From the NCBI RefSeq assembly GCF_006345805.1, contig NC_043003.1, positions 91,946,001 through 92,010,000 on the forward strand: a stretch of 64,000 bases of DNA, written 5' to 3'. The stretch comes from Octopus sinensis. Lineage: Eukaryota. The notes under the pieces were generated by a model that worked only from the letters and a program-made list of their open reading frames with translations, was not told where the DNA came from and did not search any database. The first letter of the stretch is position 1, and every line of letters begins with the position of its first letter. The position numbers and the translations under genes were made by a program. Shown in pieces: positions 1 through 64,000 of the stretch.

Positions 1-106
1 TATGGATAGGTAACTAATACTAGTTCCATTTAATAGTTGAGTATTTAACCTTTAAAATACATGCATAAAAAATTTATCCTCATCATCATATCCCCCTTAC
101 CATGCT

Positions 107-200
107 TGCAATAGAAGGCACTTGTCCAAGGTACAATGCAATGGAACTAAACCTGGAACCATGTGGTTGACAAGCAAACTTCTTAACTAGATAGCCATGC
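107..200 (-). mobile_element. SINE family A, tRNA-like head fragment
   Basis: Reverse complement resembles the 5' part of the copy at 9725. Confidence 0.6.
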
Positions 201-765
201 TTGGAAATGATTCGCTTCATTTTCCAGTTTTTTGTATTTACTATTTGCTCTCAAACCATTTATAGATTTCTTGGTTTCTCCTATTTCATCTGTCAAAATT
301 AATAGTAGCTTTAATTATGTTTTGAAATTGAAATAATGGGGATAATATTTAAGTAGTCTTTTTTACTAACCAGATGATGTTATCCCTGAAGGGGATATAG
401 TTTTTACAAGATAGTGTAGAAATCACTACTTCTACCATCACTCTCTCTCAAGAAAAGCAGACTAAAGATATAAAGCTATAGGTGACTTATAAACATTTCA
501 AAGATGTTGATAAATCTAATTGATCAATCCATTAAATATTTTTCTGTTCTTAAGAGGGCGTGTCCCATAACACTGAGAATGAATAATATATATAATGTCA
601 GTACAAGACATGTTGTTATATGATATTATCTTGCATGTTAGTGTACATCAGAATAGAATTCTATATAGATATAATAGAACTCTTCTTACTTACAAAAAGT
701 GTATAGGTACATCAAAAGAGGTGATGTCAATTCAGTTATTGACTGCTTTATGTGTGTGTGTGTGT

Positions 766-804
<39 letters not shown>

Positions 805-997
805 AAATACTGTTTTGCATGTTGGAGAATACATCAGACTTAGAATTGTATATAGATATGGTGTAACTCTTTACCCTCACACATATTGGGATGTGTACTG
901 AGAAGTTATATCAATAACAATATACTTAATTATAAATAGTAGTTGAATTTGGTATGTCTCACATATTATACCAAAACATTTATTACACATTATATAT

Positions 998-1043
<46 letters not shown>

Positions 1044-2109
1044 TATTCCATAGAATATAGATGCATTTTGTTTTTCATAGTTTTTTTTTTTACTTTTTGC
1101 ATACTTAGCTGTTGTATGAGTGAATTAGTTATTTTTTGTAAATTTTAGTTCTGAAAATTCATAGTAGAAAGTATATGTAATGATGTACTTACATATTAAA
1201 TGTTGTATTTATTACTAGTACCCTTCTTGTGAATAGTATGTTTTATTTATTATAAGTTTATGTAGATTTATTAGCATTTATATAGATTTATTATTTGTAT
1301 TTTAACATTGATTGTAGAAGTTAAATGGTGTTATGTAACTATTATTAGTTCAACCCCTTTTTCATATTCAACTGTCCTTGAATCAGTAAATCAGGTCCAT
1401 TGTTAATACATTTAAAAGAGAGTGTTCATAGATTAACAAATTGCAAATATTTGAGTTGAAAGAATTTTTTTTATTAATAGATCATAGGTGTGTATCTTGT
1501 CTTTGGCACAACTCTGTATCCTTAACAAAGAAATTTAGCTCCATCAATGCCTCTGTCCACCTGGCCACAGCTATTTATGTAGCTTGCAGTAGTGAGCTTA
1601 CATTCCCTTCTACCTTGGCAAAATCTATAATAAACTGATAATGTTCCACCTCTAGGAGAGAGTGTTACATCTCGCTGATGCTTAATAACACAGAAACTAA
1701 TATAATTTCTCTCGTCCTTATACATTTTTGTAATATGTTTGATTCAAGTATACAGACAAATATCACTAAATCTGACTATTGCTGATTGCATAACCAAGCC
1801 CTAGTGTTGTTCTCAGCAAGATCTATTTGAGAGAGTTACAAGAAGTGATCTATAGTCTAAGGTTCAATCCCTTACTCCAACATTGTCAGGTTAAACATGT
1901 AGCATTATTTATTTAACATTTAATTCCTAAAACAGTCTGCTCTTGTGGAAAGTTTCTTTAGGCATTTCCGTTTTGTTTTTAGTTTCAACTGGAAAAATCT
2001 TTATTCCGGCTGGAAATTACTGGAGATTTGAAAATAGGTAGAGCTGGTGGGAAAGATGGTCATGACTTCATACAGTGATAATAGTACCCTAGTTTTCATG
2101 ATAATTTAA

Positions 2110-2600
2110 GAATCTCTCTCTCTCTCTTTCCTTCTCTCTTCACTTCCTTTCTATTCTGTTCTCATTTTTTGTTCTTTTTTTCTCCCACTCTCTCTATATG
2201 CTCCAATATTTCTTTCTCTCACCTTACACATACTTCTTTCTGCTCTCCTCTTTCTACCTCCTGTTTTGTTTTTTTTTGTTTTTACATCTTTCTTTCTATC
2301 CTCTTTCATTCCTATCGCTCACATTTTTCATTTTTCTGTCCATTTTTGCCTTTGTCATCTATTCCTCTTCCTATATCCTCCTCCTCCTGTATCCTCCTCC
2401 TCCCGTATCCTCCTCTTCCAATATCCTCCTCTTCCTCCCCACCACTTCACCTTCTCTACCTTCCATCTTCCTCTTCCTCCCCACCACTTCCCCTCCTCCT
2501 CTTCCTCATATCCTCCTCCTCCTCCCAACTTCCATACACCAACCTCTTCAATTATATTGCCAAGCTATTCATATTTTCTCCTCCTATCCCTTTCTCTTTC
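2110..2600. repeat. CT-rich low-complexity tract
   Basis: (CT)n, (CCT)n and TATCCTCCT repeats; source of spurious ORFs. Confidence 0.85.
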
Positions 2601-3967
2601 CCTTACTACTGGAAACTTCTTTATAATTTTCTACTATTGCAATGAACTGCATGGAGACTAGTTCTTTGTAACTGGAAAGAAACAGATGTTAAAATTCTGG
2701 AAACTCTTCTTTCAAAATCTCATTATCAGAGGTTATCATGCACACAACGCACATATGCCTCACACCACACAGTGCTTCTAATGGATTATTCTTTTGATTC
2801 AGTCTTTTTCTTACCATGTCTATTTTGTGCATTGTGCCATCATCCTCTTCCTCATCAATGATAATACAATCATTGTCTTTTGATTAACCTTGTTACTGTG
2901 AAAAGCAGATTTGTCCATTCAAAATTTCATTAATCTTGCATATACCAATCTATCTTTATGTGAAGAACATCATATTTGAAGCTATTTTTTATTGAGGGTA
3001 ACCTGGCTTGCAGAAGATACCAATTATATTTTTAGTAGATATTTAACATTGTCACTGGAAATACCATGAAATTTAATTTTGCAATTAATATAGTTGTTAT
3101 TAGCTCAGAAATGAAGTGTACAATATAACATCAAAGCATTAAAGCTGTTGTTTCATGTTTACTCTTGAAAGAAAGCTGTTGTGATTCATCTAGTGTGGGT
3201 TTTCTGAGGACGGTGTAACATGCTTTGGCTGATATTACTACAGCTATGATGACCACTGTACCACTTACCTCCACATTAATGTATAGTCTGTATTGAAAAT
3301 TTAGATTTTAAGTCCTCTTCTTCATCTCCAAATTAACATTCAGTTATAGAAATATTTAGATATTTACTTTATTTGAAAATTTTCATTGGTATACAATATT
3401 TTCCTTTAAGCATTATAATCCTGGTTATCTTCAGAGTTGTTCTGATCTCAAATCAACTTTTTATTCTGCTTATTACATTAGATTCTCTACAAAATAATTA
3501 ATTGGTCTTCTAGATCATATAAAGATGACTTCACATTAATTAAACTTATGATAAAATGTTGTACTTGTGGATCTAATGTAATGATCAATAAACTCAAACT
3601 GAAAGTTAAAGTTCAAACATGATTAATTGAGATATTCTTGTGTTTTGGAAACATAGCAGATAAGTGTCCCTTTCATTTATAACAATGATCTAGGACTTAA
3701 AAAATTATGTATATGGAAAACAGGGTACCTGACAACCACAGATAGTAACACCATTAGAAATGTTCTAAATAGCGCATTATGATAATTGTAGTAGCGGGTT
3801 ACTATAATTATTTCAATGATAAAAAATATAGTGACTGGTTATGAGCAGTGACTTAGTGGTTTAATTTAAGGTGAAATAATGTTACTTCTGATTGGTAATT
3901 TCTTTTCAAAAAACAAAACAAATTGTTCAAAGAGTAAAATAAACACAATTCCAGAAAAATTTAATAT

Positions 3968-4390
3968 TAATTAGATGGGCCCAATTGGACTATAATTAGA
4001 TTATAATGTGACGGGCCAAAATTGGATAGGTTGTAATAAAAGGGAGTGTAATTGGATGGACTTATAATTATATAGGCTTTAATTAGATGGACTGTAAGTA
4101 AGGTGAACCATAGTTATACAAGCCATAATTAAACGGGCTAAAATTAGGCCATAATTGGATGGATTATAACAAGACAGGCCATAATTAGATGGGCTATAAT
4201 TAGGCATGCCATAGACATGTTATAATAAAATAGACCATAATTAGGCTATAATTAGGCAGGCCATAATTAGACAGGCTTAAATTAGATGGTCCATAGTTGT
4301 GCCAAAAGTTGGGCCATAATCAGTTGAACTGTAGGTAGATGTACTAAAATTATATAGGCTATAATCTGATAGACTATAATTTATATAAGT
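3968..4390. repeat. Degenerate ~15-bp minisatellite (ATAATTAGATGGGCC-like)
   Basis: Many variants of ataatt(a/g)g...ggcc/ggct at roughly 15-bp spacing. Confidence 0.7.
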
Positions 4391-7101
4391 ACGAATATTA
4401 TAAAGTTCTGGATAAGCTTCCAAATGTTTACGTCTGTACCATAGATTCTCGTTTGAGTCATTTTCACTTAACTCTTTGTGTGATTATTTCTGGTAATTAG
4501 TCAACAATATCCTAGAAAGAAATAATGCCCTTGGCGCATTAAATATTTATGGATCTCCAGTTAGCCTGTTTTTTTTCCCTTTTTTTGTATCATATTGTAC
4601 ATCTAATTGTAGTTTCTTTAATACTTTGAGGTGGGATAGATGGTAGGAATAAGAGCTATGAAACCAAGATATCTCATGTATCCATTCTCATCATTCTTAC
4701 TGAAAGATATGTTTTCTACTGCAAAAAGAGTGGTTTTTATTGATTGTATTCTTTCTTTTAACAGGTAATATGAAAGTTATTAAGACTTTTTTTAAAAACT
4801 TTTTTGAGTGTGTGTAATGCTGAAAACTGGGTTTCTGCATGAAGATTAACAAATCTAATTATTATTATCCCAATACTTGTTTCTCATTTCGTCCATTCTT
4901 CCAATTTTATAAACTTTTCAATTAATTTCCTTGCTAAATATACTGTTTGTTTTCAAATGCCTTTTTTTTATTATGAAATGTTTCATTCTAATGGCTTATT
5001 TGATTTTGAATAATTTTCTTGTTAAATTCAGTGTTTGATTTTAAATGCCTTTTATTGAAATTAATTTCAGTTTTTTATTTTAAAAGTTTTCATTAAAAAT
5101 TGATTGCTGTTTTTAATTACATCTCTCACTTTCATTTCTTTCACTGAATGAAAGGAGACAAGTTGTTAAATTGTCTTGCTTTATCAATTTGTTCACAGTA
5201 CTTCATTTACAGTTATTGAGTTATGATTTAGTTATTTTACACTTTAGAAGTTATATACTTTCATTCTCTCCGTTTGTGATCTCTACCCACCCACATTCTA
5301 AGTTCTACTGTTTCCATTCGCGTATATTCTTCACGTATGTTGAGGGTCCACACAGACATCTTACTACTATTTTTATATCTTTGTAGTTCTATCCTGATTG
5401 TTCACCCTCCCCTCTTCTAAAAAGTGAGTTGACATGTAGCTCCTCTACTGCAAGAAACTTGCTCTGCTCTGGTTCCTCCTCCCTTAGTTAAATTCTCCCC
5501 CCCTCCTTGCATGAATCTACCTCCCTTGATGTTTATAGTCTTGCAAGCTATGTGGTGACCTCACTAGTACTGGTGCAATGAAAATAGCACCTGGTACATG
5601 CTGTAAAGTGTATGATGTTGGGAAGGGTATCCAGATATAGAAACTTGAGCAAAGCAGATTTTGGAGTATGATGCAGTCCTTAGACCTGTCAGATCCTGTC
5701 AAATCATCCAACCCATGCCAAGATGGAACATGGACATTAAATGATGATGATATTTATCAGATGTTATGTTGTATTGGAACCTATTTTAAAGTTTTCCACC
5801 TGATAGATATGTCTTCTCTTAATAAGATACAAATCTGCCACAAGTCTTTTGTAGGAAACAAAATGCCAATTATTGATATTGTATTGAACTAATCACTCAT
5901 CAACCATGAAATCTGCCAAAGGTGTTTTGTAATGTGCTTAGACTGTACATCTACTTTTACACACCTTAACCTTTTTATTAACATATTTCTGTTGAAATAC
6001 ACTACTTTTGTTTTAATTAATTGTGAAAATATTGAAGAATATAATAAAACAACTTTGTCGTTACTAAGCTGGTGTTTGGATCATGAATTGACATAAAATT
6101 TTGATGAGCAGTATTAACTTAGATCAATTTAAAATTGGAAATTTGTACTATAGAACCAGAGGCAATCTCAAGCAGGTTAGTATCAAAAGGGTTAATTTAT
6201 CAAAATTGTAAGATTGTCTAGTGCTGTTATTTGCAATTGACTTGTATCCTACCCCTAATGTGGAGTGGTGGGATCCACCCTGTCATAATTGACACCATGA
6301 AACAAGAATTAAGTAAAAGTCCCTTCTGGCTACTGGAAGTATTAAGTTATATAGATTGCATATCATGGATTTTGCTTACAGCAGGATTATAACTTAACAC
6401 CTCAAGCTAATAAATCTCTTCTACATAGATATGTAGAATATAAATCTCTTCTACATATTTAGTTTGGTGCACTGAGCCATTGGAGATTTTGTGTGTGTGT
6501 GTGTGTGTGGGCAGAGAGCATAGATAGAGAGTAACTCTCTCCTCCTCCTCTATCTCATTCAGTTTAGTGCAACTTGCCTCTAGCACATGTAAATCCAAAC
6601 ATCCTGCTTTAGAGATACAAGATCAATCATAATATTCTTTACTTTACAAAACCAACTCCTCCTCATTCTCCTCTTAGCTTAACATCTAGGCTGTATAGGT
6701 AAAACTGTAATAGTTGACAAAAACTGCTTCCCTCCAAGGAAGGTTATTTTTGTGTTTATTTATTAATTCATTTATGTTATATATTAATGTTTTATTATTT
6801 TTGTTTTGTTTGATTTAAAAAAAAAATTTTAATTCATCTAAACTTTTTCTGGTTTCATTTGAAGCATGACGGTGCGCTTTTGTTCATGGTTTCCATCTTT
6901 TTGGAACAACTGCCATTTCATTTATATGATTTTTTCTTTTTTTTAATATATATGTGTGTGTGTGAAGTATTATTACTGTTAAAAACAGTAATAACGAGGT
7001 GGCTAGCAAAACTTCTACCTAAACAGGTATAAAATATTTAAAGAAAAGAAGGGTAAAGATATCTTTAATCTTTTAGCAAGCGGTATTTTTACCCTTCTTT
7101 T

Positions 7102-7104
<3 letters not shown>

Positions 7105-7181
<77 letters not shown>

Positions 7182-7199
7182 TATATATATATACATATA
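7105..7199. repeat. (TA)n microsatellite; similar tracts at 23768, 25010, 25800, 27590, 48310, 50735-51003, 52262, 55555 and 57700
   Basis: Direct reading. Confidence 0.95.
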
Positions 7200-8724
7200 T
7201 TTTTCATGTTACTCATCACTGCTTGGTTTTATTATTTGTTCTTGTTTTACTAAATTGTTCTTTGATTTTTGCAATGGAAGTTACATGGTAATAATAATAA
7301 GGTTTAGAGAAACAAAGGATCTGTTCTTTGGTTTTTTTTGTTTTGTTTTTTTTGTATACAAGTACAGAAAGCCTTTTAATATCTGTTATTAAATTTTTTA
7401 ACTTTTCATCTAGCGCTTGTGAATGTTTGTGCTTCTACTGTAGAGGCACAAGCTTGATGAAAAATTCTTAAAATGTAATAACAAATATTTGAATACTTTC
7501 TGCATCTGTATATAAATAAACCAAAGAATAGTTCCTTCATTTTTGATGAGCCTTATCATTATGACCAATAGGTTATTCTGTACACTATCAAAAGTGATTA
7601 TATGCACACACACACACACATACATAAGCACAAATGCATACATACAATTTTTGTTTCTATTTTAGCAATATTTAGCTTCATCTTGCCTCTTGTTCATGTT
7701 CTTGCTTCTTGTTCATTTAATTTATTATTTCTTCCTTCTGCTTCCCTCTTTGTCTTATCTTGAAGAACTTTGATCTGAAATATCTAAAGTACTTAACTTA
7801 ATAAGTCTGTACTTTTGTATTTTGCATTTTACTATGAGACTGCATTTCTGTCAATGCCTGGCAGAAATATAAGTATTAAGGACTTTACCCAAACAAGAGA
7901 TATATTAAGTAGTTGATCTATACATGAAAAAAGCTGGCAGTTTTTCTCTTTATCCTCGACAGGTTTGCATCACATTGCAATGAAAGAGTTTATCTTAGTC
8001 CTGTGAATTACCGCATAGTTCCAGCAGGGTGTGTGGATCAAACATTTATACAATCATTGACCATTTAATATTGGATTCCTACTATACTCTCTATATTCCC
8101 AATCCTTAGTGTTCTAACTGTAAATCATGCTGTATTGCTTTTTGTTTTTCATCTCTACAAGGGTGGTCAAATATATCGCTAATGTACTGGGGTCAATTCA
8201 GCTAATGATTTCTTTCAAATTAAGCAAGTGGTCCAAGAAAGAAACCAATTTTGAACTAATGTAAAGTGTAATCCAGTGGAAAGGAAGTAATGGTAAAAAA
8301 CAAAACAAAACAATAAGAGAAATAATTAGGAATTTCTCTTGATTTGCACAAATCAACAGGGATGTTTGCTTATAACACCAGACTTAGTTATCAATTTATC
8401 AGGTTTCCAATAGGTTCCATATATTTCCAAAATGAGATTTTCTTATTGGTTCAGGTTTATGAACTCTACCATTCTATAGCAATAAACCGTCTATTGTGAC
8501 CCTTCTCTGCACTTTACATCTTTACCATCATTTATTGCTTTGATTCGAAGTTTCTCTTTGATTGAATTTTCTAAACTGATGTCACATCTATGCCAGCTGT
8601 GCATGCCTGCTGCAGCTTTCTGTATACCATATTTTTCTTGTTATTGCTTAAATGATGTTAGTGCATATGCAAAGAATTACATAATAGCTTAGAAAGTACA
8701 ACAGTGCTAAAATATTGCTTTCAG

Positions 8725-8843
8725 ATGCTCCTCCACGCCCACCACTGCCAAGTGATGCCTGTCCTCCAAGACCTCCACCTCCAGAGACTGATGACGAGGA
8801 TGAATCTGCTTTCCCAGTGCCACAAGTCAATCAACCAATCATG
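8725..8843 (+). CDS. VCL: Vinculin exon, proline-rich hinge (partial gene; upstream exons outside window)
   Basis: ttgctttcag acceptor, gtaagt donor; encodes (D)APPRPPLPSDACPPRPPPPETDDEDESAFPVPQVNQPIM, matching the vinculin hinge; phase 1 in, phase 0 out. Confidence 0.93.
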
Positions 8844-9724
8844 GTAAGTAGATCAATGATATGTAAGTTGTGAGTAATTGAATGTTGCATCATCATTAAT
8901 CAATTGACTGATAAAGTCTGCTGGTGGATTTCACACAAGGTGACTGCATGTCATTAGTTGGGCGTCACAGAAGTTGATGTTTGTTTAATTGGCAACCACA
9001 GTAGAAATGTATGTTAGCCATTATAGAGATGTGATGCATTAGACATCATGCTGGATATGATATGGTTGTTAGATTCTGCTTTGTGAACATGATGTGTATG
9101 CTGTACATCTCATGGCTGACATCATTTGTGAATTTTAACCACAGAGCTGACATCATTTGTGAGAGTCAACCTCATAACTGGCGTAATGCCTGAGTGTCCA
9201 ACATGCAACTGAATCTACATGTGACTATCCATGGTTGACATTATACGTTAGAAGACAGACACTACACAGTTGAGATGAAGTAGCATGCACACCGTACAGC
9301 TGATACAGTTTGTTAGTTGCCACAAATAGGGAATAGCATAAAGGTAACAGTTTTAGTCAAAAGACCACTTTACTTAGTATGTTAGTGGGTACCACACAGT
9401 TGAGATTGATTGGAACAGCACAATTCATTATAGGTATTTTATTTAATTCACTACTTGGATAACATAGTATTTATTAGTGAATACTACACAGTGGTAGGTG
9501 TCTGTTGGCACCACACACATGACACTTATTTCATTGGGACGCATGTCTTTATGAAACAGTGGAATACTTTGTGTTAGCAGACATTCCATGAATGAAACAA
9601 TATGCTGGCTGCACAACAGTGTGGAATAGAGGAATGTTAATCAGTGCCAGACAAATATCATAATAGTCTGTTTAGTTCAGTCACCATTTATTCTTTCATA
9701 TCAATCTTCCATTTCGTAAAGAGA

Positions 9725-10118
9725 GGCGGCAGGAGTGGCTGTGTGGTAAGTAGCTTGCTTACGAACCACATGGTTCCGGGTTCAGTCCCACTGCATGGCA
9801 CCTTGGGCAAGTGTCTTCTACTATAGCCTCGGAGTGGATTTGGTAGACGGAAACTGAAAGAAGCCCGTTGTATATATATGTATGTGTGTGAGTATATGTT
9901 TGTGTGTCTGTGTTTGTCCCCCCCAACATCTCTTGACAACTGATGCTGGTGTGCTTATGTTCCTGTAACTTAGCAGTTCAGCAAAAGAGACTGATAGAAT
10001 AAGTACTAGGCTTACAAAGAATAAGCCCTGGGGTCGATTTGCTCAACTAAGGACGGTGCTCCAGCATGGCCACAGTCAAATGACTGAAACAAGTAAAGGA
10101 GTAAAGGGCAAAGAGAGT
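9725..10118 (+). mobile_element. tRNA-derived SINE family A, near full length
   Basis: Head GGCAGGAGTGGCTGTGTGGTAAG...GGTTCAGTCCC (A/B-box-like), central TA/TG tract, tail ...ATGACTGAAACAAGTAAAG; related copies elsewhere in the window. Confidence 0.85.
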
Positions 10119-10570
10119 AGGAAAGGTAGTCAACTATGTAAGAGCTGTTATGCATTGAAGAATGGCCGACCTGTGTATGTCATTAGTTTCTATCATTAAA
10201 TCTAATATTACATTCAATCTGATCATGCATGTCTTTTGCAAATTCCTCCAACATGATCAGGTTCTGGAGCTTAACTTATTTTTTTCTTGATTCTAAAGAG
10301 TAGTCGGTCATATATTTGGTCTTAGATTGGCCAAAGAATACCCAGTCAAAATTTATATTTTGCTAGTATTTCTGCTATTGTTTCCTCTATCCATAATAAA
10401 GTCTGAGCTTGTAGCCTTCCGTATGAAAATCCAACACCTAAACCACTTTTTTCTTCTCATCACTCTCTGGCTTTAGGATATAAGAGGATTACGTTATAAA
10501 ATTAATATTCATTTGAACCAAATGACTGGAGTGGGAACAAGATGAATAATAATAATAATAATAATAATAA

Positions 10571-10785
10571 TCCCTTCTACTATAGGCACAAGGCCTGAAA
10601 TTGGTGGGGAGGGGGATAGTCAATTACATTGACCCCAGTATTCAACTGGTACTTAATTAATCGACCCTGAAAAGATGAAAGGCAATTTTAACCTCAGCAG
10701 AATTTGAACTCAGAACATAGCAGCTGACGAAATACTGCTAAGCATTTCACCCAGTATGCTAACAATTCTGCCAGCTCACCGCCTT
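10571..10785 (-). mobile_element. SINE family B
   Basis: Reverse complement reads GGCGGTGAGCTGGCAGAA...TTCTGAGTTCAAAT...GCCTTTCATC; followed by an opposite-strand copy at about 10838-11070. Confidence 0.8.
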
Positions 10786-11119
10786 AATAATAATAATAAT
10801 AATAATAATAATAGAAATAATAATAATAATAATAATAAGAGCAGTGGAATGGCAAAATTGTTAGAGCATTGGAAATGTAACCAACCAGAACATATGCCTT
10901 GCAGCATTTGTTCTGGTTGATTACATTCTGTGTTCAAACCTTGCTGAGGTCAACTTTGCCTTTCATTCTTTTGGTGTCGATAAAATAAAGTACCAGTCAA
11001 GTATTGGAGTCAGTGTTATCAACTAGTACTCTTCCTTCAAAATTGTTGGCCTTGTGCCTATAATAGAAAGAATTATCATCATTGTTATTAACGGAGTTTT
11101 TTCTCTTATCCCTTACCAG

Positions 11120-11235
11120 ATGGCAGCTCATGACCTACATATGGAAACCAAGCAATGGTCTAGTAAAGACAATGAAATTATTGTAGCTGCAAAGAAAATG
11201 GCTCTTCTACTTGCGAAACTCTCCCATCTTGTTAG
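11120..11235 (+). CDS. VCL: Vinculin exon, tail domain start
   Basis: cccttaccag / gtgag sites; MAAHDLHMETKQWSSKDNEIIVAAKKMALLLAKLSHLV(R), like vertebrate ...KWSSKGNDIIAAAKRMALL; phase 0 in, phase 2 out. Confidence 0.96.
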
Positions 11236-11909
11236 GTGAGAGATTTATTTGATCAACATTACTTTAAATACTCCATTACTAATGTGATTGTTTTCAGCTG
11301 CATCTTTTTAGACTTTGCAGGGCCTCCAGGGACCAGTTGTTATGAGTTGTATGTTTTATAACAACATACAATAAAGATAAAAATGGTTTTAATTTAGATT
11401 AAATAATTCGTTCAATCAGCTACTTCCATATCATGGATCTATTCAGCTAGAGTTGACCACAGCAACAAGAAGAAACATCAGGAATCAACATGGTCACTTA
11501 ACATGCTTGAAAAAGCTGCCTAACTTTCCCCAAATTGTACTCTGTCTTCAAAAACAAACACATTGGATGTGTCCAAGGTTGACTATGTATTGTACCTTTG
11601 AGCAAAGCACTTGAAATGATTTTATGTTGCACCAATTCATTCAGATGAAAATGAATTCCAGTGACAGCTGGAAGTAGGTTAACTAGTGCTCATTCAAAGA
11701 ATTTTCTTGTATTCTCATCTACTGAAATGCCATGGAACCTGGAATAAACTCTGGCTTAATGTGCCTGTAGCATCACATTTTATACTAGTAATTCTGTATA
11801 AAAAATCCTCAACCAGTATACTATTAAAACTACTTTATTGTAAATCAGGAAAATTTAATAATTTATTGTTTAAAAAAAACTTTTTTTGTCAATTTCCTAA
11901 TTTCTTTAT

Positions 11910-12330
11910 CATCATTAAACGTCTGCTTTCCATGCTAGCATGGGTTGGACGATTTGACTGAGGTCTGGCGAACCAGACTCCAATCTGATCTGGCAGAGTT
12001 TCTACAGCTGGATGCCCTTCCTAACGCCAACCACTCCGAGAGTGTAGAGGGTGCTTTTACATGCCACTGGCATGAGGACTAGTTTGGTGGTACTGGCAAC
12101 GGCCACGCCCAGATAGTGCTTTTTACGTGCCACCTGCATAGGAGCCAGTCCAGCGGCACTGGTGACGACCTCGCTCAAATGTTTTACTTGCCACCAGCAC
12201 AAGTGCTAGTAAGGCAACGCGGTAACGATCACGCTCAAATGGTGTGTTTAACGTGCCATCGGCACGAAGGCCAGCTTGTTGCTCTGGCAACGATCTCACT
12301 CATATGGTATTCTTAGCGCTCCACTAGCAA
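11910..12330 (-). mobile_element. 3' tail of an RTE-like LINE or derived SINE
   Basis: TTCCATGCTAGCATGGGTTGGACG...CTGGATGCCCTTCCTAACGCCAACCAC shared with 56075-56232, 34310-34352 and 16130-16190; (CAT)n end. Confidence 0.65.
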
Positions 12331-13218
12331 TGGATGCCAGTCATTGAGTTTGATTTTGACTTCGATTTCTTTATATAAATTTCTTTATATTTCAGAAAAT
12401 TATTTTTGTCATATTGTTTACTTTTATGCTTTAAATTGCTTATGTTTTTTGTAATATCTGATATATATTATGATTTTACTATTGTATAAAAATATCACTT
12501 ATATTAAATTCAATTAATTAGGTCTAACTATTAGTAAAAAAAAACTCTAAATTTAAAAGACAGATCTAGAATTTCTCTTATTGTTCAATACATACCAAGC
12601 TGGTACCTCTATTGTCAACCATGTTACCACCATGTTACATAATTGAATTTGTCTTCCATATTCTGTTGAAATTAATGGTGTCTTTTTTTTTTTTAATATC
12701 TGTCTGATATCTTTGTATTTCTGTGTTTGTTGGATAAAGATACTGTGAAAACTGTTAGAATGTACGAAAGCTGTGTGTCATGCAGTGTGAAAATTGTGTG
12801 TGACACTGTGGCTAGTTTCTATTAGTGAGTTTTTTTCATGTTTTCTTTTCCTGTCCTCTAAGTTGTGTAGTTTGGCTCTGTAGCATCAAAGAATTGTCAC
12901 TTCAACAATATAGAGAAGAAAATAGCTGAAGGCAATGTGAAACACATGAAACAAGCAAGCAGAACTACAGACACACACACACACTCTGTATCTCTCTCTG
13001 TCTCTCTCTTCTTTTTTTCTTTCTCTGTCTATTTATTTCCATTGCAATCTTCAGAAATGTTTTCCTATTCTTGAGGGACTATACTAATAGGCATTATGAA
13101 AAGACATACAGCTGTAAGCTGTTGGAGATGTGAATTACTCTGATGATGGTGATGTTTTGTTAAGCTTTATGTCCGTATTTCAACTTTTCCTATGATAATA
13201 TATTGTTTATTATTAAAA

Positions 13219-13900
13219 GGTGGCAGAATTAGCATGCCAAGGAATATGCTAGCAGCATTTCTTCCAGCTCTTTATGTTCTGAGTTCAAATCCCACCTAGG
13301 TCAACATTGCCTTTCATCCTTTTGGTATCAGTAAAATAAGTATCAGTTGAGAACTTGGGGTGGGGGGCAATATAATTGACTTCCCCTTCTTTCAAAATTT
13401 CTAGCCTTGTGCCAATATTAGAAAGGATCATCATCATCATCATCATCATCAACACCACCACCACCATCATCATCATCGTCATTATTATTATAATAATAAT
13501 AGGATGGGAAGCCAGCAGAATCATTAGTGCATCAGACAAAACGTTTTCTTGTAGCTCTTTACATACTGAACTCAGAACCTGCTGAATTCAGTTTTGTATT
13601 TCATCCCTTCAAGGTTGGTAAATCAAAGTAGCAGTCAAGTGCAGGAATTGGTGTAATAACATTGTGTCCTTGAGCTAGACACTTTATTTCACATTGCTCC
13701 AGTCCACTCAGCTGGCAAAAATGAATTGTACCAGTGATTCAAAGGGCCAACCTTGTCACATTCTGTGTCATGCTGAATCTTCCTGAGAACTACATTAAGG
13801 GTATCCATGTCTGTGGGGTGCTCAGCTGCTTGCATGTTAATTTCAGTAGTAGGCTGTTCTGTTAACTGGATCCCTTGTCATAACCAACAGAGTGCCAGAA
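13219..13900 (+). mobile_element. Cluster of SINE family B copies plus another SINE body
   Basis: Two TTCTGAGTTCAAAT/GCCTTTCATCC-type copies separated by (CAT)n, then a GTGTCCTTGAGC...CCAGTCCACTCAGCTG segment. Confidence 0.65.
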
Positions 13901-16320
13901 GATCTCACCATCAAACATTGTGTGTTCCACGTACATGTATGTGCATTTATGTTTGCATTTATGTTAATTTGTGTATAAACAGACAGAAATCAAAATATAT
14001 TAATGTGAAAAATGTCTGTGAAAAAAGGAGTGACCTAATTATTGTTTGGTTTCCTTAACTTATTCATTAAAATCCATGATACTGGCTCACTCTGGCCTGG
14101 TTGGTCATAGCTGTGCCATATGCAATATGGATAAACAAAAGTAAATCCTTAATTAAATAGCAAACAGCAAAGTTTCTCTTGTCTAGAGTTATGTGTTTTG
14201 TGTTTGTGTGTATGCTTTGTTTTCTTATTTTATTTATTTGTTCTTTTATCATTTATATATTTCATTTATAAATCTAAAGCTTAAATAACTTGATTACCTT
14301 AAGAAATTTATCAGTATATTATTTGCCCAACATTAAGAAAGAGAGGAAAAGAGTAAAAAAACAAACACAACAAACAAAAAAGGTATATTTCTACTTGAAG
14401 CACTAATACCACGACTTGCTACTTGCAGTTGTCAGGAAAATTGCAAATGGATATGGTGTACTGTTCACAAGACGTAAGCTCTTTATGTATGGAAGGTAGT
14501 TTGCTTTTGGTGTTGACATTACCAGGAAACTTTCATTTCCTGGGAGAAAAAAAAATTAAATTATGAAAGAAGAAAAAAAAACCCCTACTCGCTCCTGTAT
14601 TTGGACAAAATTCAATCAACCCCTTTCTTTTGTTAACCCTTATTAAAAAAAAATCTTGTTGATTTTTTTCTTGCTTTTTTTGCTATATAATGAATGGTTT
14701 TCGCCCTTTCAACCTTCCCTCATGTTTTTGTTGGATGTGAGGTTTAGAATTATATTTAATTTGGTGTCTTAACATTCTGAATAAAATTCCCTTTGAGTCT
14801 GGCTTTACTTTTTGTACATCTAGAGACCATTGGGTGGTGGGGAGAACAAGAAAAGACTTCCAATAATGCTTGTTGTTTAAATCAATTACAGAATTAGGTG
14901 GAATTTAATTTCAGTGTCAGATTTATTCTAACAACAACTCAAGTATTCCTTCATTTAGCTTCAGGAGAAGTAGAACCGTAGTTTTCTATTGTTGTTTTTG
15001 TTTATTGTTTATTTAGCCCCCCCAGGTCAACTTTGAGCAAACCTGTGATCAAATGCATTCCATGACCCTCCTGTATCTAGGACTACATTATCCTATGTAT
15101 TTTTCCTGGACATTAGTTTGTACATGATAGGTGTCTTTAGTTCTTTGAAACAGCTTAAACGAATTCAAAAACCCATTACAGCAACTGTTTGAAAACATCA
15201 CAATGCATTTTCTCATTAGTTCTCCTTCTTTTACTCTGCCAATTAGAAATTCTAATTAATGTCTATTGTAACAGAGGGTGTTGAAATTGTATTGAATATA
15301 TTAATATTACCCCCACCACATCCTATTACTCTGATTCTTTGTTATTTCATTTTATTTATTTACTTTTTTATGAAGGCTTCCTCACTACCAAAAGCAAACA
15401 GTCTTTTCATCTTAAGGCCGCAGGCATGACTGAGCCATTTTCTTCTGTTGAGAACGAAATTTCTTGTTCAAATTCCTTCTCAAATTGCACAAATATTTAC
15501 ACACACATACACATGCATGCACATACTCACATGCAACACACACACACAAGCACACACACACACGTATAAAAGTACACAGAGGTAGAGGCTTGCACAAACA
15601 TGCAGGAGTATACACATACATGCTCACACTCATGCATGTGCACACTCATACACAAGACACACACATGCCTAAGCATACCAGTCATCAAAGGTGCTTCTAA
15701 GTGTTTCCAGCACTATAGTTCTCGGAGATTCGCAACCTGCTAGAAACAACTATCAAATCTTCCTCAGATTTTTTCTACCGTCTCAAAAAAAAAAAGGAAG
15801 GACACATTGAACAGTGCATATGTTAGATATTTCAATAGATAGAATGGTCATGGATGGAATATTTTTGGTCACTTGTCTGCTCAGTCAGTAATGACCTGGA
15901 GTTCAGCACTGTACATATGTGATCATATACTTAAGTTTACAGATACTTCTAGATGTATAAATGCATATGAACGTTTACATACACTTTTAAAAAAAACATG
16001 CATGCATACACACACACACACACATCCATGTAAAAAGTACCCGTAAAGGTACTGAGTAAAAGCACCCAGCTGCCATTGTAAAGTGGTTGGCTTTAGGAGC
16101 CTGGGTAAGTCTTCAGCTGGTTAGTTTCTGTCAAACCATCTAGCCCATGCCAGCATGGAAAACGGATGTTAAGTGATGATGAGGATGATGCTACACACAC
16201 ACACACACATGTATATATATATGCTTATATATATATAGATTCAGATGAATATGGTGCTTAAGTTTAAGGCACCAGAATTTTGTGTGGTATTATCCATATA
16301 AATTAAATGGAGTGATTATA

Positions 16321-16435
16321 ATCAAAATAAGCAACAAGTATATCCAAGGTAGAGTAGTACAATTGTTTCATAAAATGAAGTAGCATGAAACAATTGTACT
16401 ACTCTACCTTGGATATACTTGTTGCTTATTTTGAT
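16321..16435. repeat. Perfect 51-bp inverted repeat with 13-nt loop
   Basis: 16321-16371 is the exact reverse complement of 16385-16435. Confidence 0.95.
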
Positions 16436-16440
16436 ATATC

Positions 16441-16472
<32 letters not shown>

Positions 16473-19400
16473 TATGTATTCGAAATACTCTCACATGCAA
16501 AAATTAGTACTGTTAAGTACATACATACATACTTGAAAATAGGCATATATATTCATCAGCATGTACATGTACTGATGATTCCCCTTATCTTGTATAACCA
16601 CCCATGTATCATATACACCATCACACACATCAACATCTTCCATTAACAGCAGAACCCTATATGTAGTAATAATCACACTTAAGGCATATGTATTCAAACA
16701 ATTTCAATAGTCTTTAGACACAGTGTAAATTAAACTCAATTCTTAATCCCTAATCACTTTCCTCTCACTTTCTTAATTCCCTCTCATATCCTTTTTTATT
16801 TCTACTATCCATCATCATCATCAGCTTTCTTCTATGCTTATATTTTCTTCCTCTCCTCCTCCTCCCTCTCATTTTTTATTATATTTTTCCCTATTTCATT
16901 TCAATACTCTCTAATCCTCCTCCTCTTCAGTATCAAAATCTCATTCCAGGCTCCTATTTTCTTCCCCTCCCTCTATTTATCTCACTTTCTTCACTCCAGT
17001 TCCATTTCATAACTCTCTCTCTCAATATCAATTCTCATATAACTTTCTTCCATATTTATGTTTCTCTTTCCTATTCTGCCCTCTTCATCTTTTTTCTTCT
17101 TTACCTTCCTCTCTTCCACTTGTTTTCTTTGGTTTTTCTCCTGTCTTTCGCCAATTATTACTCCACATGAGCTATTCTTAAATTTTACACTAAACTACAT
17201 CATCTTACTAGTTCTTTGTACACTACATCTAGCCTTGTCATTACTAACCTACTCTCTACTACACATAGGCATTCTTTACATCCTTTCTTTTAACCTTTAT
17301 CCTTCTCAACAACATCATGAATGCAGTTCTTGTACTTAAAATATTTATATATAAACATCATTGTAGCACACCAATATTGTTCTGAGATTTTCTTTAACTT
17401 TCAATCTCCATTTCACACACAAACAAGTTTCTCCAAACTAGTTTTTAAGCATTTGCTCCAGGCATCATTAGAAACACATTATCTCAAGAATTAATTTACT
17501 GTTTTCTTGCTTTCAGCCTTCTCTTTCCAATGGAAGTTCCTAACACCATATCATTTTACACTTAGCTTTTATTTCTTTGTACTCTGCAATTGATACATTT
17601 TGAGTCACATCACTTTGGCTCTCATAACATTTTTTACTCTTTGGTATTCTATTCACTTTTGTACATTCAACTAGTCATTCTTATTCTGTCATTTAATTTT
17701 AGACCCCCCAGCCCACTTCCAATGATTTAGGTTACATACAACTCTTTGGTCATCATTATGTTTGACCCTTATCACTCTTAGATTCTTACTGAAAGTATTT
17801 TGTCAAGCATTCCCCAATTTTACTAATTTCTGGGTCTGATTCTAGTGCTCTGCTTCTATTTTAACTCAGAAAACATAAAGATGTCCTTTAATATATGAAT
17901 TTATGAAAATAAATGTATTGTGGGTTTGTTGGAAAGCTACTTAATAGCTTTTATACTCCTTAACAGTGGTGCTCCAGCATGACTGCAGTCATGTGACTGA
18001 AACACATCATAAAAGAGATAAAAGATATATTATCAAATAGGTGTTCATACACGTGTTATAACACAACACATTAGCCAACATACACATGTGCACAGCCAAG
18101 TCCTCACGTGTATACACAGAGACACATATTAATACCACCTTGCACACTTGTGAGCCAGTTTCTATGGAGTTGTTCATTATGCTCAGTGTAGCAGCCAGAT
18201 CTACTTCAAAAAACTTCTTAGTCCTTTGGAAATAGAGACCATATTTTTTTAAGACACAAAAATCTTAAAACATTAGAATCCAGATTTAAGGTGGGAGGGC
18301 CAGGAATAGAAGCACGTTATAGAATATCTTTTTGGTCAGTTATTTCTGTAGCATGAATCTAGTATAAAGCCGATTGGTTGGTGTTAGCCAGCAGCAGTAC
18401 ATACTTGCTATGCATTCATGCCATCCAGGCACTATATCATCCATTTTAGAATCACACTCTTAAAGCAGAACTGACTTGGGGCTAAACTACATATAAAGAT
18501 GCAAAGACATTTCTATATTGTAAAATACATACACAAATGTATACATAATATCTGCTGTTTCACCAAAAACAAAAAAAAAAAATGCAGAGATTAATGCACA
18601 AACTTATTCTTCATAATCTCTAACCTACCTGATGTCACTAAACTGTCTAATCCTCTTTTTTTATTTTTAAATGTTTATGGCCATTTGGCTCTGCGTCCCC
18701 TCCAGTCTTTCAGTTTATTTTGTTTGTTTTGAGAAATGTTTATTATATCACAACAAATTTTTTTCACTGTATCAAAGCTGTTTAAAATTTAAAGTTAAAC
18801 TATTGAAGATGATTATTGCATGGCAGCATTTTATTTATTTATTGTATTAATTATTATTTTTTTCCCCTTTACTACAGAGAATCACTTGCACGACAAAAAA
18901 CATAAATATTAGTCTCTAAAATTAAAAGAAAAATTTTTTAAATTAAAAAATATATGCTTTTTAATTCATAACTTATCACTTTTTGTCTTAGCAAAAAAAA
19001 AAAAAAACAGTTTGATTTTCTGTTTTGTTTCAAGTTCTGTTCAATTTGCTTAAGTTATATTTTTTCTTTTAAAAAATTAATCCTATTTTTATTTAATATT
19101 TTCAGTTTATATATAAATTAAAAAAAGAAAAAAAATTTTAAAGAAAATAAAGTGAATACTTGTCAAATAATTGGTAAATAATTAAAGATGAAGTGAATAA
19201 TTTCTTCAACTCCAAAATATTTTCCCTAATTTTATAAATCTGTTAAGTCACTAATTCTCATGACTTTCCAGAACAAATTATATTTCATTAATTTATTGGA
19301 GATGTCTCTTTTATAGAATACTAATACTGTGCAATAAATTGATGGAACTGTACGGGTTCTTTCCTGCTATGGCCTACTTAGGTGTTAGAATTAATCCTCT

Positions 19401-20228
19401 ACCAATTCTAACATCACTACTTGGCACTTTGAGCACCCTTAGCTGACCCCATTCTGTTGTGAGCTTTTGGGCCAAGTTTTTAGTTTGAGAATAAATTTCT
19501 CCTTTCCTTTCACCAGTCATGAAACTCCCTATAAAGGGTCATGGGTAGTATTTTAAATTGAGTTGCTTTTTTAAAAGATATATTTTTATGGTAATGAAAT
19601 GAAAATGTTTTTAAGATATATCGATTAGAACATTGTATAACAGGGCAAAAGATGAAGTTGATAGTAGAGGATTAATGTTTATTAATTCAGTAACAGCTAC
19701 TCCCAGAAATATTAAGATGTTATTGAATAATGACTGAGATTGTTCAGCTTCATAGTGTGTGTGTGTGTGTGTGTTTACAGTCTAAAAACCAGTGTAGTTT
19801 ATGTTAGCATTTCCTTTATACCTCATAACTTAGCAGTTCAACAGATGGGTATCAATAAAAGAAGTACCTGACTAAGATTAATACTGGGGTCAGTATGACT
19901 GGTTTAAACCCTTGAAAGTGGTGCTCCAGCTTAGTCGCAGCTTATTGAAAAAAACCATTATGAAAATTAAATTAATTAATTACTAACAGCAATAATAATA
20001 TTGGAGATGATGATGATAATAAATTTGTAGAAATAACTGAATTTGGGTAACTGTTCAGTAAATCTTTATATATGAAATATTAGCTATTTTATTTTATAGA
20101 TTCTACATTTTTTAACAATTAGGCTTTTAAAATTTTTTTGTGACTTTTGACTTAAATTTTTGACTGAAAAATTAATTTCAATGTTCTTTGTGTTGTTACA
20201 TGACATCTTTATTTTGTTCATCCACCAG

Positions 20229-20352
20229 AGGTGAAGGTGGAAGCAAGAAAGATTTGATTGCAACTGCTAAAGCTATAGCTGAGGCCTCAGAAGAAGTGAC
20301 CCGGTTAGCGAAGATCCTTGCCCTTGAATGTACTGACAAGAGAATGAGAACT
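20229..20352 (+). CDS. VCL: Vinculin exon, tail domain
   Basis: tccaccag / gtaagc sites; [41 protein letters not shown]; phase-compatible with both neighbours. Confidence 0.96.
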
Positions 20353-20469
20353 GTAAGCTTCAATAATTTCTCTCTCTCTGCTATTTGCATTGTTTTTGGT
20401 GTGTGTATTTTATTTTGTATGCAGTCAACATTTGGCATTTTATGGTCAACAGTTAAGCTGGTTAATTCA

Positions 20470-20640
20470 GTTGTTCTCCTTCCTCTTTTTTATTCTCCTT
20501 CCTCTTTTTCTTCTCCTTCCTCTTTTTTCTTCTCCTTCCTCTTTTTTCTTCTCCTTCCTCTTTTTTCTTCTCCTTCCTCTGTTTCTTCTCCTTTCTTCTC
20601 TTTCTCCCTCTCTTCCTCCTCCTACTTCTTCTCTTCTCCC
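20470..20640. repeat. CT-rich ~18-bp tandem repeat
   Basis: (ttctccttcctctttttc)n just downstream of the 20229-20352 exon. Confidence 0.85.
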
Positions 20641-21313
20641 TCCAGACTTCTTGGAAAGAAAATGCACAGCTATTTCCTTCTACCTTCAAATGGCCCACAA
20701 AAGAACTTGAACTCCGCACTGCAAGCTAAAAAACAACATTCATCAATTATAGTGCTCCCTCCCCTTACACTTGTGAGCTAAACTCAGTTCACGAGAGTTA
20801 AGACGGCTGAGTTAAGAAAGTACTGGGCTAGCAGTTCATGGCATTTTGTTATGTTTTAAGGCAGAACAATGTCAATTTGCCTTACTAGCAGACTTAGGTA
20901 CCAAGTTATTTGGGGTTGGTATTCTATCGAGGAGAAGATTTTATCTTTCATTCACTTCATGCTATGAAACCTAAATGAAGTACTATACCAGCCCTTCAGA
21001 ACCTCTCATAGAAGTCTTCTTTTCATCAAATATTTACTTATGGCACATATTTGCAATTACTTGGACAGATGAGTTGTTTAGCCCTAGGTCAGTCCTGATT
21101 GAACAAACTTATGATCAGAACCTTTCCAGCCATAAACAGATCATCTCTTCTTTTTATGTGTATCAGAAACTACACTATTTACATTGTCCAATGTATCCTT
21201 CCTTTTGTAAAACAACAGGAGGTGATTTGAATAAGATTTAGCAGATTGAACAACCATGTGATGATGCTTTTATTGGCTCCTGATTTTTACGTGGCACATT
21301 ACAGTGTTATTGA

Positions 21314-21598
<285 letters not shown>

Positions 21599-21720
21599 TA
21601 ATTCTCTCTTGGTCCTGATTGAGCAAGTGTATGGTCAAAAGTGATTAAAACCTGACCAAATTATCTTGCTTTCTTCAAGCCTTGTGGACCCTGGACAATG
21701 TTATTCAATGCATTCTTTTT

Positions 21721-22005
21721 TAATACAGCAGGGTATGGTTTTCAGTAGATTTGGCTGCTATTTCTAGCCAGTTAAGCAACTGATCCATATTTTTGATATG
21801 ATGAGCAAATACTTTAAACTGGTATGTGCGTGTATGTATGTATGTGTGTATATATATATATATGTTATATATGTGTGTGTGTGTATATGTATACACACAC
21901 ACACCAATTTAGAATATTTGCTCATTGTATCAAAAATACTGATCAGCTGCTTAACTGGTTAGAAATAGCAGCCAAATCTACTAAAAATCATACCATACTG
22001 TATTA
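21721..22005. mobile_element. Hairpin MITE (~105-bp imperfect inverted arms around a TA/CA microsatellite)
   Basis: TAATACAGCAGGGTATGGTTTTCAGTAGATTTGGCTGCTATTTCT... versus ...AGAAATAGCAGCCAAATCTACTAAAAATCATACCATACTGTATTA. Confidence 0.8.
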
Positions 22006-23477
22006 AAAAAGAATTCATTGAATAATGTGGTGTTTTATATATATCTACATCATCTTCGTCATTTCGTTGCCCATTTTTCCATTCTTTCATGGGCCAGATG
22101 GAATTAATGTGAAGCAGATTTTCTGTGGCTAGATGCTCTTTTGGTCACCATCCCTCATTCGTCTCCAAGTTGGTAATATTTCCCCCATGACTGGACATGT
22201 TTTCATGGAAATTTGAAAATGAATGACACTGTCTGTATGATGATGACACTTGCTTACAATTGTCACATGATGTCAAAACAAGGAGACACTCCACACTACA
22301 TATATATGTAACTACATAGCCATGCCTCCACCTATGTATATGTTCATGCTGGCTAATTGCAATGTCAGCACCTGTTCTGGCACTGTCAATCTATATATTG
22401 CTGGCAGGGAGATGAATCACTACTGCCTCTAATGCTTGAGTGTCCATCATTGACAAGACCAAACAAGGTCGAAATCATCTGTTCTGGTAGTCTTGGTACT
22501 GGAGGTAGTGGGATTTGATATAAGAAAGAGTGCATTTTGTACCAAAAGCCAATATGAGAGTTTCTCTCGTGCTAACAGTTACAGTATAGTTTGTTCTAAC
22601 AGAACATCTACATTTAAGTGTGGATAAATATTACCTCACAGTATTAATACTGTCTCTGCTGCTAATATATATAAAATATTTACTAGTAATTTTTTTTTAC
22701 TTATTCTTTATTATATCAATTTTTTTTTGTAACATAAGATATGCTTTTAAGCTGTCACTTCGTTGACAACATGACTGTGATGCAATTTAATCACTGGATA
22801 TGTATATTTCTGATTATTATAAGTTGATATTTTCATTTATAGGGTATTTCATGTAAAATATGACTTTTTACCTAATTCTATTGTATATGAACCTATCATC
22901 ATCGTCATATGTCCGTTTCTCCATATTGACATGGGCTGGAGGAATCTAAAATATCTTGCCAACTGCTACAGTCATTTGTCACCTAGTACATGCAAGAACA
23001 GAGCAAAACTAGCCAATTCTGTTGTGTATGTCTTACTAAGTGTAACAAGTACATTTTATAGTGCAACTGTCACCAGAGAGACTGTTTGAGGTGTCCACTC
23101 TATCCCATGTCGATATTTATTCAGAGATATTGCCTTCTTAGACAGGAAAGTTCTGATGCAACTTATAAGGGTTCACATCTCTTTGAAATGCATATATATA
23201 TACACATACATGCATGGAAAAGATTGTCAGTGCCATTGAATTTTGGTTTACTTACAATCATTAGATAATCTGATGCCAACACTGTCTACCATTTCCTTGT
23301 AAAAATAAATATGGCATTTCACTGAAAAGTGTTGTATTGTGATCCTTCAATTTAGTGTTTAACTATCTTTATAGATAACTTTACATAAAAACAAGCATCT
23401 ATTTATCAATCTTACAGATATATACAAATGTATGATAGATAGATACATACAAATATACAGACTTATGTGTATGTCTA

Positions 23478-23660
23478 TATGAGGTGGGTGCTGAAAAGTT
23501 CCTGGGTATCGCAAAAGGCTTGGCTGGAGGTCCAAATTTCTGAATTCTCTTACAGAGCTCCAAAAAACTCGAAGCACTGCTGAAATCTGCGAGGGGATTA
23601 TGTTAAATAAAATCGTAATTAACTGATCCTCTGGTATTTTCTTTTCAGCACCCACTCGTA
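23478..23660. mobile_element. Mariner-derived MITE
   Basis: TIRs TATGAGGTGGGTGCTGAAAAG / CTTTTCAGCACCCACTCGTA with TA ends. Confidence 0.8.
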
Positions 23661-23757
23661 AATAATTTGACAGTAAAATTAACAATGAACTGTTAGATAG
23701 ATGTGTTGTCCAATTTTCATGGGAAAGACATTACTTTGGTCTCTAATGTGTGTGTGC

Positions 23758-23866
<109 letters not shown>

Positions 23867-23883
23867 TGGAGCAAAATGTCAAT

Positions 23884-24160
23884 TGTCATTATTTTGGCTG
23901 ACTGGCCGACCTTAAGTTATGTCTTGGCTAATTTGGTGACACACATTTTTGGGGGTCACACTAAATTAAAGTAAAATGTACTTTAGTAGCTTTAAATGAC
24001 AAATTAGTTGGTCAAACACACACATGTGTTTGAACAGCTTTTTTGTCATTTAGAACCACTAAAGTACATTTAACTATAATTTAGTGTGACCTCAAAAATG
24101 TGTGTCACTAAATCAGCTGAGATATCACTTAAGGTCAACTAGTCAGCCACAATAACGACA
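23884..24160. mobile_element. Fold-back MITE (~130-bp imperfect arms, very short loop)
   Basis: TGTCATTATTTTGGCTGACT...GGTGACACACATTTTTG pairs with CAAAAATGTGTGTCAC...AGTCAGCCACAATAACGACA. Confidence 0.8.
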
Positions 24161-24377
24161 GTTTATACCTTGCTCCAGTTCAAGCTTTGCTTGAGGTTTG
24201 AATGACACTATAAAATATCTCACAGACTGGATCACTTTTCTCTTTATGGTTCAATGTAATTGTGATTCTTGTCATCATGATTATCACCATCAACATCATT
24301 TGGTTGTTGTTTAATCCCAGCTCAGCTCTGAGTAAACAGAAGCATTCCAGCCATGAACATTCCATGTTTCTTCTAGT

Positions 24378-24797
24378 TGTGGCTGTGTGGTAAATAGCTT
24401 CTATACCAACCACATGGTAAGATGCTTGCTTAACAACTGCATGGTTCTGGGTTCAGTCCCACTGCGTGGCAAGTGTCTTTTACTATAGTCTTGGGCTGAC
24501 TAAAGCCTTGTGAGTGGATTTGGTAGACAGAAACTGAAAGAAACCTGTCATGTATATATACATAGATACATATATATGTCTTTGTGTTTGTTTGTTCCCC
24601 CCCTCCATCAAGACTTGACAACCGGTGTTGGTGTGTTTACATCCCTGTAACTTTGTAGTTCAGCAAAAGAGACCGATAGAATAAGCACTTGGCTTAAAAA
24701 TAAATTCTGGGTTTGATTTGTTTGACTAAAACCCCTCAAGGTGGTGTTCCAGGATGAATGCAGTCAAATGACTGAAACAAGTAAAAGAACGAAAGAA
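24378..24797 (+). mobile_element. SINE family A copy (a more decayed copy lies at about 25190-25520)
   Basis: Same head, body and tail motifs as 9725-10118. Confidence 0.8.
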
Positions 24798-25006
24798 CAT
24801 ATATATATATATATATATGTTTTCCAAAATGGAGGCAAACACATTTCTCCATGTGATCGGCTTGGAAAATTTTTAAGACGCTTGGATATTTTCCTCCTTT
24901 TCTTAACATAAGACCACTGGTAGTCTTAACCCACAAGTAAAGAAATTATATCCACCAATACAGTGTTGAGTACTCATTTCCACTGTTTGACACACACACA
25001 CACACA

Positions 25007-25062
<56 letters not shown>

Positions 25063-25716
25063 TGATATAGTATATCTGGAACAAAATTATCCAATACATT
25101 TTTTTTAGGACAATTGGTTGTTATTTGAGGAATATTTGGCTGCTATTTTTACCAGGTTGAGAAATCACACACAGAGATATATATAGGTTGCAGGTATGGC
25201 TGTGTGGTTAAGAAGTTAGCTTTACAACTACATGGTTTCCGGTTCAGTTCTATGCCAAAGCACTTTGAGCAAATGTCTTTTTGTGAGTATATTTATCAGA
25301 TGAAAACTGCACAGAAGTCTGTCATACATGTGTGTGTTTTTAAGTTTGTCTCTTACAATTTGACAAGTGTTAGCTTGTTTGTGTCCCTGTAACTTAGCAG
25401 TTTAACTAAAGGAAACTAGTAGAATAAGTACCAAACTGAAATCAATTGGACCAACTAAACCTTTCCTGCTATTGCCCCATAATGACCACAGTTCAATGGC
25501 TGAAACCAGTAAAATAATGAAAGTATATATATATTATATATATATATATATTATATATATATATAATATATATATATATATTATACACACACACACACAC
25601 ATTGGATAGAATTAATCCTTGTTCATGGCTAAGAGTTATTTTGACTCTTATTTCTAGCATTGCTGGTGCTGACTTGCACCCTTAGTCACTTTTAGTGACA
25701 ATTGTGTATATATATA

Positions 25717-25749
<33 letters not shown>

Positions 25750-25816
25750 GCATGTGCAGATGTATACATATATATGTTTGTGTGTATGTGCATGTGCAGA
25801 TGTATACATATATATG

Positions 25817-25854
<38 letters not shown>

Positions 25855-25858
25855 TATA

Positions 25859-25899
<41 letters not shown>

Positions 25900-26931
25900 T
25901 GTGTATACAAATACATGTATGCATATATGTATAATTATACATTTTATAATTTGTTCTAAACTACTGTGGTCTATGACCTGTAGTTTATTCTTTTCCTGTT
26001 TAATATTTTGCCCTTTTCAGAAGAGGAAATATTTGGCAGATTTCTGATGAAAATCCTACTTCTTTGTAAACACACTTTGTTAACACCAGTATGTAGTTGT
26101 TATTTTGTTTATCACTTCCCCTGCTTCTCCAGGGTTAGCTTTGATTGAGCAGATCTGTGACATATAATTATTCTCTGCTTTTTTAGATGATAGTTTGAAC
26201 TTTGGCAGAGTTTACTATTTATAACACAGCTGATTGATAAAAAAAATGTTTTCATTGTAGGTGGATAGACATCCAAATTTTGAATGTGAAAGGCTTGTGG
26301 TTTTATATATATATATTTCGGCAATTTTCTTACGACCTCTCCCTCGTAAGCACAACCAACTCATTCAAATCAGAGTTGTTTGTAATTCCTAGAGAGTTAT
26401 TCAAAATATGTAGGGTATATTCTAATTGAACATGAATATAATTTTTCTTTCTTAAATTCTAACCACTTATTGGCAAACTTAGAACAGGAGAAACCATATC
26501 TTTTGGTATTTAGTCCATTCTGGGTATATTCTGATTTCAAATGTTGTCAAAGCCAACTTTGCCTTTCATCCTTCTGCGAGGGGGGGGGGCATAAAATACA
26601 GAAGACCAATAAAATTACTGCGATTGATATGAGCAACACATGTCTTTCTTCAATTTTGAAGCCAGGGTCACTTTTAATTACCAATATATGATACTGTCCA
26701 TCAATTTTTCCCCTATTTTTGTGAATTTCATGCTTCCTTAAATATCTTTGTTATTATTGTTGTTTATTACTTGCTGTTTAATTAAAGCTTTTAAAGAACA
26801 AAAGAGGGGTAGTCTTTTTTTTACTTTTGACTGAATTCTCTTCATTTTGTGAATTTGGAGGCTTTACAAAATGCCAAGTAGTATAATCCAAATTTCCCAA
26901 AAATCATATATTACCATATTTGATTCTCCAG

Positions 26932-26970
26932 AGCCAATTCCAGCACCTGATGGTAGCGAGATTGCCTGTG
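26932..26970 (+). CDS. VCL: Candidate 39-nt cassette exon of vinculin (inserts EPIPAPDGSEIAC)
   Basis: tgattctccag acceptor after a ~48-nt AG-free stretch, TG|gtaatt donor; symmetric phase 1, stop-free; TGCATG at 27001-27006 and ACTAAT at 27094-27099 downstream. Confidence 0.78.
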
Positions 26971-27601
26971 GTAATTTCTTCTCATTTCTTGACAATTTTG
27001 TGCATGGTTTGTTTGAACATAGCTGCAAAAAAAAAAAAGAAAAAATCTCTACCAAGAGTCTCCACACAAAAGCCACGATATGCCATGCCAACTACTAATA
27101 TCATTTTGTTATTTTAACATACATATATGTGAACCTGTGAGTGCTATGAGTGTATGTTTATATGTGTGCCGTTTGTATGTGTCTGAAATGAATGTTTAAG
27201 CTAAATGTTGTTTAAACTGATATGTTTAGTGTAGTTTAGTTCTACTAAATTGTAATCTAAAACAAACAATAATCAATTAACTAAGAGAATAAATGAACAC
27301 ATTTCAGTAAATTCTAAAGCACATGTGAGTCTAACAGTAAAATCCAAACTCTCAGTTTATGTCATGTAGCTCTAATCAGTTGCACGTAACCATCACATAT
27401 AAACAGTAGTGGAAAGAAATCAAGTGTTTGTTTAATAATAGTTATTTACCATGTAGTGTTTAATGACAGTTAATAAATAATGTAATAGTTAACCAAAAAA
27501 AAAAGAAAAAATACTAATTTATCCATCCAAGATTTTTGTTTTAAGGTATGACTTTATTTATCGAAAATTGGTAGGAATGGTTCACTTATATATATATATA
27601 T

Positions 27602-27697
<96 letters not shown>

Positions 27698-27779
27698 TAC
27701 ATACCAAATTACTGGAAATGATATGGAATTTATAGGGCATAAAAAATAAAGAACACTATATATATATATACAAATAAGT

Positions 27780-27888
27780 TCAGCAAATTTAGATGCACCA
27801 GAATTTTGTATGGTGTTATCCATATAAATTCCATGGGGTGATTATAATCAAAATAAGCAACTGAAGTTATTCTTGTTGCTTATTTTGA

Positions 27889-27929
<41 letters not shown>

Positions 27930-28215
27930 GCAAATAAGTAACAAGGATGTCCAGGAATTAGTGCATTATGGCCATTTCAAGCGGCTCCATTTTATTAATC
28001 AATGCAAGCATTACATCAATTTGAAATAAGACCATACAGGTTTTCAACATATAGGATACCCCATTATAATTTTATAGCAAATCTTTCATCAGAACTAGAG
28101 AATAAAAGAATGCACTAATACCTGAACATTCTTGTTACTTATTTGCTTTTTATTCACCTAACTTCGAGCTGTGCAGAGACAATATCGGACTGACTTGGTG
28201 CCTCAACTTAAGTAC
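27780..28215. mobile_element. Remnants of the repeat family seen at 16240-16435, probably Penelope-like terminal-repeat derivatives
   Basis: Shared GCACCAGAATTTTGT...GATTATAATCAAAATAAGCAAC; 14-bp IR at 27848-27888; 40-bp IR at 27928-27967 / 28109-28148; flanked by (TA)n. Confidence 0.5.
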
Positions 28216-29675
28216 CTAATTCAACTGAATCTTATATATATATATATATATATTCTAGAGAGACTAAAGGTATATTTGTCAGTTTACTTATTCCAGATAC
28301 TTTAATTTGTATACTTACTTGTACAAGGTATATTGCATTAGCTCACACAATTATATGAATTATAGTTCCTTATTCACTATGTATAGTGATTCTAAATGAA
28401 TTTTACATTTTGTTATGAGAATTATTATTTAAATTTACATTTCATCTATATTCGACAACACAACTGTTCTGACACTCTCTACATTAATTAGTTATTTTCC
28501 TCAAATATTAACTATAATTCAAGATTAAAAAAATAAGACTTTAGCTGTTATTTAGCTGCTATTTAGCCCCAGGTAGGCTCCGACTGAGGCAACTGACATT
28601 CAAAAATATTCCACTCATGACCTCTTGGCATGACACAATTTGAACACAACATTTTTTGATGTCTTTTTTTCTTAGATAAAAGTATGATTAGAGGGAGAGA
28701 TTTGGTTTGTTATTTCTGGCATGTTGTTGGACTATAAGTGGACACTTTCATTGGTTCTATTCTTTTAAATACTTTCAGTGGTGAACTTAAAATAAGGCTG
28801 AAGCAAACTAGATATTTAAAAAAAAATGAACTGGAGATCCCTATATATCAAATCTCGTTAGGGTCAGCTTTGTGCTTTCATCTCTTTAGAGTCTTATCAT
28901 ATGTTAATTCTAAGTTGAAATCATGTGAAGGTCAACTTTGCCATTTGTCCTTCTGAGGTCAATAAAATAAAGTACCAGTCAAGTACTGGGGTCAGTAATA
29001 CTGACAAACTGCCTACCCTAAAAATTGTTAGGCTTGTGCCTAAATGAGAAACAACTATTTACATGTTACTATGTTATTTCTCAATGAACAGTAACTTCTC
29101 TGAATTACATTTTTGTAAGACCTGATTCCCCCCCCTCTCTCAGACACACAGTGATTATTATTGTTTTAGTGGTTTTGGATCCTCAAGAGTTCATATGACC
29201 ATTGGGAGTCCATATAAGATTTTGTTGTTAGAGTTTATGTGCAGATAAATTATTTATACTTCTACAATACACAAAATAGTTTCATTTTTTTTTTATAAAT
29301 ACAATTCCTAATAATATCTAATTATAAAAAAATATAACAGGATATTTTAAATACTGGATGGTTATGAGGATTCATCTGAGTAAAATAGGAATCAAAGGCA
29401 AAAAATGGTTGAAAGCCACCACTTTACATAGAGTGTTTGATTAAAAAGAAAACAGAACAACTCCAAAATTCTATGAGTGTGTATGTGTGTAATAAAACAG
29501 TTTAATCATCCTTTTTTGTTTCTTGACTTGGGCAACAGTCTGTTTAATAAAATATCTTTACAAAAGCAAAAAAGCAATGCTACATACACACACTTAAGAT
29601 ATCATTGTGATGTTGCCATAATTTCTTGCTATTAACACTTTGCCGTTTATATTCACTGCCGCTTGGGGATCACAG

Positions 29676-29681
29676 AATCAA
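29676..29681 (+). CDS. VCL: Candidate 6-nt microexon of vinculin (AATCAA)
   Basis: First AG (cacag) after a ~74-nt AG-free zone, then 6 nt, then gtaagt; TGCATG at 29696-29701 and 29845-29850; phase-1 symmetric. Confidence 0.4.
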
Positions 29682-30200
29682 GTAAGTACTGTTGATGCAT
29701 GCTGAACAGTTTGCAGTTATTTTTTTTTTAATGAGTTTATTTTTCTTTTTTTTTTTTTCTGATTTGAAAAAGAGTTGGGGTTTGTGCGAGGGTGTTACAT
29801 GCCTGTGAAACCTTCACCACATTACTTTGTTCACACCACCCAACTGCATGCAATCCTATCCTTATTTTGCCTCATATATATAATTGACATTATACAGAGA
29901 GAGTTTGAAACACACACACAAAGGTTTGGGAAAACAAACAAGAAATAGAACTCAACTTTCTGCTGATTAGAAATATTAAAATTATATACCTTCTTTTTTT
30001 TTAATTACATTTTTGATTGGAGAAAAGTTAGAAAAGTGACTCGAGGAATGAGAATTTCGTTAGTTCGGTAAATGCTTCCGCAAAGCTCTTGGGTCTTGAA
30101 TCACTTTTATAACAATTTACTGATGAAATAAATCAAAAAAGAAAGAAAAGAGTTATTTCCCTTTACACCCTTTTCTTTCTCGAAATGCTTTGTCGTAAAG

Positions 30201-30212
30201 GTTTGGCTGTGG
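30201..30212 (+). CDS. VCL: Candidate 12-nt microexon of vinculin (inserts GLAV)
   Basis: Long pyrimidine tract + TGC + gtaaag acceptor, GTTTGGCTGTGG, then gtaagc donor; phase-1 symmetric and stop-free. Confidence 0.6.
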
Positions 30213-31780
30213 GTAAGCTGGATCTGTTACGGCTTGGCTTGGTGCCTTGTCATAAGCTGTTTTGCTGCTCTCGTTCTGCTAAGCCCTTACGGAAAGGCAT
30301 GAACATTTGCCCACCTGTTTCTTCCTGTCCCCTAACCTCAAGAAATTGAAACATATTCGAAATATATAAATAAAATGCTAAATATATCTATATTTGATTG
30401 ATATAATCCATATTCTTTTGTCTTTTTACAAAGTTTTATTTTCTTTAGTTTTAAATTGTTTAGCTTGTTTTATTCCATGATGCTTATTTTGATGAGAAAC
30501 CTACCGCCTTTATTAAGAATTGATGTGTTCCTAGCCAAATATTTTATTTAATCCCACTCTCCTTTTTTTCTCCCCCAAGATATCTTCCCTTGTTAGATTT
30601 ATTAACAGCATTTAGTATTTGAACCCATTTAGAATATCTTAGTTTCTGGCATTCTTTCTCCCCAAAGTTTGAGTATTTAGACTTCCTTCCTGTCCATGAT
30701 GAGAGTTCAAGGCAGATGGTAAAATATGTAGTTGTCTGTTTTGCACATTAAATGTTGCATTGAGATCAGCTATTTTTATTTTTACTTATCTATTTATTTA
30801 TAATGAATTTTATATTTTGTATAGTTACTTCCATATTTTCAAATCAAATCAGATAAATGAATGATATTGTGTGAATTGTAGACAGTCTGACAAAATGCGT
30901 TGGAGTAATTCGGTTATCTCCCTTTATGTTTAACTCTACCAGCTTTAATTTTGCTTTTTGTCTTGTCACTCTCTCTGTGAAATTTGGTGCCTTGTGCTCA
31001 TATTAGAATTCAATATTTCATCCTAAATTGGATTGAGAAAATATAGTACTAGCGTTGAAGTCACTTGACTAACTTTATTCCCAGAATTGGTAGCTTTACA
31101 TCTCTGTAAGAAATTATTATGGCAGGATTGGTACAGTGGTGAATGAAATGCCTATTTAGTTGTATACCTTTACATTCTGAGTTCACAGAGTATTGATTCA
31201 CTCTGCCTTTTATCATTTCTGAGGGCTAGAAAATAAACATAAGGTAAGTACTAGGGTCAATGTAATTAATCCCCACCCCTCCCAAAATTTCAGGTCTTAT
31301 GACTATTGTGGAGAGGATCATTATTATTATTAAAGTGATGAGCTGGCAGAATTGTCAGCACACCAGGCAAAATGTTTAGCAGCATTTTGTCTGTCTTTAC
31401 ATTCTGAGTTTAAAGTCCGTTGAGGTAGTTTTTGCCTTTCATCCCTTTGGGGTTGATGAAATAAGTTGAATGTTGGGGCTGATGTAATCGACTTACATCC
31501 TCCCCCAAAATTTCAAGTTTTGTGCTTTTATTGAAAAAATTATTTATATTATTAGCAAACAGTAAAATTGAAGTGAGAGTTTTTACATTTTCTTGCTGAA
31601 TGACCGATAGCTTCCCAGTCTCTCATAAAAAGAGAATGTACAAAATATGTATTTTGTTTTTACAATAAACTTCTTGCTTATATTCATGTTTTATTTTAAT
31701 ACTGTCTCTTACATCAACCATCCAGAGTAAATTAAAAATCCAGTAGTTATATGAATGTAAATGAAGGTATAGCAAATGTA

Positions 31781-33021
31781 TTGGGTCATACCATAAATAA
31801 TGTGATTTTCAATTGCATGAACTAAGAGTCAGAGAGGGATGGGATACACTTCCTGCATCAACTTGTTATAAAAGCAGGTAGTAATATTACCTTCTACTTA
31901 TTCTTAGTGCAAGTTTTGAAGAGTACAGTTCGATTTTAAGTTTGTTTTTTTTTCAAATCTGTAATGGGAATGACAAAGGAGCATATTATTTTACTTATTT
32001 TGCTTTATGAGTTCAATAAAGGCAACAATACAATGGAAAGTGTGAGGAATATTAATGCAGTATATGTGGATTGGACAATAAATGGAAACCAGTGTCAACA
32101 GTGGTTCCATAAATTCTGAGCCAGAAACTACAGCCTAGAAGACAAAACTCATCTGTAGACCTCAATGAGGAAGTCCTGCAAACCCTCCTGGAACAAAATT
32201 CCATCGTAACTTTTGAAGAACTAGCAGAGAAGCTTGGATTCGGTCAGTCAACCATTGATCGACACCTGTGTAACATCAGAAAAGTCAGAAAATTGAGTCA
32301 ATGGGTCCCTCACAAACTTTCTGAGTCTAATCACATGCAGAGAGTGAATGTGTGCCTTTCTTTGCTGTCACGTCTCACGAATGAACTTTTTTGGACTGAA
32401 TAATGATTGGTGACGAGAAATGAGTCTCTATAAAGATGTCTGAAGACAGTGGGTAGGGAAAGGAGAAACACTGGCACTCCAGGCTACAGGTCTTCATCTA
32501 TGTAAGATGGTGTTATCTGTTTGGTGGGTTATGAAAGGTTTAATCAACTTCGAACTTTTAAACTCAAACCAAATGATAACAAAGGTGATCTACTGCAAGC
32601 GCTAGAAGAAAAATGACCATCTTTAGTTTCAAGACGGAAGGTGTTCTTCCATCAGGATAATGCTCGGCCACATACAGTGAGGATGACATTCCAAAGGCTG
32701 GAGCAGCTTGAATGGGAAACAATAACCCACCTACCATATTCACTGGACAATACACCATTTGATTATCATTTATTCTGCAGTCTTCAAAATCATTTAGATG
32801 GAAAAAATATGAATTCTGTAGACAAGGTCAGAACAGTGCTGGAGAAGTATTTTTTATCATGGACAAGTGAATTCTGGAAGAGGGGCCTTGCAAGTCTACC
32901 ACATAGATGGAAGAACATTGTAGAAAAAGGAGAGTATATTTTAGATTAAAAAAGAACTTCATTTATCTTAATTTTGAAAAATAAAAAGTATAAAAAACTG
33001 CATTATTTATGGGAGACTCAA
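31781..33021 (+). mobile_element. Full-length mariner (DD34D) transposon with dead transposase, in the vinculin intron
   Basis: Imperfect TIRs TTGGGTCATACCATAAATAATG / CATTATTTATGGGAGACTCAA, TA on both sides; WVPHKL, GDEK, HQDNARPH and YSLDNTPFDYHLF motifs; 34 residues between the 2nd and 3rd Asp; stops and frameshifts. Confidence 0.92.
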
Positions 33022-33683
33022 TATGTAGACTAAATTTGATAAAGAAAATCTTAAATACTTCCTGCTGTATATAATTATTGAGTACTTTTTTGCAGTACTG
33101 CTTAGTAACCTCTTTTGATTAACCCCTAAATGCTGTTTAGAACCAGGAAATGCTATTTTTTAGAAATTTTACTTTCAAATTGTTTATATTTTGATAGTTC
33201 TTAACATTCATTGAAACATTTTTTTTTAAAGATGTGTGTCTTAGATAAGACTTATAATTTGTCCTTGTAATGGAGAGTTTATTCTGATTTCAAATACACT
33301 GCATTGATTGTTAAGGTTGGAACCCATAAACTATAGTTAATCAGTCCACTTCATGGCCAGTCAACCATCTTGGCTTTCTCCTTTCCCAAACTCTTTATCT
33401 AAAATCCTCTTCTAAACTAGTGTGCAAAACTGATGTCCAGAATTGCTATCCTAGTCTGAAGTATTTGATTTACATCCAGAATATTTTGGGGGCTTAAGCA
33501 TTTGAATTAAATCTTGGATGCAAATCCCAGGTTTTTTGAAGTCTAATGAATCAGGGCAATTTTTATTGTTTCCCTTATTACTGGTCTTTGTATGTTGATT
33601 TGAGTTGGAACATATCTTATAAAGAAACAAGAAATACAATGTATTTATTTAATATTAAACAAATTAATGCATCTATTTTCCAG

Positions 33684-33850
33684 GTTCTCAAGAAGACCAA
33701 GATGCAACAGAGATGTTAGTCGGTAATGCTCAGAACCTTATGCAGTCAGTCAAAGAAACTGTGCGTGCTGCAGAGGCTGCATCAATCAAGATCCGTGTTG
33801 ACTCTGGCTACACCATCAGATGGATCCGTAAAAGGCCATGGTATACATAA
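33684..33850 (+). CDS. VCL: Vinculin terminal coding exon
   Basis: ctattttccag acceptor; (G)[54 protein letters not shown] with TAA at 33848-33850; typical vinculin C-terminus. Confidence 0.97.
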
Positions 33851-34086
33851 GTTAAACAGTGTTTTCAAGGTTCAGTATGTTTTGTGTGAGTGCAAGTTTA
33901 TGGCTTTGCACACCATTACTGATTTGAAGGTAACTTGTTTAGACAAATGCAGTGAATTAAACGATACAGTTAAAGCTGCGTTATATAAGAATCTGCTTGA
34001 GATTATGGCCACTCATAGTTCGTTACATTTTTTAAAAAATTATTTTTAAGTATTTACATTTAAAAGCAAACAAAAATCATAGGAAG

Positions 34087-34092
34087 AATAAA
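34087..34092 (+). terminator. Possible polyadenylation signal of vinculin
   Basis: AATAAA about 240 nt after the stop; AT-rich context gives many chance matches. Confidence 0.25.
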
Positions 34093-34215
34093 ATTTTTAA
34101 AATGAAAAAAAAAATTGACAATGAAAAAAGTCCAAAAAAAGTTTTTACAAGGAGATGGCTATGGTGCTTATTATATTTTATCAATAACTGCTTATTTCTG
34201 AAATTTCCTCAACTA

Positions 34216-34269
<54 letters not shown>

Positions 34270-34714
34270 GGTACATATGTATGTATGTATGTATATATAT
34301 ATATATATATGTCCAACCCATGCTAGCATGGAAAGCAGACGTTAAATGATGATATATATATATATGTTTATGTATGGAATTTCCTTTTGTGCCAATTGTT
34401 TCATCAGACACATATATACATGCACTCAATTGAAATTGTTATAAAATGCAACATGAACTGACATTCTTTGATTTATTTATTTATTTATTGCCCCTCCTCT
34501 CTTATTTTGTATACTTTTTTCTACGACCTTTTCATTTTTTTTCTTTTAAATTTCACTTCATAAGCTTAAATGCTTCTATCTTTTTTTTTTCATTCATAAT
34601 ATTTTTGTATTGTGAAATTTTTTTCTCTTTCTTTTGCAATCACCTGTTTTCCTGTTAGGTCTTCCATGTCATGTTGTTGTTGTTATTATTATCATTATTA
34701 TTATTATTATTGAC

Positions 34715-35560
34715 TTGGCAGAATTGTTTGAGTGCCAAACACAATACCTTGTGGTAATCAGTTACGGTTGAGTTCAAATCCCATCAAGGCCAACTCTTCT
34801 TTTCATCCCCCCAGGGTCAATGAGATTAAAGTACCAGGCAGGTATTTCTACCAATTTTAGAGATCATTATTAATTTTAGAGTGGTTGACTGGCAAAGTCA
34901 CTAACTTAGACAAAATACCTGGCATTTCTGCTTTTCCCTTTTTTGTTTTCAAATGCAGCCAAGATAACTTTGCTTTTCATCTGCTGTCTGAGGTTAATGA
35001 AATAAAGTATCAGTGAAGTATTAGATTTAATTTAAATAATAAAACTCATCTCCCAAATTTCTGATTTTGTGCCTATATTAGAAATAATAATAATAATAAT
35101 AATCTCAAATTTCGGCACAAGGCTCAACTTATACTTATTTTATTGATCCCATAAAGATGAAAGGCAAAGTTGACCTTAGTAGATTTAAACTCACAATGCA
35201 AAGACAGATGAAATGCTACTTAGTATTTTGTCTGGGTTTGTTCTGAGTTCAAATGCTATTGAGGTCAACTTTGCCTTCCATCCTTGCAGGGTCGCTAAAA
35301 TAAATACCTGTTAAGCACTGGGGGGTTGATGTAATCAACTTCCCCTTCTCTAAATTGCTGGCCCTGTGCCAAAATCAGAAAGGATTATTATTAACATTAG
35401 ATTGGCAGAACACATAAGGGCAACAAACAAAATACCTTGCAGTATTTAGTTGCGTCTCCTCACATTTTGAGTTCAAATCCTGCTGACGTCAACATCATTA
35501 ACTGCACTTCCTCTCCACACACACCAAATTTTCTGGCCTTGTGCTCATGTAATAAATCAT
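34715..35560. mobile_element. Dense cluster of SINE family B fragments on both strands
   Basis: Repeated GAGTTCAAAT...AACTTTGCCTT(T/C)CATCC motifs. Confidence 0.7.
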
Positions 35561-35603
35561 CATCATCATTATTATTATTATTATTATTATCATTATTATT
35601 ATT

Positions 35604-37518
35604 ATTATCATTATTATCTTATCAACATTGAATCATTGTTTTAGGAATCACTAACTTCATGTCAAAAGATCTGGTTAAATAATTATTTTCATACATTTAA
35701 AATTAATTTTGAATATATTATTTTTATCTTGGTTGGAACTGTTTATTACTAGAAATGACCGAAGAGAGGCTTTGTTCTGTACTAATTGCATACACACACA
35801 CACACAATCACACATACATAATGCTTGTATGTATTTGCATTACAATAATTATGATAATGATAATAATTGTAGTTATACTACGAATAATGCTCATTGTAGT
35901 ACTAAAGAGATTACATATAACTGATTGTAGTCCCAGCTTGTTCCAGATAGGAAAATGGTTCTCAATCATTTGGAATTAGGCACACACACTTGCACACAAA
36001 GGGTCACATTTTAAATGCAAGCAACTAGCAAGCACATTTATTCAATATGTTCCTTATGATACTCCTGCAATATGTTTCTTATGATACTACTGCAAATATA
36101 GGGTTGTTTCAATTACCCCACCATCCTGTAAAATTTGACCTAATGCTTATTCAATGACCAAGGCTGCTGTGCTTAACTAAATACCTCAGTCTCTTAGTCT
36201 CAGGTTCAAATACCACTACTGAGGGGTGGGTGAATAGTATTAATTATATATTCGGGTCAATGCAAGCAACATATACCTCTATCTAAAAAGAGCAGTTTTC
36301 TGTCACACCAAAAAGAAAAATGTTGTTGTTATAATTTTGGATTAGCAGAATCTTTAGAGCATGAGACCAAAAGCCTATGCTGTATTTTGTTGCAACTTTT
36401 TACATTCTGAGTTCAAATCCTGCTGAGATCAATTTTGCCTTTTCTCCTTTTGGGGTTAATAAATAAACTACCAGTGAAGTTTTAGGTTAGCTTTGATTGA
36501 CTACCTCACATCCTAGATTTCTGGCTTTGTACCATGTCAGAAAGTATTATTATTATTATTATTATCATTATTATCTTATCAACATTGAATCATTGTTTTA
36601 GGAATCACTAACTTCATGTCAAAAGATCTGGTTAAATAATTATTTTCATACATTTAAAATTAATTTTGAATATATTATTTTTATCTTGGTTGGAACTGTT
36701 TATTACTAGAAATGACCGAAGAGAGGCTTTGTTCTGTACTAATTGCATACACACACAATCACACATACATAATGCTTGTATGTATTTGCATTACAATAAT
36801 TATGATAATGATAATAATTGTAGTTATACTACGAATAATGCTCATTGTAGTACTAAAGAGATTACATATAACTGATTGTAGTCCCAGCTTGTTCCAGATA
36901 GGAAAATGGTTCTCAATCATTTGGAATTAGGCACACACACTTGCACACAAAGGGTCACATTTTAAATGCAAGCAACTAGCAAGCACATTTATTCAATATG
37001 TTCCTTATGATACTCCTGCAATATGTTCCTTATGATACTCCTGCAATATGTTTCTTATGATACTACTGCAAATATAGGGTTGTTTCAATTACCCCACCAT
37101 CCTGTAAAATTTGACCTAATGCTTATTCAATGACCAAGGCTGCTGTGCTTAACTAAATACCTCAGTCTCTTAGTCTCAGGTTCAAATACCACTACTGAGG
37201 GGTGGGTGAATAGTATTAATTATATATTCGGGTCAATGCAAGCAACATATACCTCTATCTAAAAAGAGCAGTTTTCTGTCACACCAAAAAGAAAAATGTT
37301 GTTGTTATAATTTTGGATTAGCAGAATCTTTAGAGCATGAGACCAAAAGCCTATGCTGTATTTTGTTGCAACTTTTTACATTCTGAGTTCAAATCCTGCT
37401 GAGATCAATTTTGCCTTTTCTCCTTTTGGGGTTAATAAATAAACTACCAGTGAAGTTTTAGGTTAGCTTTGATTGACTAACCTCACATCCTAGATTTCTG
37501 GCTTTGTACCATGTCAGA

Positions 37519-37521
<3 letters not shown>
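35604..37521 (+). repeat. Tandem duplication of a ~950-bp unit bounded by (ATT)n tracts
   Basis: 35618-36544 versus 36575-37521, near-identical; differences seen are (CA)n length, a 25-bp unit x2 versus x3, and a 1-bp indel. Confidence 0.95.
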
Positions 37522-37560
<39 letters not shown>

Positions 37561-38351
37561 GAGTCAGTGAGCTGTCAGAATCATTAGTGTGCCAGACAAA
37601 ATGCCTAGTGGTATTTCTTCTGACTCATTATGTTCTGAGTTCAAATTCTGCCAAGATCAACTTTGCCTTTCATCCTTTCAGGGTCAATAAAATAAATACC
37701 TGTTAAGCACTGGGGTCAATGTAATTGACTTCCCTCCTTCTAAAAAAATCGCTGGCCTTGTGCCTATAATAGGAAGAATTATTATTATTGAAATTTGAAC
37801 TTTTTTTAAGCTAACCAACAACAAACTGTAATAATGTTATCAATGATGACTTCTCACCGTGCCTTAAGCAATCAATATTATTGTTGTTGTTTTTTTAAAA
37901 TTTTTTTGATGAAATAAATGTCCAAAATATGGAACCCAATGAAATATTCAAATTGTTTTATTCTTTTCTTTTGTGTTTTTATAAGACATTTGTGCACACA
38001 CACATTTTCAGTTTAACTGTTTTTATTTACACTTTTTGAAATCAACAAAGATCAGTACTACTGTCTTTAAAGATTAAATTTGGTTTTATGGTATTTTAAC
38101 ACATTTTAAATATCACTGTAATATTTGCTCTTTAATTTTTACATGCGGTTTTTCCCGTGTTTGTATGATTTATATATTATTGAAGTATTGCTTTACAGCA
38201 GGATGCCCTTCCTGCTCCTAACATTGTAGTTGTAATCCTTATTTGCGAACAAATATTAGATTTTCTTTCTAAGAAAGGTAAATTAACTTTGAAGGATTAA
38301 TTCTGAATTTTTTGAAATTATCTTCCCTTTCTCTGAGAGTCACTATCAGGT

Positions 38352-38873
38352 AGGTCTGTGTGGTTAAGAAGTTCATTTCACAATTATATAGTTTTGGGTT
38401 CAGTCCTGCTGCATAGCAGCTTGAGCAAGTGTTTTCTACTATAATCTAGAACTGACCAATATCTTGTGAATTAATTTGCTACATGGAAACTGTATGGAAG
38501 TTCATCCATATGGTTCCGGGTTCAGTCCCACTGCGTGACATCTTGGGCAAGTGTCTTCAGCTATAGCCCCGGGCCGACCAAAGCCTTGTGAGTGGATTTG
38601 GTAGACGGAAACTGAAAGAAGCCTGTTGTATATATGTCTATATATATATATATATATGTATGTGTTTGTGTGTTTGTGTTTGTCTCCCTAGCATTGCTTG
38701 ATAACCGATGCTGGTGTGTTTACGTCCCCGTAACTTAGCGGTTTGGCAAAAGAGACCGATAGAATAAGTACTGGGCTTACTAAGAATAAGTCCTGGGGTC
38801 GATTTGCTCGACTAAAGGTGGTGCTCCAGCATGGCCGCAGTCAGATGACTGAAACAAGTAAAAGAGTAAAGAG
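38352..38873 (+). mobile_element. SINE family A: decayed head followed by a young near-full copy
   Basis: GGTTCCGGGTTCAGTCCCACTGCG...GGTAGACGGAAACTGAAAGAAGCC...ATGACTGAAACAAGTAAAAGAG. Confidence 0.85.
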
Positions 38874-40229
38874 TATAATGTGTGAATTGGTATGTTTCTT
38901 TACATCCATGTTTACTTCTATGATGTATGAGCGATGTTGTTGTCACCTCTATCAACAAATCAGTCACTTACCTCATGCCTTCAGAGTTGTATAGACCAAG
39001 AGATCCCTTATTTGAAAGACAGGTAAGGGTTAGTGACAATAAGGGCATCTGGCTGTAAAACAATGTCTCAGTAATATATTTAATCCATGGAAGGATAGAA
39101 AAATAAATGTAATACAAAAGGTGTGTGTATGCGTATGTGTGCATGAATTGGTGATGCTTTGGACATTCCTTTCAGTTTAAGGAACTGATGATGTTATGGA
39201 CATTCCTTGCTGACATTATGACCAGCCCTCTGCATTTCTGAAAACTTCTGGAATAAAAAAAACCACATACTTGTACACAAGTAAGAGTTAGTAACAGAAA
39301 GTGCATCCAACAATAAAAAATCTGCCTTGATGAATTTTATCTGACTTATGCAAGCATGGTTGAAAAGTGAACATCAAAATAATAGTGATGATGGTACTGT
39401 CCACGGAACTATGTATAGATACAGTGAGCGATATCTACAGATAATGCTTATTGTTACAGCTTGGTGAAGGATTGAATATTTTGGCCATTATTACAGCATG
39501 AAACCAGTGATAGAAGAAGAAATATCTACTTGTCTGATTGAGCCGAGCTATGATCAAAGAAGTTCCACTGGTGATCATCACATCTCTTATTTTTCTGTCA
39601 TTCATGATGTATATTGGAGTATATTATCAACTGAATTGTCTTCTTTAGCATGATTGTGAACAAATTGTTTGGGTCAAGGCCTGCAGTGTGTGTGTTTGCA
39701 TCATAGACCAGATACTCAGAAGTCATTTACTCAACAGTACCTCAGACTAATAAAATGCTCATTGCTTTGTTCATCTTTCCTTTCTACAATTAGATGAACT
39801 GTAACAGTGAGATTTGAGTATGTTGGCAATGAAAACAGGTTAGTAATGGCATATTAACCATCAGCATTTACTGCAACATATTTAACCATTCAGGTCAAAT
39901 GGTTGCATTTCTGAAGAAAATTTTTAAATAGTTTTTTTCATTATTCATTTCTCATCTAAAAATAAAGAGATATATTGCAATATCAAGAAAGAAGACATGG
40001 GTGTTAAACGATCCTTCAATGGTATATAGATTCAAAGAAATACTAGGTGAAGCTCATAAGAGGAAGATACATATAATATAGAAGACAACTAAATGTTTCT
40101 GACACTAGCAAAGCATTCTACATGGTGCAGCAGAAAATCTTCATGTTAAGAATGAATCTGAGAGGTTTTATATTGTACACATGCTAAGTATAGTACTCGA
40201 ATCTCTTACCAAAACAGCCTACCTATGGT

Positions 40230-40450
40230 GCCATGTGGATCAATGGTTTCCCATCAATCAGGTCACATCATTGTGTATGTGCTGATGATAATCTCAGGTT
40301 CAGTTTTGTTCCTTGCAAGTTTCCCTCTCTGCATCAATAATCTACTTGTCATTACCTCCAAAATCATTCACTCTTACACAAATGATATCACTCTTCATAC
40401 TTTCCTTACTTCTACACCAACACTTCATCTACACGCAACTTGAACACCTA
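40230..40450 (+). pseudogene. Decayed non-LTR reverse transcriptase fragment (CR1/Jockey-like)
   Basis: SGSVLFLASFPLCINNLL...IHSYTNDITLH resembles QGSVL.P.LF...INDL...YADD. Confidence 0.55.
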
Positions 40451-40614
40451 ACACCAAATATGTACTGATTCCATGAACAATGACCCCCAAAACATCCTCC
40501 AATAGAGTCATGTTAGTTTTGTCTCCTTCAATACTCCAAAGGTACAATCACTACACATATCTTGAAAAAATTATCTCTCTCCAAAACATGAATAGAAGAA
40601 TTTTAGGACTGGTT

Positions 40615-41000
40615 GTCCATATGAATACCTGTATGCCAATGATCTAACTCTTGGAGCTAAACCAGTTGAAGAATAAGAGGAAAAGCCCCAAACAAAGCTG
40701 AGTGTAGAATCAAGATGACTAAAAGTAAATCCAGTGAAACCAAAATTCTTAGCAAGAAAGAATGCTCTATTACCATCTTGGCAATGATTATTCTCAGTAA
40801 GCAGGAGAGTTGTAAGTAGGAATTCTATACTAAACTTATTAATGACCTCTGTAGAAATTTGTATTTAAACTGGATTGCACAGACAGGTTGAAATTAAAGA
40901 AAGACTTGTATGTAACAGATGTGCAGGAGTAGTTAGCCATTTGACCACTTATGACATGAATGCTTTATGTAACCGGAAAACCCCCTAGAAGCAATTGGCA
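40615..41000 (+). pseudogene. Decayed RTE-like LINE RT fragment
   Basis: EYLYANDLTLGAKPVEE... resembles ELLYADDL.L.AESVEEL; many stops. Confidence 0.5.
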
Positions 41001-42479
41001 GCTTCTTTTACTTTGGTAATCTCATCAGCAATGAAGGTAGGTATTCCAAATGCACAGAAGCCAGATTAAGAATAGGGTGGAAATGGTTGAGGGAGTATTA
41101 TTTTTGTGGTCAACAAAGGAGATTATCTCTCTAAGTGAAGGATAGATTATGTCATATTTGCACACAGAATGATGTTACATGGTAATGAATATTGGCATTA
41201 AATAAAGAGGCATGCTAGTAGAATCATTAACACATCAGAAGATGTGGTATTTCTTCTGATTCTACGTTTTGAGTTCAAATCCTGCTAAAGTTGATTTTGT
41301 CTTTTGTCCCTTCAGGGTTGATAAAATAAATACCAGTTGAGCACTGTGGTTGATGTAATAGATTAACTCCTTCTTTGCAAATTTACTGGCCTTGTGCCAG
41401 AATTTAAAACCAATATTGACATTGCATGCAGATAATGTGTGTAGAGGGAAAAGAAGTCAAGTATGCATGCTTTACTAGATGTGTAATGTTAGAGTATATT
41501 AACACTGGAACACAAATGAGCTGAGATAAAGATTGAGTATAAGAAGAATCAGCTTTAGTGTGCAAAAACTGTGCTAATCTAGATATATGTATATGAAAGA
41601 TAACAGCTGAGTGAAAAGATAAAGTATTGAACCATACAAATGAAAGAAACATGTTGAAGATGACATTGGAAGATGTGGTAAAGGCTCTTAGAATGGTGAA
41701 CCTTATGAAAAAGATGATGGTCTACAATGAATAATGATTTAGTTTGTTGTAGAAAATCTATTCAATCCATAGAAGCTTTGAAAAATCTGATGTAAAATGA
41801 TGATGGTGATATTTTGAATGAACAAACAAGTATTCAATACAAGCAAGTAGATTATATATATATATATCCAGTATCAAATGATGAAAGGTTAGAGTGTGAC
41901 AGAGAAATAGAGAGGCAGAAATAAGTGTCTTGCTATAGAGGAGGTACATGGTTACCTAGTTAGAGAGAGGGAGAGATACAGAAAGAGGTCAGAAACAAGT
42001 GTACTGATGTAAAAGTGATACTTGGTTACCTGTTCAGCGGAAAAACAAGAGAAGAGGAGAGAAAGTGACCAAAGGGAAAGAGAGAGAATAGGAAACAGCA
42101 AAATTGTAAGAGAGAGTAGAAGAGAGATGGTGTAGTGCTCACAAGTAACAAGACTATGAGCATAGAACCTGGTTAGAAAAATAGGGATTGGATGGGTGGG
42201 GGTGTTGGGAGCAGTGATACAGTGAGCAGAGAAGTGAGGGTAAGAAAGAGGATTAGAAAACAATCATAATGAATGAGGAGGAAATGTGAGGAAGAGAAAA
42301 ATGCAATTAGAAGAGGAGTTGTTGGGTAGAGTAGGTGAAAAGTGTGTTGTTACATGTGGGTGGGACACAACTCTTCTAGTACTCAGTTTCGTGGGCAGGT
42401 CTTCCCTAGGACCTCATATCTATTTCTTTACTACACACAAGGGGCTAAACACAGAGAGGACAAACAAGGAAAGACAAAT

Positions 42480-42648
42480 GGATTAAGTCGATTATATCGA
42501 CCCCAGTGCGCAACTGGTACTTTATTTAATCGACCCCGAAAGATGAAAGGCAAAGTCGACCTTGGCGGAATTTGAACTGAGAATGTAACGGCAGACGAAA
42601 TATGGCTACACATTTCGCTTGGTGTGCTAACGTTTCTGCCAGCTCGCC
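42480..42648 (-). mobile_element. SINE family B, young copy
   Basis: CpG-rich; reverse complement reads GGCGAGCTGGCAGAAACGTTAGCAC...GTCGACTTTGCCTTTCATCTTTCGGGGTCGATT. Confidence 0.85.
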
Positions 42649-42649
42649 T

Positions 42650-42903
42650 AGGACCTCATATCGCCAAACATCTCGGCCTACTGTCATTTCCTCCATGAGT
42701 CCCAACATCCCAAGTTCAATCCTTACCACTTCATCCCATGTCTTCCTGGGTCTCCCTCTTCCACAGGTACCATCCACTTTCAGCAACAAGCACTTCTGTA
42801 TACAGCTGTCTTCACACAGATGCATCACATGTCCAAACCAACACAGTCTCCTCTCCTGCATAACACATTTAATCCCTCTTATGTCTAACTTTTCTCTCAA
42901 CAT
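42650..42903 (-). pseudogene. RTE-clade LINE ORF C-terminal fragment
   Basis: RRLCWFGHVMHL...GRGRPRKTWDEVV motif. Confidence 0.8.
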
Positions 42904-42904
42904 A

Positions 42905-43041
42905 GTTTCTCTCTACCAAATCCACTCACAAGGCTTTGGTTGGCCTGAGGTTATAGTAGAAGACACTTGCTCAAGGTGTCATGCAGTGGTACTGAACCCA
43001 GAACCATGTAGTTGGGTGCAAGCTTCTTCCTGCACAGCCAC
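42905..43041 (-). mobile_element. SINE family A head fragment
   Basis: Reverse complement matches the head and body of the 9725 copy. Confidence 0.75.
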
Positions 43042-43429
43042 TTATTTACTTTTTTGGTACTAGTGAGTTTACCATGCAGTTTGCAAGATTACAAATTTTC
43101 AGATTAACCTCGCCATTGTTAAGTTCAGAACATTTCTTTATGTTGTGTACAGAAATGGAAGAGAATATTGAAGATACATACAAAGGTCATATCTCAACTT
43201 TAAGTATTTTAACTGTTTTGATACCAACCCAGCTTAGAAGATCCATGGTTCTAGGATACAAGCTTCATGTTTGCAGAAAAGGAAGAGGGAGTCAAAGATA
43301 GCTGGGAGATTGTCAGAAGAAAATTGTCTGTTCACTGGCTCAACTTCTTTGAGATTAAATGCTAACAACATAAACATTGTATAATCAATGATATTGTTGT
43401 TAGATTGCATTAAGTCAAAGTCTTCCTAT

Positions 43430-45888
43430 GGCCCTGGAAAAAGCAATAAATGGGAAATAACTCATAGAAATAGAAAACGTCTTTTACGTTTCGAGCCTAC
43501 GCTCTTCGATAGAAAGATACACAGAAAAAAACAAGGAGAGAAAAAAATGCGTGTAGGAGCTAACGATCTATCATGGCGTCCTGACTTCGGACAGTGGTCA
43601 GACGCGAGAAGGACAGTAGGGGAGATAACAGGGTCAAGTGACTTCAAGTGACTGGGTGGGTTTATAGGGGGAGGGGAAGGTGGGTATATGAGGAGAGAAG
43701 AGAGTGGGGCGGGGATGGGGGAGAGTGAGAGGGGATAGAAGAGGGGGGAGGGGTATGGGGAGGAGGAGGAGGAGAGGAGGGGTATGGGGAGGAGGAGTGG
43801 TAGGGAGAGGAGGAGGAGGGAAGGGGAGGAGGAGGGAGAGGGGAGAGAAGGGGAAGAGGGAAGAAGAGAGAAGAAGAGGGAAGAAGGGAAGAGGAGGGAA
43901 AGAGAGTAGGGGTGAAAAGATGTAGGACTGAAGAGAAGTAGGAGTCGGGGAGGAGGTTAGATGAAAAGGGAGAGAGTTGAGCCCAAATGGCGTAAAAGAG
44001 CAAAGAGAGAAGATCAATCCTTGTTCACGGCGTAAGCAGGAATCCAGATGGCCTCTGTGCAAGGACAATCCGAACACAGATGAGTGTTGCAAGGAGTGAT
44101 CGGTGGAGCGGAAATGGCGCGAGACAGGAGTGTCATTGGCGAGGTGGATGTCTCGGAGGTGTTCCGCGAACCGGTCAGCCAAGCGGCGTCCCGTTTGTCC
44201 GATGTACAGGGAATGGCAGAGGGAGCAGGAGATGCAATAGATGATATTGCTGGAGGTGCAGGTGAAGGAGTCGATGATGGGTGCCGGTGAGGAGGGTGGT
44301 ATTGGAGAGGTAAGGGCAAGTGCGGCAACGTGGGCACTAGCAGGGGAAGAGCCAGGTTGGGAGGTAGGGTCGGGGAAGAAACTGTGGACCAAGAGGTCTC
44401 GTAGGTTATGGGCTCGTTTGAAGGAGGGGAGGGGTCGGTTAGGGAAGAGGTGTGAAGTGGACGGGTCGGACTGGAGATGCCGGAAAGCTCGAAGAAAGGT
44501 GCGTTGGAGAGGTAGGGTGGTGGGGTGGTATGTGAGGGGAAAATGGAGGCGGGAGACTGCAGGGCGGGTTCGGGGGGAGAGACCAGATGCACGGTCTACG
44601 GAACGTGCTCTGGCAAGGGCGGTGTGGATAGTAGTGAGGGGGTATCCACGTAGGATGAAGTGGCGAGCCATGAGTTGAGACTGAGTCTCAAAGTCATGTT
44701 CATCACTACAGAGCCTACGTAGACGGAGGAATTGGGAACAGGGGATGGAAAGCTTGGTGTGTTTGGGGTGGGAGGAAGAGAAGTTGAGGTATGAGTGTGA
44801 GTCTGTGTGTTTGTAGTGAATGGAGGTGGTAAGAGTGGAGTGATGAATGCTGACCGAAATGTCGAGGAAGGAGACAGAGGTGTTGGAGATAGTGCAGGTG
44901 AAGTGGAGGGCAGGATGGAAGGATTGAACGAAAGAGAGAAAGGAGTCTAGATGTTCGCGGGAGAGTGAGGTGGAACCGATACAGTCGTCAATGTAACGAC
45001 CGTATAGCTCGGGAGTGGGACCAGTGAAACTAGAGAATATTTGGGCCTCAACATAGGCAACGAACAGGTTCGCATAGTTGGGGCCCATTCGCGTTCCCCT
45101 GGCCACTCCCGAGACCCGCGAACGAGAAGCAGTTAAGAGAAAGGACAAGTTCGGCCAGACGAATGAGTGTGGAGGTGTCGGGTTCGGGGTTGGGGCAGAG
45201 GTCGAGAAAGTGTTGAAGTGCACGCAGTCCTTCGTGGTGAGGGATGAGGGTATAGAGGCTCTGGATGTCCATTGTAAAGAGGAGTTTGGAGGAGCTGGGA
45301 GGAAAGGAGAAAGAGTTGAAAAGCCGGAGAGCATGGTTGGTGTCGTGTATGTGAGAGGGAAGAGACGCCACTAGGGGGGCAAGGACACGGTCGAGGTATT
45401 TTGAGATGAGCTCCGTGGGGCAGTTACAGGCGGAGATGATGGGGCGGCCAGGGTTGTTGGGTTTGTGGATTTTGGGGAGGAAGTAAATGGTGGGGGTGCG
45501 TGGGGTTCGGACAATGAGGTTGGATGCGGTGTGGGGGATACAGGAGGACGAGATGAGGTCGTGGACAGTAGAGGAGACCGTCTGTTGGTAGCTAAGCGTG
45601 GGGTCGGAGGACAGAGGGGAGTAGAAGGAGGTGTCATTGAGTTGGCGGAGCGCCTCGGCCCTGTAGAGGTCCGCGCACCACGCCACCGGCCGGTTTAATG
45701 ACAATGTCAGCGCGCCGTCGGAGGGAACGAAGAGACGAGAGCTCGGCCTGGGAGATGTTGAGGCAGCGGTGGCGCCTGGAGAAGTTGGACCGCTCCAACG
45801 CGCGCTGACAGGCACCCGCGAAAAGATCCACTGCTTGGAACTGGCCGGGGGAAGGCGTCCACTTTGATGGTCGGCGGCCCAGGTCAGT
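43430..45888 (-). mobile_element. Penelope-like retroelement (RT + GIY-YIG endonuclease), 5'-truncated and frameshifted
   Basis: LPKIHKPNNPGRPII, TMDIQSLYT, MGPNYANLF, RYIDD, SQFLRLRRLCS and IIYCISCSLCHSLYIGQTGRRLADRFAEH; frameshift near 45115; pyrimidine-rich 3' region. Confidence 0.95.
43480..43517 (-). ncRNA. Minimal hammerhead-like motif with altered core
   Basis: Minus strand: TCTTT CTATCGAA GAGC-GTAG-GCTC GAAAC GTA AAAGA. Confidence 0.6.
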
Positions 45889-45900
45889 GATATATATATA

Positions 45901-48306
45901 CTAGCAGAGATAACCAGCATTGCCCGGTTACATTCAATTGAAGAATTAGACGTTTTTGTTATATATATATATGGATACACACACACACACACACTCACAC
46001 ATATATATATATATATGTATATTAATATAAATACATGAAAGTAAATGAAGTTTGTTAAAAAAAAAAGGGGATCATGTATATACCTCCTGGCTGTTGAGAT
46101 TATAACACCTCGTTGTAAATAATGTTCCTTGTTTTTCATTGTGGAGCATATACAAAAAGGTTTCCTTTGGTTCCTACTCTTGAGCAGCCAACATAAAGTT
46201 GCCCATGCGAGAAGCAGGGCTCTTCCAAGAGAAGACCAGCTAAAGAGAGGGTTTGACCCTGAGATTTGTTAATGGACATGGCAAAGCTGACACGAAGGGG
46301 GAATCGCAGTTTTCTGAATGTAAATGGAATTTCTGCTCCTGATGGAGTAAGAGGAATTCTTGGGATAAAGACGTCATCACCTTTTCCACATCCAGAAAGA
46401 ATGATCGCCTCGATAACGTGTGACATCATTTTCTTTATCACCAGTCATGTTCCATTGCAAAGTCTTGGTGGTTCCAGATTGCGGAGTAGCATTACAGGAG
46501 TTCCAACTTTAAGTGCTAATATGTGTGGAGGTAGTCCAGGAGGCTCCAGTGAGTTGAGAAATTCAGGAGGATAGTTCACAACTTCATTTATATCTGAAAT
46601 TGTATCGACAGACTTGTAAGTGTGTATAGTGCTGGGAAGAGAATGCATTAGCTGTTGATTAATTTTGTTAACAGCAACGTTTTTTGGAACTAATATTGCT
46701 CTTTCACAGCCTATTGTGATTTTGTTAGTTTTGTGTGAAGTTGGGAAAGACTTTGTTTCTGAGGTCATCTACAGAATTAACAACAGAGAGAGGAAAATGA
46801 CCACACTTCCTTTAGTCCTGCAGCATCGAGAGGCATCTTGCCTTCACCAAGTGTCAAAATGTCCTGTGCAAACTTTGTGAACATTTTGTCGCTGTGTAGC
46901 TGAGCTCTCATGTTAGTGGTGAGACTGAGGATTGTAACATGATGCCACAGGGTAGAGGACTTTAGGCATGCTTGGACTTCATCTGCTCTAGTGCCTTTCG
47001 GAATGACAGGAAGAGTTTGCCTGAAATCACCTGACAACAGAAGCGTTACACCTCCCATTGGAGCCTGACAGTCTCGGATGTCTTTCAGGGCTCTATCTAA
47101 TGCTTCCAAAGCTCCCTTGTGAGCCATAGTGCACTCATCTCAGACAATTAGATGACACATTTTAAGTACTTGTCCCTGATCTGAGCTTTTGTTGATTTTG
47201 CATGAAGGCATTTCGGATGCTGCTAAATTGAGAGGGGGTTTAAAAGTTGAGTGTGCTGTCCTGCCACCGGGTAACAAAGTAGCTGCAATGCCAGAGGAGG
47301 CTTCAGCTACTGCAATGTCCTGATGCTGCCTAACTTCTGCAAGGAGAAGCTTTGTAATAAATGTTTTTCATGTCCCTCCAGGAGCATCGAGGAAGAAGAT
47401 TCGTCCCTCACGTTGGCGTACACTGTTAAGAATAGTTCTGTAGGCCTGCAGCTGGTCCGGAAGTAACTTAGGCTCATTTTCAACAATGTACTTTGAAAGC
47501 GCTTGAGTGTCGTAGGTTGTTTCACGAATGACAACAGTGGGAAGGCTATTTGACCCTGACCTGAATGCTTGTGGCAGGCCATACGTCGACAATTCATTTC
47601 CACCCAGTTTAGCAATTCTGTCTTCAATGTCAATGAGTGCTTTGTTATAGATTTCATTGCTGATACCCTCCATGTCAGGATAGAGCAGTTGAGCTTGGCG
47701 CTGAAAGTCTTCAGCCAGGTTGTCTCTATATTTGAGCCATAGAGTGGCCGGATCACACAGTTCGCATGCCTGTAGTAATACTGCAAATAGTGCCCTGAGA
47801 CTTTTTGGTGATTGTGATAAAGCAGCCTCTCCTAAAGTTGCATCCCATTGTACACCATCTTCTAACAGACCTTGTCGATAGCAGGCTTCTCTGTATGTTG
47901 TGCAGACATGTCCATGAACGGTTTTTAGGGCCTGGAAACACGTTGGCTCTCTGACCTAATGCAGTAGTAGACGAAGGTAGAAGCACTCTTGTTGAGTGGG
48001 ATGCACTGTGTATACTCGCCCAAGGCAAGTGTGAAACTTAATGCCAGGGTATCCATGAACATTTTGACCTGCTTTCCGTGGGGCCCATTTTTTCCCATTC
48101 CAAGTGTAGTACGATGGAATCTGTGGATACAGCAAGGTTTGAGCGAATGGATCCACTTGACAAAGCTTGAAGAATGCAGTAAGTGTGCTATCCCTTGGTT
48201 CCTCTGCCAACAGAGAAGCATTAGCATCGGTGAAGTACACTCTTTGACCATTTTCCAGGTGCACTGCAAGCTGTTGAATGGTGGAGTGTCGTTGGTGAAT
48301 TGGAAA

Positions 48307-48310
<4 letters not shown>
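45901..48310 (-). mobile_element. Helitron 3' part: decayed PIF1-like helicase plus 3' terminus
   Basis: FLDAPGGT, LLLSGDFRQTLPVI, GTPVMLLRNL.PPRLCNGT, FAMSINKSQGQTL and FSHGQLYVGCSRV in broken frames; minus-strand end CCGGGCAATGCTGGTTATCTCTGCTAG. Confidence 0.93.
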
Positions 48311-48350
<40 letters not shown>

Positions 48351-48364
48351 ATTTATATAAACAC

Positions 48365-48914
48365 ACACAAATATTAGAGAGAATCCACTATGTGGACGCT
48401 CTTATGCTAAAAATAGATCCGCAATGGTCTCATCCACTAAGAATTGTTCTCGAGAAAAATTTAGCACAACTATGAACGTAAGCGAGCAGGACAAATGAAA
48501 AATAACAAAAATATAGATTAACTCCAGACAATTGTTTCACTGTTAATAAATTATGCAATTTTACTTACACAATAAATCTACCGATCATCAGTGAGATTCG
48601 TCATAAAATATAATTTGTCGAACTGCACGCCAGATATTAACACGAAGTCAAAGATACGAGTAGTTCGGCCTATTAAATTCGCAGTTATATTCAAATGCCC
48701 TCGTTCGAGCGCGCCAAATTCCTGGAAATAAATACTGCATAAATAATTCACTGCAGTAGTTAGTGCCGGTTTGAGAACATATTAATTTATAATTAAAATC
48801 AAAATAAGGGTGAAAAAATTGGATATTAATTTAATAACATCAATTTAACACCAGTTAAAAAACTGAGATTCAGTAAATATTAATACACAAATATGAGAGA
48901 GAATCCATGATGTG
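48365..48914 (-). mobile_element. Solo Penelope-like terminal-repeat remnant
   Basis: 30-bp direct repeat at 48365-48394 and 48885-48914, internal hammerhead core, (TA)n on both sides. Confidence 0.55.
48522..48595 (-). ncRNA. Type I hammerhead-like motif with intact core and long stem II
   Basis: Minus strand: CTCA CTGATGA ...46 nt... GAAAC AATT GTC TGGAG. Confidence 0.6.
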
Positions 48915-48974
48915 ATTTTAATTACATATATATATATATATATTATATATATATATAATAATATATACATATAC

Positions 48975-49009
<35 letters not shown>

Positions 49010-49010
<1 letters not shown>

Positions 49011-50734
49011 CTTCTATATATATAAAACTGAGAATGTGTGTCTGTCTGTCTGTCTGTGTCCCTAAAACTTGAGTACTACACAACCAATTTCATTCAAATT
49101 TTACACATGCCTTACTTAGGGTCCGGGGAGTGTCATCGGCAAAATTTTTTTTAACTTTTTGCCTAGGGCGAGCCCACAGCAATTTCATATCTTCTCCACT
49201 ATGATTCCCTAAAACTTGAGAACTACACAACCAATTTCATTCAAATTTTACACATGCCTTACTTAGGATCCATGTAGTTTCATGGGCATAAAAAGGTTCA
49301 ACTTCTTGCCTAGGGCGAGCCCATAGCAATATCATATTTTCTCCACTATTTCAGTATTACGTGTTAAAAGTGAAGCAAAAACATTTCTCTATTTTATGTC
49401 AGATACTTTCCCTTTAACAATAAAAATTAGAGATAATAATAACAATTGAATTATATGTAGCAAGTAATAATTAAAATCAAACTAAAGTATAATATAATCG
49501 TAACACAACAAAAGTAAAAATAGCAATTGGTATAAAATTGCATCAATGACTTGAACTTAAATAAGTGGTTTCACATGAATGGGAATAAATTAAAAATAAA
49601 ATTAGTGTGCAGAAATGGAATAGTCCAGATGGAGCTGTGCACATACCCTTTACCACGGCTTTTACATTAGATTATCTGCTAATTAGTTAGCATTAAGTAT
49701 CTATATGAAGTTTGGCTGTATGTAATGTCTGTTTTTCTCGAACAGCCTCTTCTACTGAGTACTGCTGTTGGTTTATTTCTTATACATAAAGGACTATAGC
49801 TTTAACTGCATACTGCTTTTTGATTCACCGTAAGGTTTGTTATTATTATTACTGTTTAACTATTGTTATCACGGTTGTTGGTTCATCGTAAGGGAAACGT
49901 TGTTGTGTTGCATTTGTTAAATAATTATAAACCGTAACCCTCCCCCTTTGGGAAAAGGAGCTTTGGTTATTGTTTAAAAATTGAATTGTGTCCCTGTTTG
50001 GGGAAACTGACAATATTTTCACCGTTTATACGGAAGCATTTTTGTTAAAATGCCTTCGATAGAAGAAAGTCCAAAAATGAATTTCGCTGAAGCCGTCGGC
50101 GGGCGCGAACTCATGAAAATTAAAATGGAAGAAATATATACCTATTTCGGATTGATCACCGATAAAGACGGTGAATCTAGGATAACACCACCAAACGAAA
50201 TAAAAAAATTAAATTAAAGAAAAGACTATTGTCTATAAAGTATACAATGTAGAGAAAAAAAGATTTGAACACCTGGAGGAAAGCACCAACGAAAGGTGTC
50301 TTGGTGCGATTATGAAAGATATCTAACCAGAGGCGGTAAATTTGCCACAATAGAAGCAAGGTTCGAGTCAACGGAGCGTGCAAGGGGGTACTCGAATTGA
50401 ACCTTACAAAGTGGAAATATTTTATTTTTACCTTTATATCTGGGACGTAGGACGTCCCGGATAAAAATTTAGAATGTCCCCCCAGAAGTAGAGGTAACCT
50501 GGATTGTAGCCACTCTTCTATACAAGAGGGAGAACAAGATACAATTGATCGAAATTGCAAGAGATGGGCCTACAATTCCAGTCTGTTATATATTTTGATT
50601 AAGCGATATCAAGATATAAATTTGTATTTTGTATTTTATGTGTAGATGTATATATATATAGATGTACATGTAATATGTACACATATATACATGCGCTAGC
50701 ACTATGACCCGGCAACGACGGGTCATAATGCTAG
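49010..50734 (+). mobile_element. Non-autonomous Helitron-like element A
   Basis: 5' TCTTCTATATATATAAAA plus (GTCT)n; ~147-bp internal duplication (49059 / 49206); 3' hairpin TATGACCCG-GCAACGA-CGGGTCATA then CTAG-T. Confidence 0.85.
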
Positions 50735-50827
50735 TATATATATATATATTATATATATATATATATACACACACAAATATATATATATATTATATATATA
50801 TATACATACATACATATATATATACAT

Positions 50828-50889
<62 letters not shown>

Positions 50890-50895
50890 ATATAT

Positions 50896-51791
<896 letters not shown>

Positions 51792-52259
51792 TATCTCTAT
51801 ATAAAAGTGAAATGTCCGAAAGTTGTATGTTTGCATGTCTCATTTAGTGGTTTATGCAGGGTTCAATGGTAGTAGGCGTGCTCAGATTGTGGCGAAAATT
51901 TACAGGGACATCTAAAATGAGGCGAGGAAGCGACTGGACTAGGTGAGAAATCCCCATCTCAAAAGCTGTGGTTACTAGGGCAACAAAACATAGACTTTGA
52001 CAAGTGTTTGTCGTTTCTCTTTTTCGGATGTCACCCTGTCTTCTTCGATATCTATCTTTCTCCCCTTCTCTCCACTTTGACAACTTCCACTCTCTTTCCC
52101 TCTCTGCCTTCGCCGTCTCTCTGTCACTCTTTCTCCCACCGCAGCCGCAAAAGTTTAAATATTCCCGTCACAGGTCTTTTAGAACGATGAATTATTATTG
52201 CCCACCACCACCGCACAATCATGATAACATATATTATTAATCTGATATTTATTGTGTTA

Positions 52260-52339
<80 letters not shown>

Positions 52340-52371
52340 TTTATTTTAAGCAGCAGAAAATTCAACAAAAT

Positions 52372-52409
52372 CTGTTACTCTGAGTTTCTCGTTGCCGTTC
52401 ATCAGACAG
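52372..52409 (-). ncRNA. Type I hammerhead ribozyme motif, intact core
   Basis: Minus strand: CTGT CTGATGA ACGGCAACGA GAAAC TCAGA GTA ACAG. Confidence 0.72.
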
Positions 52410-55400
52410 TTTTTGCTAGAATGGAACCGATATATCAATTCAATCTAGACTCTTACAAACGCTACACCTTTAAAAAGAAATGGACTTGTTTGATTGGCCC
52501 TTTAGAAAAAAACGGTCAATCTTCGAGCGATAAACAAAAAGGTCAAAAATATATGTATATATATATATAAAAAAAGCTTATAAAAAATTATAAAATCCGA
52601 GGAAAAAACCTTACATTGAATAAAATACATATTGACGTTAATGAAGAAAGTATAAATTAATTCATAGGAATTAAACCTGTTATAAATATTACACTGCAAT
52701 ACATATGTGCATATATATATCAACATACACAAAAAGGATGCGCGCCAACGCCATACATATACAGACGTATGAATATAAATCTAAATATACACATAAATGC
52801 ATGTGTACATATATTCACGCAAAACCATCTCGCACGCAAGTTAAAAATCATGTATGTAGCGATTCTCATATACTGAGTAAGGGGGGGGGAAACGAAAGAA
52901 AGGAAGAGAGAGAAAAAGGAACGAAGGAGGGGTGGGGAAAAAAACGAAATAAGAAAAAATTATGTATACAATCTGTGTAACGGCGTTATTGGCATATATG
53001 GAGGCAAGTATACAAACAAGTTCGTATGGATACATACATACAGTCGTGTATATGTGTGCTTTAGCACAAACATACTCTCACTTACACATACACAGATACG
53101 CATGCTTACAAATACATATCCTCGGCTATACACATACTTACATCAACATTTAAATTTTGACAACATTGCTTTTTTTGAAAAAAACATTGCTTTTTTTTAA
53201 AAGAATGGGTGCATTAATAAAAATATATACGAAAGACATATAAAATAAAATATAACACCCTATTTTGGATCATTTATAAATAATCAAGGTAATCCTATAC
53301 AATACAGTAACCTGAAAACAGGGTCGAAGGTTTTTCCTGATGTATATGTAGAAACATAAGACTTTGCTATACGGATTAAGATCCGCATAGCTTGGAAAAC
53401 AAAATCCATCGTAGCGCTCATCGTTCAAGAGTCAAAATCAAAATTTCAAAAATCAAAAATACAAAATATATACTCTATCCATATGGTATATTTATATTCG
53501 ACATTTTAAATTTAGCCGCGTGCCTACATAAGTTTATTAGCTCACTTCTTTGATTCAAAGAATTATTGTCTTTGAATAAGATGTACATTTTTTCTAATAG
53601 ACAAAGTTTGCACTTGAAATTATTTTTGTAAGCTCCATGCCTGTATGGTGCCGCCCTGTCCAGAATGCTCCATGTCACGTTGAAAAGTGGGGCTTCCTTT
53701 TCTTTTAGCTCCCAGACATATTTTGCTAGGCTGGTCCTCTTCCTATTCTCTGGGTATTTAAATGAATTTTTATGAGAATAAAATCTTGTTTTAAATAAAT
53801 TTTCTGAAGCCCCTGTGTATGTCTTGTATTCTGATGAGCCTTCCACTTGCACCTTGGCTCTATAAACTACTTCTTTCACTAGACATTTCCCTTCTAACGG
53901 ACATGGTGCCGAGCCCATTAAGAAATGCAATTGCAAAAACGAAAGCTCCTGTCCGTTAGAAGGGAAATGTCTAGTGAAAGGAGTAGTTTATAGAGCCAAG
54001 GTGGAAGTGGAAGGCTCATCAGAATACAAGACATACACAGGGGCTTCAGAAAATTCATTTAAAACAAGATTTTATTCTCATAAAAATTCATTTAAATACC
54101 CAGAGAATAGGAAGAGGACCAGCCTAGCAAAATATGTCTGGGAACTAAAAGAAAAGGAAGCCCCACCTTCAAATAATTTCAAGTGCAAACTTTGTCTATT
54201 AGAAAAAATGTACATCTTATTCAAAGACAATAATTCTTTGAATCAAAGAAGTGAGCTAATAAACTTATGTAGGCACGCGGCTAAATTTAAAATGTCGAAT
54301 ATAAATATACCATATGGATAGAGTATATATTTTGTATTTTTGATTTTTGAAATTTTGATTTTGACTCTTGAACGATGAGCGCTACGATGGATTTTGTTTT
54401 CCAAGCTATGCGGATCTTAATCCGTATAGCAAAGTCTTATGTTTCTACATATACATCAGGAAAAACCTTCGACCCTGTTTTCAGGTTACTGTATTGTATA
54501 GGATTACCTTGATCATTTATATTACCTGATTATTTATAAATGATCCAAAATAGGGTGTTATATTTTATTTTACATGTCTTTCGTATATATTTTTTTATTA
54601 ATGCACCCATTCTTTTTAAAAAAAGCAATGTTTTTTTCAAAAAAAGCAATGTTGTCAAAATTAAAATGTTGATGTAAGTATGTGTATAGCCGAGGATATG
54701 TATTTGTAAGCATGCGTATCTGTGTATGTGTAAGTGAGAGTATGTTTGTGCTTAAGCACACATATACACGACTGTATGTATGTATCCATACGAACTTGTT
54801 TGTATACTTGTCTCCATATATGCCAATAACGCCGTTACACAGATTGTATACATAATTTTTTCTTATTTCGTTTTTTTCCACACCCCTCCTTCGTTCCTTT
54901 TTCTCTCTCTTCCTTTCTTTCGTTCCCCCCCCCTTACTCAGTATATGAGAATCGCTACATACATGATTTTTAACTTGCGTGCGAGATGGTTTTGCGTGAA
55001 TATATGTACACATGCATTTATGTGTATATTTAGATTTATATTCATACGTCTGTTTATGTATGGCGTTGGCGCGCATCCTTTTTGTGTATGTTGATATATA
55101 TATGCACATTTTAATAAAAATATGTATTGCAGTGTAATATTTATAACAGGTTTAATTCCTATGAATTAATTTATACTTTCTTCATTAACGTCAATATGTA
55201 TTTTATTCAATGTAAGGTTTTTTCCTCGGATTTTATAATTTTTTATAAGCTTTTTTATATATATATACATATATTTTTGACCTTTTTGTTTATCACTCGA
55301 AGATTGACCGTTTTTTTCTAAAGGGCCAATCAAACAAGTCCATTTCTTTTTAAAGGTGTAGCGTTTGTAAGAGTCTAGATTGAATTGATATATCGGTTCC

Positions 55401-55413
55401 ATTCTAGCAAAAA

Positions 55414-55451
55414 CTGTCTGATGAACGGCAACGAGAAACTCAGAGTAACAG
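55414..55451 (+). ncRNA. Type I hammerhead ribozyme motif, intact core
   Basis: CTGT CTGATGA ACGGCAACGA GAAAC TCAGA GTA ACAG; stem I CTGT/ACAG, GUA triplet. Confidence 0.72.
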
Positions 55452-55563
55452 ATTTTGTTGAATTTTCTGCTGCTTAAAATAAAGCATATTACTCTACCAC
55501 TGGTATTTGAGTACTCTTTTTTCCACCTTGTTTCACATTTATGTGTTTACTCCGGTATATATA

Positions 55564-55606
<43 letters not shown>

Positions 55607-55687
55607 ATATATAAAGTGTTTATATTTATATGTATATGTGTGTGTGTATATATATAATGTGTATACATAAGTATATATATAATTATG

Positions 55688-55746
<59 letters not shown>

Positions 55747-55748
55747 GT

Positions 55749-56055
55749 GGAGGCGCAATGGCCCAGTGGTTCAGGCAGTGGACTCGCGGTCGGAGGATCG
55801 TGGTTTCGATTCCCAGACCGGGCGTTGTCAGTGTTTATTGAGCGAAAACACCTAAAGCTCCACGAGGCTCCGGCAGGGGATGGTGGCGAACCCTGCTGTA
55901 CTCTTTCGCCACAACTTTCTCTCACTCTTTCTTCTGTTGGCATGCTCGCTTAGCCAGCGGGGTGGCGTCATTTGAAGGCTAAGACAATTCGAAGCGCATT
56001 GTGACCAGCGATGTGTAACAACATCTGATAGCCTGGTCGGTCACGGTGATCATGG
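55749..56055 (+). mobile_element. tRNA-derived SINE family C
   Basis: GGAGGCGCAATGGCCCAGTGG (A-box-like) ... GGTTTCGATTCCC (B-box-like) head, non-tRNA body. Confidence 0.8.
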
Positions 56056-56074
56056 TGATATATATCATCATCAT

Positions 56075-56232
56075 CATCATCATCATCATTTAGCGTCCGT
56101 TTTCCATGCTAGCATGGGTTGGACGGTTCTACTGGGGTCTGTGAAGCCAGAAGGCTTCATCAGGCCCAGTCAAATCTGGCAGTGTTTCTACGGCTGGATG
56201 CCCTTCCTAACGCCAACCACTCCGTGAGTGTA
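56075..56232 (-). mobile_element. RTE-like 3' tail fragment
   Basis: Same motif as 11910-12330, with (CAT)n end. Confidence 0.7.
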
Positions 56233-56499
56233 TATATATATATTTATATATATATATGTATGTATATACTGACAGCTAAGCCTGGTTTCAACCAGTCGGT
56301 TTGGATGATGTGTAAGCATTCAACTTGTTTGGTCACGCTTACGTTAAAAAACAATTTTAGAATGACTTTTTTCTGTTAAAACGCTAAAAATAATTGACCA
56401 ATAAAGAAAAAAAACCAACCAAGATTCACGCGCGCACACACACATACACATTCACATACCCCGCTTTTAATACCGAGCAAGGCCAGGTATCTCTGCTAT

Positions 56500-57539
56500 T
56501 CTAATATATATTTGTGAAAAAGGCGAACGTTGTCTCACATGCAGTCGTACAGGCAAAAGTGCTAGTAAATGTGGTCGGATTGACCTGAAAATTTGCACAC
56601 CTAATGAATTTCTCAATAGCAAACTATCTCTCGGACTTCCACCTCATGACCTTAGACTGAAGGTTGGTGTTCCAGTTATGCTACTGAGAAACATGGAACC
56701 ATCAGAACTATGCAACGGTATGCATCTGATCGTCAAAAATATTGGAACCTTAATTCCGACGACAACCATTCTGAACAGACTGCCTGCTGGCGTGACAATG
56801 TTATTAACTCCCATGAGCCTTAGTCCCTCTGCTGTACCATTTGAATATATGCGACGACATTTTCCCGTAAAAGTATGCTTTGCAATGAGCACCAACAAGG
56901 CACAGGGACAGTTATTACAAGTAGTTGGCTTGAATCTGACACAGCAGGTATTTACTCACAGTCAACTATACATCGGTTGCTCCCGTGTCGGCAGTCTACA
57001 CAATCTCTTCATTTGTGGTAATCCGGGCAACACCCGGACCGTTGTCTACAAAGGACCTACCGCCATTACTCTCCCGTCGCTGGAGTCATTGTAACTTTCT
57101 CAAAATTCTTCATGCCAATCAAACTCCCAACCATGGGTTCACGTCGCGGCACAGATTCTGCAAAATTAGGTTGGGTGTGACTACATATTGTATCCAAAAC
57201 ATTGTACGTGCAGTCATATTATACTATATCAGTTTTGCGCAGAGACCTAATTGGTGTTTTGTTTTTTTTTCCCAGCATTTTTCCTTCATTCTTTGCCCTT
57301 CACATCTGCATCCGCGAGGTTTATCCAGTCGCTTCTCAAAGACTGTTTAAACATTTAGCTTGCTTTTTTTCATTACCAATTTTTAATAAAATTTTCTGAT
57401 TTTTAAAAAAATTCTTTATCTTTAAAATGTGGCTCGAGTAGACCTGAATGAAAACGGATTATAATACCGAAACAAGTAAAAAAAAAACAAAAAAAACTAT
57501 GTTATGTTAATCCTGTGCAAGGGCGGGTTTCTCTGCTAG
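56500..57539 (+). mobile_element. Helitron element D with decayed helicase C-terminus
   Basis: LPPHDLRLKVGVPVMLLRNM...CNG, FAMSTNKAQGQ and FTHSQLYIGCSRV; ends GGGCGGGTTTCTCTGCTAG-T. Confidence 0.88.
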
Positions 57540-57698
57540 TTATATATATATATATATATATAATACAAAATGGGACAAGAACGCAAAACATCCAGTCAGT
57601 TAGGTGATACAAAAAAGGGACAACAAAACATCTAGACAGACGATACAAAGAAAACAAGGACGGGTCATTCAGTTTTCTATCCTCAGTCGAGTTCCAGA

Positions 57699-57788
<90 letters not shown>

Positions 57789-57806
57789 CATATATATGTA
57801 TATATA

Positions 57807-57851
<45 letters not shown>

Positions 57852-57916
57852 CATATATATATAATATATAAATATATGCATATATACATACATATATGTA
57901 CATACCTACATATATA

Positions 57917-59847
57917 GGTTAATATAGGGCGTAACAAATATCAGAAAATCAAAACAAAAATGTGTGTAATAGGTGTAAAACAACTTCCTATGAACGAATA
58001 TGAAAAAAAAATTCGCGCACGCGAAAGGGGGGTGGGGGAGAGGCCTCGGAAAATTCACATCGGGAAGTTCCGAAAGCGTCTGAGGAGCTGACCCGTGCAC
58101 CAAAACAAAAAAAAATAGTGTAATATGTGTAAAACAACTTGCTCTAAACGAATATGACAAAAAAAATGCGCTCTCGCGAAAGAGGGGTGGGGGAGAGGCC
58201 TCGGAATATTTACATCGGGAATTTCCGAAAGCGTCTGAACCGGGCACAAAAACAAAAACAAAAACAGCGTAATAGGTGTAAAACAACTTGCTCTAAACGA
58301 CTATCATGAAAAAAATGCGCGCTCGCGAAAGGGGGGTGGGGGAGAGGCTTCGGAAATTTCACATCTTCAGCCCACGGCCTTTAAACTAAGAAAAAATAGT
58401 GTAATTGGTGTAAAACTACTTGTTCTAAACGAGTATCAAGAACACACACTCACACATGAATCATAAACTCCGTATTTCGCAAAAAAAAAAAAAAATAAAG
58501 AGAAGAAATTCTGGAAAAAGTGAAGAAATGTTGGATCTCATTCCTTGGTTAAAGCTATTTTAAACATTAAATTTATGCTTTTCTTTGAAATAGTTCAGAT
58601 ATATGCAATTCTTTTCACTTATTAAGATGCATTTATCAGAAAAAAGAGACAGAAAAAATTATTATTTTGTGTCAATCCTTCCCTAATTATCCTTTATTAA
58701 TTAGTTTTGGCGTGTATTTTTTTCCCAAATTTATTTTTTCACCTTTACAACACTGTTTAGTAAAGCAATTAATTATCTTTATAATTTGCATATTTGACTT
58801 ATTAATCAAAATTCTCTAGATGTAATATATACTAAGTAATGCATCCTTCATTTATGTGTTCCGTTCTGTATTATGCATGCGTGACTGTTTGTATGTAAGT
58901 GTGTTTAACTGTGCACATGAATGTGAATATTAAAGAACATATTTATTTACTATGATTGTTATTTTCAGAACAAATAAATCTTTTGGCTGTTATGTTATTG
59001 ATGTTATTATTATTGCTAGTTAAAGGGTGGTGACTTGGCTGAATATTTTGAGTCTTGTAGTATGTAGTTGTGTTAGTCAATATTCTGAGTTCAAATCCAA
59101 CTCATTTCTTTATCATCATTGTCGATGGACCACTCAAAGAGGTATGTATACATTATCATTTTCGTAACATAATTTCTGTAGTATTTCAAGATGTTTCTGA
59201 CACGTATTTTGATTCACATGGCGGAGATCCAACATTTCTTCACTTTTTCCAGAATTTCTTCTCTTTATTTTTTTTTTTTTTGCGAAATACGGAGTTTATG
59301 ATTCATGTGTGAGTGTGTGTTCTTGATACTCGTTTAGAACAAGTAGTTTTACACCAATTACACTATTTTTTCTTAGTTTAAAGGCCGTGGACTGAAGATG
59401 TGAAATTTCCGAAGCCTCTCCCCCACCCCCCTTTCGCGAGCGCGCATTTTTTTCATGATAGTTGTTTAGAGCAAGTTGTTTTACACCTATTACGCTGTTT
59501 TTATTTTTGTTTTTGTGCCCGGTTCAGACGCTTTCGGAAATTCCCGATATAAATATTCCGAGGCCTCTCCCCCACCCCTCTTTCGCGAGAGCGCATTTTT
59601 TTTTGTCATATTCGTTTAGAGCAAGTTGTTTTACACATATTACACTATTTTTTTTTGTTTTGGTGCCCGGGTCAGCTCCTCAGACGCTTTCGGAACTTCC
59701 CGATGTGAATTTTCCGAGGCCTCTCCCCCACCCCCCTTTCGCGTGCGCGAATTTTTTTTTTCATATTCGTTCATAGGAAGTTGTTTTACACCTATTACAC
59801 ACATTTTTGTTTTGATTTTCTGATATTTGTTACGCCCTATATTAACC
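57917..59847. mobile_element. Foldback-type element: ~620-bp inverted arms built from ~150-bp subrepeats, 684-bp spacer
   Basis: 57917-58539 is the near-exact reverse complement of 59224-59847; subrepeats start at about 57967, 58121, 58270 and 58402. Confidence 0.9.
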
Positions 59848-60006
59848 CATATATATGTATATATACATGCATATATGGGCACAGGACATCGAAAAAACGT
59901 TGAACACAATGAGAAACGAAATCATTAAAACAAAAACATGGAAAACTAACTATATTTTGAACAACGAAAAAAACAAGCAGAGAAACGAGACATGCAACAT
60001 AAAGAA

Positions 60007-60088
60007 TGTTCCCCTTCATCAGTTGTCCCTGTTTCATCCACTCTGCATGTCCGAAAGGCAAGGACAATGCGCGATTTCGTTGAAACAG
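60007..60088 (-). ncRNA. Hammerhead-like motif in type II order (GAAA before CUGAUGA), degenerate
   Basis: Minus strand: GAAA TCGCGC A TTGTCCTTG ...27 nt... CAGGGACAA CTGATGA; 9-bp stem I correctly placed. Confidence 0.4.
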
Positions 60089-60314
60089 TCCTTCCCGCAA
60101 AGCAAATTAAATAAAATTTGAGATTTTTTGCGGAGGGTGAAAGTGATAACAAGAACAGGACAGTGAGAACAAGACAGTAAAAGCAAACGGTGAGGGCTTG
60201 AAGAATTTGTAGTCGAATGAATCACCACTTGTACCTAGTCTCTCTGGTCGTTTTGCCGAACTACTAAATTATGGCGACGTAAATACACTAACACCAGTTG
60301 TCAAGCGGTGGTGG

Positions 60315-60349
<35 letters not shown>

Positions 60350-60440
60350 GAGACAAGAACCAACAAGTGGCACATAAGTTAGCGAAATTACAACTTGTTT
60401 ATTATAAGTTGTTAAATTGGAGACTGTCAGAATAATGTGG

Positions 60441-60518
60441 AACACAATTTAACAACTTATAATCGATTTTTGAACCTTAATAGGTTAAAAAATCGATTAT
60501 AAGTTGTTAGATTGTGTT
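60441..60518. repeat. ~37-bp imperfect inverted repeat
   Basis: AACACAATTTAACAACTTATAATCGATTTTT...AAAAAATCGATTATAAGTTGTTAGATTGTGTT. Confidence 0.85.
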
Positions 60519-61237
60519 GCTATTGGTCATCCGTATTATTATTATTGTTATTGTTAACTTCCCTGTTAACGAAGGGAAACAAATCTCCCGTTGCTAAATC
60601 GATTAATCATCTCTATATTATTTAGCATCATATTTTTACTTTTATATAGGGCAATTTAAATGAACCACTTAGTTTCATTTTTTGTAAGCAAACAGAACGA
60701 AATCTGGATTTTAAAAAATTCTTTACACATAAAATTGTTAAACATTTTCTTTAAAATGTTTGGAATTCCATGTTTCCTTCTGCTTAAGTGGAAGGCGCTT
60801 ATTATAATTACGGATCATGTTATTGATGATTATTGTCAGTGAAATTAGTGAGTCCCGAAATATTTGTCTAATGTTACCAGCCGGTTATTGTGAGGACGTA
60901 CGATCATCATAAACAAATTCCATTGAATATAATGAATATTTTTTAAATATTTGCTTAATAACAATTGGACATCGCTTGAACTTCACCGCTTATGTTTGTT
61001 TTCAAGTTACCTGTACGGGCAAATCACAATTATATATTTTATTTATTACAGATCGAAACGAAATGGTAAAATTTTCCACTTGTCGTATTTTCTACGATGC
61101 TATTTCTCGTAATTTTATGATATCACACCTTCTGAAACACTTGTAACTTACTAAAAAAAAAAAAAAAAAAAAAAAATTAAAAATTCCATGTTATTCAAAT
61201 TCTACTCCCGTCCTCTTATTTTCCAAGTAATTTCCAA

Positions 61238-61653
61238 GATCTTTTCGGTTTGAATGGCAGTTTTTAACATAATTTCTAGGTAACTAAAAAATTTTTAACT
61301 TCGTATACTGGTAGAATGTGTTTATAAAACATCTTTTTCTCTTGGCCTTATTGAGAAAATTCTATTGTTTGTAAGATGTTTGTTGTTGTTTTCCTTCAAT
61401 TTCTGCAATTTCAACCAATCAATAACGTCCATTGAGGTAAAAAAAACAAAACATTCTGTGCCATATGAATATGTCCCTCGTTTAAGAAACAGATTGGGTT
61501 TATTTACATTTCTGAAGAAAAAAAAGATACCCTTCCCCCACCTCTAACCCTAAAACAGATTGAAATGCAATAGATCGATACTAGGGTCATAATTATGGGT
61601 GACAATTTCATATGACACCGCTAGAAAAAACTGCCGTTCAAACCGAAAAGATC
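61238..61653. mobile_element. MITE with 29-bp TIRs and an apparent 3-bp TSD (CAA)
   Basis: GATCTTTTCGGTTTGAA(T/C)GGCAGTTTTTT at both ends; CAA on both flanks. Confidence 0.8.
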
Positions 61654-62336
61654 CAAGAAATCATCTGAGACAATGATGATTTCTTCAAAATTCCATTTTT
61701 TAAAACCATTCCTTCTTGACCCCCAACAACAACCTTTTCCGTTTATTTGTTTCTTCCGTTATGTGTGTGTGTTTTTCTTATTACTTTTGTCATTCTGTAG
61801 AAACTTTTTTCCATACCGCCCCGCTACTTCCTACCAAAACAACACAAAACTAAATAAAACGAGCAATTCTATCTTATTCCAAAAGTCCGCTTTTTCTACA
61901 TATCATTCGGGTTTACGACGCGAAAAAATAGAAGAAAAAAAAAAAGCTTCTTCTAAGCAAACAACTCAAGACTTGTTTTTCAAAAAGAAATTTACAAGTC
62001 TACGAGTGCTTGTGAATCAGCTATCGCGTCTACAAGTGTTGGTGTGCACAAGTCTAGTGCGAGTGAAAGTGATTCAGAGAACGATTATAATAACGATAAT
62101 TTTTATTATAAATGACCTTGCCATTCTTTTCACTTCACGCAAAATATTCTTTACATTCTACTGTTGTTTTATTGCCATTTATTTCCGAGTATTATAAATT
62201 TTATAGGTAAAATATTTTTCTGGGTACGAATTATGGTTTATAACATTGGTACTATGGGTAATCATTGCTTTGCTTTACGAGTTTTCTTTACGAGTGGTCT
62301 CCGGGAACAAATCAACTCATATATCGAGACATTACT

Positions 62337-62538
62337 GTACACACGCACGCACGCACTCACGTCACGCACGCACTCACGCCACGCACGCACTCACGTCACG
62401 CACGCACTCACGCCACGAACGCACTCACGCCACGCACGCACTCACGCCACGCACGCACTCACGCCACGCCGCACTCACCCACGCCACGCACTCCGCACTC
62501 ACCTCACTCACGCCACGCACGTACTCACGCCACGCACA
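62337..62538. repeat. ~17-bp minisatellite (GCACGCACTCACGCCAC)n
   Basis: Direct reading. Confidence 0.9.
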
Positions 62539-62604
62539 CATTATATAAATAATGATTATTACATATTCTTTTATTGTATTAATATTAATTTACATTGTTT
62601 CCCG

Positions 62605-62636
<32 letters not shown>

Positions 62637-62639
<3 letters not shown>

Positions 62640-63245
62640 GGGTGCGGACGGTATTTGAGGATAGATTTATGGTTTAACATTTATGTAATAACAGAAAAAA
62701 AACTGTATTTTTATAAAAATAACATAGACATTAAGCGAAATTATCTATTTAACAATTTCATTCAATAAAACCACCACAAGCATCAGTAACTGCCTCTACG
62801 TGGGGTCGAAATAGTTTACAAGCTCAGATTAAATGATCCTTGTTCATATCGGACATGATTCGAACTACGACATTTTTCTCAACGATGTACCATACATAGT
62901 AGTCCAGTGGATTGAGATCTGGAGAATTAGGAGGTCAAATATTGGGGGTGATGTTATCATGCAAATTGTCAGCCATCCATTCTTGTGTCATTTGAGCCTT
63001 GTGTGATGCTGCAAAATCTTGTTGAAAGGCATAAGGCCTTCCATTGCATGCACTGTTGATCACAACTTTATCCAGAAACTCAACATACGCAGCAGTATCC
63101 ACCCTAAGGCCTTGTGGGAAAAAGTGAGGAAGCATCAAATGTGCTTCATTGCTAACAACATCCAAAAGCATGACACTTGCAGGAAATTTTATGTGCATTA
63201 CTCTTGGGACCCCAGAAGGGTCTGTACATACCATCTGTCATTTCT
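62637..63245 (-). mobile_element. Tc1/mariner DD37D (maT-type) transposase 3' fragment
   Basis: FQQDFAASH ... I*PPNSPDLNPLDYYVW with 37 residues between the 2nd and 3rd Asp; ends ...GGFIE* at 62758. Confidence 0.85.
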
Positions 63246-63384
63246 TCTATTAGTTTTCTGGTCCTGGACAAAGTTTTTCTCATCTGAAAAAAATCAAATC
63301 CCACCATCTAATGGATTTTTAAGTTTGTTCAAAACTTTTCTGGATCTGATTAAACGATTTTTTCCTTCTTTGTTCTTTTCTTTT

Positions 63385-63416
63385 TCTTTCTTTCTTTTTT
63401 TTTTTCTTTCTTTCAT

Positions 63417-63448
<32 letters not shown>

Positions 63449-63468
63449 TTCTTTCCTTTCTTTCTTCT

Positions 63469-63528
<60 letters not shown>

Positions 63529-63530
63529 TT
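63385..63530. repeat. (CTTT)n microsatellite
   Basis: Direct reading. Confidence 0.95.
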
Positions 63531-64000
63531 TTGTTTTACATGAATTGACCTCTTCTCATCACATAAGATTTGTATCTGATATCTTTATGCACAATATTTC
63601 TGACTGTTTTTTTCTGACACACGAAATTTTTTTGCCATTGACCTCATTGATTTTCCTGGATTGTCTTCCAGAAAAATAGATATTCTGAATGAATTTTTTA
63701 TAAATACGCTTCACACGGTGTAGAACTCGATTATATCGGAATTTGATAAGAAAAGAAAAATAGTGAATATGCACACATACATACTGGCACATCACAATTT
63801 CGACATTGCAAATTTCATTTTGTGGATATATATGGATATATAAATTTTGTGGTTTTATTTCGATATTATATTAAAGTATAATCGCAACCTACACACTCTG
63901 AAAGGCATTTGTACAAAATTTCATTAAAAAATACTAATTTTCTGAAAGCCATAAGGAAGCAAAGCCGAGTCGTGTGAATTTTCCGAAACTCCTCTCCTCA

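What the first reader, a model, noticed from the sequence alone, without database searches (positions are those of the whole stretch)
26932..30212. Possible combinatorial microexon cluster rewiring one loop of the vinculin tail
Seen: the 12-kb last intron holds three short segments (39, 6 and 12 nt), each with an AG acceptor and GT donor, each phase-1 symmetric. All 8 inclusion combinations stay in frame and stop-free between ...KATMLGAQ and (G)SQEDQD. Established: this is the helix 4-5 loop of the vinculin tail, just after the [11 protein letters not shown] segment holding the I997/V1001-equivalent F-actin-binding surface; vertebrate metavinculin inserts elsewhere, after KWSSK. Inference: this lineage may tune actin or lipid binding of vinculin by tissue-specific combinatorial microexons, an alternative to the metavinculin strategy.
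Basis: partly seen in the sequence, partly recalled or inferred. Interest (0 to 1): 0.8.

Follow-up and report, generated by a model that had tools for sequence, protein, structure and literature searches.

The report
Two real vinculin-tail microexons, one false
Two of the three short segments (39 nt and 6 nt) are genuine, anciently conserved alternative exons that lengthen a loop next to the actin-binding surface of octopus vinculin; they are already in RefSeq gene models though apparently unstudied, and the third (12 nt) is a chance match.

Summary
The window holds the 3' part of an Octopus vinculin gene. Those criteria alone are at chance level: the intron holds 422 such segments.

The 39-nt segment (26932-26970, EPIPAPDGSEIAC) and the 6-nt segment (29676-29681, AATCAA) are real cassette exons.
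- O. sinensis RefSeq isoforms show all four combinations of the two.
- De novo RNA-seq contigs from another cephalopod carry each exon.
- Both exons, in the same order, occur in scallop and Lingula genomes and in oyster and Pecten isoforms.
- The 39-nt exon also occurs in an annelid model and a chelicerate-like transcript. A crab lacks it.
- Nucleotide changes within molluscs are all synonymous.

The 12-nt segment is not supported. No protein carries it, O. bimaculoides lacks its AG acceptor, and its flanks are among the least conserved in the intron.

So this is not a cephalopod innovation and there are 4 combinations, not 8. It is an old, at least lophotrochozoan-wide module in the helix 4-5 loop, starting 4 residues after an actin-contacting residue. 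AlphaFold models the insert as a flexible loop. The 6-nt exon has the UGC-rich upstream signature of neuronal microexons. Function is untested and I found no paper on it.

The parts
21473..21563 (+). Penultimate constitutive vinculin exon ([30 protein letters not shown] plus 1 nt). It encodes tail helix 4 with the I997/V1001/M1005-equivalent actin contacts.
   Evidence: Aligned to human and chicken Vt. Matches RefSeq isoforms.
26932..26970 (+). 39-nt cassette exon, phase 1-1, encoding EPIPAPDGSEIAC. Real and deeply conserved.
   Evidence: In O. sinensis, O. vulgaris and O. bimaculoides isoforms and in Logan RNA-seq contigs L016 and L017. Present in scallop and Lingula genomes. 6-7 nt differences and 0 aa differences versus a second cephalopod and a scallop. 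The most conserved island of the intron versus O. bimaculoides, 98% against a median of 92%.
29676..29681 (+). 6-nt cassette microexon AATCAA, phase 1-1. It adds E-S and turns the junction Gly into Ser (GAQ-G-SQ becomes GAQ-ESS-SQ). It has a gtaagt donor and two TGC motifs within 40 nt upstream.
   Evidence: In O. sinensis isoforms X1, X3, X4, X7 and X9-X11. The identical AATCAA is in 4 RNA-seq runs of another cephalopod. ESS is in Pecten and Crassostrea isoforms. AATCTA in a scallop and AATCCA in Lingula sit at the same relative place, with gtaagt and TGC motifs.
30201..30212 (+). 12-nt AG...GT segment (would add GLAV). A chance match, not an exon.
   Evidence: No protein carries it. The acceptor AG is absent in O. 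bimaculoides, which reads cgtaaaTGG. Flanks are 83% identical, below the 5th percentile of the intron. It is one of 422 such segments.
33684..33850 (+). Last coding exon ((G)[12 protein letters not shown]...RKRPWYT and the stop codon). It encodes helix 5 and the C-terminal arm.
14429..14473 (+). Separate 45-nt cassette exon (replaces R with SCQENCKWIWCTVHKT) in the helix 2-helix 3 loop of the same tail. It is not part of the finding, but it belongs to the same isoform system.
   Evidence: RefSeq isoforms. Position and splice sites. A second cephalopod has SCESTCKWIWCTAHKI.
11120..11235 (+). Constitutive tail exon (MAAHDLHMETKQWSSKDNEII...SHLV). It shows there is no splice site at the metavinculin position.
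20229..20352 (+). Constitutive tail exon (GEGGSKKDL...DKRMRT), encoding helix 3.

Best explanation
Shown: the last intron of this Octopus vinculin gene (most likely O. sinensis) holds two genuine cassette microexons, 39 nt and 6 nt. Both are phase 1-1 and are included independently, giving four tail isoforms. The 12-nt segment is a chance AG...GT match. The 39-nt and 6-nt pair is an old module. It keeps the same order in cephalopods, bivalves and a brachiopod. The 39-nt exon is also in gastropods, a chiton, an annelid and a chelicerate-like arthropod.

Inferred mechanism: inclusion leaves the five-helix bundle intact but lengthens the helix 4-helix 5 loop by 13 and/or 2 residues. The loop is acidic, and the insert begins 4 residues after the Met that corresponds to human M1005, an F-actin contact. 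The longer loop most likely changes how the tail engages or bundles actin filaments, or how neighbouring tails pack along a filament. The near-invariant 13-residue peptide may also act as a short docking motif. The 6-nt exon adds serines next to acidic residues, which could be a phosphorylation site. Its UGC-rich 3' splice region suggests control by the neuronal Srrm (eMIC) microexon programme. The 39-nt exon lacks that signature and is probably regulated differently.
For: Exons are real:
- O. sinensis RefSeq isoforms carry no insert, 6 only, 39 only, or both.
- De novo RNA-seq contigs of a second cephalopod (90% aa identity) carry 6 only in four runs and 39 only in two runs.

Conservation:
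- The 13-aa insert is in many molluscs, in Lingula and in Owenia. The ESS variant is in Pecten and Crassostrea.
- The genomic order 39 then 6 is seen in a scallop and in Lingula.
- A chelicerate-like transcript carries a 39-nt exon encoding APIITPDGSQIIC.
- Within molluscs all nucleotide changes are synonymous.
- The 39-nt exon is the top conserved island against O. bimaculoides.

Location:
- The PDB alignment places the insert in the human loop 1007-1018.
- AlphaFold gives H4 as 883-902 and H5 as 922-959. The insert, 905-920, is coil with pLDDT below 50.
- Metavinculin I1065, V1069 and M1073 (vinculin I997, V1001, M1005) contact actin. In alpha-catenin, the H4-H5 loop may be contacted by the C-terminal extension of the neighbouring domain on the filament (PMC7588232).

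Regulation:
- There are 2, 4 and 3 TGC motifs within 42 nt upstream of the 6-nt exon in octopus, scallop and Lingula. Only 7%, 0.5% and 4% of AG sites in the same introns reach those counts. The 39-nt exon has none.
- UGC near the 3' splice site marks eMIC-dependent exons in flies and mammals (PMC8797185).

12-nt segment rejected.
Against: - No expression data by tissue were available, so tissue specificity, including the neuronal reading, is inference only.
- No biochemical data exist for any insert.
- AlphaFold gives low confidence for the insert, so its contacts are unknown.
- RefSeq isoforms are model combinations. Linkage between distant events is not proven, although each local junction needs read support.
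- The 6-nt exon could not be checked in O. bimaculoides because of an assembly gap.
- The UGC enrichment in octopus alone is weak (7%).
- A crab has the same intron but no recognisable 13-aa exon, so the module is not universal in protostomes.
- The chelicerate assignment rests on 54/56 tail identity to Limulus, not on sample metadata.
Confidence: 0.85

Rival explanations
1. One reading: three microexons (39, 6 and 12 nt) form a cephalopod-specific combinatorial system with 8 isoforms. It evolved as that lineage's alternative to metavinculin.
For: All three have AG/GT borders and keep the frame. The 12-nt donor gtaagc is good.
Against: The 12-nt segment is in no isoform or transcript ORF retrieved. 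O. bimaculoides lacks its AG. Its flanks are among the least conserved of the intron. The other two exons are shared with bivalves and a brachiopod, and the 39-nt exon also with an annelid, so they are not a cephalopod invention.
Confidence: 0.03
2. The short segments are annotation artefacts or splicing noise with no function.
For: Gene-model pipelines can propagate rare junctions.
Against: Independent de novo assemblies from six RNA-seq runs contain the exons within full-length ORFs. The peptide is identical in octopus, scallop and the annelid Owenia, and one residue different in Lingula, with only synonymous nucleotide changes within molluscs. The order and splice signals are the same in three genomes.
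Confidence: 0.02
3. The exons are real, but their main effect is not on F-actin binding. The extended loop may instead tune head-tail autoinhibition, bind a partner protein or metal (it has a conserved Cys, and the neighbouring helix 2-3 loop exon is Cys/His-rich), or act as a regulated phosphorylation site.
For: The insert is predicted to be flexible and exposed. It is nearly invariant, which is typical of a linear motif rather than a spacer. The 45-nt exon in the helix 2-3 loop, which by the up-down topology of the bundle lies at the same end, encodes C-x3-C-x4-C-x2-H. ESS next to (Q/E)ED resembles an acidophilic kinase site (inference).
Against: The insert starts 4 residues from an actin-contact residue on the major actin interface. 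No partner or modification is known. The model returned no coordinates, so head contacts could not be examined.
Confidence: 0.3

Closest known systems
Metavinculin (vertebrate VCL exon 19 isoform)
   Same: An alternative exon inside the actin-binding tail of vinculin that produces a tissue-restricted isoform with altered actin handling (PMC3365496 and PMC7747745 abstracts).
   Different: Metavinculin adds 68 residues after KWSSK and replaces helix 1 (visible in the 3vf0 alignment). Here 13 and/or 2 residues are added to the helix 4-5 loop, and no splice site exists at the KWSSK position. The taxa differ too: vertebrates versus lophotrochozoans and some arthropods.
Neuronal eMIC/SRRM3-4-dependent microexons
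   Same: A very short (6 nt), frame-preserving, deeply conserved exon that alters a surface loop beside an interaction surface. UGC motifs lie close to the 3' splice site (PMC8797185).
   Different: Neither neural inclusion nor Srrm dependence has been shown. The 39-nt exon has no UGC motif. Vinculin is not mentioned in the main text of the fly eMIC study.
Alpha-N-catenin isoform with a 48-residue insert in its actin-binding domain (recalled from memory, not verified here)
   Same: A paralogous five-helix actin-binding domain with an alternative insert, which I recall lies near the helix 4-5 loop.
   Different: A vertebrate gene with a much longer insert. The position could not be checked with the tools, and the literature search gave nothing usable.

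Membership tests
Vinculin (Pfam PF01044), tail five-helix bundle | Sequence membership and a five-helix tail with a conserved helix 4 actin surface | tested here: met
   Exon-by-exon Pfam hits on G000 contig C7. E about 1e-65 to Vt structures, with I997, V1001 and M1005 conserved. AlphaFold helices.
Metavinculin-type splice variant | An insert of about 68 residues directly after KWSSK, replacing helix 1 | tested here: not met
   KQWSSKDNEII is contiguous within exon 11120-11235. The inserts found lie in the H4-H5 and H2-H3 loops.
Cassette microexon | Short, frame-preserving, alternatively included, with transcripts showing both inclusion and skipping | tested here: met
   For the 39-nt and 6-nt exons, isoforms with and without each exist. 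This is not met for the 12-nt segment.
Cassette microexon | Conservation of exon and flanks across species | tested here: met
   39-nt exon: 98% flank identity versus O. bimaculoides, and the same exon in scallop, Lingula and others. 6-nt exon: AATCAA, AATCTA and AATCCA in three genomes. Its flanks are untestable in O. bimaculoides because of an assembly gap.
eMIC/SRRM-dependent neuronal microexon | [quoted passage not shown] | tested here: met
   6-nt exon: 2, 4 and 3 TGC motifs in 42 nt upstream in three phyla, against intron backgrounds of 0.28-0.65 per site. The 39-nt exon has none.
eMIC/SRRM-dependent neuronal microexon | Neuron-enriched inclusion and dependence on the Srrm eMIC domain | not testable with these tools
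   No tissue-resolved RNA-seq or perturbation data were reachable.

The most novel reading that the evidence does not exclude
Protostome vinculin carries an ancient two-microexon switch in the helix 4-5 loop of its actin-binding domain. Its presence in both molluscs and a chelicerate-like arthropod suggests Cambrian-age or older origin. It is independent of metavinculin. In this reading, the near-invariant 13-residue peptide changes filament engagement or recruits a specific partner, and the 6-nt exon belongs to the neuronal eMIC programme. That would be an unstudied regulatory layer of a core mechanotransduction protein.
Probability: 0.3. Interest if true: 0.6.

Novelty: new member of a known kind. 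Interest (0 to 1): 0.45.

Why it matters
Vinculin is a central force-bearing link between adhesion receptors and actin. Its only studied tail isoform is the vertebrate metavinculin. This work shows that animals without metavinculin have a different, very old way to vary the same domain. They use two tiny exons placed right beside the actin-contact helix, one of them with near-invariant coding sequence from octopus to annelid. The isoforms are visible in RefSeq, but I found no paper on them. They therefore give a concrete, testable handle on how invertebrates diversify vinculin-actin coupling, and a possible link between the neuronal microexon programme and adhesion mechanics. The finding is real but not a discovery of unknown sequence features, and part of it (the 12-nt segment, the 8 isoforms, the cephalopod specificity) is wrong.

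Tried and rejected
- Searches failed on a region/length mismatch of a padded query. One search repeated the search with a safe region.
- Looking up O. bimaculoides isoform X4 found nothing, because only the longest product of a gene is indexed. Isoform X1 worked.
- O. bimaculoides could not test the 6-nt exon. An assembly gap (L011 68219-68446) covers it.
- A search with a 90-aa tail fragment carrying GLAV returned mostly gene-caller read-through into introns and no cephalopod fragments. It was useful only as a negative for GLAV and for two arthropod-like inserts.
- A crab intron scan found no homologue of the 13-aa exon: best score 14, against 72 in the octopus control.
- Literature searches for vinculin microexons or mollusc vinculin splicing found nothing relevant. 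A search on the alpha-N-catenin insert gave nothing usable.
- Rfam found no RNA family in the window.
- I did not fetch the O. vulgaris locus. The gene is likely over 100 kb and the species too close to be informative.
- I considered the in-frame 21-nt segment at 31085-31105, inside a conserved island, as a possible extra exon. No isoform contains it.
Full report
**Where the window lies.** The window is G000 contig C7:91946001-92010000 of a 2.72-Gb, 13,516-contig genome. Its + strand carries the 3' part of a vinculin gene. Pfam PF01044 matches it exon by exon, from 91874176 to 91979844 on C7. The tail it encodes is 100% identical to RefSeq Octopus sinensis and GenBank O. vulgaris vinculin over the part compared. 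The genome size and contig count suggest O. sinensis; that is my inference. The tail exons in window coordinates are 8725-8843, 11120-11235, 20229-20352, 21473-21563 and 33684-33850. All have canonical AG/GT borders.

**Checking the observation.**
- 26932-26970: 39 nt, ccag|...|gtaatt.
- 29676-29681: AATCAA, acag|...|gtaagt.
- 30201-30212: 12 nt, aaag|...|gtaagc.

All 8 combinations give an open frame between ...KATMLGAQ and SQEDQD. The stated criteria have no statistical weight, however. The 12,120-nt intron contains 422 AG-(3k up to 60 nt)-GT, phase-1, stop-free segments. Of these, 62 have a good donor and 18 also have a pyrimidine-rich acceptor. The question therefore had to be settled with outside evidence.

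**The 39-nt and 6-nt segments are real exons.** I searched with the tail sequence against about 5.8 billion proteins and read the loop in every hit.
- EPIPAPDGSEIAC sits between GAQ and GSQEDQD in isoforms of O. vulgaris, O. bimaculoides and O. sinensis.
- Several O. sinensis isoforms read ...IACESSSQEDQD, which is the 39-nt exon followed by the 6-nt exon.
- The cluster members show all four combinations in O. sinensis: none (X5, X6), 6 only (X3, GAQESSSQEDQD), 39 only (X2) and both (X1, X4, X7, X9-X11).

Independent de novo RNA-seq assemblies from a second cephalopod (90% protein identity) agree. Full-length ORFs carry the 6-nt exon alone in four runs and the 39-nt exon alone in two runs. The 6-nt exon has identical bases, AATCAA. 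The 39-nt exon differs at 7 bases, all synonymous.

**The 12-nt segment is not an exon.**
- GLAV does not occur at this loop in any of the 362 proteins retrieved, including a search seeded with it.
- In the orthologous O. bimaculoides intron (L011) the acceptor reads cgtaaaTGGTTTGG, so there is no AG.
- The surrounding 200 nt are 83% identical. That is below the 5th percentile of windows in an intron whose median is 92%.
- The 39-nt exon and its flanks, by contrast, form the most conserved island of the intron at 98%.
- The 6-nt exon falls in an assembly gap of O. bimaculoides. This also explains why that species' models lack it.

**How old the module is.** A loop-focused search found the 13-residue insert in the following groups.
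- Many bivalves and gastropods, and a chiton.
- The brachiopod Lingula (EPIAAPDGSEIAC).
- The annelid Owenia (EPIPAPDGSEIAC).

The 39+6 form (...CESSS...) is in Pecten maximus and Crassostrea gigas. Genomic loci show the same layout.
- In the scallop Ylistrum (L018), the penultimate exon, a 39-nt exon, a 6-nt AATCTA with a gtaagt donor, and the last exon follow in that order.
- In Lingula (L020) there is a 39-nt exon. Of seven AG-N6-GT segments downstream of it, exactly one (AATCCA|gtaagt) encodes ESS.

Octopus, the second cephalopod and the scallop differ at 6-7 of the 39 bases with no amino-acid change. Lingula has one change.

A Logan transcript contig (L021) has a tail 54/56 identical to Limulus. 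It carries a 39-nt, phase-1 exon encoding APIITPDGSQIIC at the same junction. A JGI fragment with an arthropod-like tail has another 13-residue insert, ESFPRREDGEIFG. A crab (Petrolisthes) has the intron at the same place but no recognisable exon. The module is therefore at least lophotrochozoan-wide and probably older, with losses.

**Where the insert sits in the protein.** HMMER alignment to solved vinculin tails places it in the human loop G1007-Q1018. By counting back from Q1066 in the sequence I recalled for human vinculin (not checked with a tool), the octopus [10 protein letters not shown] corresponds to K996-M1005. Mei et al. 2020 (PMC7588232) report two relevant points.
- Metavinculin I1065, V1069 and M1073 contact actin I345, I341 and P333/E334. 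These residues are vinculin I997, V1001 and M1005.
- For alpha-catenin, residues of the C-terminal extension lie close to the next binding site along the filament. They may contact the H4-H5 loop of the adjacent actin-binding domain.

An AlphaFold2 model of the 974-residue 39+6 isoform (43-sequence alignment, mean pLDDT 78.9) keeps helix 4 (883-902) and helix 5 (922-959). It models residues 905-920 as coil with pLDDT below 50. The exons thus enlarge a flexible acidic loop at the edge of the major actin interface without touching the bundle.

**Regulation.** The 42 nt upstream of the 6-nt exon hold 2 TGC motifs in octopus, 4 in the scallop and 3 in Lingula. Only 7%, 0.5% and 4% of AG sites in the same introns reach those counts. 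The 39-nt exon has none in any of the three. UGC enrichment near the 3' splice site is a hallmark of eMIC-dependent exons in flies and mammals. In non-vertebrate bilaterians that programme is restricted to neurons (PMC8797185). I infer that the 6-nt exon is a candidate neuronal microexon and that the 39-nt exon is controlled otherwise. No tissue data could be reached.

**Mechanism: what is shown and what is inferred.**
- Shown: two independent cassette exons, four isoforms, deep purifying selection and the loop location.
- Inferred: the longer loop alters filament binding, bundling or neighbour packing.
- Inferred: the near-invariant peptide may be a docking motif.
- Inferred: ESS next to (Q/E)ED may add an acidophilic kinase site.
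- Rival: the main effect is on autoinhibition or partner binding instead.

**Comparison with known systems.** This is not metavinculin. That insert follows KWSSK, and here KQWSSKDNEII lies inside one exon. It resembles conserved microexons that remodel surface loops. Searches of about 8.4 million papers found nothing on vinculin microexons or mollusc vinculin splicing. The exons are nevertheless already present in RefSeq and GenBank models, for example XP_036360818.1.

**Verdict.** This is a new, unstudied member of a known kind, of moderate interest.

Noticed in passing
window 14429-14473 (+): A further 45-nt cassette exon (SCQENCKWIWCTVHKT, a C-x3-C-x4-C-x2-H pattern) in the helix 2-3 loop of the same tail. 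By the bundle's up-down topology this is the same end as the H4-H5 loop. It is conserved in a second cephalopod. Oysters have an unrelated 21-residue insert in the same loop.
   Followed up: partly
window 31050-31150 (+): A second conserved island in the last intron, about 97% identical to O. bimaculoides. It holds an in-frame 21-nt AG...GT segment (31085-31105, ELVALHLC) with good splice signals. No isoform contains it, so it may be a regulatory element.
   Followed up: partly
window 32113-32946 (+): Two open frames that resemble a mariner-type transposase (...FHQDNARPHT...), my recognition only and not searched. This looks like a transposon remnant inside the vinculin last intron.
   Followed up: no
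window 43634-46268 (-): A GC-rich block (up to 55% GC in a roughly 32% GC region). It has long minus-strand frames carrying a reverse-transcriptase YIDDC motif and a GIY-YIG-like motif. It looks like a Penelope-like retroelement.
   Followed up: partly
window 46777-48387 (-): Frames with a helicase-like FFLDAPGGT motif, as in PIF1/Helitron-type elements.
   Followed up: no
window 35713-37383 (+): A direct repeat of about 0.96 kb just downstream of the vinculin stop. The frame at 35713-35976 recurs at 36670-36927 with a two-residue deletion, and the frame at 36234-36407 recurs identically at 37210-37383.
   Followed up: no
L011 68219-68446 (O. bimaculoides): An assembly gap lies exactly over the orthologue of the 6-nt exon. 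This probably explains why no O. bimaculoides RefSeq isoform has it.
   Followed up: yes
L020 16641-16682 and 18737-18778 (Lingula); P0141 (Littorina): Lingula has two copies of the penultimate exon. Littorina has a tandem duplicate of the 39-nt exon (EPIPAPDGSEIAV then EPIPAPDGSEIAC). These are possibly mutually exclusive exons.
   Followed up: no
P0243 (Mytilus trossulus); P0284, P0285, P0287 (vertebrate fragments): Mytilus has a different short insert at the same junction (AQEQECSEEDQE, 9 nt). Vertebrate read-through ORFs suggest that their intron lies after ...ESEQ, about 7 codons downstream of the protostome position.
   Followed up: no
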